DNA of 64,000 nt, taken from assembly GCF_006345805.1 (NCBI RefSeq), contig NC_043013.1:14322001-14386000 (forward strand), in the 5' to 3' direction. A program made the translations under genes and the position numbers. The notes below the pieces were generated by a model, which saw only the letters and a list, made by a program, of their open reading frames with translations, searched no databases and was not told the origin of the DNA. Shown piece by piece: positions 1-64,000 of this stretch; positions within the stretch are counted from its first letter, which is position 1, and each line of letters opens with the position of its first letter. The DNA is from Octopus sinensis. Its lineage: Eukaryota.

Positions 1-529
1 TATAAATATGCAAGGTTTGAATAATTGTGATTGATGTAAAGGTGACCTATGAAAATATGGGTAGATATGTGTGTGTGTGTGTGTGTGTTGTGTGTGTGTG
101 TCATCCCGTTTCTCAACAATCTCAACAATTATATACATTTACATATATGTGGCTATATATGTGTGTGCATGTGTGTCTATGCATATGTAGCTATATATGT
201 TTGTGTGTGTGTGTATACACATACATAATTATACGTAAATCTTAATATCTAGAGTTGAGGGAGCCGTATCATCTATCGTGGTTTTATCGTCACTCGATCT
301 CCAGACCTTGTTTATATGCCCTATTTGTCTTACCAGCCGTAGAGACTGTCAGCCATAGTGAAGAGCGTGATGGCCAAGCCAAGGCGCCGTTCTCCCTCCC
401 ACCGAACGTCTATAAATCTAGATTGCTTGCATTCTCATTGCTTGGATCCGGAGCGGCATTTTTTGTCTTCATTGTCAAAAGGGCGTATGTTTATTTTATA
501 AATAGGTGATGGTTTTCGGCGGACATATT

Positions 530-562
<33 letters not shown>

Positions 563-569
563 TATATAT

Positions 570-615
<46 letters not shown>

Positions 616-623
616 GAATATAT

Positions 624-656
<33 letters not shown>

Positions 657-835
657 CTATATATATACACATATATTATATGCATATATATATATGTACA
701 TATATTGTTATATAAAATGTGCATTTATACATATATATAGATATATATACACACACACATGTCTATATATTTTTAAATATTCTTGTATATGTAAACTGAT
801 ATGCACGTTTATATATTTACAAATACATATGTACT

Positions 836-871
<36 letters not shown>

Positions 872-1045
872 CATGCATACATACATGCATACATACATAC
901 ATACAAACATACATACATACATTTATATACTATATATCAACAGCGCGCATGGATTTCGTTGTATGTGTGTGTGTGTGTGTGCGTATGAGTGTAATATCAA
1001 TTGATAGCAATATATATTTATCACACACGCACGCACATACCTAGC

Positions 1046-1076
<31 letters not shown>

Positions 1077-1653
1077 ACATATATATATATACTGCTTACA
1101 CTTGGTTTTCATTGGCTTACCCTAAATAAGTTGTAAATAGCCATGCAAGCATAACCAGACAGCGCATCAAGTGTTTCCACTCCCTTTCTTGTTCGCTGTC
1201 TCCATATGCGTGCGAGCACACACGCACGCACCCCACACACACACACACATACACACACACACATACACACATACATTGACATATATTTACAGACATTTGA
1301 TTGTAGATATATATATACATATACTGCATGAATACCTAAAAGAAACTACAGCGGAAAGGAGTCAAAAATCACAAATGAAATGGCACTCGTGGAACAAAAT
1401 TGCAATAAAGCGATTGTCGTCATCAATGTTTCCACCAATCAAATGAAAGAATGGATTGAGATACGTGTTCCTTTTCGTCGTCTTTGTGACCGAGCGATAT
1501 ACTCCACAATGAAGGGCGAAAAGAGCATCCGAATGTTTCGGATTCAAATCCCACAAAAGTGACATTTCGAAAGCAGGAGGAGGGGCAACTAGTAATCATG
1601 ATCATGGCGGGATCGGTTCCCATAATGTTGTGAGGGACAAGTGGACAGCTCAC

Positions 1654-1703
<50 letters not shown>

Positions 1704-2127
1704 ATAATATAATATATATATATATATATATATAATATATTATATATATACTTATATATATATATATATATATATATTATGTTTATAATATCAAGAGTAA
1801 TAAGAAATATTAGAAATTTCTACTACCAGTGGCCTAACGGGTAAAATATTTAGTCAATAGACTATATATTCTTCATATAAACCGTTCATCCTAGCATGCA
1901 AGGAGTCCTATGATCCATGCTTGTTATGCGTTTAAATGTACACTGTTTTTATATATATAAATACAGTGTAATGTTTCTGCCGGCTCGCCACCTTCACATT
2001 ATAGGTATTCAACCAAAAACTGGTTTCAGTTTTTACATATTTGTGTATAGTCTCTAAGCGGAAATGGTAAAGATATACAAGACATATCACAGTTTCAGCA
2101 TGTGTTTGCTTTTGTTATTGCTTTTGA

Positions 2128-2450
2128 AGGCGAACGACTCAGTGGTTAGAGCGTCGGACTCACAATCATGAGGTAGTGAGTTCGATTCCCAGACCGAGCT
2201 GTGTTTTGAGCAAGAAACTTAATTTCACGTTGCTCCCGATCACTCAGCTGTAGAAATGAGTTGCCACGTCACTGGTGCCAAGAAGTATTGGCCTTTGCCT
2301 TTCCTTCCCACGGACATGGGAGGCTGGTATGCATAGGCGACTGCTGGTCTTCCACAAACAACCTCGCTTAGGCTTCTGCTTCGGACGGAAAATTCTAGAT
2401 GCAATCCCATGGTCATTCATGACCAAAGTGGAGTTTTTACCTTTTTGCCA
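2128..2450 (+). mobile_element. tRNA-derived SINE, working family D
   Basis: A/B-box head (CAGTGGTTAGAGCG...GAGTTCGATTCCC), CORE-like TTGAGCAAGAAACTT, and body matching the minus-strand copy at 20281-20596. Confidence 0.8.
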
Positions 2451-2639
2451 TTTTACCTTTGACTTCGAAAACTTACGCACGTGGTGTCCTTTTCGACAAG
2501 TAGTACCAGCATCAAGTGTGCAAGATCTCAGCCATTTTCCACAACGTGGTGATCCAAGATTTTTCTGTTCTACTGTTTCATTGAGAGAAGCTGTTACACG
2601 CAGAAGAAATCGAAAAATACCTTTCTCACGAGAAATTAT

Positions 2640-2745
2640 AGAAGGCAACTTGGGGCCAATGTGCTTTACAAAGGGACTGAACCCAAGACCACGCGATTCG
2701 GTAGGAAGCAAGTTTTTCACACCACAGTCAGGCCTTCGCCTTTAC
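2640..2745 (-). mobile_element. Diverged family A SINE head
   Basis: Reverse complement GGCGAAGGCCTGACTGTGGTG...GGGTTCAGTCCC aligns to the family A head. Confidence 0.5.
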
Positions 2746-2907
2746 ATATATATATTATAATATATATATATATATTATCTATATATATAATATATATATA
2801 TAATATATATATACAATACATATATATATATTTAAATATTATATACATAAATATATATATATATATGGGATATAAATAAATAATAAATATATATATATAT
2901 ATATATA

Positions 2908-2947
<40 letters not shown>

Positions 2948-3544
2948 TTACACATAAATACATTAAATACTTATTGTTAAGTGTTTATGGAAATATTTGT
3001 CTAGGAAACCAACTTAGTAAATTGGAAATTAATAAATTCAGCATACTCCCAACACACATACGCATGCGCACACATACATACACGCGCGCGCGAGCTCACA
3101 CAGACAATTTGCGAAGAACAAAACAAAAGAAATAAAAATAAAAAAACAAACGCTGGAAAAAAAATTTACAATTATAATAATTAAACGAAGTAAAATAAAA
3201 ACGTTCGCTTAACAAATATTTAACGAGAGTTTCTGAATATATTTATAGAGAAAATAAATAAATGAATAAATAAATAAACAAATAAATTTATCTATTTATT
3301 TGAAAACCTCAAAACTCGTCATCACTTACTTTTGCGGTAAATTTTATCAAATTATATCAATACAACGTTATTCCGATGATAATATATGTATGCATGTGTG
3401 TATGCATGTGTGTATGCATGTGTGTGTATGTATGTATGTATGTATGTATGCATGTGTGTATGTATGTGTGTGTGTATGTATGTATGCATGTATGTATTGA
3501 TGTAAATATATTATGATGGTGTGTGTATAAATATATTATTGTGC

Positions 3545-3588
<44 letters not shown>

Positions 3589-3886
3589 CCCGTACTTATG
3601 CCTATATATATATAAGTTGAATGCGTGTGAGCGTATATGTTTATATATCCATAAAGATTCGCATATATGTATGTGTAGTTACATGTAAAATAACATATAA
3701 GCGCAATTGTGTGTACGCTTATATACCTGTGAGTGTGTATGTATACATATATCCATATATATATATATATATTCACATAAAAACATACGTAGAAGTACTT
3801 ATATACATATGAATGAATATATACGTATATTTATGTATACTCACATTTACATACAGATATATATTCATATAGATCCTCACTAAACG

Positions 3887-3927
<41 letters not shown>

Positions 3928-4012
3928 GTGCATACATCAACGCTTACACCTATCCATGCTTACATACACACACACATATATATATACATACACATATTTG
4001 TATCTGTGTGTG

Positions 4013-4047
<35 letters not shown>

Positions 4048-4051
4048 ATAT

Positions 4052-4103
<52 letters not shown>

Positions 4104-4477
4104 GTTTGGGGGAGACGGGGAAACATTCAGAATGCCTAATATCTTTGAGATCTGCAAGAAATCTTGCTGCAGAGATTCCGTATTCTTCAGTTATCAGAGA
4201 AGGATCAATGAATATTCCATACTATATCCTGGTATTTTGCTTAACGAGAATTCTATGATACTTGTGGGGGAAGGGCGGTGGTGAGACTGATTTGGGTTGG
4301 GGAGAGCGGTCTAACTGTCTATTGTATGGATGGGCTGTGTGTGGATGGCAACTGGTTATTGTATAAATGGTTGAACAACAAGCTGTAACAAAAAATGGCG
4401 AAGTAACAGCGAGGACGGAATATGTCTGAAATGTAGGGAGTAAAGAAAAAAAAATGATTGTTATTATTATTACTTCA

Positions 4478-4690
4478 GGAGGTGAGTTGGCAGAGTTGTT
4501 AGCACGCTGGACGAAGTGCTTAGCGGTATTTCGCCCGCTTCTACGTCCTGAGATCGAATTCCGCCGAGGTCGACTTTGTTTTCATCCTTTCGGGGTTGAT
4601 AAAATAAGTAACGGTTGAACAATGGGGTCGATGAAATCGTCTCATTACCACCTCCCCCAAGCTGCCCTTGTGGCAAAAATTTGAAATAGC
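4478..4690 (+). mobile_element. Family B SINE (Nin/Deu-like core) with tail type 2, inside (TTA)n
   Basis: GGTGAGTTGGCAGAG head, GAGGTCGACTTTG..TTCATCCTTTCGGGG..GATAAAATAAGTA core, CTTGTGGCAAAAATTTGAAA tail. Confidence 0.85.
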
Positions 4691-4820
4691 AATAATGATT
4701 ATTATTGTTATTATTATTATTACAATTATTGTTATCATCATCATCATCATCATCATCATCATCGTTATCATTATCATTATTATTATTATTACTATTATTA
4801 TTATTATTACTAATTATTAT

Positions 4821-5229
4821 TCTATGTTTGACTTTTGCTTTATATTTGTACAAGTTGGCTCCAAGTCTCACCCAGAGACCTCAAGAGACACACAGGGTGG
4901 AATTCATGTTGTTGTTATGCCTAGTGTGCCATATATTTGGTGGGTGGGGATGTTGTACTAATGAATGTCTAAAAAAAAAAAAAAGTTTTTTTTTTTTTTT
5001 TTTTAACCGAAAATTATGTTTGTTTTAAACCTTGAGATTACATAGAGAGTATTTTGCGTAGGATATGAGCATCCCATGAGCACTATCTTTTGAACTTCTG
5101 CCATTTTTGGGTTTCCTGGTATCGAGTTAGGTAGCTATCAGCCCCTTTTGCTATCATTCCCAGGGCACCTATGACAACAGGTATTGTTTTAGTCTTCAGC
5201 TTCCACATTTTGCTGATTTCTATTTCATT
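4821..5229 (-). mobile_element. 3' end of a Dong/R4-like RLE non-LTR retrotransposon, copy 1
   Basis: Minus strand encodes EIEISKMWKLKTKTIPVVIGALGMIAKGADSYLT/IPGNPKMAEVQKIVLMG/AHILRKILSM* with frameshifts, then a 3' UTR; (TAA)n on both flanks. Confidence 0.8.
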
Positions 5230-5236
5230 ATTATTA

Positions 5237-5313
<77 letters not shown>

Positions 5314-5366
5314 TATTATTATTATTATTATTATATTAATTTTTTTTTTATTAATCATTATTATTA

Positions 5367-5612
5367 TTTGACTTCTGCTTTACATTTGTACAAGTTGGCT
5401 CCAAGTCTCACCCAGAGACCTCCAGAGACAAGTTAGAAGTTCATGTTGGTGTTATACCTTGGGTGCCATATATTTGGTTTTGTACATAGTGTTGTTCTAG
5501 AGAATGTTTTAAGAAACCATAAGAAAATTATGTTTGTTTTAAAACTTGAGATTACATAGAAAGTATTTTGCGTAGGATATGAGCAATTCCCCTGAGCACA
5601 ATCTTTTGAATT
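5367..5612 (-). mobile_element. Dong/R4-like 3' end, copy 2 (more truncated, tandem to copy 1)
   Basis: Matches 4825-5090 and ends AGTCAAA-TAATAAT. Confidence 0.8.
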
Positions 5613-6523
5613 ACATGAAATATTGGTGAAGGTCATGTAACCCTTTATATTTTTTTTATTTTGGGGAAATTTTTTGGAATTTTTTTACGAGTTTGTATCC
5701 TACACAAAGAAATTCATACAATTATGCAAAATCTATTTTAAAAATTAATGCGTGATTTAAGGCTTATTTAGCTATTATTTGTAGGGCATCTCACGAACAC
5801 CACATACCTCAAGTGTTTTAGACATTTAATAAGTGAAAATGACCGCATAATAAGTGAAAATGACCACAAGCAGCTTGGTAACAGATGGACTTGTTGCTAT
5901 GTCTGCGGCTTTCGGTGGGCTAAAATTGCACAAAATTAACAAATTTTAAAAGCTATTAACTCTTTATCGATTTATAGCGAAAATGAATTTCATGCCAATG
6001 ATCGGCATACGAAACTACACCAATACAACAAATAAGAAATCAAATGGAACAAAAATTGAAGAAATTGAAAAGTGGCAGCCAAAAGAAAAGAGTAGTAGTA
6101 GTAGTAGCAGGAGCAGCTGTTGTTGTTGTTTTTGTAACAGCAGCAGCAGCAACTACGATTGTAAATGTGGACACGGTAAATACTATTCCTCAACGAATAA
6201 ACATTTTCAAGCATGCACGATGATAATTGGAAAGTAAGTAAGGTAGAAAGAAGATGAAAGAATTGGTGTCACGGTACGAGTTAGATGGGCTAAAAAACAT
6301 ACATAACAAACTAACAAAAGAAAAAAAAAAGAAATATAAGAAAAATACAAGAATAAAAAAGACAGAAATCAAAATAATGGTAAAGCAAATATTTTGGTTC
6401 CTTAATGTAGATACGTGTCTGTCAGTTAATGATTTAGTAGACATCTCGAAGACTTCCTGTTTTTCACACCAATTATTCATTTTCTGTGTATCTGCGTCTC
6501 TCACTCCCCCCTCTCTCTCTCCA

Positions 6524-6560
<37 letters not shown>

Positions 6561-6664
6561 CGTGTATGTGTGTGTGTGTATGTATGCATGTATGTATGCA
6601 TATGTGTTTCTCAGTCTATATGCATCTGCGTATGTATGTGTCTGTATATCAATGTATGAATGTT

Positions 6665-6703
<39 letters not shown>

Positions 6704-7633
6704 GTATGCATGTGTATATATGTATGTATATGTAAATTATAAGGCCTATTTAGCTATTGATTTTAGCACATCTCACGAACACTTCATACTTCATATGTTT
6801 TAAACATTTAATAAAAATGACCACATTGGTGATTGGATAGTGAAAAGTGTATATTTTTTTTAATTGAACTAAGTTTTTTGTATCACCTACCATTTAACGC
6901 ATGCGCATAAGTGCAATTCCGTGGAATATTCACATTTATTTAGTATATACAATTGTTTCTTTATGAGGGAAAATGGAAAAAACAAAAGTGAATATTTATT
7001 TTATGAGTGCTGTGTATTAAGTCTATAAAATTGTATATAAAGTGTATATATAAAGTGCATTAAGTAATCATCGTATTCCAATTTCTTTCACTTTTCAATG
7101 AGTAGCAGATGAGCAACTATCTTACCATATACACACAACACAGGCTACGATTTTTAGATAAAGTTTTCAGAAATAACCCAATAGATATACCGTTCATTCC
7201 ATGAAGTATTCTCTCGTCCCACCAGTATATGATAAATGGATTATAAAAAATATGGAATTATTATATGGTTTTTTACTCATAGAAAAAGATTTCAGAAAAT
7301 ATTGAAAAATGAAATGTAAACCTAGAAGTAGTCACCTTCTCTCGAGGAGAATAAACACGCTTTATTTTTTATTTCATGTCATTACTTCATCTCTTGCCTC
7401 GTAAACAACTATACGCAAGGAACTATAAGCAACCTGTTGCTTATAGCTGTATAGGAGGGGCGAGGATAGACTGGAATAAGCAGGACAAGGGAGTCACTGA
7501 TGACATCACAGAATGTGTGACGTGAAAATGGACAGACTAAAATAAAATAAACAATACGAATAACAATAAATGTGTTGATCGATTAAATAGTACGTGATTT
7601 AATTGCCAATAAGATATGGCCATCCCCAAGTAT

Positions 7634-7723
<90 letters not shown>

Positions 7724-7748
7724 TAATGTAGGCAAATATACTGCAGTT

Positions 7749-7820
<72 letters not shown>

Positions 7821-8243
7821 AGATAATGTAGGCAAATATACTGCAGTTACCGTTGAAAAAATATCTCTCTTATGGTAAAAGGTGAGAAAACACCGGAGAC
7901 TTTGTGTTTATCCAAAATGGGACGAACACCATTCCTCCATGTGATCTATTTGAAAAATTGTTTAGGTATTAAGATCTTTTCCTATTTTTCGTAACATGAA
8001 ACCAGTGGTAGCCTTAATTCACAAATAAAGAAAATATATATATGACATACGCATATCATGTTGTTGAACAATTAAAAGTATGATGGCCAATGACCATTAT
8101 AAACCAGCTGAATAAAAATATCGGGGAAAAACCTTTAAAAAACATAAATGACAATAACAGAACTAAAACCTGTCTCTTACACATCACTTCCCCCACCCCG
8201 AATCTGCAATAACGATAACAACAGTAATAAAATCAGTAGTAGT

Positions 8244-8285
<42 letters not shown>

Positions 8286-8519
8286 TGAGGAGGAGGAGGA
8301 GCCTGATGGGCCATTGGTTTGATAATATTTTTACCCCGTGTTGCAATAGTTCAGGCGTCCAGTTTCCCATGGTTTGCATGCAAAGTTGTAATTATTCACA
8401 AAATATCTATAAAAAGTCACAACCCGGCGAATGTACATTTATTTTTATTTTCCTTTCTTTTATCACACTCACATACAAACACACACATACACATTCATAT
8501 ATATATATATATATATATA

Positions 8520-9552
8520 TACTAGCATTAAAGACCCGTCGTTGCCGGTTCATAGTGCTAGTGCATGTATATATGTATATATATATATGTGTACATATTA
8601 CATGTACATCTATATATATACATCTACACATAAAATACAAAATACAAAGTTATATCTTGATATCGCTAGTGATAACAATACTCAAAATATATAACAGACT
8701 GGAATTGTTAGTCCGTCTCTTGTAATTTCGATCAATTGTATCTTGTCCTCCCTCTTGTATAGAAGTGTAGCTACAATCCAGCTTAATTCTACTTCGGTGG
8801 GGGGGGGCATTTTAGATTTTTTCCGGGACGTCCTACGTCCCGGATATTTAGGGAAAAATTAAATATTTCCACTTAGCAAGTTCGAGTCGAGTACTCCCTT
8901 GCACTCGAACCTTGCTTCTATTGTGGCGAATTTACCGCCTCTGATTAGATATCTTTCATAGTCGCACCAAGACACTTTTCGAAGGTGCTTTCCTCCATGT
9001 GTTCAAATCTTCTTTTTTCTCTACATTGTATACTTTATAGACAATAGTCTTTTCTTTAATTTAATTTTTTATTATCCATCTGGACTATCCCATTTCTGCA
9101 TGCTAATTTTATTTTTAATTTATTCCTATTCATGTGAAACCACTTATTCAAGTTCAAGTCATTGATGCAATTTTATACCAATTGCTATTTTTACTTTTGT
9201 TATGTTACGATTATGTTATACTTTAGTTTGATTTTAATTATTACTTACTACATATAATTCAATTGTTATTATTATTTTTATTGTTAAAGTGAAAGTATCT
9301 GACATAAAATAGAGAAACGTTTTTGTTTCACTTTTAACACGTAATACTGAAATAGTGGCGAAGATATGATATTGCTATGGGCTCGCTCTAGGCAAGAAGT
9401 TGAACTTTTTTGCCCATGAAACAACATGGACCCTAAGTAAGGCATGCGTAAAATTTGAATGAAATTGGTTGTGCAGTTCTCAAGTTTTAGGGAAACACAC
9501 AGACAGACAGACAGACAGACAGACACACATTCTCAGTTTTATATATATAGAG
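8520..9552 (+). mobile_element. Non-autonomous Helentron/DINE-1-like (HINE) element
   Basis: 5' TACTAGC...ACCCG..CCGG, perfect hairpin TCCGGGACG/CGTCCCGGA (8822-8844), (GACA)n near the 3' end, terminus TTTTATATATATAG. Confidence 0.6.
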
Positions 9553-11115
9553 ATATGTATGTATGTATGTATGTATGCATGTATATATATGTATATGTAT
9601 ATGTATATGTGTGTGTGTTTGTGCGTGTGTGTTGATGTGTGTTTGTGTGTTTGTATGTATATATGTATATATATATGCATATATATATTTAACACAAAGG
9701 TATAGGTATTTTAAACCCGGGAAGTTACCTTACGAGTGTTTTGAAAAAATTCAGTTTTGACCAACCACATCGAATGATAGGAAACATCTTTAATCGTTTA
9801 GAATTTAAAAAATTAAACTGTACTCACTTGAATTGGTAAGTCCTGAGTTCGCTTCAACAGATTCCACAGAGAATACCATGAAGACAATAATGAAGACTGG
9901 AGAATTATACATCTTCAAAATTTATTTTTCTTTCTTCGCATTACGTTCCAATTCGTGTTTCTGCTGAATAAGTACCTTGGGTTCCTTTGGTATAACAGTT
10001 TTGTGCATTTAATCTGTTTATATTAAATCGATTGTAGTGTATGTTCTAATCCAAAGGCTGACAATCCTACCCAGCTTTATTCAAGGTGTTTCCCATACGG
10101 GTGGATGGAGTGAACTGAAGCTGTAAGTATTAAGTATAAGTTTCTAAAATACGTTCTTGGTGAAGGATTATAAAATATTAGGGCAAAAGACGGTGGAGAT
10201 AATATTGAATTATGACAGGTCCATAGTCCTGGTTTCATTTGATCTTTGAATAACTTCTTTAGACACCAAGGAAATAGATTACTATATTACGCTTAATAAT
10301 ATAGTAATCCCTTAGAAAGCCCCTTTAATAGGTCAGGATATTTTAACATCACTAGCTGCTCGTACTAAAAAGTATATAATATAATTTTAAGTAAATTGAC
10401 AGATTTAGAAAATCGAAACAAATTAGATAATATATTTCTTAGGGCAACTTGACTTATCCATAACAAGAGAATATTATAATACTCTTTCTGCGTTCCATCT
10501 TCATATCAGTCTTCTGGCTCCTTGCTTCAATTGTATTATCAAATTCTATGGAAAAAATCCAATCAAATTCTGCAAGTATCGTTCAGCGTGAAGGCTCCCA
10601 GATTCGCAATCATCTTTTTGCCGCCAAATTCATGCCGGCATTTATACTCTTTTTGCAGTAGTGCATTGCACTAGGTTAGCAGATGGTTAATTCTTTCATT
10701 CAGTTTCTATACATTCTATAACTATTATCTGTGTAAATCTTATCACTCTGTCTTATCAATTTTTTTCTATCGGTTTATTCCTGAGTGGCAACGATTGGTT
10801 ATTAAGTTCCTATTTTCAGATCTTTTTCTCTGAACTACAATCAGCATTCTTCACATCCAACTGCCTCGATTTATGAATTGGCCATTTAATTCCTTTTTCT
10901 TCCAGTTATTTGTCTTGTGGTTCTTTCTATTCTGAAGTGTGCAGAATTTTTTTTTTTTTTTTGCTATTTAAGATAATTGATTTTGTCTTAAGATTATGAA
11001 ATTAAAGTCAGTTACTTACAACTAGTGTATAACAAAAGAAATATTTTAATCGCTGTATTGATTTTTCTATATACCATTATTTAATCATATTTTTACTTTA
11101 TTTTGTAAATTATAT

Positions 11116-11493
11116 GGAAGCACTCCGTCGGTTACGACGACGAGGGTTCCGGTTGATCCGAATGAACGGAACAGCCTGCTCGTGAAATTAACGTGTAAGT
11201 GGCTGAGCACTCCACAGACACGTGTACCCTTAACGTAGTTCTCGGGGATATTCAGCGTGACACAGAGAATGTGACAAGGCCGGCCCCTTGAAATACAGGT
11301 ACAACAGAAACAGGAAGTAAGAGAATGTTGTGGTGAAAGAGTACAGCAGGGATCACCACCATACCCTGCCGGAGACTCGTGGAGCTTTAGGTGTTTTCGC
11401 TCAATAAACACTCACAACGCCCGGTCTGGGAATCGAAACCGCGATCCTATGACCGCGAGTCCGCTGCCCTAACCACTGGGCCATTGCGCCTCC
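11116..11493 (-). mobile_element. Family C SINE (tRNA-Arg-like head), full length
   Basis: GGAGGCGCAATGGCCCAGTGGTTAGGGCAGCGGACTCGCGG head; 15-bp TSD TTTTGTAAATTATAT at 11101-11115 and 11500-11514. Confidence 0.95.
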
Positions 11494-12016
11494 ACATTTT
11501 TTTGTAAATTATATTAGGCTAAAATAAATTATTGTTTATGTATTATATTTAACATAAAAAAATTTCATACAAAAAAAAATAATCAAACCACTTTTACTAG
11601 GATATATAATAATAATTTCTTTGTTGCTATGTCAAATATTAAAATAAAAACACTAAGTCTGTAAACATTCAAATAAAAAGAAAATTGGCAAGTCTGCAAA
11701 ACCTTACACGAACATTCGAATTGTCAGAAGGTTGTTTTTATGCATCTGAAAATTGTATTTTCCAGTGCGTGTAAACCCTTTAGAGGTTGACTCCCTTTCC
11801 TGTTACCGCGTAAAAACATGTCCAGACGACATTCCTGCAATAAATTGCATCAAACGACATTCTTTTTTCACGACCAACACTTGCAACATGAAATGCTGCT
11901 CGTATATCAAGAAGCAGCGAGATGACATTATGACTACATGCATGTTTTATAATGGAGGCCACCACTTTCTGAAATGGTTTCAAGAATTTTGTTTAAATTT
12001 GGGGTTATTAAATATT

Positions 12017-12428
12017 GGTTTCAACTTTTGACACAGGGCCAACAGGTTTGGCGGAAGGGGTACGTCAACTACATCAACTCCACTGCTCAACTGGTACATA
12101 TTTTTATCGACCACGAAAGGATGAAAAGCAAAGTCGACCTCATCGAAATTTGAACTGAGCATTTTTCCCGGCGTGCTCACGTTTCTTATTTCTTTATTGC
12201 CCACAAGGGGACAAACAAGGACAAACACAGAGGAGACAAACAAGGACAGACAAACGGATTAAGTCGATTACCTCGACCCCAGTGCGTAACTGGTGCTTAA
12301 TTTATCGACCCCGAAAGGATGAAAGGTAAAGTCGACCTCGGCGGAATTTGAACTCAGAACGTAACAGCAGACGAAATACCGCTAAGAATTTCGCCCGGCG
12401 TGCTCACGTTTCTGCCAGCTCGCTGCCA
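12017..12428 (-). mobile_element. Family B SINE dimer (full monomer with tail 1, then 5'-truncated monomer with tail 2)
   Basis: Two successive GGTCGACTTT..TTCATCCTTTCG cores. Confidence 0.85.
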
Positions 12429-12821
12429 CTTGGGGTTAATAAAATATTAGAAATCCTTGTATAGGATTACAAAAACCTGACAAATACCATGCTACCACAG
12501 TCTCTTGAGCTGTTTATATTTTTCAACTAGAATTTATTCTATGAAGCCAAAGATTATAGAAAATTTCTTCAGGCGTAAAATAAAGAATTCAAATACAGAC
12601 GATACTGCATGGAGCTTTGCTGGAAACGTTTCCCCCAGATGCGCACACATCACTCAAACAAACCGATATTTATTTTAAACATCTGCTTTCCTGCGGAATG
12701 AAATTATAATTTCAACTGTTTTTTCTTAAAAACAGTTTTCCCTGGATAGCGTTTTCCTATCGACCAAATCACTCCTTTTTCTGATGTACACTTTCAACTG
12801 AGGATTAAACTAATTTTTTTT

Positions 12822-13118
12822 TTAACTTTTGCATATTTCCTTTTTACAGTACTTAGCATTTTTGCTCTTTATTTTCATATCTTCAATTTCAAAGTATTTT
12901 AGAAAGATATCATCATTTAGATCTATCGCTTTGAAGACCAGATGTCTTGAGAACATTCGCGTCTCATCAAGACCACGAATAGTAAAGTCTAAAATTTTAT
13001 AATTGGTTACTTCTTCAAACTACTTATAGACTATCTTGATTAAAATTTCTACATCTTTCACTATTGTAACAGTATTCCAAATATCGCTTGCAAATAAATC
13101 TTCATAATATATGACACA
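12822..13118 (-). pseudogene. Possible decayed AT-rich coding remnant of unknown origin
   Basis: 99 codons with a single internal TAG (13020-13022): CVIYYEDLFASDIWNTVTIVKDVEILIKIVYK*FEEVTNYKILDFTIRGLDETRMFSRHLVFKAIDLNDDIFLKYFEIEDMKIKSKNAKYCKKEICKS*. Confidence 0.25.
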
Positions 13119-13671
13119 TCATTTAATGTATCAGATCAGAACTTACTTGTTTGAATCACGTGACCATTCGTTGTTTTTGCTTTTCTCTTAGCACTGCAGA
13201 TGGACTATCTGAACTAGACATCAGTAATTTTTTATATCCTGCTGATTGATCTTATAGAAATCGTTGATCTCATTTGTAATTGATTCTTAATTGAAAAATG
13301 AAATCGTACCCTAGATTTTAGCTGCTATTTTTCCTGAACGGAATATTTTTCATCAAAATTTTACTAATAAAAATATCTGTTCTTCCATCGACGCTCAACG
13401 ATTCATTTTTTAATTGCAGAACTTCAGGCATACTTTCGCAATGAGTGACAATTTATTGGTTCCGCTGACTCAAAAGCATAAATTTTATTACGTCAGCTTA
13501 TTGGCAAGGTTTCATATTCAACCATATGATCATTTTTATAAATCCTTGATTTTTCGTTTTTATGTTTTCCCGTAGTCCTCTGAAATTTTTCTTTTTACCG
13601 CTCGGTTCTGACACCCCATATTTTTTTGTATTTGTCTTATTTTTTCTTGTTCATTCTTGTCTTTCAGATTC

Positions 13672-14121
13672 TCTTTACTCTCTTTTACTCTTTTACTTGT
13701 TTCAGTCATTTGACTGCGGCCATGCTGGAGCACCGCCTTTAGTCGAGCGAATCGACCCCGGGACTTATTCTTTGTAAGCCCAGTACTTATTCTATCGGTC
13801 TCTTTTGCTGAACCGCTAAGTGACGGGGACGTAAACACACCAACATCGGTTGTCAAGCAATGCTAGGGGGACAAACACAGACACACAAACATACAATTAC
13901 ACTCATACATATATATATATATATTATATATATATATATATATATTATATACATATATACGACAGGCTTCTTTCAGTTTCCGTCTACCAAATCCGCTCAC
14001 AAGGCATTGGTCGGCCCGGGGCTATAGCAGAAGACACTTGCCCAAGATGCCACGCAGTGGGACTGAAACCGGAACCATGTGGTTGGTTAGCAAGCTACTT
14101 ACCACACAGCCACTCCTGTGC
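13672..14121 (-). mobile_element. Family A SINE, full length
   Basis: GCACAGGAGTGGCTGTGTGGTAAG head, CCTTGGGCAAGTGTCTT, internal (TA)/(TG) tract, GGCGGTGCTCCAGCATGGCCGCAGTCAAATGACTG tail with (AAAAGAGT)n. Confidence 0.95.
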
Positions 14122-15005
14122 TCTTCAAACTTCAGCAGCTTTTTACTGCCATCCCCCCTCCTGCTCGCTATCAATCCACCACAAAAAATAGAACTATATT
14201 ATCAATAAGTCTTCGAAATTGTGATGATTTGTGGCCAATGAGGGGTGAGTATGTCTGTCACGAACATTGTATTTTGTTCTCTATCACGTATGTTCCTTTG
14301 CCAAACCCCAATGCAACATTATATATACAGCAGCATAGGGGGACGACAAATGTACACACACACAGAAACATGGGGTATACTTATCTATAATTGAACTATT
14401 ATGAACTTTTCACATTCCTGACTCTTTTATGCATATTTTTATAAAAAAAGCTTGCATTTCTTTTCATCATGTTATATAGATTTAAATAGGTTATAAATTG
14501 ATTTATTGACGTGATACCTCTTGATTATGTGATTGACACTTTATGAGTTTCTTCCAGTGTAGATTCATATATATAATATATATATATACAAGTTTCTGCG
14601 TCGTATGTGACAAACTCCCAAGAACATCATATTGATGAGCAGCTGATCTTTCAGATAATGGACCCACGTTTGCATTCTTTTTCCTAATTTATTTTAAAAA
14701 CTATAGGTATATTCACTCAAAACATGATAGTATTTTATACATTGTTTTAAAATACGTTCGGTGGTCGTTTAATTTAATTTAAACAAACAGAACTTAACAA
14801 GATGTTAAGTTCCGGGGGTTCACCAACTTTAAATTGTAACCGAATCCATATGTTTTATTTTAGCGGCACTGGTAGTAGTAGTAGGAGTAGTAGGAGGAGG
14901 AGGAGGAGGAGGAGGAGAAAAAAGAGGAGACTAGTACAAGTGTTATGTCACTAGTATGTCACTAAAATTGCAGAATAGTTATGCTAAATAGGTATCTCTT
15001 TTACC

Positions 15006-15240
15006 TATTTCTTTACTACCCACAAGGGGCAAAACATAGCGGGGACAAAGAAGGAGGACAGACAAACGGATTAAGTCGATTATATCGACCCCAGTGCGTA
15101 ACTGGTACTTAATTTATCGACCCCGAAAGGATGAAAGGCAAAGTCGACCTCGGCGGAATTTGAACTCAGAATGTAGCGGCAGACGAAATACCGCTAAGCA
15201 TTTCGTCCGGCGTGATAACGTTTCTGCCAGCTCTCCGCCT
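15006..15240 (-). mobile_element. Family B SINE monomer, tail 1
   Basis: Full head, core and tail; ~21-bp TSD TAAATAGGTATCT(C/A)TTTTACC at 14985-15005 and 15240-15260. Confidence 0.95.
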
Positions 15241-16174
15241 AAATAGGTATCTATTTTACCATTATGAAAAAAAAGAGACGAACAACGTTGGATAATATTA
15301 AATCAACTAAATGCATGTATCTTCTGTATCAAAGCATACTAGAACCAAAACACGTGTCGGAATGGAATAGGAAGAAAATACTTTGATAAATAAATGTTGA
15401 AGATGTATAATTCTCAACTCTTCTTTATGACGTATTCTGTGAATGTATGTGTGTGTGTGTATGCATGTAATATATATATATATACACACATTTATTGAAC
15501 CTGGTCGTAGTTCATTTATTTTCGTTCAGCATCTGACGATCGTCTTAGAAGTGCCCTGTGTCAAAAAATATCATTCGTAGCAGACGTCCTCTCAACATCG
15601 TTCACACACGCCCGACTCGGGCTCAGAAGTTTCAGCCCGAGTTGTTATTTATAATCGCAAAAGTTAAAAGTAATTCAAATTCAATGTTTTCTTGAAACGA
15701 TATATTTCTGTAGAATTTAGGATTCAAATTCATTCCAGTCTATGAAAAGTTTCCGTTCTACAATATTCTTAAAGGAACGAAAATTTATCCAGCGACTCGG
15801 GCTAATACGAACGAGCCTGGTCGGTGTAAAAGACTGACTGGCATCCCTTGTCAAGAGTACAGGCTTCAGACAGACCGCTGATGTTCGTTGTGCACTACGC
15901 TGTCGTTATTTGATTGCTGACATTCTGGGTGGGCGTCTGTGAGCAAAGATCAGTTGTGTTTTGCAGGGTTGCTATATTTTCACGCTTAGCTTAGAAATAG
16001 AGAAAGATATTGTGCAAGATATAAAAAAAATAGCCATTTGGTGAGAGAAATAAATCGGGAAAACCGTGAAACTCTGCGAGTAGGCATATGTCTTATACGA
16101 AATTTGTGATGAGCCCGAGTGACGTTCATGACCTGGAGTCACCTCTGATAGATAGATATGTGTGTGTGTGTGGT

Positions 16175-16221
<47 letters not shown>

Positions 16222-16331
16222 ATATATATTAATATATATATATATATATATATATTTATAATAAGATTGGATCGTATACGAGTGGGTATATATTTGTAAA
16301 AAAGAAGTTTGAAAACGCCACTATATTACAT

Positions 16332-16391
16332 AAATTTTAATTTTACATGTTTCGGTTCTTGAAAAAACGAACCTTATCAAAAAAATTTATT
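16332..16391 (-). ncRNA. Candidate minimal type I hammerhead ribozyme (U3-A8 core variant)
   Basis: TTGATAA-GGTTC[10 nt]GAACC-GAA-ACATGT-A, with A/U-rich stem I. Confidence 0.55.
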
Positions 16392-16532
16392 ATAAAATGT
16401 ATAATGGAATAGTTCATAATTGTTACATACATTCAATAGAATCCATGTTCTTGAAAAGAACTGTGTAGTATATATAATTATAAATATCATAAATATCAAT
16501 ATTATATATTTTATATATATAATTATTATGAT

Positions 16533-16580
<48 letters not shown>

Positions 16581-16748
16581 ATACACGCATATACATGTAT
16601 TACGTGTGTGCGTGTATATGTCTATGTAAATACATATATGCATTTATATATAATCATATGCTGTATTATACCTATACATCTATGTATGTGTTATATCTAT
16701 AGTCTGTGTGTATATGCGTATATATATATATATAATATTTATATATAT

Positions 16749-16783
<35 letters not shown>

Positions 16784-16892
16784 TGTGTATGTATCCATAT
16801 ATATATATTATATATATATATATATTATATATATATATATATATATACATATATATGCATTTATATAACGTATAGATATATATACCAACACA

Positions 16893-16937
<45 letters not shown>

Positions 16938-17419
16938 CAAGGGACACAGGGGGGAAAGAGATGGTGTGAAGAGGGGAGAATGATCTGGCAGACAGATACA
17001 CAGACAGGTCCCCATTTGGATTATAATGCTGACGGTAGTTTTGGTAATGCCGTCCTATTCTGATATGTAGACGCAAAATAGCAGCTGTCTACCTCAACGA
17101 TTAAAAAGTAGTTAGGGGCCATTTAACCCCCGGCCCTGTTCCCATTATATCACAAAGGTGGCTTATTCTTTGCTGATAAAATGGTGGTTCAGAAGTTTGA
17201 ACCACCATAATGGTTTTTCTGTTTGAGCTATTTTTGTTTGTTTGTGTGTGTATATATGTGTGTGTCAAATATAATACAATACATACATATATATATATAC
17301 ATACATACATGTATATATCTACCTTATGTATGTATATGCGTATATATATATATATATATTATTATGTATGTGGGGTATGTATGTTATATATATATGTATA
17401 GGTATATATATTATATATT

Positions 17420-17477
<58 letters not shown>

Positions 17478-17574
17478 TATATATATGTATATATATATGT
17501 ATATACATATAGATAGCTATATAAATAGATAAATAGATACATACATATGTATATATATGTGTATGTATTATGTA

Positions 17575-17790
17575 TGTATGTGTCTCTGATTGTCCCCACC
17601 TCCACCGTTTGACAACCGGTGTTAGTGTGCTTATGTACCCGTAACATAGTGGTTCGGCAAACGAAATCGATAGAATAAGTACCAGGCTTTAAAAAAAATT
17701 ACTGGGATCGATATATTCTACTATAAATTCTTCAAAGCGATGCCCCAGCATGGCTGCAGTCTAATGGCTGACACAAGCAGGAGACGAAAG
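17575..17790 (+). mobile_element. Family A SINE, 3' half (diverged)
   Basis: GACAACCGGTGTTAGTG...GATAGAATAAGTACC...CCAGCATGGCTGCAGTC. Confidence 0.75.
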
Positions 17791-18704
17791 TTATATGCAC
17801 ACAGAAAACACACACACACACACTTACATACATACTTACACACGCACTCACATACATATTGTGAGAATTTAAGTACGTGTACACTTAGGAAACTTAGGAA
17901 ATTACAGTTCCATTAAAAATATCCCTTTAACCAATATTTTTTACCCTGAAGAGATAATGTGAAACGTTACTCAACGTGAGTAAAAGACATTTTTATGCCC
18001 TCTAAGATCAAATTCAAGCTGGTCCTGATCGATGTATGGGGAAGTACTTGGTTTATCGAGCGAAACAATATCTATAATGATATCCGCTTGATTTTTCGAA
18101 CCCGAGTTGGTGAGATACATTAAGCAAGGATAGTAAGATTTGTGCCGACTTTAAGTTTAGTCCCGCAGTAAATGGCGTAGTGCAGTAGAAAAGTAAAAAT
18201 CAGAGGCACAGGTATTGGAATAAACCCAACGACACGCAAATTTTTAGCTCAACACGGGTAACATGCTACAATATATATATGAAACAGATCGGCATGTGCT
18301 GTACGGGGAGGATGTGATATTGCTAAAAGGCAGAAGCCAAGTAAACGATAGGGTATTGATGAAAATCTAAAATCTGTTACTCAACTGCATGATGTTCCCC
18401 TACTGGACAGTTAATTTAGTGAGAAAGTCATTTCTTCATAATTGGCGCAATTAGGAGTGGGAATTTGAAACTAAGTAATACAGAAAAAAGATGCGCAATT
18501 GTTTTGTATACCAACAAATATGGTATATTCTAATGAGTAGTCTGGGATGAATCAAGTGATTTTATTGATTCAGTTTAAGAATTTCATCTGAGCCAAAATT
18601 AAATTAGGAATTAACATCAAAGCAACAGGTGAATATATTGCGTGATATTGCCAAAACCAAGTTGCACTACAAATTCAGCATACGTTAACCTGTACATGAA
18701 ATAT

Positions 18705-20112
18705 ATCACCCACTTTTTCAAAATATACACTACATTTAAAACGCATGCATCCTAATCCGCCAAAGAAGTTTTTCCAAGGACTATTATTGAACACTAAAAG
18801 CATAAAGACTCTACAATGTATTGGTATACATATTTATTAATTTTGGTATATATGTATTAATATATAAATTTTTTCCCCTTCCTCATTTAAAAACAAAAAT
18901 TTTCCCCTTCCAAATCTTGAAAATTTGCCTTGCCATGAAAACCGGTTTGATTTATTATTTTTTCTTTTTTAATTTTTCATACACCCATTTTTATTAAAAT
19001 TTACTTTCAAATTAGCATGCTGCGTTATAATTTTTCCTTTCCTATATATATATATATTAGATTCCTTACGAAAACATAATCACTTTCGGTACCCTTACAG
19101 ACAGGACACGTAATATCTATATCCTAAGCAACGTTGAAGATTAATGCCTCAAAGGTGAACTAAATTTCATGAGTATGTGTATCGATTATGAATCACGTTC
19201 CATTACAGGAAAACTCGTGAAAGAAACTTATTCCTGTGATGCACGCCGGGCAAGGAGAATCTAAACATTCAACGAGTCATTTCAGAATATAAGGAGTTAA
19301 GGGCCGAAACAATTGCGTGTCACAGAGAGAGGGGTTTCTTCTTTGAAGTCCGTCTGCTTACTCAGCTCTCCCTAGAGTTTCTCACTACACTTCTAGCAGA
19401 TTCGAACATAAATGTCTGATCGCGAGCAAACATTCACATTCGAAACTGTCAGAAATTATTAAAAATTAATAAATACACTTAAGATATATTGTTGCACAAA
19501 TATAAAACAAAACAAAAAAATGGTTCGCTCAACTGCAAATGTTATTTCCATCTACACTCATAGAATTTTCCCCTCAGATATATATGTCTTTGCTACACGT
19601 ACTACTTTAAACGAAACCATGAATAAAGTTCCGAGTATTGTTAGCTATCATTTCTGTAAACACAACATGTAAACGTCAGTTCTGTAACATTAAAATCGGA
19701 TGAGAAGGTAGTTTGTATAACAATCTAAAATATACCGTTTATCATGGGGACAGGTGTTAAGCGATATTTTACCTTTGCCAAGAAAACTAATGAGTTTTTT
19801 TCATAATTTGTTTCAAAAATCACAGACAACAATGAAAATTATTAATGCGCGGTTTTATAAGAAAACTGTATATTTTTGTGATATTATGTCAAATTATAAT
19901 TATTTCATTTATTTATGACATAAGATTAATCATATTTACGTGACAAAAAGATCCAGGTATTGCACTGAGAGAAAAAGAAAAACAACAGTTTGCGTTTTAC
20001 TAACTTCTAGATTAATTGAAACTTTCAATAAACTTTTTCCTTCGGTTTCCTAATATTATTGCTGAACATGAAAATTTATGCGACTCAATTTATGATTAAA
20101 ATGGATTATATT
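18705..20112. repeat. Left arm of an old inverted segmental duplication
   Basis: Colinear reverse-complement match to 22517-24420. Confidence 0.9.
19390..19455 (-). ncRNA. Candidate pre-miRNA-like hairpin, paralog 1
   Basis: 21 of 22 pairs in the upper stem, 8-nt loop, and a continuing lower stem (TTCTG/TAGAA). Confidence 0.45.
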
Positions 20113-20241
20113 TTCATTCTTTTACTTGTTTCAGTAAAAGAAATGCGGTCATACTGGGGCATCAACTTTGAAAGGTTTAGTCGAAGAAATCGAGCTCAAT
20201 ATTATTTTCTTATATATATATATACATATATATACATTTAT

Positions 20242-20280
<39 letters not shown>

Positions 20281-20596
20281 TGAGACCCCCTGACCGTGGG
20301 ATTGCACCTAGAAAGTTACCCTCTCAGGCACAAGTCCGGGCAAGGTTGTTTATGGAAGACCAGCAGCCGCCCATGCATACCGGCCTCCCCTCTCCACGCC
20401 ACCAGTGTTATCCAAGGGAAAGGCAAAGGACGATACATCTTCGTACATGTGACGTCGCAATTCATTTCTACAACTGGGTGAACTGGAGCAACGTGAAATA
20501 AAGTGTCTTGCTCAAGAACACAACAATCCGGGATTCGAACTCACAACCTCACGATCGTACGCTCGACACTCTAACCATTGAGCCATGCTCCTTCGC
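20281..20596 (-). mobile_element. Family D SINE
   Basis: CATGGCTCAATGGTTAGAGTGTCG...GAGTTCGAATCCCGG head; body matches 2128-2450. Confidence 0.85.
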
Positions 20597-21170
<574 letters not shown>

Positions 21171-21188
21171 TAATAATAATAATAATAA

Positions 21189-21241
<53 letters not shown>

Positions 21242-21559
21242 CAACAACAACAACAACAACAACGCAGAACACTTTCAATACAGTAACCATCAGAGCACCA
21301 CAACATATCACAGCACATACCCAAGGCACACAGAGCTGTGCTCGGTAGTGAAGGGAAAGCACGCTATAAAAATAAAACTACTGAATAATAATAATAGTGA
21401 CAGCAACAACGGCAACAAAGAGAATTTCTTTTACCCTTTTACAGGTATAATATCGATTTTGCAGAATCTTTAGTTTTCGGATCACTGATATTTTTCGAGC
21501 CAGTGTGGTCAACGAACACTAAATTAAATTTTAAATTTTGAATTTGCTTCAATAACTGT

Positions 21560-21897
21560 GGGCGCAGGCGTGGTTGGGTGGTAAGAAGTTTGCTTCCTAA
21601 CCACATGGTGCCGGGTTCAGTTCCACTCCGTGGCAACCTGGGCAACTGTCTTCTAGTATAGCCCCGAGCCGACTAAAGCTTTGAGTGGATTCGGAAGACA
21701 GAAATTGAAAGAAGACTTTATATGTATGTATCTTTGAGCCTCTGTTCATTCCCCATCACCGCTTGACACCTAGTGTTGGTGTGTTTACATCTCCGTAACT
21801 TAGTGGTTCGGCAAAAGAGAACGCCAGGCTTTAAAAAAGTGCTGGGGTAGATTTATCCGGCATGGCCATAGTCTAATGAATGAAATAAGTAAAAGAA
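21560..21897 (+). mobile_element. Family A SINE, diverged
   Basis: GGGCGCAGGCGTGG head to GAAATAAGTAAAAG tail, with internal deletions. Confidence 0.85.
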
Positions 21898-23150
21898 CAT
21901 ATATTTATACTTTAGTATATATGATGGAAGTGTATTAATGCCGTACTGTACAAAGAGCCAGTAAACTATTCTGAAATTATTATTCGTATTTGAAATTTCT
22001 ATTCGTAAATTAGTGCGGATTATAAGAAGGTCGGATCCAGAATATCAGTGTACTTCTTTCTTTCATTGGAGTGCAGCCTTGCTGGGTAATCACTTTGGAT
22101 AATTTAATTGAAGAAGTCACCCCAGGACTTCTTTTATTCTGGTACCGCTAAGACACGGAAGCATAAAAATAAAAACCAATTCTGGTTTCAAGTGGCAGGA
22201 AAAGGGAACAAACAAAAATACAGGACCCACCTCAGACACACACACTTATAGACACGACGGACTACCATATTTTTCATTTACCAAATTATCTCACAAGGCA
22301 TTGCTTGGCCTGGGGTCTATAGTTGGAGACGTTTGCCCAACCTACAGTCCGTAGTGGGGCTGAAGCCAAAATTAAGTTATTCAATGATTGAAACAAATAA
22401 AACGATAAAAATATACACAGGTGCGTGTTTCTCTCTCTCTCTCTCCCTCTCTGTGTTTGACACGTCACTGTTCGACAACCGTTGTTGGTTTGTTTGCATT
22501 CCCATAATCTAGCGTCTGAATAAATCCATTTTAATCATCAGTTGATTCACATGAATTTTCGTATTCAGCAATAATATTAGTGAACTGAAGAAAAAAGTTT
22601 ATTGAAAGTTTCAATTAAGTTAGAAGTTTGCAAAAAAGCTAATTGTTGTTTTTCTTTCTCTCTCAATGCAATACCTGGATCTTTTTGTCACGTAAATATG
22701 ATTACTCTTATGTCATAAATAAATGAAATAATTATAATTTGACATAATATCACAAAAATAAGCATTATTCTTATTAGACCACTCATTAATAATTTTCGAT
22801 GCTGTTTGTGGTTTTTGAAACAAATTATGAAAAAACTCATTAGTTTTCTTAGCAAAGGTAAAATATCGCTTAACACCTGTCCCCATGATAAACTGCATAT
22901 TTAAGATTGTTATACAAACTACCTCCTCATCCGATTTTAATATGTTACAGAACTGACGTTTATGTGTTACGTTTACACAAATACTCTGTATTTTACTCAT
23001 GGTTTCCTTAAAATAGTATGTTTAACAAAGATACGTATACCCGAGGGAAAATTCTATGAGTGTAAATGGAAATAATAACATTTGCAGTTGGAAATACTAT
23101 TTTTATTTGTACAATATATCCTACGTGTATTTATTGATTTCTAATAATTT

Positions 23151-23213
23151 CTTGGAGATTCGAACGTGAATATCTGCTCGCGATCAGACATTTATGTTCG
23201 AATCTGCTACAAG
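23151..23213 (+). ncRNA. Candidate pre-miRNA-like hairpin, paralog 2
   Basis: AGATTCGAACGTGAATATCTG-CTCGCGAT-CAGACATTTATGTTCGAATCT, 20 of 21 pairs. Confidence 0.45.
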
Positions 23214-23215
23214 TG

Positions 23216-23330
23216 ACACTCCCTGGACCCTAAGTAAGGCATGTGTAAAATTTGAATGAAATTGCTTGTGTAGTTCTCAAGTTTTAAGGATTCACACAGA
23301 CAGACATTCTCAGTTTTATATATATAGATA
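23216..23330 (+). mobile_element. 3' fragment of the HINE-like element
   Basis: Matches 9425-9550 (GACCCTAAGTAAGGCATG...CATTCTCAGTTTTATATATATAG); absent from the left duplication arm. Confidence 0.75.
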
Positions 23331-23367
23331 TACATATGTGTATATGTGTATATATATATATGCATAA

Positions 23368-23423
<56 letters not shown>

Positions 23424-23852
23424 GCACAAATAAGCATTGGATTCAGTAATCAATATAAGTGTAGTAAGAAACTCTAGGGAGAGCTGAGTAAGCAGACGGA
23501 CTTCAAAGAAGAAACCCCTATCTCCGCGTCACGCAAGGGTTTTGGCCCTTAACTCCTTATATTCTGAAAGGACCCGTTAATGTTCAGATTCTCCCTGCTC
23601 GTCGTGTACCACATGAATAAGTATCTTTCGCGAGTTTTCCTTTAACGGAATGGGATTCATAATTAGTACACATACTCATGAAATTACCTTAAATTTAGTT
23701 CCCCCTTAAGGGGATCAATCTAAAAGTTGCCTGCGATATAGATACCACGTGTCCTGCCTGTAAGAGGACCGAAAGTGATTATGTTTCCGTAGCAATTTAA
23801 TATACAAATATATATATATATATAGAGAGAGAGAGTTAGATAGATAGATAGA

Positions 23853-23924
<72 letters not shown>

Positions 23925-23988
23925 GGCTTAGTAAATACTGAATACTTGGTGAAATTGATTAATTAATTAATTTTACCCTCAATTGTTG

Positions 23989-24020
<32 letters not shown>

Positions 24021-25122
24021 AGTCAGTAAATGGTGGGGTTGTGTTAACCGCACTTGGAGAAATGATAGGAGTGGAAAAAATAATAAGGCAGAATGCTAAA
24101 TTGAAAGTAAATTTTAATAAAAATGGCTGTATGAAAAATTAAATGAAAAAAGAAAAATGTAATCAAACTGGCTTTCATTGCAAGGCAAATTTTCAAGATT
24201 TGGAAGGGTAAAATTTTTTTCTTAAATTGTGGAAGGGGAAAAAAAAAATTTACAATGTTTCAAAAAAATATTAAATAGATACCAAAATTAATAAATATGT
24301 ATACCAATACATTGTAGTGTTTATGCTTTTAGTGTTCAATAATAGTCCTTGGAAAAACCTCTTTGGAGGATTTGGATGCATGTGTTTAATTATAATGTTT
24401 TGTTTGAAAAGGTTGGGTGTTTGTGTGTCAAAACAGGAAATGGGGTAGGAGTTATCCAGTTCCTGTGAATAAGGGGAGACAATTCTGGTTTTGGTCTTAA
24501 AATGACCGTGAAGACCTTCTCTAATCATTTCATGGGTAAAATTATTTATTTCTGTATGCATTTGAAAGATGAAACAATGACTGCGTCTCCTATTTTGTAG
24601 AATATCCCTGTACTACGAAACGGTGTATCGCATCGCATATTTTAGCCTTAATACCATGAAAAAACATACAGAGACCCCACAAAGCTATTGTTTGTGTTTT
24701 GATATTCCAAGGCAATCATCTTTAAAAGGTAAGTAAGACAAGATAGTAAGATAATAGCCCATTATCGATACGATGGTAACGGGGAATATTAGAAAATGAG
24801 CCATAACACCTCAAAAAATGATGCAGGGGCTACACTGAAGTTATTGATTGAGCAAATGTGCTCTCGTCCGAGTTTGGGTGAGTGAACGTCGTGTCAACAG
24901 GATCGAGGTATAATTTTTTCAGCCGGATTTTCGACCTTACTGCAAGCCTCGCCGGTTCTTTCACCCGACTTTTTTGGATTTTAGACTTCGAGACAAAAAT
25001 AAAATGATATACTAACCTCGAAAATGGCTGGAATGGCGCCAACGACACCCTGTTACTAAATGCTTCAAATGATGTTATAAATACATTCCCATACACACAC
25101 TCGTATACACTCATACATATAT

Positions 25123-25524
25123 AGGCGCGGGAGTGGCTGTGTGGTAAAAAGCTTGCTAACCAACAACATGGTTCTGGGTTCAGTCCCACTGCATGGCACC
25201 TTGGGCAAGTGTCTTCTGCTATAGCCCCGGGCCGACCAATGCCTTGTGAATGGATTGGTAGACGGAAACTGAAAGAAGCCTGTCGTATATATGTATATAT
25301 ATGTATATATGTGTATGTGTGTGTGTTTGTCCCCCCTATAGCATTGCTTGACAACCGATGCTGGTGTGTTTACGTCCCCGTCACTTAGCGGTTCGGCAAA
25401 AGAGACCGATAGAATAAGTACTGGGCTTACAAAGAATAAATCCCGGGTCGATTTGCTCGACTAAAGACGGTGCTCCAGCATGGCCGTAGTCAAATGACTA
25501 AAACAAGTAAAAGAGTAAAAGAGT
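25123..25524 (+). mobile_element. Family A SINE, full length
   Basis: Complete head, body and tail. Confidence 0.95.
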
Positions 25525-26011
25525 ATATACATACACTCATACACAAACACTCATACACACGTACACACACACTGATACACACAGTCATGCACGCACGTGT
25601 AGTGTCCATGCTAATATTTGTTGTACTCCTTTGGATTCAAAAGTTAATGGGTTCATATTGGTGATGATGTGGGTTGCATTGGTTTCGATGTTAGTGGTGG
25701 TGGGCAAGTATTGTTGGCTGGCAGTGTTGTGGTCATATTGATCTTACTAATTGTATTGTTGTGTCTAGTCTCAAGTCAATCCTCGTAGACCTAAGAAAGA
25801 TTATTTCATTCAGCTTTTAAAAATACAGTAAAACACCACATTATACGTTCTTACCAAAAAGTGGATTTGGTTATCTACTTCGTACTGTTTATCACTTTTG
25901 CTGATAGTCGTTGTGTTCATGTTGATGGTAGGTGCACTCACGCAAACATACATACATATGAAAACATTTAAACACACACATAAAAATGCTTTTTGAAAAA
26001 AGAAACAAGTC

Positions 26012-26083
26012 AGGTTCTACCGAGACTCGAACTCGGATCGCTGGATTCAGAGTCCAGAGTGCTAACCATTACACCATAGAACC
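26012..26083 (-). tRNA. tRNA-Gln-CTG: tRNA-Gln, anticodon CTG, probably functional
   Basis: GGTTCTATGGTGTAATGGTTAGCACTCTGGACTCTGAATCCAGCGATCCGAGTTCGAGTCTCGGTAGAACCT: 72-nt cloverleaf with perfect acceptor stem, intact A/B boxes, and a T6 Pol III terminator ~10 nt downstream. Confidence 0.97.
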
Positions 26084-26375
26084 CTTGCACATTATCTACC
26101 TTATATATATCTTACATATACATGTGTGTATGTATGTCCGTGTATGTGTATAACGTGATGATAGTGTTAAAAATCGTTAACTATATACTTTGATCTTCAC
26201 TAAAATACAGATCGCGATTAAGCTAACAAGAAAGTATTATTTTAAATTGCTAACAATTTAGAACTACGCAATACGAGTTTCCGTAAGAGCAAATTTACAA
26301 ACCGTGTCCCGAAATTAATGGTCGTACATTATACTTTCCGTAACTACGAAATCCCGTAAACCGAGGAAACCGTAA

Positions 26376-26681
26376 CTTATTCTTTGTAAGCTTAGTACTT
26401 ATTCTATTGGACTCTTTTGCTGAACTGCTAAGTTACGGGGACGTTTGTCAAGTGATGTTGGGGGTGAGGGGAGGAGCAAACACAGACACACAAACATATA
26501 CACATACACACATATATATATATGCATACATACGACGGGCTTCTTTCAATTTCCGTCTACCAAATCCACTCATAAGGCTTTGGTCGGCCCGAGGCTATAG
26601 TAGAAGACACTTGCCCAAGGTGAACCCGGAACCATGTGGCTGGTAAGCAAGCTATTTACCACACAGCCACTTCTACGCCTA
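26376..26681 (-). mobile_element. Family A SINE, 3'-truncated with internal deletions
   Basis: Head to ACAAAGAATAAG; tail missing. Confidence 0.85.
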
Positions 26682-26759
26682 TTATACCTAGTAATATTAG
26701 ATTGAAAACAAAGCCCACTGGCATTTTTGACACTTTGATTGTATATTTTCAATACCTTA

Positions 26760-27975
26760 TAACATGCATTAATTTAAGTTTAGAGCAGCTCCGTATTAAA
26801 CACTACACGCGGTATGAACTCAAATGGAGTTCTCCAGCAACGGAAGCGGCAAGAAATATTCACCCTGTGTGTGGCAATGAAGCTTGAAGATTCTGGGAAT
26901 GCTAACGATGGTATGGCCAGTTTCGCTCGGAAATTTTTTACCTTGCAAATTACTCTCGATTTGTGCAATGAAGTTCTGTCCCTATTGACATTCTGAAAGC
27001 TTAAGCTGAAGAAAATCCAAAAGAGACTTCGAAAGAAATAGCAAAACTCTTCATATCACACTTCGATCATAAAACAATTATGATTTAGGAAAAGTGTCTA
27101 AATTTGGTCAGTGGGACACTCAGCATCTGACTGCTTCTCGGCTTAATGAAATTGTTGTCCTATGCTCATCACTGAAGAGTAGACATGCTACCATATTTCT
27201 CCTGCACAGAATCATTACAAGGGAAGAAAAGTAGGTTCTCTCTACTCATATCTATAGAAACGAAAGCGAATAGCACCCTATGAAAAAACAAGGAGTTAAA
27301 CCAAATCGACAGAGTTCGTACAGAAAAGTATTGTCGTCTTAAGGCGGCGAGTTGGCAGAAGCGTCAGCGCGCCAGGCGAAATACTTAGCGGTATTTCGTC
27401 TGCCGTTACGTTCTGAGGTCAAATTCCGCCGAGGTCAACTTTGCCTTTCACCCTTTCGGGGTCGATTAAATAAGTACCAGTTACGCACTGGGGTCGATAT
27501 AATCGACTTAATCCGTTTGTCTGTCCTTGTCTGTCCCCTCTGTGTTTAGCCCCTTGTGGGTAGTAAAGAAATAGGTATTTCGTCTGCCGCTACGTTCTGA
27601 GTTCAAAGTTCATCCTTTCGGGGTCGATTATGTAAGTACCAGTTACGCACTGGGTTCGATATAATCGACGTAATCCGTTTGTCTGTCCTTGTCTGTCCCC
27701 TCTGTGTTTAGCCCCTTGTGGGTAGTAAAGAAATAAGAAAAGTATTGTCGTCAGTTAGAATCATTTGCAGTAAAAATGCTCACCATTTATCAATAACAAA
27801 TAGATGCGGCCCTTATACGATAATGCAAGACCACATATTGCCCAAGTCACGCGAAAAAAACTATAGAAGTTTTGCCTTTTTGTCTCACCCTCCTCACTCT
27901 CCTGGCCTTGCTACGGGTGAGTATTATCATTGCAGATCATTGCAAAATTCTTTAGAGGGAAAACAATTCCCATGA
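26760..27975 (+). mobile_element. Decayed mariner-family transposase, interrupted by a SINE dimer
   Basis: Fragments HYTRYELKWSSPATEAARNIHPVCGNEA, RWYGQFRS, LHRIITREEK*VL, EKYCRQLE, DNARPHIAQVTRKKL, SHPPHSPGLATGEYYHCRSLQNSLEGKQF follow mariner motif order. Confidence 0.85.
27339..27735 (+). mobile_element. Family B SINE dimer (tail 1 + tail 1)
   Basis: 17-bp TSD AGAAAAGTATTGTCGTC (27322-27338 and 27736-27752) encloses both monomers. Confidence 0.95.
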
Positions 27976-28270
27976 CTTTTAAGATCACAGTCCGTATTTC
28001 TGCGATGATTACAGTGTAGTCCATAGTATCAGTGGGCATTCGGTTGATCATCACCATTGATTCATTTCTTCAGGCGATATAACATTAGTAGATGAACCAC
28101 CGAGGGATGTCTTTGCCTTTTTACCAGTATGAAGTTCAAGCGAGTTATGTAGGCATTTCCGTGTGTATTAGGTGGGGGGGGGAGTAGAAGGTGATGGGAA
28201 TTGAGGAAGAAATAGTTGTTATATGGGGATGGAGGTGTATGTGGTGGTGTCGGATTTATTTTACTATGCA
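27970..28270. repeat. Left arm of a ~300-bp inverted duplication
   Basis: Reverse-complement match to 28935-29235. Confidence 0.85.
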
Positions 28271-28379
28271 TTCCTTATCATGCAGTTGTTGTTAAAGCTG
28301 CATTCCTTTTTAGGACTGAAGTTACACATATTATTATTTTCTTGGCGATTATAAATTAACAACTGCATGATAAGGAATG
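28269..28379. repeat. 22-bp perfect inverted repeat with a 67-nt spacer
   Basis: CATTCCTTATCATGCAGTTGTT (28269-28290) and AACAACTGCATGATAAGGAATG (28358-28379). Confidence 0.9.
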
Positions 28380-28934
28380 TAGTGTACAAATGTGAGGTGA
28401 AGATAGAAGCGCAGAATTACGTGTACATTGGTGGCACCGGGAACACTTGAAATACTGTCTGAGAAACCATCACTCATCATTTTCTAATATAAATAAAAGA
28501 CACTCCACATCTCTATCGAGACTCATCTGGAGACTAAAATAGATTGGAGTGAAACATACGACCAAGTGGTCCGTTAAAAAAGACATGTTGCACCATATCA
28601 CAGGTATGCAATCAATGCCTGGAAGAAATTCTAGAAATAATCACATCCAAGGAAAACATGATGAATAGGAACAAAACATCATTCATGGAGTTTGAAAATA
28701 TTTTGAAAAGAAAATAATACACTATAGAAAAGAGAAGGAACCCAAACAAATAAACAAACAAACCAATATTTGAAATGCTATACACCAACAAAAACCCTGA
28801 AAAGGTCCCATAAGAAAGTAGCATTTATCAATTCAATCAACAAACACCAGTGTAGCAGCAACACTTGACCGCCTCTAGTGTTCAGAATTTATTGGAAGAT
28901 AGTCGAGAATGTACTACTCATCCTTAACATCTGC

Positions 28935-29235
28935 GGAATGAATAACAAAATATATCCAACACCACCAGACACACCTCCATCCCCATATAACAACCACTCC
29001 TTCCTCTTTTCTCATCACCTTCTTCTCCTCCCCACCTAATACACACATAAATGTCCACATAACTTGCTTGGCCTTCATACTGGTGAAAAGAGAAAAACAT
29101 CCTTCTGTGGTTCATCCACTAATGTTATATCGCCTGAAGAAATGAATCAATGATGATGATAATCAACCGGACACTCGCGGATACAAAGGACTACACTGTA
29201 ATCATCCCAGGAATACGGACTGTGATCTTAAAGAT
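28935..29235. repeat. Right arm of the ~300-bp inverted duplication
   Basis: Reverse complement of 27970-28270. Confidence 0.85.
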
Positions 29236-29295
29236 AATATGATTTGTGGAAACGCGCGTAGTGATGCATTAGATGTTTATAAATTCCATCTCAGG

Positions 29296-29357
<62 letters not shown>

Positions 29358-29359
29358 CA

Positions 29360-29417
<58 letters not shown>

Positions 29418-29807
29418 GATTATTATCATCGTCATTGTTATTATATACACACACACACATACACAAGTATATAGATCCATAATTTAAACAAATGATTAAT
29501 AACACATCCTTACATTATTCATAAATGGCCAACGAGCTTGATACTTGGGGACAAAGCAAATTACACTTAATTATAGAATAACTACTGAAGGGAAGTGACT
29601 TTGTACAGTAGCAGTTAATGGCAACTACACAGCGGAAGAGTGAATGACAATCAACTCCGGAAAACTTCAAAAGAGTGAATTAGCTTACCTAAGTGAAAAA
29701 TAACTCTTCTTACAATTCCTGCCTCAACTCTAAACCTCAGATCATTCTATAATTTCTCAAAACCTCATTTTGTTTACCTAAACAACGGCATATACATACT
29801 TACAAAT

Positions 29808-30197
29808 GGATGGATGGAAGCACTCCGTCGGTTACGACGACGAGGGTTCCGGTTGATCCGATGAACGGAACAGCCTGCTCGTGAAATTAACGTGTAAGTG
29901 GCTGAGCACTCCACAGACACGTGTACCCTTAACGTAGTTCTCGGGGATATTCAGCGTGACACAGAGAGTGACAAGGCCGGCCCTTTGAAATACAAGTACA
30001 ACAGAAACAGGAAGTAAGAGTGAGAGAAAGTTGTGGGGAAAGAGTACAGCAGGGATCACCACCATCCCTGCCGGAGCCTCGTGGAGCTTTAGTTGTTTTC
30101 GCTCAATAAACACTCACAACGCCCGGTCTGGGAATCGAAACCGCGATCCTACGACCGCGAATCCGCTGCCCTAACCACTGGGCCATTGCGCCTCCAC
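29808..30197 (-). mobile_element. Family C SINE, full length
   Basis: (TCCA)n tail; 10-bp TSD ACTTACAAAT at 29798-29807 and 30198-30207. Confidence 0.95.
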
Positions 30198-30257
30198 ACT
30201 TACAAATATACATACTAATATGCATGCATGCATAGAAGCATACACACACGCACATAT

Positions 30258-30680
30258 AGGTCCAAGCATGGCTGTATGGTAAGAAGCTTACTTCTCAACC
30301 ACATGGTGCCGGGTTCAGTCCCACTGCATGGCACCTTGAGCAAGTGTCTTCTACTATAGCCTCTGACGGATCAAAGCTTTGTGAGTGAAGTTGGAAGTCG
30401 GAAACTAAATGAAGCCCGTCATATATACATATGTGAGTGCGTGTGTGTGTGTATTCATGTCTGTGTGTCTCTGTGTTTGACCCGCCGCCGTCACTTGACA
30501 ACCGGTGTTGGTGTGTTTATGTCCCCGTAAATTATCGATTCGGCAAAAGAAACCAATAGAATAAATATTAGGCTTACTTACAAAGAATAAATATTGGCGG
30601 AGTCAATTTCTTCGGCTAAAAGCCTTAAGGCGGTACTCCAGTATGATCGCAGTCAAATAACTGAAGCAAGTAAAATAATA
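30258..30680 (+). mobile_element. Family A SINE, diverged
   Basis: Head, body and tail recognisable. Confidence 0.85.
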
Positions 30681-31819
30681 CACTCACACACATTAATTTA
30701 ATATAATTAACACTGGCATTACATTGTATTATTCATCTATTTATCAGCTTGCTTCGCTTCACTTTCATTACGTATGTAACAATATTTATTTATATAACTG
30801 CATGTTATATATAAACAAAGAATAGACTTCTTTCGTTTGGCTTGCATTAAAAGAATGACAGTAACGTGAACGAGATGGGCTCAATTTTTGACGAGGCATA
30901 AACGTAAACAGGATAACAGCATTTACGATATTGTTTTTAGTAATGAATAATAACTGTATTAAAAATGCATCGTAACGGATGTACATATACATATGTTTAT
31001 ATTAAATTTATTGGCAGTATTTCGGTAGCCATTTTTCATTCCTTTATAATTGCACATTCTTTTAACATAATTACGTTTTATCTATAGCTCTACCTTATGT
31101 TTTCCATTATTGATGTTAGAGCTTCATTCATGTTGCATGTCTTGCCAGCATTCTTCCCACGTGCATGCTATATTTACACTTACGTATATACACTCTAGCA
31201 ATGTATGATGCAATGATATCAAACCAATGTACAACATGCTATCTTAAAGATAGCGTATTCGCATTAATATAGTGTGTTGATATATATATATGTATGAATG
31301 TCTGTATATCTGTATGTGTTTGTGCGTGTGTATGTATGTGTGTATAAATATATTTTTTTGTAAGTAACACTAAAGTTTGAAGTTGTAGAATTTGTCCCAC
31401 TTTATAAGACTTACTCTCCAAATCATTTGACACGAGTTTTCTATATTAACCAACAGCGTTTCTACTTTTTACTGCAACAGCATCTCTACTTAGTTGTTTG
31501 TTTGTCCTTTGTATTTGAAAGTTTTTTAATACTTAACCAATGTTTTAATGTTCACTAATTTCGACGATGTGCCGTGCATTGCAATATCTGTAAGAGATTT
31601 CCTCCTCCTTATTGTAGCCCGAACAATTCTTTTGAAGTAAATTGCTGCCATACAATAGAACAATGACACTTCTGTTTGATTTGATTTTTTTTTTCCACCA
31701 AGACCAGTAAAAATCTTTCTCTCCAAATTTTCAAAGTTCTCACTTACTTGCTGGAGTTGTTTATCTTTTAGTGTTCAGACTTTCATTCTGCTTATTTTCC
31801 TTGTCTCATAATATTTTAA

Positions 31820-32236
31820 TACTCTTTTACTCTTTTTACTCTTTTACTTGTTTCAGTCATTTGACTGCGGTCAAGCTGGAGCACCGCCTTTAGTCGAGAA
31901 AATCGACACCACGACTTATTCTTTGTAAGCCTAGTACCTATTCTATCGGTCTCTTTTGCTGAACCGCTAAGTTACGGGGACGTAAACACACCAGCATCGG
32001 TTGTCAAACGATGTTGGGGGGACAAACACAGACACACAAACACATACACATATATACATACATACATATACATATATACGACAGGCTTCTTTCAGTTTCC
32101 GTCTACCAAATCCACTCACAAGGCATTGGTCGGTCCGAGGCTATAGTAGAAGATACTTGATCAAGGTGCCACGCAGTGGGACTGAACCCAGAACCATGTG
32201 GTTGGTAAGTAAGCTACATACCACACAGCCACTCCT
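31820..32236 (-). mobile_element. Family A SINE
   Basis: Near-consensus copy. Confidence 0.95.
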
Positions 32237-32517
32237 CAAATGATCCGCCCAGCATCGCAACATTCATAAGAAATTTCGATGTTACTTTAGCGTGCGCTCT
32301 GCCGCAGCATCTTTAGTCTACGCAGTGAAATGGCCTTAAGGTTAGGATTAAGAAGACTTTGAAATTTCAGATGGAATATTCAGAAGGCCAAGGTGTGTTG
32401 GTGCCGCCTGTTGTTCATCATGAACTACTCCAATGAGTTATAATTGTTTAGTATTTTGGGATTGAAAAATATAAAGTTCTTCTTTTCCTCTCATTTTGGC
32501 ATCTTATTTAATTATCA

Positions 32518-32907
32518 GTGGAGGCGCAATGACCCAGTGGTTAGGGCAGCGGACTCGCGGTCGTAGGATCTTGGTTTCGATTCCCAGACCGGGCGTTGTG
32601 AGTGTTTATTGAGCGAAAAACACCTAAAGCTCCACGAGGCTCCGACAGGGGATGGTGGTGATCCCTGCTGTACTCTTTCACCACAACTTTCTCTCACTCT
32701 TTCTTCCTGTTTCTGTTGTACTTGTATTTCAAAGGGCCGGCCTTGTCACTCTTTGTGTCACGCTGAATATCACCGAGAACTACGTTAAGGGTACACGTGT
32801 CTGTGGAGTGCTCAGCCACTTACACGTTAATTTCACGAGCAGGCTGTTCCGTTGGTCGGATCAACCGGAACCCTCATCGTCGTAACCGACGGAGTGCTTC
32901 CATCCAT
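32518..32907 (+). mobile_element. Family C SINE, full length
   Basis: Near-consensus copy; possible TSD ATTATCA. Confidence 0.95.
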
Positions 32908-33200
32908 TTGATTATCAACTTTCTCGAGTAGCTGTTTCAACAGTAACTGTCATTATTGATGGGCCGGATGTCGAAGATATATGTGTGTGTACGCGGGCAT
33001 GCGCAAGTGTATGTGTGCGTATATGTATTATATATATAGTGATATTGTGTTGGCCCGAAACGTCAAAGACTTCCATATTTCTCAGTACATCTGCTTGTTG
33101 TTTTCTCCCCTTTCTGTTTTATGTTTTATGTACATTCGAACCGTATAAATATATGATTGCAGTGTTAAAGAAGTTCGACTTAGCTGTATGGTAAGTTGCT

Positions 33201-33567
33201 GCGTAGGAGTGGCTGCATGGTATGTAGCTTGCTTACCAACCACACGGTTCTGGGTTCAGTCCCACTGCGTGACACCTTGGGCAAGTATCTTCTACTATAG
33301 CCTCGGGCCGACCAAAGCCTTGTGAGTGGATTTGGTGGACGGAAACTGAAAGAAGCCTGGTGATTTTTTTTCCTCTGTCTTCCCTTCTCTGGATCTTTCC
33401 TTCTCCTATGTTTCCGACGAAGAGCTCCGGTCGAAACGTTAACCCCTCCTTCTTTCCTTCTTTCCTGAGCGTCCAATAATAATATATTGTTCCCACGTCT
33501 CTCGCGTTGTGCTGTGTATTTTGTGTGTTTTCTTGTTGGATTGCTATATATAGATATATATTATGAT

Positions 33568-33600
<33 letters not shown>

Positions 33601-33611
33601 TATAATATATT

Positions 33612-33643
<32 letters not shown>

Positions 33644-33935
33644 ATATATATATATTATATCTATATATATATATTATATATATTTTTTATATGTATAATA
33701 TTATATGTGTGTGTGGGTGCGTGTGTATGTTTGTATGTCTGTGTTTGTCCCCACATCATCGCGTGACAGCCGATGCTGGTGTGTTTACGTCCCTCGTAAC
33801 TTAGCGGTTCAGCAAAAGAGACCGATAGAATAAGTACTAAGCTTACAAAGAATAAGTCCTGGGGGTCGATTTACTCGAGTGAAGGTAGTGCTCCAGCATG
33901 GCCGCAGTCAAATGACTGAAACAAGTAAACGAAAA
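33201..33935 (+). mobile_element. Family A SINE split by an insertion at its internal microsatellite
   Basis: Head 33201-33358, foreign segment 33359-33545, TA tract, 3' half 33720-33935. Confidence 0.85.
33359..33545 (+). mobile_element. Penelope-type terminal fragment with a degenerate hammerhead-like motif (33410-33443)
   Basis: GTTT-CCGACGA-A-GAGCTCCGGTC-GAAACGTT-AAC. Confidence 0.4.
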
Positions 33936-34609
33936 AATGAGAGAGAGAGTGTCGATCTGAGTCCTGCAAGCGAAATTGGATTGAGGAAGTACAGCCTTGT
34001 CATGCGCTGTATAACAACTAGTCTTCTTGGGACTAGCGTTAAAGGTACAAATGTATGCGGAGTACTCAGTCACCTATACGTTAATTCAAGGAGCAGATGT
34101 TCTGCTGATCGAAACATCTGAATCGCTCATCGTCAAAACCGGCGAAAAACCAATTTTCTGTTTCATATACGTCTGTGAGTGTGCGTGTGTGTGTGTATGT
34201 GTGTGTGTGTAAAAATATGTGTCTATGTACATGTATCTCTCCCTCTTCCACTTTCTCCTCTCCTCTCCCTCTTTCTCTGTCTCTATGCACTCACACACAC
34301 ACATATATAGATAGATATAAATATAAATATATATACATATAAGAGAGCAAAGTATACATACATATATATACATTATATATACATATACATGCATACACAT
34401 ATACATATATAAATAAAATAAAACACACATGCAAAATATACACATGCACAAAATACACACACACATACACACAGACACACACACACATATATATAAATAT
34501 ATATATCTGTATATACATATATATACACACACACACACACCAAATCATACATACATTTAAGCCATGGAATGATTAATGACATATAGTCGTGTCTGATTTA
34601 ATGTGGTTT

Positions 34610-34739
34610 TGTTGTTGTTGTTGTTAGTGCTGTGTTAGCTACACTCATTATTGCTGTTGTTGTGTTGTTGTTGTTGTTTGGTATGCTTATGCTATTGCAA
34701 GTTGATGGTGCTTGTGATGGCGGCCTGTGGTAGTGGTGC

Positions 34740-34770
<31 letters not shown>

Positions 34771-35300
34771 GTTAGTAATATTTCGTGTAGAGGTGGTGGA
34801 AATTGTTGTAGTGGGATTGGTGTAGGTGGTAGTGGTGATGTTGGTGGTGGTGATGGTGGTGGAGGTGATGGTGGCAGTAACTGGTGGTAGTGGTGGTATT
34901 GGTACTGGAGGAACTCGTTGTAGTGGTGGTGATGGTTGTGGTGGTGGTAGTGGTGGTAGTGATGGTGGTAGTGTTGGTGGTGGTTGTAGTGGTGGAAAAA
35001 ATGCAGTGGTGGTGATGGTGGTTGTGGTGAAAGTGGTGCTAGAGCTGGTAGTGTTTATTGTGGTGGTGGTTGTGGTAGTTGTGGTGGTGGTGGTGGTGGT
35101 GGTGGTAGTGTTGGGGTAGGGGTAGGGGTGGTGGTAGTGTAGTGGTGGCAGTAATGGCTGTGGAGAGTGGATGACGGCGATAACCGTTGTAGTGGTTGTG
35201 GTTTTGGTGGTGGCAACGATTATAGTGGTGGTAATGGTGGTGGCTGTGGTGGTAGTTTTAGTAGTGGCAGTGGTGATGATAACTGTAGTGGTGGTAGTCG
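34610..35300. repeat. Imperfect (GGT)n/(GTT)n/(GTA)n low-complexity tract
   Basis: Seen directly; source of the poly-V/G ORFs. Confidence 0.95.
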
Positions 35301-35427
35301 TTTACAAGTCTATTGTTGTTGCTGCTGTTATTAACGTTGCTGGTTATGACGGATGTTCTTGTTGATGTTAACGTTGTAGTTGGTTGTGATAGTGTTGCTC
35401 TTAATATTGTTGTTCTTAGCATTGCTG

Positions 35428-35812
35428 TCTCTTTACTCTTTACTCTTTTACTTGTTTCAGTCATGTTACTGTGGCCATGCTGGAGCAACGCCTTTAGTCG
35501 AGCAAATCTAATCCAGGACTTATCCTTTGTAAGTCTAGTACTTATTCTATCGATTTCTTTTGCCGAACCGCTAGATAAGGGGACGTAAACACACCAGCAT
35601 CGGTTATCAAGCGATGTTGGGGGGACAAATACAGACACACAAACATACATATATAAGACAGGTTTCTCTCAGTTTCCGTCTACCAAATCCACTCACAAGG
35701 CTTTGGTCGGCCCGAGGCTTTGGTAGAAGACACTTGCCCAAGGTGCCACGCAGTAGGACTGAACCTGTAACCGTTTGTAAGCAAGCTACTTATCACACAG
35801 CCACTCCTACGC
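35428..35812 (-). mobile_element. Family A SINE
   Basis: Head, body and tail. Confidence 0.9.
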
Positions 35813-36659
35813 TGATGTTTTCTTATTTTAAATCTCAGGTGAAACCTGATTGAGTAAACATATGACCAAAGCCATCAACCAGCCATCCACGACCATCCTC
35901 TATGACTACCTCGCGAAACACTCATTCCTTTATTGAAGATGGTAGACTTAGCTGTTATTTCTAGCACCCTAACTACTTCTGCATAGTCTAGCCAATAAAG
36001 AGACAACCTTTTCATGCACAGACAACCTTTTCAGAGAAGCGGGCCGCAAAAGACATAACTCACTCATCATCAGGTGGGCCGCACTATTTAAAAAATTCTT
36101 TAGTAGTGCTAGTCAGAAAGTGCCGAGTGATGCAGTTTGCCCTTGACTGTATGAGCGTTTGACCAGCAAGTTATAGCAAAGAAATACTCTCAAATTATAC
36201 CTTACTCGAGAAAGATACGTTAGACATGTAGTGCTAGATGTACAAAAAAAAAGCCAGGACCTGTAAGCATTGACCTGAGGTTAAGAAGTTCGTTTCACAA
36301 ACGCTTGGTTTTTGGTTCAGTGCCACTGGGCAGCATATGAGGCAAAAATCTTCTATTATAGCTTCGAAGTGACTTCATGTTTTGTGAGCTGTACTTGGTT
36401 GACAAAGACTGTACAGAAGCCTGTCGTAGATACATATATTTATGTGTGTGAGTGGGTGTGTATATGTGAGTGAGTGTGTGTTGCTGTGTATGCGTATGTA
36501 CATATGTGTGCCACTAGCTATACATGTACGTGTGTGTATAAGAGAGTACGTATGTGCGTGTGAAAGAGGGCTGGTGGTCTTGAGGTGTGCGTGTATGTAT
36601 GAGTAGGTGTGAATATGTGGGGATGTGAATTGGTCAGTGCTGGTATGTGGGTGGTGTGT

Positions 36660-36710
<51 letters not shown>

Positions 36711-36744
36711 TAATATGTATATATATGTATATAATAATAATATG

Positions 36745-36827
<83 letters not shown>

Positions 36828-36831
<4 letters not shown>

Positions 36832-37120
36832 AGGCGCAATGGCCCAGTGGTTAGGGCAGCGGACTCGCGGTCGGAGGATCGCGGTTTCGTTTCCCAGACC
36901 GGGTGTTGTATGTGTTTATTGAACGAAAACACCTAAAAGCTCCACGAGACTCCGGCAGGGGTTGGTGATCCCTGCTGTACTCTTTCACCACTCTTTCTTC
37001 TGTTGGCCTGCTCGCTTAGCCAGCGGGGTGGCGTCGTTCGAAGGCTAAAACAATGCGAACGCATTGTGACCAGCGATGTGTAGCAACATCTGATGGTCTG
37101 GTCGGTCACGTGATCACGTG
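36828..37120 (+). mobile_element. Family C head with an alternative 3' half (subfamily C2)
   Basis: C head to CTCTTTCACCAC, then unrelated CTGTTGGCCTGCTCGC...GGTCACGTGATCACGTGA(TA)n; preceded by (GT)n. Confidence 0.8.
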
Positions 37121-38861
37121 ATATATATATATGGAGTTCATGTAACTTGGCAGTCCAAAAGAAGTGACACCGATAGGATAAGTACCAGACTAAACATTTT
37201 TAAATCACGAATACCAAAGTAAATTTGATCGACAACATATTTCAAGCTGGTGCCCCAGCATGGTCGCAGTGCATTGCTTGAAAGTAAAGCAGTAAAATAG
37301 TAAGAGAGTTGCGTACGTCAAACTGTGTTGTGCAATACATCCTTAAAGAAAAAAACATGTTCAAAAATCAACAGTGCGTGTTGTAAGGGAATTTGGTTGT
37401 TATTTCTAGTAATCAGGTAGAAATCATGTAGAAGCTGTCAGCCAGGTTCTTGTGTTGGCCATAGTGGTTAGGTGGTTATGCTGTGATTCGGTTTGAGTGT
37501 GACAGCTGGTGTCCTTATGCATTTATTAGAAACGATATGCATCACAGCAGTGTTTTGTGGTTAATGCATATACAGTTGCCGCAAAGTTGCTTTGTTCGTT
37601 TGTCCGCATTAAACAAGAAAGATAATTTGTTTTATTTTTTTCTTAAGACGCTGTTGTAAATGGGGTTCTGGGTTTTTTGTGGATTATTTCGGGGTGTTTG
37701 ATGGAGATTAATGATATAAAGCTGCTTGGACTTTGGATCAAACCTTGCTCCCCACCACCAAACAATCTGCTCCTTATCGCATATCCAAATGGTCTTTCGT
37801 TTCATAGTTCTTTGTCTATTATGTTTGTGATCTTTGAGGGTGCAGCCTGTGTTGATGTGAAGTTCAACGTTTTGTATTTTTTAATTATTGTTGTTGTCGT
37901 TGTTGTTGTTGATGATTTTATTGTTGTTTAGCGTTAGGTCAGTTTTTAATCAAAAACTTTCCAGCCGTAGCCGCAACGCTTTTGTTTTTTTCTTTTTACT
38001 TTTCTTTTCAGAAACAATGCATCTAGGAATCATACATTGTCCTGTTAGTCCTTCCTCTTTTTTTTTCTGAAAGACGATGGTATTGAAGATCTATTTAGCT
38101 GCTATCTTTAGTAGAACAAGAGAAGGTTCCGACGCTCTGTCACTGATACATTTCTTTCTGGTTTATTATGATTGTTTTTGGAATGATCTCTTCTCGCTCT
38201 ACGACACATCACTAGTGGACGTCGACTCTACAGTATGGTTTTCATTGGAGTGTTCGTGGCTACAATTGGAAACCAACCGAACAGTTTGCCAGCCCTATGT
38301 GCGGATGCTTTTGCGGAACATCACTCTTTTCGTTGGCCGTTGGCTCACAAGGAGCTCGTCCGTCTTTCCGTGTTTTGACAGATGTTGTTTTTAGTCCTGC
38401 AGAGCATCCACAGCAGCCCTCCTCACCTGGAAAGCCGGATGAGGGAGCCAGTTTAGTAGCCGACCAACTGAACCTGAAACAGGGCGTACTAAGTTACAAG
38501 ATACCAGCAGAAGGATTTTCCTGACCTGAGCTATATAGAATGATAGTAAAAGTTTCCCAGCCATAATCGTCCTGTATATTTAAAAGTTTGTACAAACGAC
38601 CTTATTTAATGTGGCCTATCCTTACTTAAGACAGTAGAGTAGCATTTGAGGGACATTTGGCTGTTCTTGCTCTTCATCTGTTTATGTTTTAATCTATCAC
38701 CATATATATGTCTCTCTTACTTCCATCTCTTTCTGTCCTCTCTTATTCCTTCTCCATCCATCTCTCCTTCTCTCTCTCTCTCTCTCACACCTCACTGTTT
38801 TTCTCTCACTTTCTTCATAAACCAACCAGCTTACTTTTAAGCTTTTGTCTGTTTCATTCTT

Positions 38862-38904
<43 letters not shown>

Positions 38905-39326
38905 TTCTCTCTTTCTCTTACTGCTTTCTTGTCTCTTTCTTTCTGTCTCTCCCTCCCTCACTTGGTCACCTTTTCACATTCTCAGACAATTTCTATCTCT
39001 ATCACTGCCTATCTTCTCTATCTCTGCCTGCCTTCCCTTCTTTCTCCCTCACTCTCCCTCTATCGTTCTCCCCCTTCTCTCTTTCTGTCACCTTCCTCAC
39101 TCATTCACCTTAATTGTTACACAAAACGTAATACGATACACTCCACCGTAATGACATAACCGCATTGCATAAGAAACAATAGCGACATAATATGTTGAAA
39201 CACTCTTACTTAAACAGAGTCCTTTCAGAGGACGTTTCCGGAAGTAACCGGAGAACATCGGAAGTGACCGAAAGTACTTCTCTGCAACTTCATACAAAAT
39301 AATAATAATAATAATAACACTAATAC

Positions 39327-39375
<49 letters not shown>

Positions 39376-39689
39376 CAACGACTATAATAATTATTTAAGG
39401 CGGAGAAAAAAGCAAGAGAAGAAAAAGTAAAAAGGGAGGGAAGGAGAAGAGATAGAGAAAGTGTTGGTCTCCTCCCAAATACAGAAATAGAAACATTATC
39501 CACCGGAAGTTTCCGGAAGCTTGTCTCTGAGGACGGATTGACGGGGAAGGATTTTGTGAAGAAGAAATAAAAAATAGAAGAGGAGTGAGAAGGGGAGGAA
39601 ATGAGGCGGAAACAGTGGAATAGACAGGGAACGATGAAAGAAGATAGGTAGATAGATAGATAGATATACACATAGGTACGAAATTATTA

Positions 39690-39731
<42 letters not shown>

Positions 39732-39778
39732 GTGGTAGTAGTAGTAGTATTAGTAGCAGCAGTAGTAGTAGTAGTAGC

Positions 39779-39824
<46 letters not shown>

Positions 39825-39833
39825 AGTAGTAGT

Positions 39834-39975
39834 AAGGTGGCGAGCTGGCAGAATCGTTAGCATGCTGGGCAAAATGCTTAGCGGCATTTTGTCGTCTTTA
39901 CGATCTGAGTTCAAATTCCGCTGAAGTGGACTTTACTTTCATCCTTTCGGGATCGATAGATTAGGTACCAGTGCG
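39834..39975 (+). mobile_element. Family B SINE, 3'-truncated
   Basis: AGGTGGCGAGCTGGCAGAATCG head and core. Confidence 0.8.
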
Positions 39976-40080
39976 TTTCTCTGCCCTAGGTGTCAGGAAG
40001 ACACTTAGTAAGAAATCGAAACGGAATGGAAAGAAGATGATAATGAAAACAACAACAAAAACAACAATAATATAATAATG

Positions 40081-40131
<51 letters not shown>

Positions 40132-40161
40132 TTAATAATAATATTAATAATAATAATAATA

Positions 40162-40199
<38 letters not shown>

Positions 40200-40297
40200 T
40201 AATAATAATAATAATAATAATAAAATAATAATAATAATAATTATAATATAATATATAAATAATAATATAATAATATAATAATAATAATAATAATAAT

Positions 40298-40787
40298 ATC
40301 ATGTACATTGTTTTGTCTTGGTATAAAAGATGGGCTACAGCAAATATTCTGCTCAATACCACAGATTTGCTTGTCAGTTGTTTGACCTTAACCAGTTGAG
40401 CATGTCCCTTAGTGGCTGACGATATGTGCATCTCTGATCACGAGCAGAAGTAGTGGGGGAGCATCATAGCCATGTGTTGAGAGAGATTCTTTGGGGTTGA
40501 ATAATTCACCTCTGGAACATGGGTGGTTCTTTCAACATCCTTAAACAACCCTTATTCAGGGACCTTTTGAGCGGGATGGGCTACTCAACCTGAAGAAAAT
40601 TCTAACTGGGCCCCACCTGCAAGGTCATGTGCTGTTTATCTTGATATGAGATCACCATGTCGCGCACATATGGTTGTGATGCATGTGCCTGGTGTACCCT
40701 TATCAGACGGGTAGTCATGATGGGTATATTGGGCTTCGTATATTTTACCCCAGTGTCACTTTGATGGCATGCACTGCTCTCTCACTC
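40298..40787. mobile_element. Unclassified ~490-bp non-coding element bounded by (TAA)n
   Basis: GC-richer island with sharp junctions to (TAA)n on both sides; no ORF and no tRNA head. Confidence 0.5.
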
Positions 40788-40806
40788 AATAATAATAATA
40801 ATATTA

Positions 40807-40938
40807 ATAGAAATCAGCAAAATGTGGAACCTGAAGACTAAAACAATGCCTGTTGTCATAGGTGTCTTGAGAATGATAGCAAAAGGGGCTGATTGCTACC
40901 TAACTCAGATACCAGGAAACCCCAAAATGGCAGAAATT
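40807..40938 (+). mobile_element. Dong/R4-like fragment, copy 3
   Basis: Encodes IEISKMWNLKTKTMPVVIGVLRMIAKGADCYLTQIPGNPKMAEI; matches copy 1. Confidence 0.85.
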
Positions 40939-41223
40939 TATAGGTTTGGTACCCCCACCCCGATAAAATAAGTACCTTGTTTTAAAAAAACAAGTACTGT
41001 AGTCGATTTGTTCGACTAAAATCTTTTAAGCAATGTCCTTGTATAGCCGCAGTCTATACAAGGTAATAACCTTATAATGTGATTTTCAACGCTTTTATCC
41101 GGATAACGGCTACCAAATGTTATTATTCGGTAGGACTTCTCCTGTCACGAGATATACAATTGGAAATTTGCAAATATCCTTGAAGCACACGCAAAAAAGG
41201 GAATACGAGATGGATTGAACTGG

Positions 41224-41275
<52 letters not shown>

Positions 41276-41283
<8 letters not shown>

Positions 41284-41679
41284 ATGAGGGTGTCCAAGAG
41301 ACACCAACATGCCGAAATAGCAGTCGAAATTCTGACTATAAAAACCACGTTAAGTGTTCATATCGTACCATGAGATAAGACAGAGGGACAAAATATACAA
41401 GCAAAAGTTATTGAATAATTCAAGATCTAGGATTTCTAGTTTTGCTTTAAATAAGCTTTACCGTCATCAATTGAATATATCAGGGGTATGACGGTAAAGC
41501 TTATTTAAAGCAAAACCAGAAATCCTGGATCTTGAATTATTCAATAACTTTTGCTTGTATATTTTGTCCCTCTGTCTTATCTCATGGTACGATATGAACA
41601 CTTAACGTGGTTTTTATAGTCAGAATTTCGACTGCTATTTTGGCATGTTGGTGTCTCTTGGACACCCTCATTTTTAATT
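41276..41679. repeat. Near-perfect palindrome: 192-bp arms, 20-nt spacer
   Basis: 41276-41467 versus 41488-41679, three mismatches counted by eye. Confidence 0.95.
41419..41475 (-). ncRNA. Candidate type I hammerhead-like motif at the palindrome centre
   Basis: TTCAA-TTGATGA-CGGT..AC(T/C)A-GAA-ATCCT(A/G)GAT-C-TTGAA; stem I TTCAA/TTGAA. Confidence 0.4.
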
Positions 41680-41778
41680 GTTAAAAATTATTACCTTTGT
41701 ACGGTATTTTTTCATGCTGGCCACTTGATAATATTGATACTTAAATATCGATATTATCCTCATATATAAATTTATATA

Positions 41779-41813
<35 letters not shown>

Positions 41814-42048
41814 ATTATATATATATATATATATTAATGTAACATTCACCAATTAACAGTTGATAATGATGCGTCGAAACAATATAGTGATTTGTAATAA
41901 TGCCAGTTCAATCCAGCTCGTATTCTTCTTCATTTTGCCTTTCATCGTTTCGGAGTTGATAAATTAAGTACCAGTTGAGTATTGGGGTCGATCTAATCGA
42001 CTGCTCCCCTCCCCCAAAATTTCGGGCCTTGTGCCTAGAGTAAAAGAG

Positions 42049-42104
<56 letters not shown>

Positions 42105-42878
42105 CATGGAAATTATATCACTTTTGATATTTTCTAGACGGTAGTCTTTCAATTCCAATATACAATTCTATTCGCAAGCATCCACAATGCTTTAAATGAA
42201 TATTAAATTTGGTACTTCATTGGTACTTTTGGCACTTACTTTTATCAGTGGTAGAACGGTGAAAGGTAAAGTTGAACCCAGCAGTATTTGAACTCAAAAA
42301 ATAAAATGCCACAACAACCACAAACATTTTGCCTATCGCTCCAGCGGTCTTGAAAACCCACTCCTTATAGAGTGCGTTGATTAGAGCAAGTTTTAGCAAC
42401 AATTTTTTTAACAACCTGTGAGTCTCCCCCGTTGCTTCGCTTCAATTCAGTTTGCTACAGGAACCGACAACCATCCATTAGGATTTGCGTTGCATTTTCT
42501 TTTTGCTTTCTGTTTATACAATATCTATGAATAAAATTCCGATTTCCTGAGAGAATAGTATATTAGTTTTGTCATCGACCAATTATTTTGTCTATTTAAG
42601 TTTTATTTTATGATGCAAATGTAATGCGGTGCACTGGCTTCTTATTGTAAATGCATGGGCAGCCGACGAGAAATGTTCTTAGTTGTTTGTCCAAATTCAA
42701 CAGTTACAGTCATGTTTGCGTACAAAATTTGTAAATTTCGTAAGGGGGCTCATCAGTGGCTTGTTCAGTGATTTGCTGGTTTGGGCTTTGTTGATGATGA
42801 GATTTCAAGCTTTGTGCTAACATGTGTGTGTATACAATTATATGCATGTTTACATACATACACACATACATACATACA

Positions 42879-42959
<81 letters not shown>

Positions 42960-43001
42960 ATATATATAATATTTTTTTATTTGTAAAGGCGAAGATCGGT
43001 G

Positions 43002-43054
<53 letters not shown>

Positions 43055-43827
43055 GTAAATAGACAAGCAGATAGATGGAGAGACAGACACCCAGCATATG
43101 TAGAGGTTAGAGATAACAGAAACTGAATATTTCAGTATAAATTCTGAGATGTCACACAGAACACATCTCACACACAGCTCGTAGAAAACCTTCCCCATAA
43201 CCCCCCCACACACACACACACACACGAGCGCATATATGCCACATACATATAAAATACTCCACCACCAAAATCATCTTCATCACCAACCCAACCAAAAAAA
43301 AAAAAAAAACAGCAACAACAACAGAAACAAACAGCAAACATAAATGTAGACACACCTCACAGACACACATATACACACATTTTTGACTATGAGACAAGAT
43401 GCTCGTCAAGCACTCAATTGTAAGCAAATATAAAATTAAACGTGGGTTAAGGAAACGAAACGTAAACGAAACGAAATCAAACACATTCCTAACGATTCAT
43501 TGAACTATTATTCTAAATAACATCTTCTCATACTGATGAGAACCTAATATGTTAAAATATTCCTCCAAGGAACAATTTCTTAAATGAAACTCGCCATTCA
43601 TTTCATCAATCTTCTTTTAGTCGACAAATCATTCGGAAACACACAATCTGTTATTCAGGTAAACCTAACATCCGCAATAACCGTCATTCCATTATTCAGA
43701 AACTTCGTTATACCACATCCGTTTTATCTTGTCAATATTAGAGCTATCACTCTGTCTTTCTGTCTGTCTGTCTGTCTGTCTGTCTTTCGGTCTCTTGTGA
43801 TTGTGCTTGTATGTTTGTGTTTGTTTG

Positions 43828-43868
<41 letters not shown>

Positions 43869-44480
43869 GGGAGAGAGAGGGAGAGAGAGAGAAAACAACG
43901 GATGAGAATGTCACAAAGAATCGAGAGAAATTGAAAGTTCCGATATATCCTTATACTTATGTATATATATGTGTGTCTATGCATGTATATATGTATGTAT
44001 ATACATATATGTCTGTCTGTCTGTATGTATGTATGTATATATATATATATATATAAATGTACATATGTATGAAAGCAAGCAAGTTTCTATGCCTCTATGC
44101 ATGTATGAATATAGAAAAATAAATGTGTATATATTTATGTTGGTAGATATTATATACGGATGCATGTATACACATGTCTATGTATGTGCGAATGCAAAAC
44201 TGTTCGTCTACACATATATGTATATGTGTGTATGTGCATATTTTGTGTACTGTGTACTTTGTACATATGTGTGCGTATGTATATGTATATATATGGATGT
44301 ACGTATATGGTACACATTTGCATATGCAATTTATGCCACATATATCATCAAATTCTTAAGAGTATCGAAACGTAATCCCTTATCGTAGTTAGTTCCTGCT
44401 TTTACAATGTTCGAATCGCACCTAAGTCGACTTCCGTCTCATTGTTTCTGTTTCAGCAAAAAAATAAATAAATAAATAAA

Positions 44481-44957
44481 GAGCTGCGACTCTATTCCCT
44501 GGAACGAAGGCGGGAGAGGCCTGCAGTGATATATATTTGGAAGGTACTGGAAGGACTGGTACCAAACTGTGGAATAAATAGCTATACCAGACCACGAACA
44601 GGTCGTCACTGTGCTCACCCCACTGTGCCGACTGCTTCATCTCGGGTAAGGACGATATACTGTAATAGCTTGGGTTTCAGGGGCTCACAGCTGTTTAACA
44701 ATCTGCTGAAGCATCTGAGGAGCCTCCATGGAGTGGATGTAGACGTTTTCAAATGTGAACTTTACCTCTGACTCGCCGAGATCCCGGAGGAGCCAATATC
44801 TAAGCAATAAAACTCAAAAGAGGGCAGTAGCATCGAACTCCATCCTTCACCAAAAGCCGCTATGACAAAGGTGGAGAGTGGAAAGATTATCACAATGGCG
44901 GTGCTCCAGCATGGCCACAGTCATTGGACTGAAAGAAATAAAAGAATAAAAGAATAA
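44481..44957 (+). mobile_element. CR1-clade LINE 3' fragment (subfamily with (AAGAATAA)n tail)
   Basis: ELRLYSLERRRER..VIYIWKVLEGLVPN..CNSLGFRGSQLFN, then GGCGGTGCTCCAGCATGGCCACAGTCATTGGACTG. Confidence 0.9.
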
Positions 44958-45252
44958 CTAGCAATGGAAATATTTTGAAAAAAAAAAGATTTATTTGTAA
45001 GATATGTATGCATCTGAGTTCTTTGCTTTCTGTCTACTTAAACCACGAAGGCCATACTGGAGCTTTACTTTGAGCTTGTCATGCATGCTGATGTGTATGT
45101 ATATAATTTTTAAGAAATATGATTTAATCTGTACTTTCATATGCCTAATTGCATATGTTTATATATGTATATATGCATATATATGTATTCATATGTATAA
45201 ATATACATGCATCATACATACATACATACATACATACATAGAAAAATTCAAA

Positions 45253-45326
45253 GGCTTGCTTTCGTCCAATGGCAGAACGCCTGTCATGTCCTACTGAAGA
45301 TGTGGTCTCGAATCCCACCGGCAGTC
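45253..45326 (+). pseudogene. Degenerate tRNA-like (Asp-like) sequence or SINE head
   Basis: TCGTCCAATGG A-box-like, GCCTGTCATG anticodon-arm-like, GTCTCGAATCCC B-box-like; stems broken. Confidence 0.3.
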
Positions 45327-45366
45327 TTTGACTTTTCTTTCATATCTCTCTCTCTCTTTATATATA

Positions 45367-45450
<84 letters not shown>

Positions 45451-45479
45451 AAAGAAATTGAATTACTCAGCGGGTAATC

Positions 45480-46320
45480 GATGATGTTTGCCCATCTTGC
45501 AATGGTTTGTAATTTGTTCGACATCCACTTCTTCGTCTTTTCTTTCGCCGAGGCATAATCCTTATTAAATATTCCTTCCGATCTCAAGGCCGAGCAATTC
45601 TGCATTTTTAACCAACTGCTTCGGCAAAATAAGCAAAATTAATTACTCCGGTCTTTTGTCACCAGTGATGTCATCAAGCGAAGGAATGTGTGTGTTAACC
45701 GCGACCACTCTCTCAAAACCATTCCAAAATCATTTCACGTTAAGAAGACCATGTGGTGCATATGGCAGGACCGCTCTGGGATTATTTGCCGGGAAATCAT
45801 CGCACGAGATCGTCACACATTTTCTGTTATTGGTGAGATGAAAGCGTAAGAGATGTAAATGGCCTATTCCTGACAGAAATGGAAAACTGCAGCACCGTGT
45901 TAAGAGTTGCGTTTATCTGGCTCAACTCAACCCCTTGGAAGCCAATATCAAAGCCAAACGCCCTCAATAAAAATCACATAGTTTCACCATGACAGCACAA
46001 CGCCACATGTCGAACGACAAGTAATCCAAGCAATGGAAAACAAAAGATAGGAGCTACTTGAGCCATAGACTATCACGGCAATCGTTCACTAAAAATTTGG
46101 CAGGAGGGTAAAGCCTACAGTGAACGAACTTGTCGCTGGCGTCAAAGCGTAGAGCGCATCCAAAGATCGTCAGGTTTTTACATTTGGTATCGACCTTCTG
46201 CCAAGCAAATGGGAAGCAATTATTGAAGTGGACAACGACAAGGCTCCAGAATAATGATTTAAATATATTTTCGAATAAATTTAGAATAAAAAAGGTCGTA
46301 CATTATGCACCAACACATGT
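45480..46320 (+). mobile_element. Decayed mariner transposase, 3' two-thirds plus TIR remnant
   Basis: FVTSD, FHVKKTMWCIWQDRSGII, HDSTTPHV, GIDLLPSKWEAII; ends CATTATGCACCAAC. Confidence 0.8.
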
Positions 46321-46351
46321 ATATAAGCACATGTATGAATATACAATCATA

Positions 46352-46416
46352 GGGATTCTTTATTCCTATATTCTTGTTTCAGCCACGCGGCTGCGGTCAT
46401 GCTGGAGCAATACCGT
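46352..46416 (-). mobile_element. Isolated CR1/SINE-A 3' tail joined to U6
   Basis: CGGTATTGCTCCAGCATGACCGCAGCCGCGTGGCTGAAACAAGAATATAGGAATAAAGAAT. Confidence 0.8.
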
Positions 46417-46420
46417 GGTA

Positions 46421-46524
46421 TAACTATGGAAGCGTCCCGAATTTGCGTGTCATCCTTGCGCAGGGGTCATACTAATCTTCTCTATATCGTTCCAATTTTA
46501 GTATATGTATTGACGATACAATGG
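46421..46524 (-). pseudogene. RNU6: U6 snRNA pseudogene
   Basis: ACATATACTAAAATTGGAACGATATAGAGAAGATTAGTATGACCCCTGCGCAAGGATGACACGCAAATTCG..TTCCATA; ACAGAGA box mutated to ATAGAGA and AGC triad to AGT. Confidence 0.92.
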
Positions 46525-46531
46525 TGTATAT

Positions 46532-46584
<53 letters not shown>

Positions 46585-46628
46585 TATATATACGTAGCTA
46601 TCTAAATACACCAATACACGCACACACA

Positions 46629-46862
46629 GACGGCAAACAGGCAGAAAAGATAGCACGCCGGGCGAAATGCGTAGCCGTATTTCGTCTGCCGTTACGTTCT
46701 GAGTTCAAATTCCGCCGAGGTCGACTTTGCCTTTCATCCTTTCGGGGTCGATAAATTAAGTACCAGTTACGCACTGGGGTCGATGAAATCAACTTAATCT
46801 GTATGTCTATCCTTGTTTGTCCCCTCTGTGTTTAGCTCCTTGTGGGTAGTAAGGAAAGAAAA
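46629..46862 (+). mobile_element. Family B SINE monomer, tail 1
   Basis: Near-consensus core and tail. Confidence 0.9.
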
Positions 46863-47407
46863 ATACACGCACACACATACATACACACACATTTCAAAAT
46901 TTAAACAGATTACCCTGATCAAGCTATTAATGTACCCTTCAGGGTGTAATTTTGTGTATTTACTTAACCTTTATCTTCATAGCGTTGATGATCATGTAGA
47001 TGATAGAGCTATATAAGTGTATGTGTGCATGTGTGTGTTTATGTGTGTGTGTGTGTGAATGTATGTATGTGCTCAGAGAGAAAAAGAAATCGTGAGGGAG
47101 AGAGTGTGTTTATCGATATTGATTAGGTTTTGCACTTAAAATATATATATATCATACATATATATGTATCATATATATATATATTTATATATATACACAC
47201 ACAACTAAAGATATGTATATATACACATATATACATATATACATTTACACAAACATACACACACACACACATATATATATATACATACATATGTATACGT
47301 ATATATATATACACACACATACTCATACGTATATATGTACATATATATATATATATATTCACATATGTGTATGTGTCTGTGTGTGTGCGTGTGTGTGTGT
47401 GTGTGTG

Positions 47408-47459
<52 letters not shown>

Positions 47460-47916
47460 CTGAGTTTAATTTACAAAAACTTTCACATGTTTACATCCAT
47501 CTTATAAACTCCTCAGAGGTTGGCGTATTTAAATTTCGCCTTCTAATTTAATTGTCGTACAAATAGAAGAATTCCCGCTCGACTCTGCATATGTCTCTGT
47601 GCATTAGTGTGTGATTGCACGTGTGTGTGTGTAATTGCATGTGTGTGTGTTGTGTTACTATATATGCGTGCGTATTTAAGGTGGCGAACGTCACTTGGTG
47701 AAATGAATATTTGAAAAACATAAATAAGAAATGCGAATTTGTAATTAAATTAAAACTTGAAGATGCAAAAGTAGAACAATTAAAGATTAAGGAAGAAGTG
47801 ATTCTTCTTCTTCTTCTTCTTCTTCTTCTTCTTCTTCTTCTTCTTCTTCTTCTTCTTCTTCTTCTCTTCTCCTTCTTCTTCTTTTAACCTTTATATATAT
47901 ATATATATATATAGGT

Positions 47917-47955
<39 letters not shown>

Positions 47956-47959
<4 letters not shown>

Positions 47960-48085
47960 AGGCTCAATGGCCCAGTGGTTAGGGCAGCGGACTCGCGATC
48001 GGAGGATCGCGGTTTCGATTCCTAGACCGGGTGTTGTGTGTGTTTATTGAGCGAAAACACCTAAAAAAGCTCCACGAGGCTCCTT
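47956..48085 (+). mobile_element. Subfamily C2 SINE head, 3'-truncated, after (GT)n
   Basis: Shares the diagnostic TCGGAGGAT and GGGTGTTGT with 36828. Confidence 0.85.
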
Positions 48086-49452
48086 TAGGGGGTGGATGAT
48101 GATGATGATGATGATGATGGTGTTAGTGGCGGTGGTGGTGGTGGTGGTGGTGGTGGTGATGGTCGTGGTGGTGGTGATCTACGTATTGCATGAAACATCT
48201 AGGTTTCTTTCTCTAACATTTTATACACAATAAAATAGGAAATTTTAAAAGTCGTTTCTATAAAACTAGTTTCTAACCATCGAACGGTTATGAGGGGTCC
48301 ACCAGAAAAAAAAATAATAATATCCAATCCAAAGGGGTCCATAGATAAAAAAAAAAAAGAAAAAAACCTCAAAGCAGTGCCCCAGCATGGCCACAGTCAA
48401 ATGCTTGAAAGAACTAAAAGATGAAAGATAACACACACTCACACACGCATAACACATATGCACATGTACACATACATGCACACAAACACACATACATCGA
48501 TATTGGCCTTATTACGATAAGCCAAAGCACATGTAACTTACTTGTTTTTTTCTGATCAAAGGAAATATTTCTTGTTTTTTATCCTCATACAGATCAAACA
48601 AACACCTTAGAAAATCAGGTAAGAAAAACATGAACTTATTTAATTTCCCTATAAATATTTTATCTTTGTTCTCAGTTTTTGTAATTTTTTTTCGCTAAAA
48701 CGGCTATTTTTTTTTTTCTTTTCATTTTTTTTTTTTACTGTTTTTTTGGTGATTGCAATCTGTTTTGGTGAAACGCCCGAATGGTGATAAGTTTGGATGA
48801 AATTCAAAGTAACGTTAAGATAAAAAAAAAATGTGATAGAAATAAATATAAATACGGGTAAAGTGGTGGTGGCCACGGATCAGTAATCAGCAATGGTTCT
48901 TACAATATTTCAACGGTGACTACAAAGAACTGTTGATGCGAAGGAGGTAGGAGAGAGCGACTCAGTATGTGTTGTTGTTAATGATGGCGGTGTTGGTGGT
49001 GGTGGTGGTGGTGATAGCGATTTTGGCGACGGCGGTGGTCATAGTTATAGTGACAGTGATAGTGGTGGTAGTGGTGGTGGTGGTGGTGGTGATGGTTGTA
49101 CTCGTGGCAGCAGTGGGCTGGAGATGTTGGTTGTGGTGGTGGTGATAGTGGTAATGGTAGCCTTGGTGTTGGCAACGGTGGTGATGGAGGAAATGGTGGT
49201 GGCCGTGGTAGTCGTGGTCGTGGTGGGAATGGTATTGGTCGTGGTGGTGTTCGTGCTAAGCCCTCCAGTCAGCCTTGTCTGAATAGATCTGCGATCAAAA
49301 GTGCTACAGCCGTGATCATCCTGTCTGCTATTTTCCCCCCTTTTTCCTTTCATTTTTTGTTCGTTTGTTTGTTTTGTTTAACAAATACGTTATTTAACAT
49401 TATTTACATTATTTAAAATTGACGGATATTTGTCTTCATCTTATTTGTTGTT

Positions 49453-49498
49453 AACACAACGCTTCGGCTGATATACCATCCAGCCTTCATCAGGTGTC
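49453..49498 (-). ncRNA. Candidate minimal hammerhead-like motif in a Penelope-type terminus
   Basis: GACAC-CTGATGA-A-GGCTG[10]CAGCC-GAA-GCGT-T-GTGTT. Confidence 0.5.
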
Positions 49499-50029
49499 TT
49501 GGGGAAATTTTTTGTCGAATCATCACCAACAATCCCTACACTCAACAAATTGAAGTACCTGGACATGGCTGACTCTTATATTTGTGTATTTATGTGGAGA
49601 AGGAGATACGAGAAAGATAATTTGTTTTATAAAATCCTTGAGTGTATTGCAAACATTCGCTCTTGAATTCTTTTAACTAATAAATGTCTGTTTTAAACAA
49701 TGTTTTGACTGTTATTTCCAGCCACGCCTGTTGGTTTGTTCGTAGTTATAAAATATTTAATTTGCTCGCAAATGTTTTAATATTAACTTTCCTCGTGTAT
49801 ATTTTAAAGTTTTGTCTGTTATTTCTAGCATCTCCCGTTGGTTTGTTTTTTCGAAGCTTTTAAATATTTAATTTGCTCGCATATCTAGTCTAATGTTTTG
49901 ACATACCGATGCCCGACCCACCGCCTGATGGTGGAAGAGGTAACCGAACGAGCTGTTTTCTGATTGGCTGAAAATTATTTTGAACACCTGTAACATTTTT
50001 GCAAAACTTTTCTGGAATAAATGAATAAC

Positions 50030-50438
50030 GGGCGCAGGAGTGGCTGTGTGGTAAGTAGCTTGCTTACCAACCACATGGTTCCGGTTCAGTCCCACTGCGT
50101 GACACCTTGGGCAAGTGTCTTCTACTATAGCCTCGGGCCGACCAAAGCCTTGTGAGTGGATTTGGTAGACGGAAACTGGAAGAAGCCCGTCGTATATATG
50201 TATGTGTGCATATGTTTGTGTGTCTGTGTTTGTCCCCCCACCATTGCTTGACAACCGATGGTGGTGTGTTTACGTCCCCGTAACTTAGCGGTTCAGCAAA
50301 AGAGACTGATAGAATAAGTACTAGGCTTACAAAGTATAAGTCTCGGGGTCGATTTACTCGACTAAAAGGCGGTGCTCCAGCATGGCCGCAGTCAAATGAC
50401 TGAAACAATTAAAAGAGTAAAAAAGGAGAGAGTAAAAG
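50030..50438 (+). mobile_element. Family A SINE, full length, young
   Basis: Near-consensus copy. Confidence 0.95.
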
Positions 50439-50914
50439 TTTCGGATTCAGAGTTAAAAATTACATCTATATGATGCATTAAAAAAAATCTTTTTCAAGAT
50501 AATTGTAAACGGTGACGAAAACCACAAAGATTCTATCTTTGAATTTAAAAAGGTCGATAATATACCATAGAATCTACTATCACCTTTATTCACGAATCAG
50601 ATTTTTAGCCATCGGCCTTAGGATTGGTTAAATCATAAGAGCGACAAACGAAACACATCGCTGGGTTTATTTCGGCTCTATAAGTTCTGTGTTCAAATTT
50701 TACTGAGGTAAAATTGGTTTTCTATCATTCCTGGGTCGATAAAATACAGTGGGCCGACTCTACACTAAATATCGCCCCCATTCCACACTAAATTTGCTGC
50801 CTTGTGATTAATTTCCACTAATAATATTTACCAATTATCATATTACTTATTAATTATACATAAATATGATTATAATTAATTCCAACTGATATACCTATAT
50901 ACATACCTACATAT

Positions 50915-50969
<55 letters not shown>

Positions 50970-50970
50970 C

Positions 50971-51003
<33 letters not shown>

Positions 51004-51011
51004 ATATATAT

Positions 51012-51061
<50 letters not shown>

Positions 51062-51094
51062 GTATATATATATATGTATATATATATGTATATA

Positions 51095-51163
<69 letters not shown>

Positions 51164-51849
51164 AGGGTGTATGCGTCTGCGTATGTCTATGTAGGTATGA
51201 ATATGTATATGCGTCTGTGTGTATGTGTGTGTGTGTGTGTGCATCATAACAGACATAGATAGATTGATAGATAGACAGACATACATGTAAGTATGTTAGT
51301 TATGACGATGGTGATGATGATGATGATGGTAATTATCATGTTAATGAAAGAGAACAAACAATTAGAAAATTACATAGACCAGAAAATTACTAAAGTATTT
51401 TAGATGAGACAGGGTTAGAGAGATAGCATTAAATAGAAGTATAGAACTTGAGTCAACAAGTACAGAAAACGGTTCTTCAGGTGTGAGATATAGGGCGGGG
51501 CATACTTATATTTATGCATACATATATATCATTTATTTACCGACGCACATACACAAACATAAACGAGCACAGAAGCACATATACATACATATATGTACAT
51601 AAACGTACACATGTATATTCATACATGTATGATACACACTCTCACGCATACACTTATATTGTTGACGTCATAAAAATTTTCGGAATTTTCGAGAGAACGT
51701 GAAATAATTATTCTTTGGCCTCATCTTTCCCGAAGCACATCACATACAGCTACAAATTATAGGATGTAAATTTGGCATGAGCTGGAAAACCCGTTTTGGA
51801 TTTTAAAAAGCGAACGTTTGTATTTGTTATAGGAACGATTTAAACAACT

Positions 51850-52306
51850 GGCGTGGCTATGAGGTAAGAACCTTGCTTTCCAACCACATGGTCCCAGGTT
51901 CAGTCCCACTGCGCGGCAACTTCAGCAACTGCTTTCTACTATAAACTTTTGAGTAGATTTAGTCTTCTTCTATAGCCTTTTGGGTGGTATTTATTGGTAG
52001 ACAGAAACTGAAAGAAATTCATTATATGTATAGAATATATGAGTGAGTATGTGTGTTTGTCCCCCCCACCCCACTATTGTTTAACAAACGGTGTTCCACA
52101 AAAGAGACCGATGGAATAAGTACCAGGCTTAACAAAAAGTAAATCCTTGTGTCGATTCCTTTGACTAAAAATGTTTTAAAGCGGTGCCCCAGCATGGCCG
52201 CTGTCTAATCACTGAAACAAATAAATGGTAATATGCACACACTAAAGGCAGTGCTCCAGCATGGCCGCAGTCCAATGACTGAAACAAGTAAAAGAGTAAA
52301 AGAGTA
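51850..52306 (+). mobile_element. Diverged family A SINE with a second, younger 3' tail appended
   Basis: Two successive GGTGC(C/T)CCAGCATGGCCGC tails at ~52180 and ~52250. Confidence 0.8.
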
Positions 52307-52350
52307 CACATAGCAAGTACATACACTGATATATTTATACACACATAGTT

Positions 52351-52752
52351 AAGGCGGTGAGCTGGTAGAAACGTTAGCGCGCCGGGTAAAATGCTTTGCA
52401 GTATTTCGTCTGCCGTTACGTTCTGAGTTCAAATTCCGCCGAGATCGACTTTGCCTTTCATCCTTTCGGGGTCGATAAATTAAGTACCAGTTACGCACTG
52501 GAGTCGATGTAATCGTCTTAATCTGTTTGTCTGTTCTTGTTTGACCCCTCTGTGTTCAGCCTCTAGTGGGTAGTAAAGAAATATGTACTTCGTCTGCCGT
52601 TACGTTCTGAGTTCAAATTCCGCCGAGGCCGACTTTGCCTTTCATCCTTTCGGAGTAGATAAATTAAGTACCAGTTGCGTACTGAGGTCGATCAAATCGA
52701 CTGGCCCCCTCCCCCAAAATTTCGGGCCTTATGCCTAGAGTAGAAAAGAATA
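52351..52752 (+). mobile_element. Family B SINE dimer (tail 1 + tail 3)
   Basis: Second monomer starts at 52584 and ends CCTAGAGTAGAAAAGAAT. Confidence 0.9.
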
Positions 52753-52785
52753 TATTATGTACCATCATCACCACACTACTACTAC

Positions 52786-52821
<36 letters not shown>

Positions 52822-53109
52822 TACGTCCACTACCACCACCAGCACCACTGAAAGCTCGGAAGAAACTAAAAACCGAAAAGTAAAGAATTATCATAACAAA
52901 CAATTACCACAGCAAGTGCGATACAAACAGCAATAACAACAACGACTATGTTTTCTGCAATAACAACAACTACAACAAAAAATATCAGAATGCAGTATTT
53001 ACAGAACAAATTATCGACGGCAACAACACCAGCAACTATAAATGTATGAAAAAAATATGCAGACTACTAACCACTACTAACCACTTTTTTCTTATTAATA
53101 TCGGTTTAT

Positions 53110-53496
53110 AGGCGGCAAGCTGGCAGAAACGTTAGCACGCCGGGCGAAATGCGTAGCCGTATTTCGTCTGCCGTTACGTTCTGAGTTCAAATTCCGCCGA
53201 GGTCGACTTTGCCTTTCATCCTTTCGGGGTCGATAAATTAAGTACCAGTCGCGCACTGGGATCGATATTAATCGACTTAATCCGTTTGTCTGTCCTTGTT
53301 TGTCCCTTCTTTGTTTAGCCCCTTGTGGGTAGCAAAGAAATAGGTACTTCGTCTGCCGTTTCGTTCCGAGTTCAAATCCCGACGAGGTCGACTTTACTTT
53401 TCATCCTTTCAGAGGTCGATAAATTTAGTAACCAGTTACATACTGGGGACGATCTAATCGACTGCCTCCCCCCACTGCCTTGAGTAGAAAAGAATA
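53110..53496 (+). mobile_element. Family B SINE dimer (tail 1 + tail 3)
   Basis: Second monomer starts at 53343; TSD AATAT(C/T)GGTTT at 53097-53107 and 53493-53503. Confidence 0.9.
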
Positions 53497-54204
53497 TTGG
53501 TTTCGGATCTCTTCTATTTAGCTGTCACTTTTCAATTACTTGAAAATTTCTTCAATTTTATTCCAATTGATTATGGACATGAAATTTATTTTCGCCATAA
53601 GTCAATAACTAAACAGTTAATAACTTTTAAAATTTGCAAATTTGGAGTGGTTTTAGCCAACCGAAGGCCAAATATATATAGGTGTCTGTTTCCATAGTAA
53701 CAAGCCAAGCGTTGGAAAAGCGTTCATGAAAAACCACCTATTTACAAACTCATCTTTTACACTGTTTTTCGGTTTGTGTCCATCTTTATCTGCTCTTAAA
53801 ATTACAAAATGTGTTGTTTACTTTTTTATTATGCGTATTGAATACGTAAAACTACAAAACATGTGATGTTTACTCGTATATTTTTTCTTTGCATATTTTG
53901 ATTATTCAATGCTTAAAACACATGCTATCGTCGCAATATTGACGTTATTGTTTTGTAGTTTTCCGATTGCAGTCAAGTACAAATGACATATTCCAAATCA
54001 TGTTTTCTAACTGGGTAAAAATTATCAAACTTTAAACCACTGTAACTTTGTTTTGTTTTGTTTTGCTTTTATTTTCTGGAATAAGTGAATTGCAGCCTGA
54101 GTTTCAGCGTGGAAAATTACATCAATACATCAAATTTGAACATTTTCACAAAATTTTTAAATTTCAAAAAACTGAAGTCAAGCAGAAAAGATCTTTGTTT
54201 CAAA

Positions 54205-54416
54205 TTTTCGTACAAGGCCGGTAATCTTGGCGAAGGATGCAAGTCGATTGCATCGACCAGTTCAAAGCTGTTTTCAATTGGCACTTATTATATCGACCCC
54301 AAAAGGCTGAAAAGCCAAGATGACCTCGGCGGAATTTGAACTCAGAACACGAAGACAGATGAACTGTCGCTAAGCATTTTACTCGACGCCGTAACATTAC
54401 TGCCAGCTCACCGCCC
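54205..54416 (-). mobile_element. Diverged family B SINE
   Basis: CTCGGCGGAATTTGAACTCAG, CTGCCAGCTCACCGCC. Confidence 0.75.
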
Positions 54417-54439
54417 TATTTTCATTCTTAATTTAGCTG

Positions 54440-54615
54440 CTGCTAGAGAAGCGAGTAGACAGGATCGTTTGTACACCGGACAATATGCTTAGCAACAATT
54501 TCTTCAGTTTTTAGGTTCTGAGTTCAAATTCCACCAAGGTTGACTTCACCTTCCATCCTTTCAGTTTCGAGGAAATAAGTATCAGTTATGCACTGGGATC
54601 CATATAATCGACTTG
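54440..54615 (+). mobile_element. Diverged family B SINE
   Basis: GTTCTGAGTTCAAATTCC..TTCCATCCTTTC core. Confidence 0.7.
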
Positions 54616-55169
54616 CTGGATCTTTTCTATTTCGTTGTCACTTTTCAATTCCGTCAATTTGTTTCAATTTATTTCAAATTTGGTGTATTGATGTAGTTTT
54701 GTATGCTAATTATGGAAATGAAATTCATTTTTGCCTTAAATTAATAAATAAATAGTTAATAACCTTTAAAATTTGCAAATTCTGGGTAATTTTAGCTAAT
54801 CTGGAGCCACGAACATATTGATACCTGTTTCCACTGAAACAAGCCTAGCTGATGTGTAAAGTGCTCGCTTGTCTTGCCAGCTCATGTAATACTTCTTATA
54901 AGATGAAAAAGTTGAAAAACCAGGATGATACGGTTGATCGGGTAGAGTTATGATCAAAAGGAGCATTCAAATGCTGAATGCCCCACAGTTTTCGAGTTAT
55001 CTACGACTCCCATACTCTACTATGCCCTTTCTCATTGTATGATGCTAATATATTCTTTGGGAGGAGATTTGGTTGCCATTTCCAGCAGTTCGATCGTTAC
55101 ATGAACTGCACTACAGTTTGTTTCTTCGTAATTTAACGTTCTCGCTACAAAATATGTATTGTTTGCCTT

Positions 55170-55553
55170 GGGAGGCGCAAAGGCCCAGTGATTAGGGCAG
55201 CGGACTCGCGGTCATAGGATCGCGGTTTCGATTCCCAGACCGGGCGTTGTGAGTGTTTATTGAGCGAAACACCTAAAGCTCCACGAGGCTCCGGCAGGGA
55301 TGGTGGTGATCCCTGCTGTACTCTTTCACCACAACTTTCTCTCACTCTTACTTCCTGTTTCTGTTGTACCTGTATTTCAAAGGGCCGGCCTTGTCACTCT
55401 CTGTGTCATGCTGAATATCCCCGAGAACTACGTTAAGGGTACACGTGTCTGTGGAGTGCTCAGCCACTTACACGTTAATTTCACGAGCAGGCTGTTCCGT
55501 TGATTCGGATCAACCGGAACCCTCGTCGTCGTAACCGACGGAGTGCTTCTACC
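55170..55553 (+). mobile_element. Family C SINE, full length
   Basis: 9-bp TSD ATTGTTTGC at 55158-55166 and 55554-55562. Confidence 0.95.
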
Positions 55554-55612
55554 ATTGTTTGCATAGACTGAACTAGGTTTATTTATTTTATTTTTTTGTA
55601 ATTTCATGTTTA

Positions 55613-55712
55613 NNNNNNNNNNNNNNNNNNNNNNNNNNNNNNNNNNNNNNNNNNNNNNNNNNNNNNNNNNNNNNNNNNNNNNNNNNNNNNNNNNNNNNNN
55701 NNNNNNNNNNNN
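55613..55712. other. Assembly gap (100 N)
   Basis: Seen directly. Confidence 1.
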
Positions 55713-55715
55713 GCT

Positions 55716-56160
55716 AAGATTAAGGTTGTTGAAAAGCAAGGGCAACCCTATCAAATCTATAATTGGTAGAACCTATCCTTTTAGTAGAACCCCCTGTACA
55801 GATAGGTACTGTACTGTATGTAGATTTAGCCGACCAAACAAACTGTTAAAGCGAGAAATGTAGTCTATAGTATAAGATGTATAGATGGACGATGCAGAAG
55901 TAACAAGACAACGACATACGACGGAGGGAAACGGCAAGAAGCATAGGAGAGCGGATAAATGTGTGCATTGGAGACAACTCAAAGAAGGTAAAAGCTCATC
56001 GATTCTGTACCAACACACGAACAAGAACACGGGGGATCAATCAATAACATAGAAATTAAATATTATCCACACATAGATCAGATGCAACAATTAGAGAAAT
56101 TACAGAAGCTACAACATAATAGAAAATAAACCTAGCCTGAATAAAAACTAGAATGGAACA
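55716..56160 (+). mobile_element. Penelope-like element remnant, GIY-YIG endonuclease region (frameshifted)
   Basis: KVVEKQG/PIKSIIGRTYPFSRTPCTDRYCTVC, ARNVVYSIRC, ARSIGERI, LKEGKSSSILYQH, LN.KLEW. Confidence 0.75.
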
Positions 56161-56641
56161 CTAACACACACCACAACATATGACGATACGGATCCTGAAA
56201 ACATAATAAATACACAGATAAATATAAAAGATAAAAACTAACTATATATATATATATGTGTGTGTGTATATGTATATGTATATATATATGTTATATATAG
56301 ATATATATAGATATATATTATTCGATTTCAATTTATTATATTATTACTAGTATTGTTGTTATACATACATACATACAAGCATATGTAATGATAATAATGG
56401 GTGGATGTAAACACATGAACAAAATAAGAATAAACAAAAACAAAAACAAAAACAAAATACAAATTACATGAACATATATAAACAGAAGATACAAATATTA
56501 CAGACATCCCCCACATACACACACTAAATAAACATAAACGCACAAAGAGATATAAGCATGCGCAAATAAAGACATACAATAGAAATACAAAATGGCTGAT
56601 GGTTAGTAAGGAGAGACACAAATAAGTGAGAAGAAAACAAA

Positions 56642-56686
56642 GGACCACTGATGCGGTCACAGGAGTGTGACGAAAGAACTCTGGCC
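56642..56686 (+). ncRNA. Hammerhead-like motif downstream of the Penelope remnant (core mutated)
   Basis: GGACCA-CTGATGCG-GTCACA[GGAG]TGTGAC-GAA-AGAACT-C-TGGCC. Confidence 0.45.
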
Positions 56687-56802
56687 AAAAAAGAAGATTA
56701 AGATTAATGTAAAAAATAAATAACACTGAAGCAAAGTAACACCAAATATATAGAGCGTGTGTTTTTATTGGCTCAACTGGCAAAATGACCATTCCGAAAT
56801 AT

Positions 56803-56834
<32 letters not shown>

Positions 56835-56870
56835 CGTTTATATATATTATATATATACATATATATATAC

Positions 56871-56935
<65 letters not shown>

Positions 56936-57061
56936 GTATATATATATACGTATATATATTATAATTTATATATATATATATATTATATAAATATATATAT
57001 ATATATATATAAGTATGTATGTATGTGTATATATATATATATTTTATTTGATCTTGAATTT

Positions 57062-57370
57062 TCCAGTTTCAGCTCATGAGCTGTGTGGCCAGGCTGGAGC
57101 ACCGCCATGTGGTTTGCTACATGATTTTACCTCACGAATGCTTTTTAGCAACTGCCATTTGGTGCATGAGAGAGTTCGATGCAGTTGCTCTCATCTGCAC
57201 CTCTTGCCGTGAAGTTGGTTCATCCGGGACACCTGACAGGAAGAGATCCAGTCCTACTTTAAAGAGATCCGCATCTACACCATGCAGGTCCCTCAGGTTC
57301 TTCGGGACGATATTGAGGAGCTGTGGGCCTCTGAAACCCAGGCTATCAGAGTATCTTGTCCTACATCACG
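57062..57370 (-). mobile_element. CR1 LINE 3' fragment (a)
   Basis: Matches the 3' ends of copies b and c. Confidence 0.9.
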
Positions 57371-57412
<42 letters not shown>

Positions 57413-57518
57413 GTATATATATATATATATACGTATATATATATATATATATATATACGTATATATATATATGTATATATATATATACGTATATATATAT
57501 ATATGTGTGTATATATAT

Positions 57519-58474
57519 AAAAGTTTCACAGGCAATACAGAACCCTGAGGACACTAAACGCCTGCAATGTGAGCTGGACAAAATATACAAGTGGGCTGAA
57601 AAGAATAGCATGCAGTTCAATGCTGAAAAGTTTCAAGCTTTATGCTATCAGCATGCAAAACTAAATGCAATACCCAATGAATACACTGGACCCGGATGAA
57701 TTGCAATCCCACAGGCACAATCAGTGCGTGACCTGGTTCTTCACATGAGTGATGACGCAACCTTTCGTGTACATGTTGCTAAATTGGCAATGAAATGTAG
57801 ACGACTGGCCAGATGGATTCTCAGAAACTTTAGAACAAGAGAACAAGAAACCATGATGGTCCTCTGGATGACACTTGTCCTAAGCCACTTTGACTATTGC
57901 TCTCAGCTATGGTCACCATCCAGTGTCAAGCTGATTACAGAACTTGAGGCGATCCAACGTAGCTACACGAGGAAGATAGCCTCTGTGCAGAATATAAGCT
58001 ACTGGGAAAGACTCAAGAGATTAAAACTATATTCCTTGGAGCGTAGGCGAGAAAGATATGCCATAATATACATCTGTCACAAATTTTGGCATTGAGAGTT
58101 ACACAAATGCCAGAATTGGGCGCCACTGCGTGGTGCCGAGGACTCCAAATTTGCCATCAAGATGTAGGACAAGATACTGTGATAGCCTGGGCTTCCGAGG
58201 CCCACAGCTCTTCAATATCCTCCCGAAGAACCTAAGGGACCTGCATGGGGTGGATGCAGATGTCTTTAAAATGAAACAGGATCTCTTCTTGTCAGGTATC
58301 CCAGATGAACCAACTTCACGGCAGGAGGTGCAGATGAGAGCAGCTGCTTCGAACTCTCTCATGCACCAAATGGCAGTTGTAAAAAGCATTCGTGAAATAA
58401 AACCATGTAGCAACACCAAATGGCGGTGCTGCAGCATGGCCACAGCTCGTGAGGTGAAACTAGAATCAATCAAT

Positions 58475-58475
<1 letters not shown>
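57519..58475 (+). mobile_element. CR1 LINE 3' fragment (b)
   Basis: [13 protein letters not shown]...YWERLKRLKLYSLERRRERY; (AATC)n tail; ~20-bp internal deletion near 58075. Confidence 0.95.
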
Positions 58476-58537
<62 letters not shown>

Positions 58538-58569
58538 TATATAGATATATATATATATAGATATATATA

Positions 58570-58623
<54 letters not shown>

Positions 58624-58644
58624 GCATATATATATATGTATATA

Positions 58645-58683
<39 letters not shown>

Positions 58684-58711
58684 ATATATATATATACATA
58701 CATATATATAT

Positions 58712-58800
<89 letters not shown>

Positions 58801-58801
58801 C

Positions 58802-58834
<33 letters not shown>

Positions 58835-58839
58835 CATAC

Positions 58840-58870
<31 letters not shown>

Positions 58871-58881
58871 CATACATATAT

Positions 58882-58923
<42 letters not shown>

Positions 58924-58941
58924 TACATATATATACATACA

Positions 58942-59020
<79 letters not shown>

Positions 59021-59021
59021 G
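58476..59021. repeat. Imperfect (TA)n array
   Basis: Seen directly. Confidence 0.95.
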
Positions 59022-61247
59022 ATTGATTGATTGATTGATTCTAGTTTCAGCTCATGAGCTGTGGCCATGCTGCAGCACCGCCATTTGGTGTTGCTACATG
59101 GTTTTACTTCACGAATGCCCTCTAGCAACTGCCATTTGGTGCATGAGAGTTCGATGCAGCTGTCCTCATCTGCACCTCCTGCCGTGAAGTTGGTTCATCT
59201 GGGATACCTGACAAGAAGAGATCCAGTTTCATTTTAAAGACATCTGCGCCCACCCCATGCAGGTCTCTTAGATTCTTCGGGGGGATATTGAAGAGCTGTG
59301 GGCCTCGGAAGCCCAGGCTATCACAGTACCTTGTCCTATATCTTGATTGCAAATTTGGAGTCCTAGGCACCACGCAGTGGCGCCCAGTTCTGGCATTCGT
59401 GTAACTCTCGATGCCAAAGTTTGGGACAAGTCCCTCTAGGATCTTCCAGATGTATATTATGGCATATCTTTCTCTCCTACGCTCAAGGAATAGAGTTTTA
59501 ATCTCTTGAGTCTTTCCCAGTAGCTTATATCCTGCATAGTGGCTATCTTCTTCGTGTAGCTACGTTGGATCGCCTCAAGTTCTGTGATCAACTTGACACT
59601 GGATGGTGACCATAGCTGAGAGCAATAGTCAAAGTGGCTTAGGACAAGTGTCCTCCAGAGGACCATCATGGTTTCTTGTTCTCTTGTTCTAAAGTTTCTG
59701 AGAATCCATCCGGCCAGTCGTCTACATTTCATTGTCAATTTAGCAACATGTACACGAAAGGTTGCGTCATCACTCATGTAAATACCCAGGTCACGCACTA
59801 ATTGTGCCTCTGCGATTGCAGTTCCTCCGGGTCCAGTGTATTCATTGGGTATTGCATTTAGTTTTACATGCTGATAGTATAAAGCTTGAAACTTTTCAGC
59901 ATTGAACTGCATGCTATTCTTTTCAGCCCACTTGTATATTTTGTCCAGCTCACATTGCAGGCGTTTAGTGTCCTCAGGGTTCTGTATTGCCTGTGAAACT
60001 TTTGTATCATCTGCATAACTTGTGATCGTGGCTCTCTGCGTGGCTGAGGGCATTCTGAGAGGGCCATTATGAACAGTAGTGGTCCCAGAACAGTGCCCTG
60101 CGGAACACCGCTCACTATTTGCGTGCTAATGGAAGTGGCCCCATTGGCTACTAGCCACCTGACTTCTATCTTTCAGAAAGTCATGAAGCCATTCTCCCAG
60201 TTTTCCAACTATGCTGAGATCACGCAGTTTGTGACATATCATACCATGATCGACTTTATCAAAGGCCTTTGCAAAGTCGAGATATATCACTACCACATTT
60301 GAGTGGCTGAGCAGTCGTTTCAGCACCCAGTCATAGTGTTGTAGGAGCTGAGTTAATTAGCTTCTCCCTGGTCGGAAACCATGTTGGGTGTCAGGCAGCA
60401 AGTCATTTTCTTCAAGGAAGGTGATCAGTTTCCTTCTGACTATTCGTTCCATGACCTTGCTGATGTGTGAGGTCAGAGAGATAGGTCTGTAGTTCTTGGC
60501 CTCCGCTCTGCTACCTCCTTTATGAATAGGGCATATTTTACCTTCCTTCAGTTTTCTTGTAAGTTTGCCAGCTGCAAGGAAGCTCTGAAAGAGGAACTGC
60601 AGTGGTCTTGCTAGGACTCTCTTACATACTTTTAGGAGGATTGCCGGGAATCCTACGTGGCCAGTAGCTGAGTCTGTTTTCATTTCATCTATAGCCTTGA
60701 TTACATCGTCTTCCTTTATATCGACGTAATTTATCGTCGCCGCCTCTGATTTTATATCTGCAGTGGTAAAGAAGTCAGTTGGATTGGTGATTTGGAGATG
60801 CCCAAGGGGTGGAGTGAAAACACTCTTGAATTGCTCATTCAGTATTTCACTTACCCTCATTGGTTTTCCTGTGAGTGTGCCATCCTTTTCAAGGAGTGGT
60901 CCTATCCTACAGTGAACCGTAGCTGTTTCTTTGGCATACCTGTAGAAAGCTCTGGGGTTAGATTTTATGTTGTCTATAGCCCAGGCTTCTTTGTCTGCTC
61001 TTTCCTTTTCATGGGAGAGTTGCAGACATTTTTCAATTTCCAACAGTTTTATTTTTAGGCGGGACTTTTCACTGCTTTCAATTTGTTTGTTTAGGCGATT
61101 TGAAATTTTTGTACGCCGTCCCATTAAAATCTTCCTCTCTCTGGGGATTTTGTTCTTGTGTACAGTGGCCTTTCTCTCTGGGACACATTTGTAGCATATG
61201 GCTTGCATTACAGACATGAATTGTTGAAGTTTCACGTCGATGTCTGA
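59022..61247 (-). mobile_element. CR1-clade LINE ORF2 (RT domain, frameshifted, 5'-truncated) (c)
   Basis: NYRPISLTSHISKVMERI, QHGFRPGRS, YLDFAKAFDKV, SGVPQGTVLGPLLF, YADDTK, YWERLKRLKLYSL across ORFs 60357-61304, 60126-60326, 59864-60115 and 59457-60053. Confidence 0.97.
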
Positions 61248-61326
61248 TATATATACATATACATATACATATATATATATACATATATATATATATACAC
61301 ACACACATTATATATATAATATATAT

Positions 61327-61357
<31 letters not shown>

Positions 61358-61411
61358 GGATATATATATATGTATATATATGTATATCTATATGTATATA
61401 TATGTATATAT

Positions 61412-62475
61412 AAATCCTTAAATCCTTTAAAATGTTTTAGCCCGAAGGCCGCGGCCATGCTGGGGCACCACAGCTGAATGAGCTACACTAATTTGTGAAT
61501 CCACCTCTGATACGTGGCACTTGATCAACAAGGGAGTTCGATGCTGCTGCCCGCATCCGCGTCTCCTGTCGTGAGGTAGGTTCATCTGGGACTCCCAACA
61601 AGAAGAGATCCAGTTTAGTTTTAAAGAAACCTACATCCACACCATGTAAGTCTCTCAGGCATTTAGGGAGGATGTTAAAGAGCTGTGGTCCTCTGAAACC
61701 CAAGCTGTTTCAGTATCTGGACCTGTATTTTGATGATGATGTGGAATCCTGGCACCATGCAGTGGCGCCCCGTTCTGCGGTTGGAGTAACTTTGAATGCC
61801 AAAGTTGGGGACAAGACCCTCCAGGATTTTCCAGATGTATATCACCGCATATCTCTCCCGCCTCCGCTCTAGGGAAAGGTTTAATACCTTCAGTCTTTCC
61901 CAGTAGCTGATATTTTGCATTGAGACGATTTTCTTTGTGTAGCTTCTCTGAATTGCTTCGAGTTCTGTTGTTAGTTTTATATTGTGTGGTGACTAAAGTT
62001 GGGAGCTGTAGTCCAAGCGGCTGAGGACGAATGTTTTCCATGGGACCATCAGTGTCGCCTTCCCTCTTGTTCTGAAAGTTCGGAGAATCCATCCAGCTAG
62101 CCGTCTGCATTTTATCACCAGATTAGCAATATGCATTTGGAAAGATGCATCATTGCTCAAGTCAATGCCCAGGTCACGCACTGATTTTGACTCAGGGATT
62201 GCAATTCTTCCTGGGCCAGTGTATCCAGTCTTCACGTCATTTACCTTTGTGTGCCAGTAGCGCAGGGCCTGGAACTTACCTGCATTAAACTGCATGTTGT
62301 TGTCCTCAGCCCACCTGTATATTGTGTCCAGCTCATGTTGCAGATGCGCGTTATTTTCAGGGTTTTGTATTGCGTGGGAGACTTTTGTGTCATCTGCATA
62401 GCTAGCAAGGGTGGTCATCGTAGCAACTGAAGGCATGTCTGAAAGGGCCACTATGAACATCAGTGGCCCCAAGAC
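61412..62475 (-). mobile_element. CR1 LINE 3' fragment, second subfamily (d), (AAGGATTT)n tail
   Basis: [44 protein letters not shown]. Confidence 0.95.
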
Positions 62476-62481
62476 AGGGAG

Positions 62482-62945
<464 letters not shown>

Positions 62946-63193
62946 TAGTAAGGAAAAATTTTTTTTAAATGCAGAATGCTCAAATGAAAGAAAATTTTAA
63001 TAAAATGAGAAAATGATAAAATATATAATATATATATTTATTCAACCGGTTTTCGTCAATGTATGACTTGTCAAGAATATTTATGTTTTAAGAAGTTTTT
63101 TTTTAAAAATTAGAAAGGGGAAAAAGAAAATTGCAATGTTTTTTGTAAAAGAATAATGATAAAATGATAAAAGAATAATGATAAAAAATAATG

Positions 63194-63254
<61 letters not shown>

Positions 63255-63261
63255 TATATAC

Positions 63262-63848
<587 letters not shown>

Positions 63849-63852
63849 CATA

Positions 63853-63883
<31 letters not shown>

Positions 63884-63903
63884 CATATATATATAATATA
63901 TAC

Positions 63904-63952
<49 letters not shown>

Positions 63953-63954
<2 letters not shown>

Positions 63955-64000
63955 ACCCATGCTAGCATGGAAAACGGACGCTAAATGATGATGATGATGA
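63953..64000 (+). mobile_element. Retroposon 3' tail with (GAT)n
   Basis: CAACCCATGCTAGCATGGAAAACGGACGCTAAATGATGATG; hairpin CCATG/CATGG. Confidence 0.5.

What the first reader, a model, noticed from the sequence alone, without database searches (positions are those of the whole stretch)
46352..46524. U6 snRNA fused to a CR1/SINE 3' tail: chimeric retrocopy or U6-headed SINE
On the minus strand, a near-full-length decayed U6 is followed within ~10 nt by only the terminal ~65 nt of the CR1/SINE-A tail (..TGCTCCAGCATGACCGCAGCCGCGTGGCTGAAAC + GAATA repeats), in the same orientation. U6/LINE chimeras are established for mammalian L1, and snRNA-headed SINEs for crocodilian U1/U2. I know of no U6/CR1 example in a mollusc. 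U6 has an external promoter, so a multi-copy family would need an explanation for its transcription.
Basis: partly seen in the sequence, partly recalled or inferred. Interest (0 to 1): 0.7.

Follow-up and report, generated by a model that had tools for sequence, protein, structure and literature searches.

The report
U6 retrocopy fused to LINE-type tail
A dead copy of the U6 spliceosomal RNA sits directly in front of the short two-hairpin 3' tail that the local LINEs and SINEs use to get copied; it is most likely a single chimeric retrocopy, a kind already known in vertebrates and here seen in an octopod-like genome.

Summary
Rfam finds one full-length U6 at 46419-46519 (-) at 84.9 bits, carrying inactivating changes (ACAGAGA>AUAGAGA, AGC>AGU). 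On the same strand, 0-10 nt downstream, lie about 60 nt of the 3' tail shared by about 20 SINE and LINE copies in the window (leave-one-out nhmmer 38.6 bits, E 3.5e-11).

That tail is a two-hairpin module followed by GAAAC and 8-mer repeats. Its pairs covary across families. The U6-linked tail keeps 11 of 12 pairs through two compensated changes that no other copy in the window has. It is therefore not a decayed "SINE-A" tail but comes from another, unseen LINE/SINE lineage.

The unit is flanked 5' by (TA)34 and 3' by TA/CA-rich sequence, like the local LINE copies, which all lie inside (TA)n arrays. No significant target-site duplication is seen.

Best reading (about 0.6): one chimeric retrocopy, made by template switch or RNA ligation from a tail RNA to U6. 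U6 chimeras with L2, RTE and their SINEs were reported in platypus and lizard by Doucet 2015.

A U6-headed SINE family (about 0.15) cannot be tested here, because no searchable collection holds this genome. Independent adjacent insertion is about 0.12.

It is a new member of a known kind, of modest interest.

The parts
46527..46592 (.). (TA)34 microsatellite, the 5' flank of the unit. It ends 8 nt before the U6 start.
   Evidence: TRF finds period 2, 34 copies, 93% matches. Its purine/pyrimidine alternation score is 0.97. The four LINE copies at 57-62.5 kb are likewise bracketed by (TA)n arrays.
46419..46519 (-). U6 snRNA-derived segment, full length by the Rfam model. It is non-functional (ACAGAGA>AUAGAGA, AGC>AGU, GGCC>GACC), with a shortened or diverged 5' stem-loop and no T4 terminator left.
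   Evidence: Rfam RF00026 at 84.9 bits, E 3.5e-20, model 1-105. The alignment to canonical U6 is clear from U6 nt ~10 onward and uncertain for nt 1-9.
46413..46424 (-). Junction zone GTTATACCACGG. It may be a mutated U6 U-tract (ATTTTT>AGTTAT) plus 3-5 nt, or the sequence just upstream of the tail as in the LINE Lc copy (TTATCACAATGG).
   Evidence: Direct reading and side-by-side comparison with the LINE 3' ends. The exact breakpoint cannot be fixed.
46394..46415 (-). Tail hairpin 1 (CGGUAUUGC-UCCA-GCAUGACCG). It includes the compensated pair U46412-A46397, where most copies have C-G.
   Evidence: RNA fold at -17.3 kcal/mol, z -2.58. Pair counts on 21 tails.
46380..46393 (-). Tail hairpin 2 (CAGCC-GCGU-GGCUG). 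It includes the compensated pair C46390-G46383, where SINE-A has U-A. This exact hairpin sequence (stem plus GCGU loop) is unique among the 20 tails of the window.
   Evidence: In this helix, 9 cells have changes on both sides against 3.0 in shuffles (0 of 500 shuffles reach it).
46355..46379 (-). AAAC followed by about 2.6 degenerate 8-mer repeats (AAGAATAT AGGAATAA AGAAT), the 3' end of the retrocopy.
   Evidence: Direct reading. The same unit, AAGAATAA, ends the LINE Lc copy at 44907; SINE-A ends in AAGAGTAA repeats.
46300..46354 (-). 3' flank: CCCTATG, then a TA/CA-rich stretch that alternates purines and pyrimidines. It holds the candidate TSD words ATTGTAT (46347-46341) and TATATACA; neither is significant.
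   Evidence: Alternation score 0.87. The longest word shared with the 5' flank is 8 nt, P about 0.08-0.18.

Best explanation
This is a single chimeric retropseudogene. Steps 1-4 below are the proposed mechanism and are inferred, not shown.

1. A LINE of the local family group recognises its own 3' tail, as 'stringent' LINEs do. The family has reverse-transcriptase (RT) ORFs and a tail made of two hairpins, GAAAC and short tandem repeats.
2. The LINE nicked a TA-type microsatellite and began target-primed reverse transcription on the tail of a LINE or SINE RNA.
3. After copying only the ~60-nt recognition module, the cDNA continued onto a U6 snRNA molecule. This happened either because the RT switched templates to the U6 3' end, or because U6 had already been ligated to a tail-bearing RNA fragment.
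4. U6 was then copied to, or nearly to, its 5' end and the product was integrated.

The copy has no U6 promoter of its own and has since decayed.

Shown here: the two parts, their orientation and adjacency, the intact two-hairpin structure of the tail, and the microsatellite flanks.

Inferred: the single-event origin, and the choice between template switch and ligation.
For: - Full-length sense U6 is followed within 0-10 nt by a same-strand tail. Chance adjacency is about 1.6e-3.
- The tail part begins 2-5 nt upstream of the base of hairpin 1, so it is just the structured module that covaries across at least 3 LINE families and the SINEs. On 12 pairs, 88% of cells are paired and 13 cells are changed on both sides against 4.0 in shuffles, with 0 of 500 shuffles reaching this (folds).
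- The U6-linked tail keeps 11 of 12 pairs via two compensated changes. It was therefore a working tail when copied, not debris.
- The whole U6+tail unit lies between (TA)34 and a TA/CA-rich flank. All four LINE copies at 57-62.5 kb are bracketed by (TA)n in the same way. 9 of 20 tails have such 3' flanks against a 17% background, binomial P 0.004.
- U6 divergence of about 6-7% falls within the range of the neighbouring SINE copies, 2-10%.
- There is precedent. U6 fused to the 3' ends of L2, RTE and their SINEs occurs in platypus and lizard, and those clades 'form only chimeras' (PMC4476161). In L1 chimeras U6 is nearly always sense and full-length and the LINE part 5'-truncated (PMC11838501).
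Against: - No significant target-site duplication brackets the unit.
- The donor tail variant is not seen elsewhere in the window, so no donor family can be named.
- The first ~9 nt of U6 are poorly alignable, so the 5' boundary is uncertain.
- The U-tract is reduced to GTTAT. A fresh U6 3' end would not look like this unless two substitutions occurred there.
- Copy number in the genome is unknown.
Confidence: 0.6

Rival explanations
1. This is a copy of a U6-headed SINE family: a master element made of U6 plus the minimal two-hairpin tail, which amplifies as a unit using the local LINE machinery.
For: - The tail is cut down to almost exactly the structured recognition module, as expected for a streamlined SINE.
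- Its hairpin variant is private, as each LINE or SINE family in the window has its own.
- No T4 Pol III terminator remains between U6 and tail.
- snRNA-headed SINEs exist: SINEU, PMC4494074.
- The Octopus vulgaris repeat table lists one 'SINE/U' family (369,490 bp) and one 'U-L1' family, without saying which snRNA (PMC13282606). This is a lead only.
Against: - There is only one copy in 64 kb, and no second U6 even at E<=1.
- Metazoan U6 is driven by an upstream promoter that a retrocopy does not carry (established knowledge).
- No U6-headed SINE was found in the literature searches.
- With hundreds of LINE and SINE families in octopus genomes, a private tail variant is also expected for a one-off chimera.
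- The antisense-ORF protein search found only plain U6 ORFs. That database barely covers this genome, so this is weak evidence.
Confidence: 0.15
2. Two independent events. An older U6 gene copy or pseudogene sat here, and a severely 5'-truncated SINE/LINE copy (tail only) later inserted right at its 3' end.
For: - Tail-only insertions occur in this window. One at 52238-52300 (+) lies 12 nt after the end of another SINE, within a CA-type microsatellite.
- These elements cluster in microsatellites, which raises the chance of near neighbours.
- No TSD brackets the whole unit.
Against: - It requires same-strand placement within 0-10 nt of the U6 end, about 1.6e-3 before any targeting bonus.
- No TSD or shared word flanks the tail alone. 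The longest word is 5 nt, P 0.74.
- The 5' side of U6, not of the tail, abuts the (TA)n array as in single LINE insertions.
- No U6 promoter-like context could be recognised, though cephalopod PSE motifs are not known to me.
Confidence: 0.12
3. Assembly or read-chimera artefact joining a U6 sequence to a repeat tail.
For: The window has a scaffold gap at 55613-55712 and is extremely repeat-rich.
Against: The junction is 9 kb from the gap. The U6 is decayed like a genomic pseudogene, not like a fresh RNA or cDNA contaminant. The flanks are continuous unique and repeat sequence.
Confidence: 0.02

Closest known systems
U6 chimeras with stringent LINEs and their SINEs: U6-L2 and U6-Mon-1 in platypus; U6-L2, U6-RTE and U6-AnolisSINE2 in Anolis (Doucet et al. 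2015, PMC4476161)
   Same: Sense U6 is joined at its 3' end to the 5'-truncated 3' end of a non-L1 LINE or of its partner SINE. The LINEs involved recognise their own tail. There is no poly(A).
   Different: The host here is an octopod-like mollusc, not a vertebrate. The LINE clade is unassigned (CR1-like by tail architecture). The retained tail is very short, about 60 nt. The vertebrate cases were supported by TSDs; no TSD can be shown here.
U6/LINE-1 chimeric retropseudogenes of mammals (Buzdin 2002; Moldovan 2019; PMC11838501)
   Same: The architecture is the same: full-length sense U6 plus a 5'-truncated LINE 3' end. The candidate mechanisms are the same: template switch during TPRT, or RtcB-type RNA ligation before it.
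   Different: L1 uses poly(A) and makes clear 7-20 bp TSDs at TT/AAAA sites. Here the 3' end is a hairpin module with 8-mer repeats, and the target appears to be a TA microsatellite.
SINEU, snRNA-headed SINEs of crocodilians (Kojima 2015, PMC4494074)
   Same: A spliceosomal snRNA sequence lies at the 5' end and a LINE-type tail at the 3' end. Both raise the same puzzle of how an externally promoted head would be transcribed.
   Different: SINEU heads are U1 or U2 (Pol II genes). SINEU are proven multi-copy families with a fixed structure. Here there is one copy, with a U6 head.
CR1-type 3' ends: hairpin plus octamer microsatellite recognised by the element's RT (PMC4316615 and references there)
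   Same: A conserved stem-loop lies directly upstream of short tandem 8-mers at the extreme 3' end. The tail is shared between LINEs and SINEs. 5' truncation is severe.
   Different: Here there are two adjacent hairpins and family-specific repeat units (AAGAGTAA, AAGAATAA, AATC, AAGGATTT). Placement of the RT in the CR1 clade was not tested.
snoRTEs of platypus: snoRNA fused to an RTE tail (Schmitz et al. 2008; from my own knowledge, not checked here)
   Same: A small nuclear or nucleolar RNA is joined to a short stringent-LINE tail and retroposed.
   Different: snoRTEs are a multi-copy class, some copies are expressed from introns, and the head is a snoRNA.

Membership tests
U6/LINE (or SINE-tail) chimeric retropseudogene | U6 sequence in sense orientation directly 5' of a LINE/SINE 3' end | tested here: met
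   U6 lies at 46419-46519 (-) and the tail at 46355-46417 (-), on the same strand with a gap of 0-10 nt.
U6/LINE (or SINE-tail) chimeric retropseudogene | U6 part complete at its 3' end; LINE/SINE part 5'-truncated | tested here: met
   The Rfam alignment reaches model position 105 of 105. Only about 60 nt of tail are present, starting 2-5 nt before hairpin 1.
U6/LINE (or SINE-tail) chimeric retropseudogene | One target-site duplication bracketing the whole chimera | tested here: inconclusive
   The longest shared words are TATATACA (8 nt) and ATTGTAT (7 nt), P about 0.08-0.18 against shuffles and random window pieces.
U6/LINE (or SINE-tail) chimeric retropseudogene | Insertion site typical of the mobilising LINE | tested here: met
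   The unit lies between (TA)34 and a TA/CA-rich flank. The four LINE copies at 57-62.5 kb all lie between (TA)n arrays.
U6/LINE (or SINE-tail) chimeric retropseudogene | Other U6 chimeras in the same genome have variable breakpoints | not testable with these tools
   No searchable collection holds this genome. The control scans for the SINE-A tail were also empty or gave only chance hits.
SINE (U6-headed) | Many copies with the same head-tail junction | not testable with these tools
   One copy in 64 kb. Database searches are uninformative.
SINE (U6-headed) | Internal promoter in the head that travels with the copy | not tested
   Metazoan U6 genes rely on upstream PSE and TATA elements (established knowledge). 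The (TA)34 upstream is TATA-like only by composition.
SINE (U6-headed) | LINE-derived 3' tail competent for RT recognition | tested here: met
   The two-hairpin module keeps 11 of 12 pairs, two of them through compensated changes.
CR1-clade LINE tail | 3' hairpin followed by an octamer microsatellite, no poly(A) | tested here: met
   compare PMC4316615.
CR1-clade LINE tail | RT of the partner LINE groups with the CR1 clade in a phylogeny | not tested
   Only RVT_1 fragments are recognised. The best database relatives are unnamed or labelled 'reverse transcriptase'. The motifs HGFRPGRS and YADDTK...W...N.M.FN look CR1-like from memory only.
Functional U6 snRNA gene | Invariant ACAGAGA box and AGC triad | tested here: not met
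   The copy reads AUAGAGA and AGU.

The most novel reading that the evidence does not exclude
The locus is one member of a U6-headed SINE family in octopods. That would be the first SINE whose head comes from a type-3 (externally promoted) Pol III gene, made of U6 plus a minimal two-hairpin LINE tail with its own co-evolved hairpin variant. It would have to be transcribed by read-through, by chance TATA-like (TA)n targets upstream, or by some internal U6 element.
Probability: 0.13. Interest if true: 0.65.

Novelty: new member of a known kind. Interest (0 to 1): 0.3.

Why it matters
If this is a one-off chimera, it extends the known range of U6/stringent-LINE chimeras from vertebrates to a cephalopod-type genome. 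That supports the view that switching or ligation onto U6 is a general property of non-LTR retrotransposition. It also gives a natural 'deletion mutant' marking the minimal tail, two hairpins plus repeats, that this LINE group can prime on.

If it proved to be a family, it would raise a real question about how an externally promoted Pol III head sustains a SINE.

Either way the locus itself is a dead pseudogene with no expected cellular function.

Tried and rejected
1. **Protein-level trick.** The antisense strand of the unit is open, and its ATG lies in the tail motif. I searched that translation against 5.8 billion proteins. All 56 hits are ordinary U6 antisense ORFs with no tail part.
2. 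**Exact look-ups of window ORFs**. None is on record.
3. **LINE RT search**. The best hit is 64% identical, on a 690-bp ENA contig. No cephalopod genome proteins came up, so I could not harvest genome pieces this way.
4. **SINE-A antisense ORF search**. It gave only two hits: an ENA contig with a full tail (L121, 64.7 bits) and an Argonauta hians protein. This places the window among octopod-like cephalopods but yields just 20 kb of Argonauta DNA with weak tails and no U6.
5. **Pattern scans for U6...tail** in metagenome, genome (bacterial and archaeal) and viral contigs. All returned 0 hits. The positive controls failed too. The tail-only scan in metagenomes gave only chance ~20-bit matches, and the exact SINE-A tail is absent from the other two collections. 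These negatives therefore say nothing.
6. **TSD search** for both scenarios. Not significant.
7. **Low-threshold Rfam scan** for further snRNA fragments. It returned only microsatellite-driven miRNA noise.
8. **Donor assignment.** The tail core is 77-82% identical to SINE-A copies. Its upstream TTAT.CAC and its AAGAATAA repeats resemble LINE Lc instead.
9. **Literature.** I found no report of a U6-derived SINE or of U6 chimeras in molluscs.

Full report

Yes. On the minus strand, Rfam's U6 model (RF00026) matches 46419-46519 at 84.9 bits (gathering score 44), E 3.5e-20, covering model positions 1-105. It is the only snRNA hit in the 64-kb window. A scan at E<=1 adds only microsatellite-driven miRNA noise.

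The copy cannot be a working U6:
- The invariant ACAGAGA box reads AUAGAGA.
- The AGC triad reads AGU.
- GGCC reads GACC.
- The 5' stem-loop is shortened.

Against canonical U6, the part from about nt 10 to the 3' end differs by five substitutions and one deletion, about 6-7%. The first ~9 nt align poorly.

Downstream of it lies a sequence whose core motif CAGCATGRCCRCAG occurs 20 times in the window against 0.63 expected. A profile HMM built from the other 19 copies, leaving this one out, scores 46417-46365 at 38.6 bits, E 3.5e-11.

With 21 such tails on the two strands of 64 kb, the chance that one starts within 10 nt downstream of a given point on the same strand is about 1.6e-3.

**2. What is the tail?**

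The 20 copies belong to several families.
- An abundant tRNA-headed SINE of about 330-380 bp ('SINE-A'; alignment).
- At least three related LINE families with reverse-transcriptase ORF fragments (Pfam RVT_1; tblastn map):
  - La, three copies at 57.06-61.3 kb;
  - Lb, 61.4-62.5 kb;
  - Lc, 44.48-44.95 kb.

All share the same 3' module. It folds into two adjacent hairpins followed by GAAAC and short tandem repeats. The repeat unit is specific to each family: AAGAGTAA in SINE-A, AATC in La, AAGGATTT in Lb and AAGAATAA in Lc.

On an alignment of 21 tails, the 12 base pairs are formed in 88% of cells, a value no shuffle of 500 reaches. 13 cells carry changes on both sides against 4.0 in shuffles, again reached by 0 of 500. 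Sliding the partners by 1-3 columns drops pairing to 22-44% (hairpin 2 alone).

This is the classical picture of a 3' recognition element shared by 'stringent' LINEs and their SINEs. A hairpin plus an octamer microsatellite is the hallmark of CR1-type 3' ends (PMC4316615). I did not test the RT clade, so 'CR1-like' stays a label of architecture only.

**3. The tail attached to U6.**

It keeps 11 of 12 pairs and carries two compensated changes relative to SINE-A:
- U46412-A46397, where most copies have C-G;
- C46390-G46383, where SINE-A has U-A.

Its hairpin 2, CAGCC-GCGT-GGCTG, is not seen in any other copy in the window.

Six differences concentrated in a 14-nt hairpin with pairing preserved are not random decay of a SINE-A tail. 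The donor was another lineage with an intact, functional tail.

The core is 77-82% identical to SINE-A tails. The few bases upstream (TTATACCAC against TTATCAC in Lc) and the 8-mer unit (AAGAATAN) resemble LINE Lc instead. No family in the window can be named as donor.

The tail part starts 2-5 nt 5' of the base of hairpin 1. It is almost exactly the structured module and nothing more.

**4. The flanks.**

Eight nucleotides 5' of the U6 start lies (TA)34 (46527-46592). The 3' flank is TA/CA-rich.

All four LINE copies at 57-62.5 kb lie between long (TA)n arrays on both sides. 9 of 20 tails are followed by sequence alternating purines and pyrimidines, against a 17% background, binomial P 0.004.

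The U6+tail unit as a whole therefore looks like one insertion by this machinery into its preferred target.

A target-site duplication cannot be shown. The best shared words are TATATACA (8 nt) and ATTGTAT (7 nt), with P of about 0.08-0.18. For a tail-only insertion nothing is shared beyond 5 nt, P 0.74.

**5. Explanations.**

*Best, about 0.6: a one-off chimeric retrocopy.* Target-primed reverse transcription started on a tail-bearing LINE or SINE RNA. After the ~60-nt module, the cDNA continued on U6 snRNA, either by template switch or because U6 had been ligated to the RNA fragment beforehand.

Orientation, a complete U6 3' end and a strongly 5'-truncated LINE/SINE part are the recurrent features of U6 chimeras (PMC11838501). 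Doucet et al. 2015 found such chimeras with L2, RTE, Mon-1 and AnolisSINE2 in platypus and lizard. They concluded that stringent LINE clades 'form only chimeras', and they report one unresolved U6-CR1 case in turkey.

The divergence of the U6 part, about 6-7%, is in the range of the neighbouring SINE copies, 2-10% from their local consensus.

*Rival 1, about 0.15: a U6-headed SINE family.* Points in favour:
- the minimal tail;
- the private hairpin variant;
- the loss of the T-run terminator;
- the precedent of SINEU.

The O. vulgaris repeat table lists one 'SINE/U' family of 369 kb, but does not say which snRNA.

Points against:
- a single copy here;
- the external promoter of metazoan U6;
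- no report of such a family.

Octopus genomes also hold hundreds of LINE and SINE families, so an unseen donor variant is unsurprising.

*Rival 2, about 0.12: two events.* A tail-only copy would have inserted beside an older U6. Such tail-only copies exist: one at 52238-52300 lies 12 nt after another SINE. Microsatellite targeting also clusters insertions. This reading still needs a same-strand hit within 10 nt, has no TSD of its own, and leaves the (TA)n at the U6 5' end as a coincidence.

*Artefact:* about 0.02.

**6. What could not be done.**

The decisive test, counting U6-tail junctions genome-wide, was not possible. The protein database barely covers this genome.

Pattern scans of metagenome, prokaryote-genome and viral contigs found no U6-tail match. 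They also failed the positive control with the tail alone. The negatives are therefore uninformative.

The only taxonomic anchor is an Argonauta hians protein that matches a SINE-A antisense ORF at 78% identity over 32% of the query. An ENA metagenome contig also carries a full SINE-A tail.

**7. Verdict.**

The most likely identity is a U6/stringent-LINE-tail chimeric retropseudogene. That is a known kind in vertebrates and, as far as my literature searches show, not yet described in molluscs. It is a new member of a known kind, of modest interest (0.3). The U6-headed SINE reading remains open at about 0.13-0.15 and would be more interesting.

Noticed in passing
window 56806-62947: Four LINE copies each lie between long (TA)n arrays: 57058-57365 (-), 57520-58470 (+), 59024-61304 (-) and 61419-62472 (-). 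The arrays are at 56806-57042, 57374-57519, 58476-59020, 61247-61412 and 62486-62947. This looks like a LINE group that targets (TA)n microsatellites, comparable to the known microsatellite-specific LINEs.
   Followed up: partly
window 52172-52300 (+): A tail-only SINE-A copy of about 63 nt (52238-52300) sits 12 nt after the end of another SINE's tail (52172-52233), inside a CA-type microsatellite. It shows that this machinery does make ~60-nt 'module only' insertions.
   Followed up: partly
window 26011-26084 (-): A canonical-looking tRNA-Gln(CUG) gene (Rfam 67.7 bits; ARAGORN). It is the only tRNA call in a window full of tRNA-derived SINE heads.
   Followed up: no
window ~41357-41598: A near-perfect inverted repeat with arms of about 115 nt (TGTTCATATCGTACCATGAG...), foldback or MITE-like. 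It gives a sub-threshold Rfam MIR2670 hit (98.6 bits against a gathering score of 117).
   Followed up: no
window ~45650-46270 (+): A decayed Tc1/mariner-like transposase reading frame with stops and frameshifts (...KTMWCIWQDRSGII..., ...HHDSTTPHV..., ...GIDLLPSKWEAIIEVDNDKAPE*). It ends about 80 nt from the 3' flank of the U6-tail unit. It is recognised by eye only; Pfam was not run on the right strand.
   Followed up: no
window 46648-46860 (+): A second, different tRNA-type SINE (...GTTCTGAGTTCAAATTCCGCCGAGGTCGACTTTGCC...GGGGTCGATAAATTAAGTACCAG...) lies head-to-head with the U6 unit, across the (TA)34 array. It has no two-hairpin tail, so it probably has another LINE partner.
   Followed up: no
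window 55613-55712: A run of 100 N, a scaffold gap.
   Followed up: no
L121 100-160 (-) (ENA ERZ1023377 contig, 538 bp); P0102 (Argonauta hians): An ENA 'metagenome' contig carries a full SINE-A tail (64.7 bits), so it is host or prey octopod DNA. An annotated Argonauta hians 'hypothetical protein' is really the antisense translation of this SINE.
   Followed up: partly
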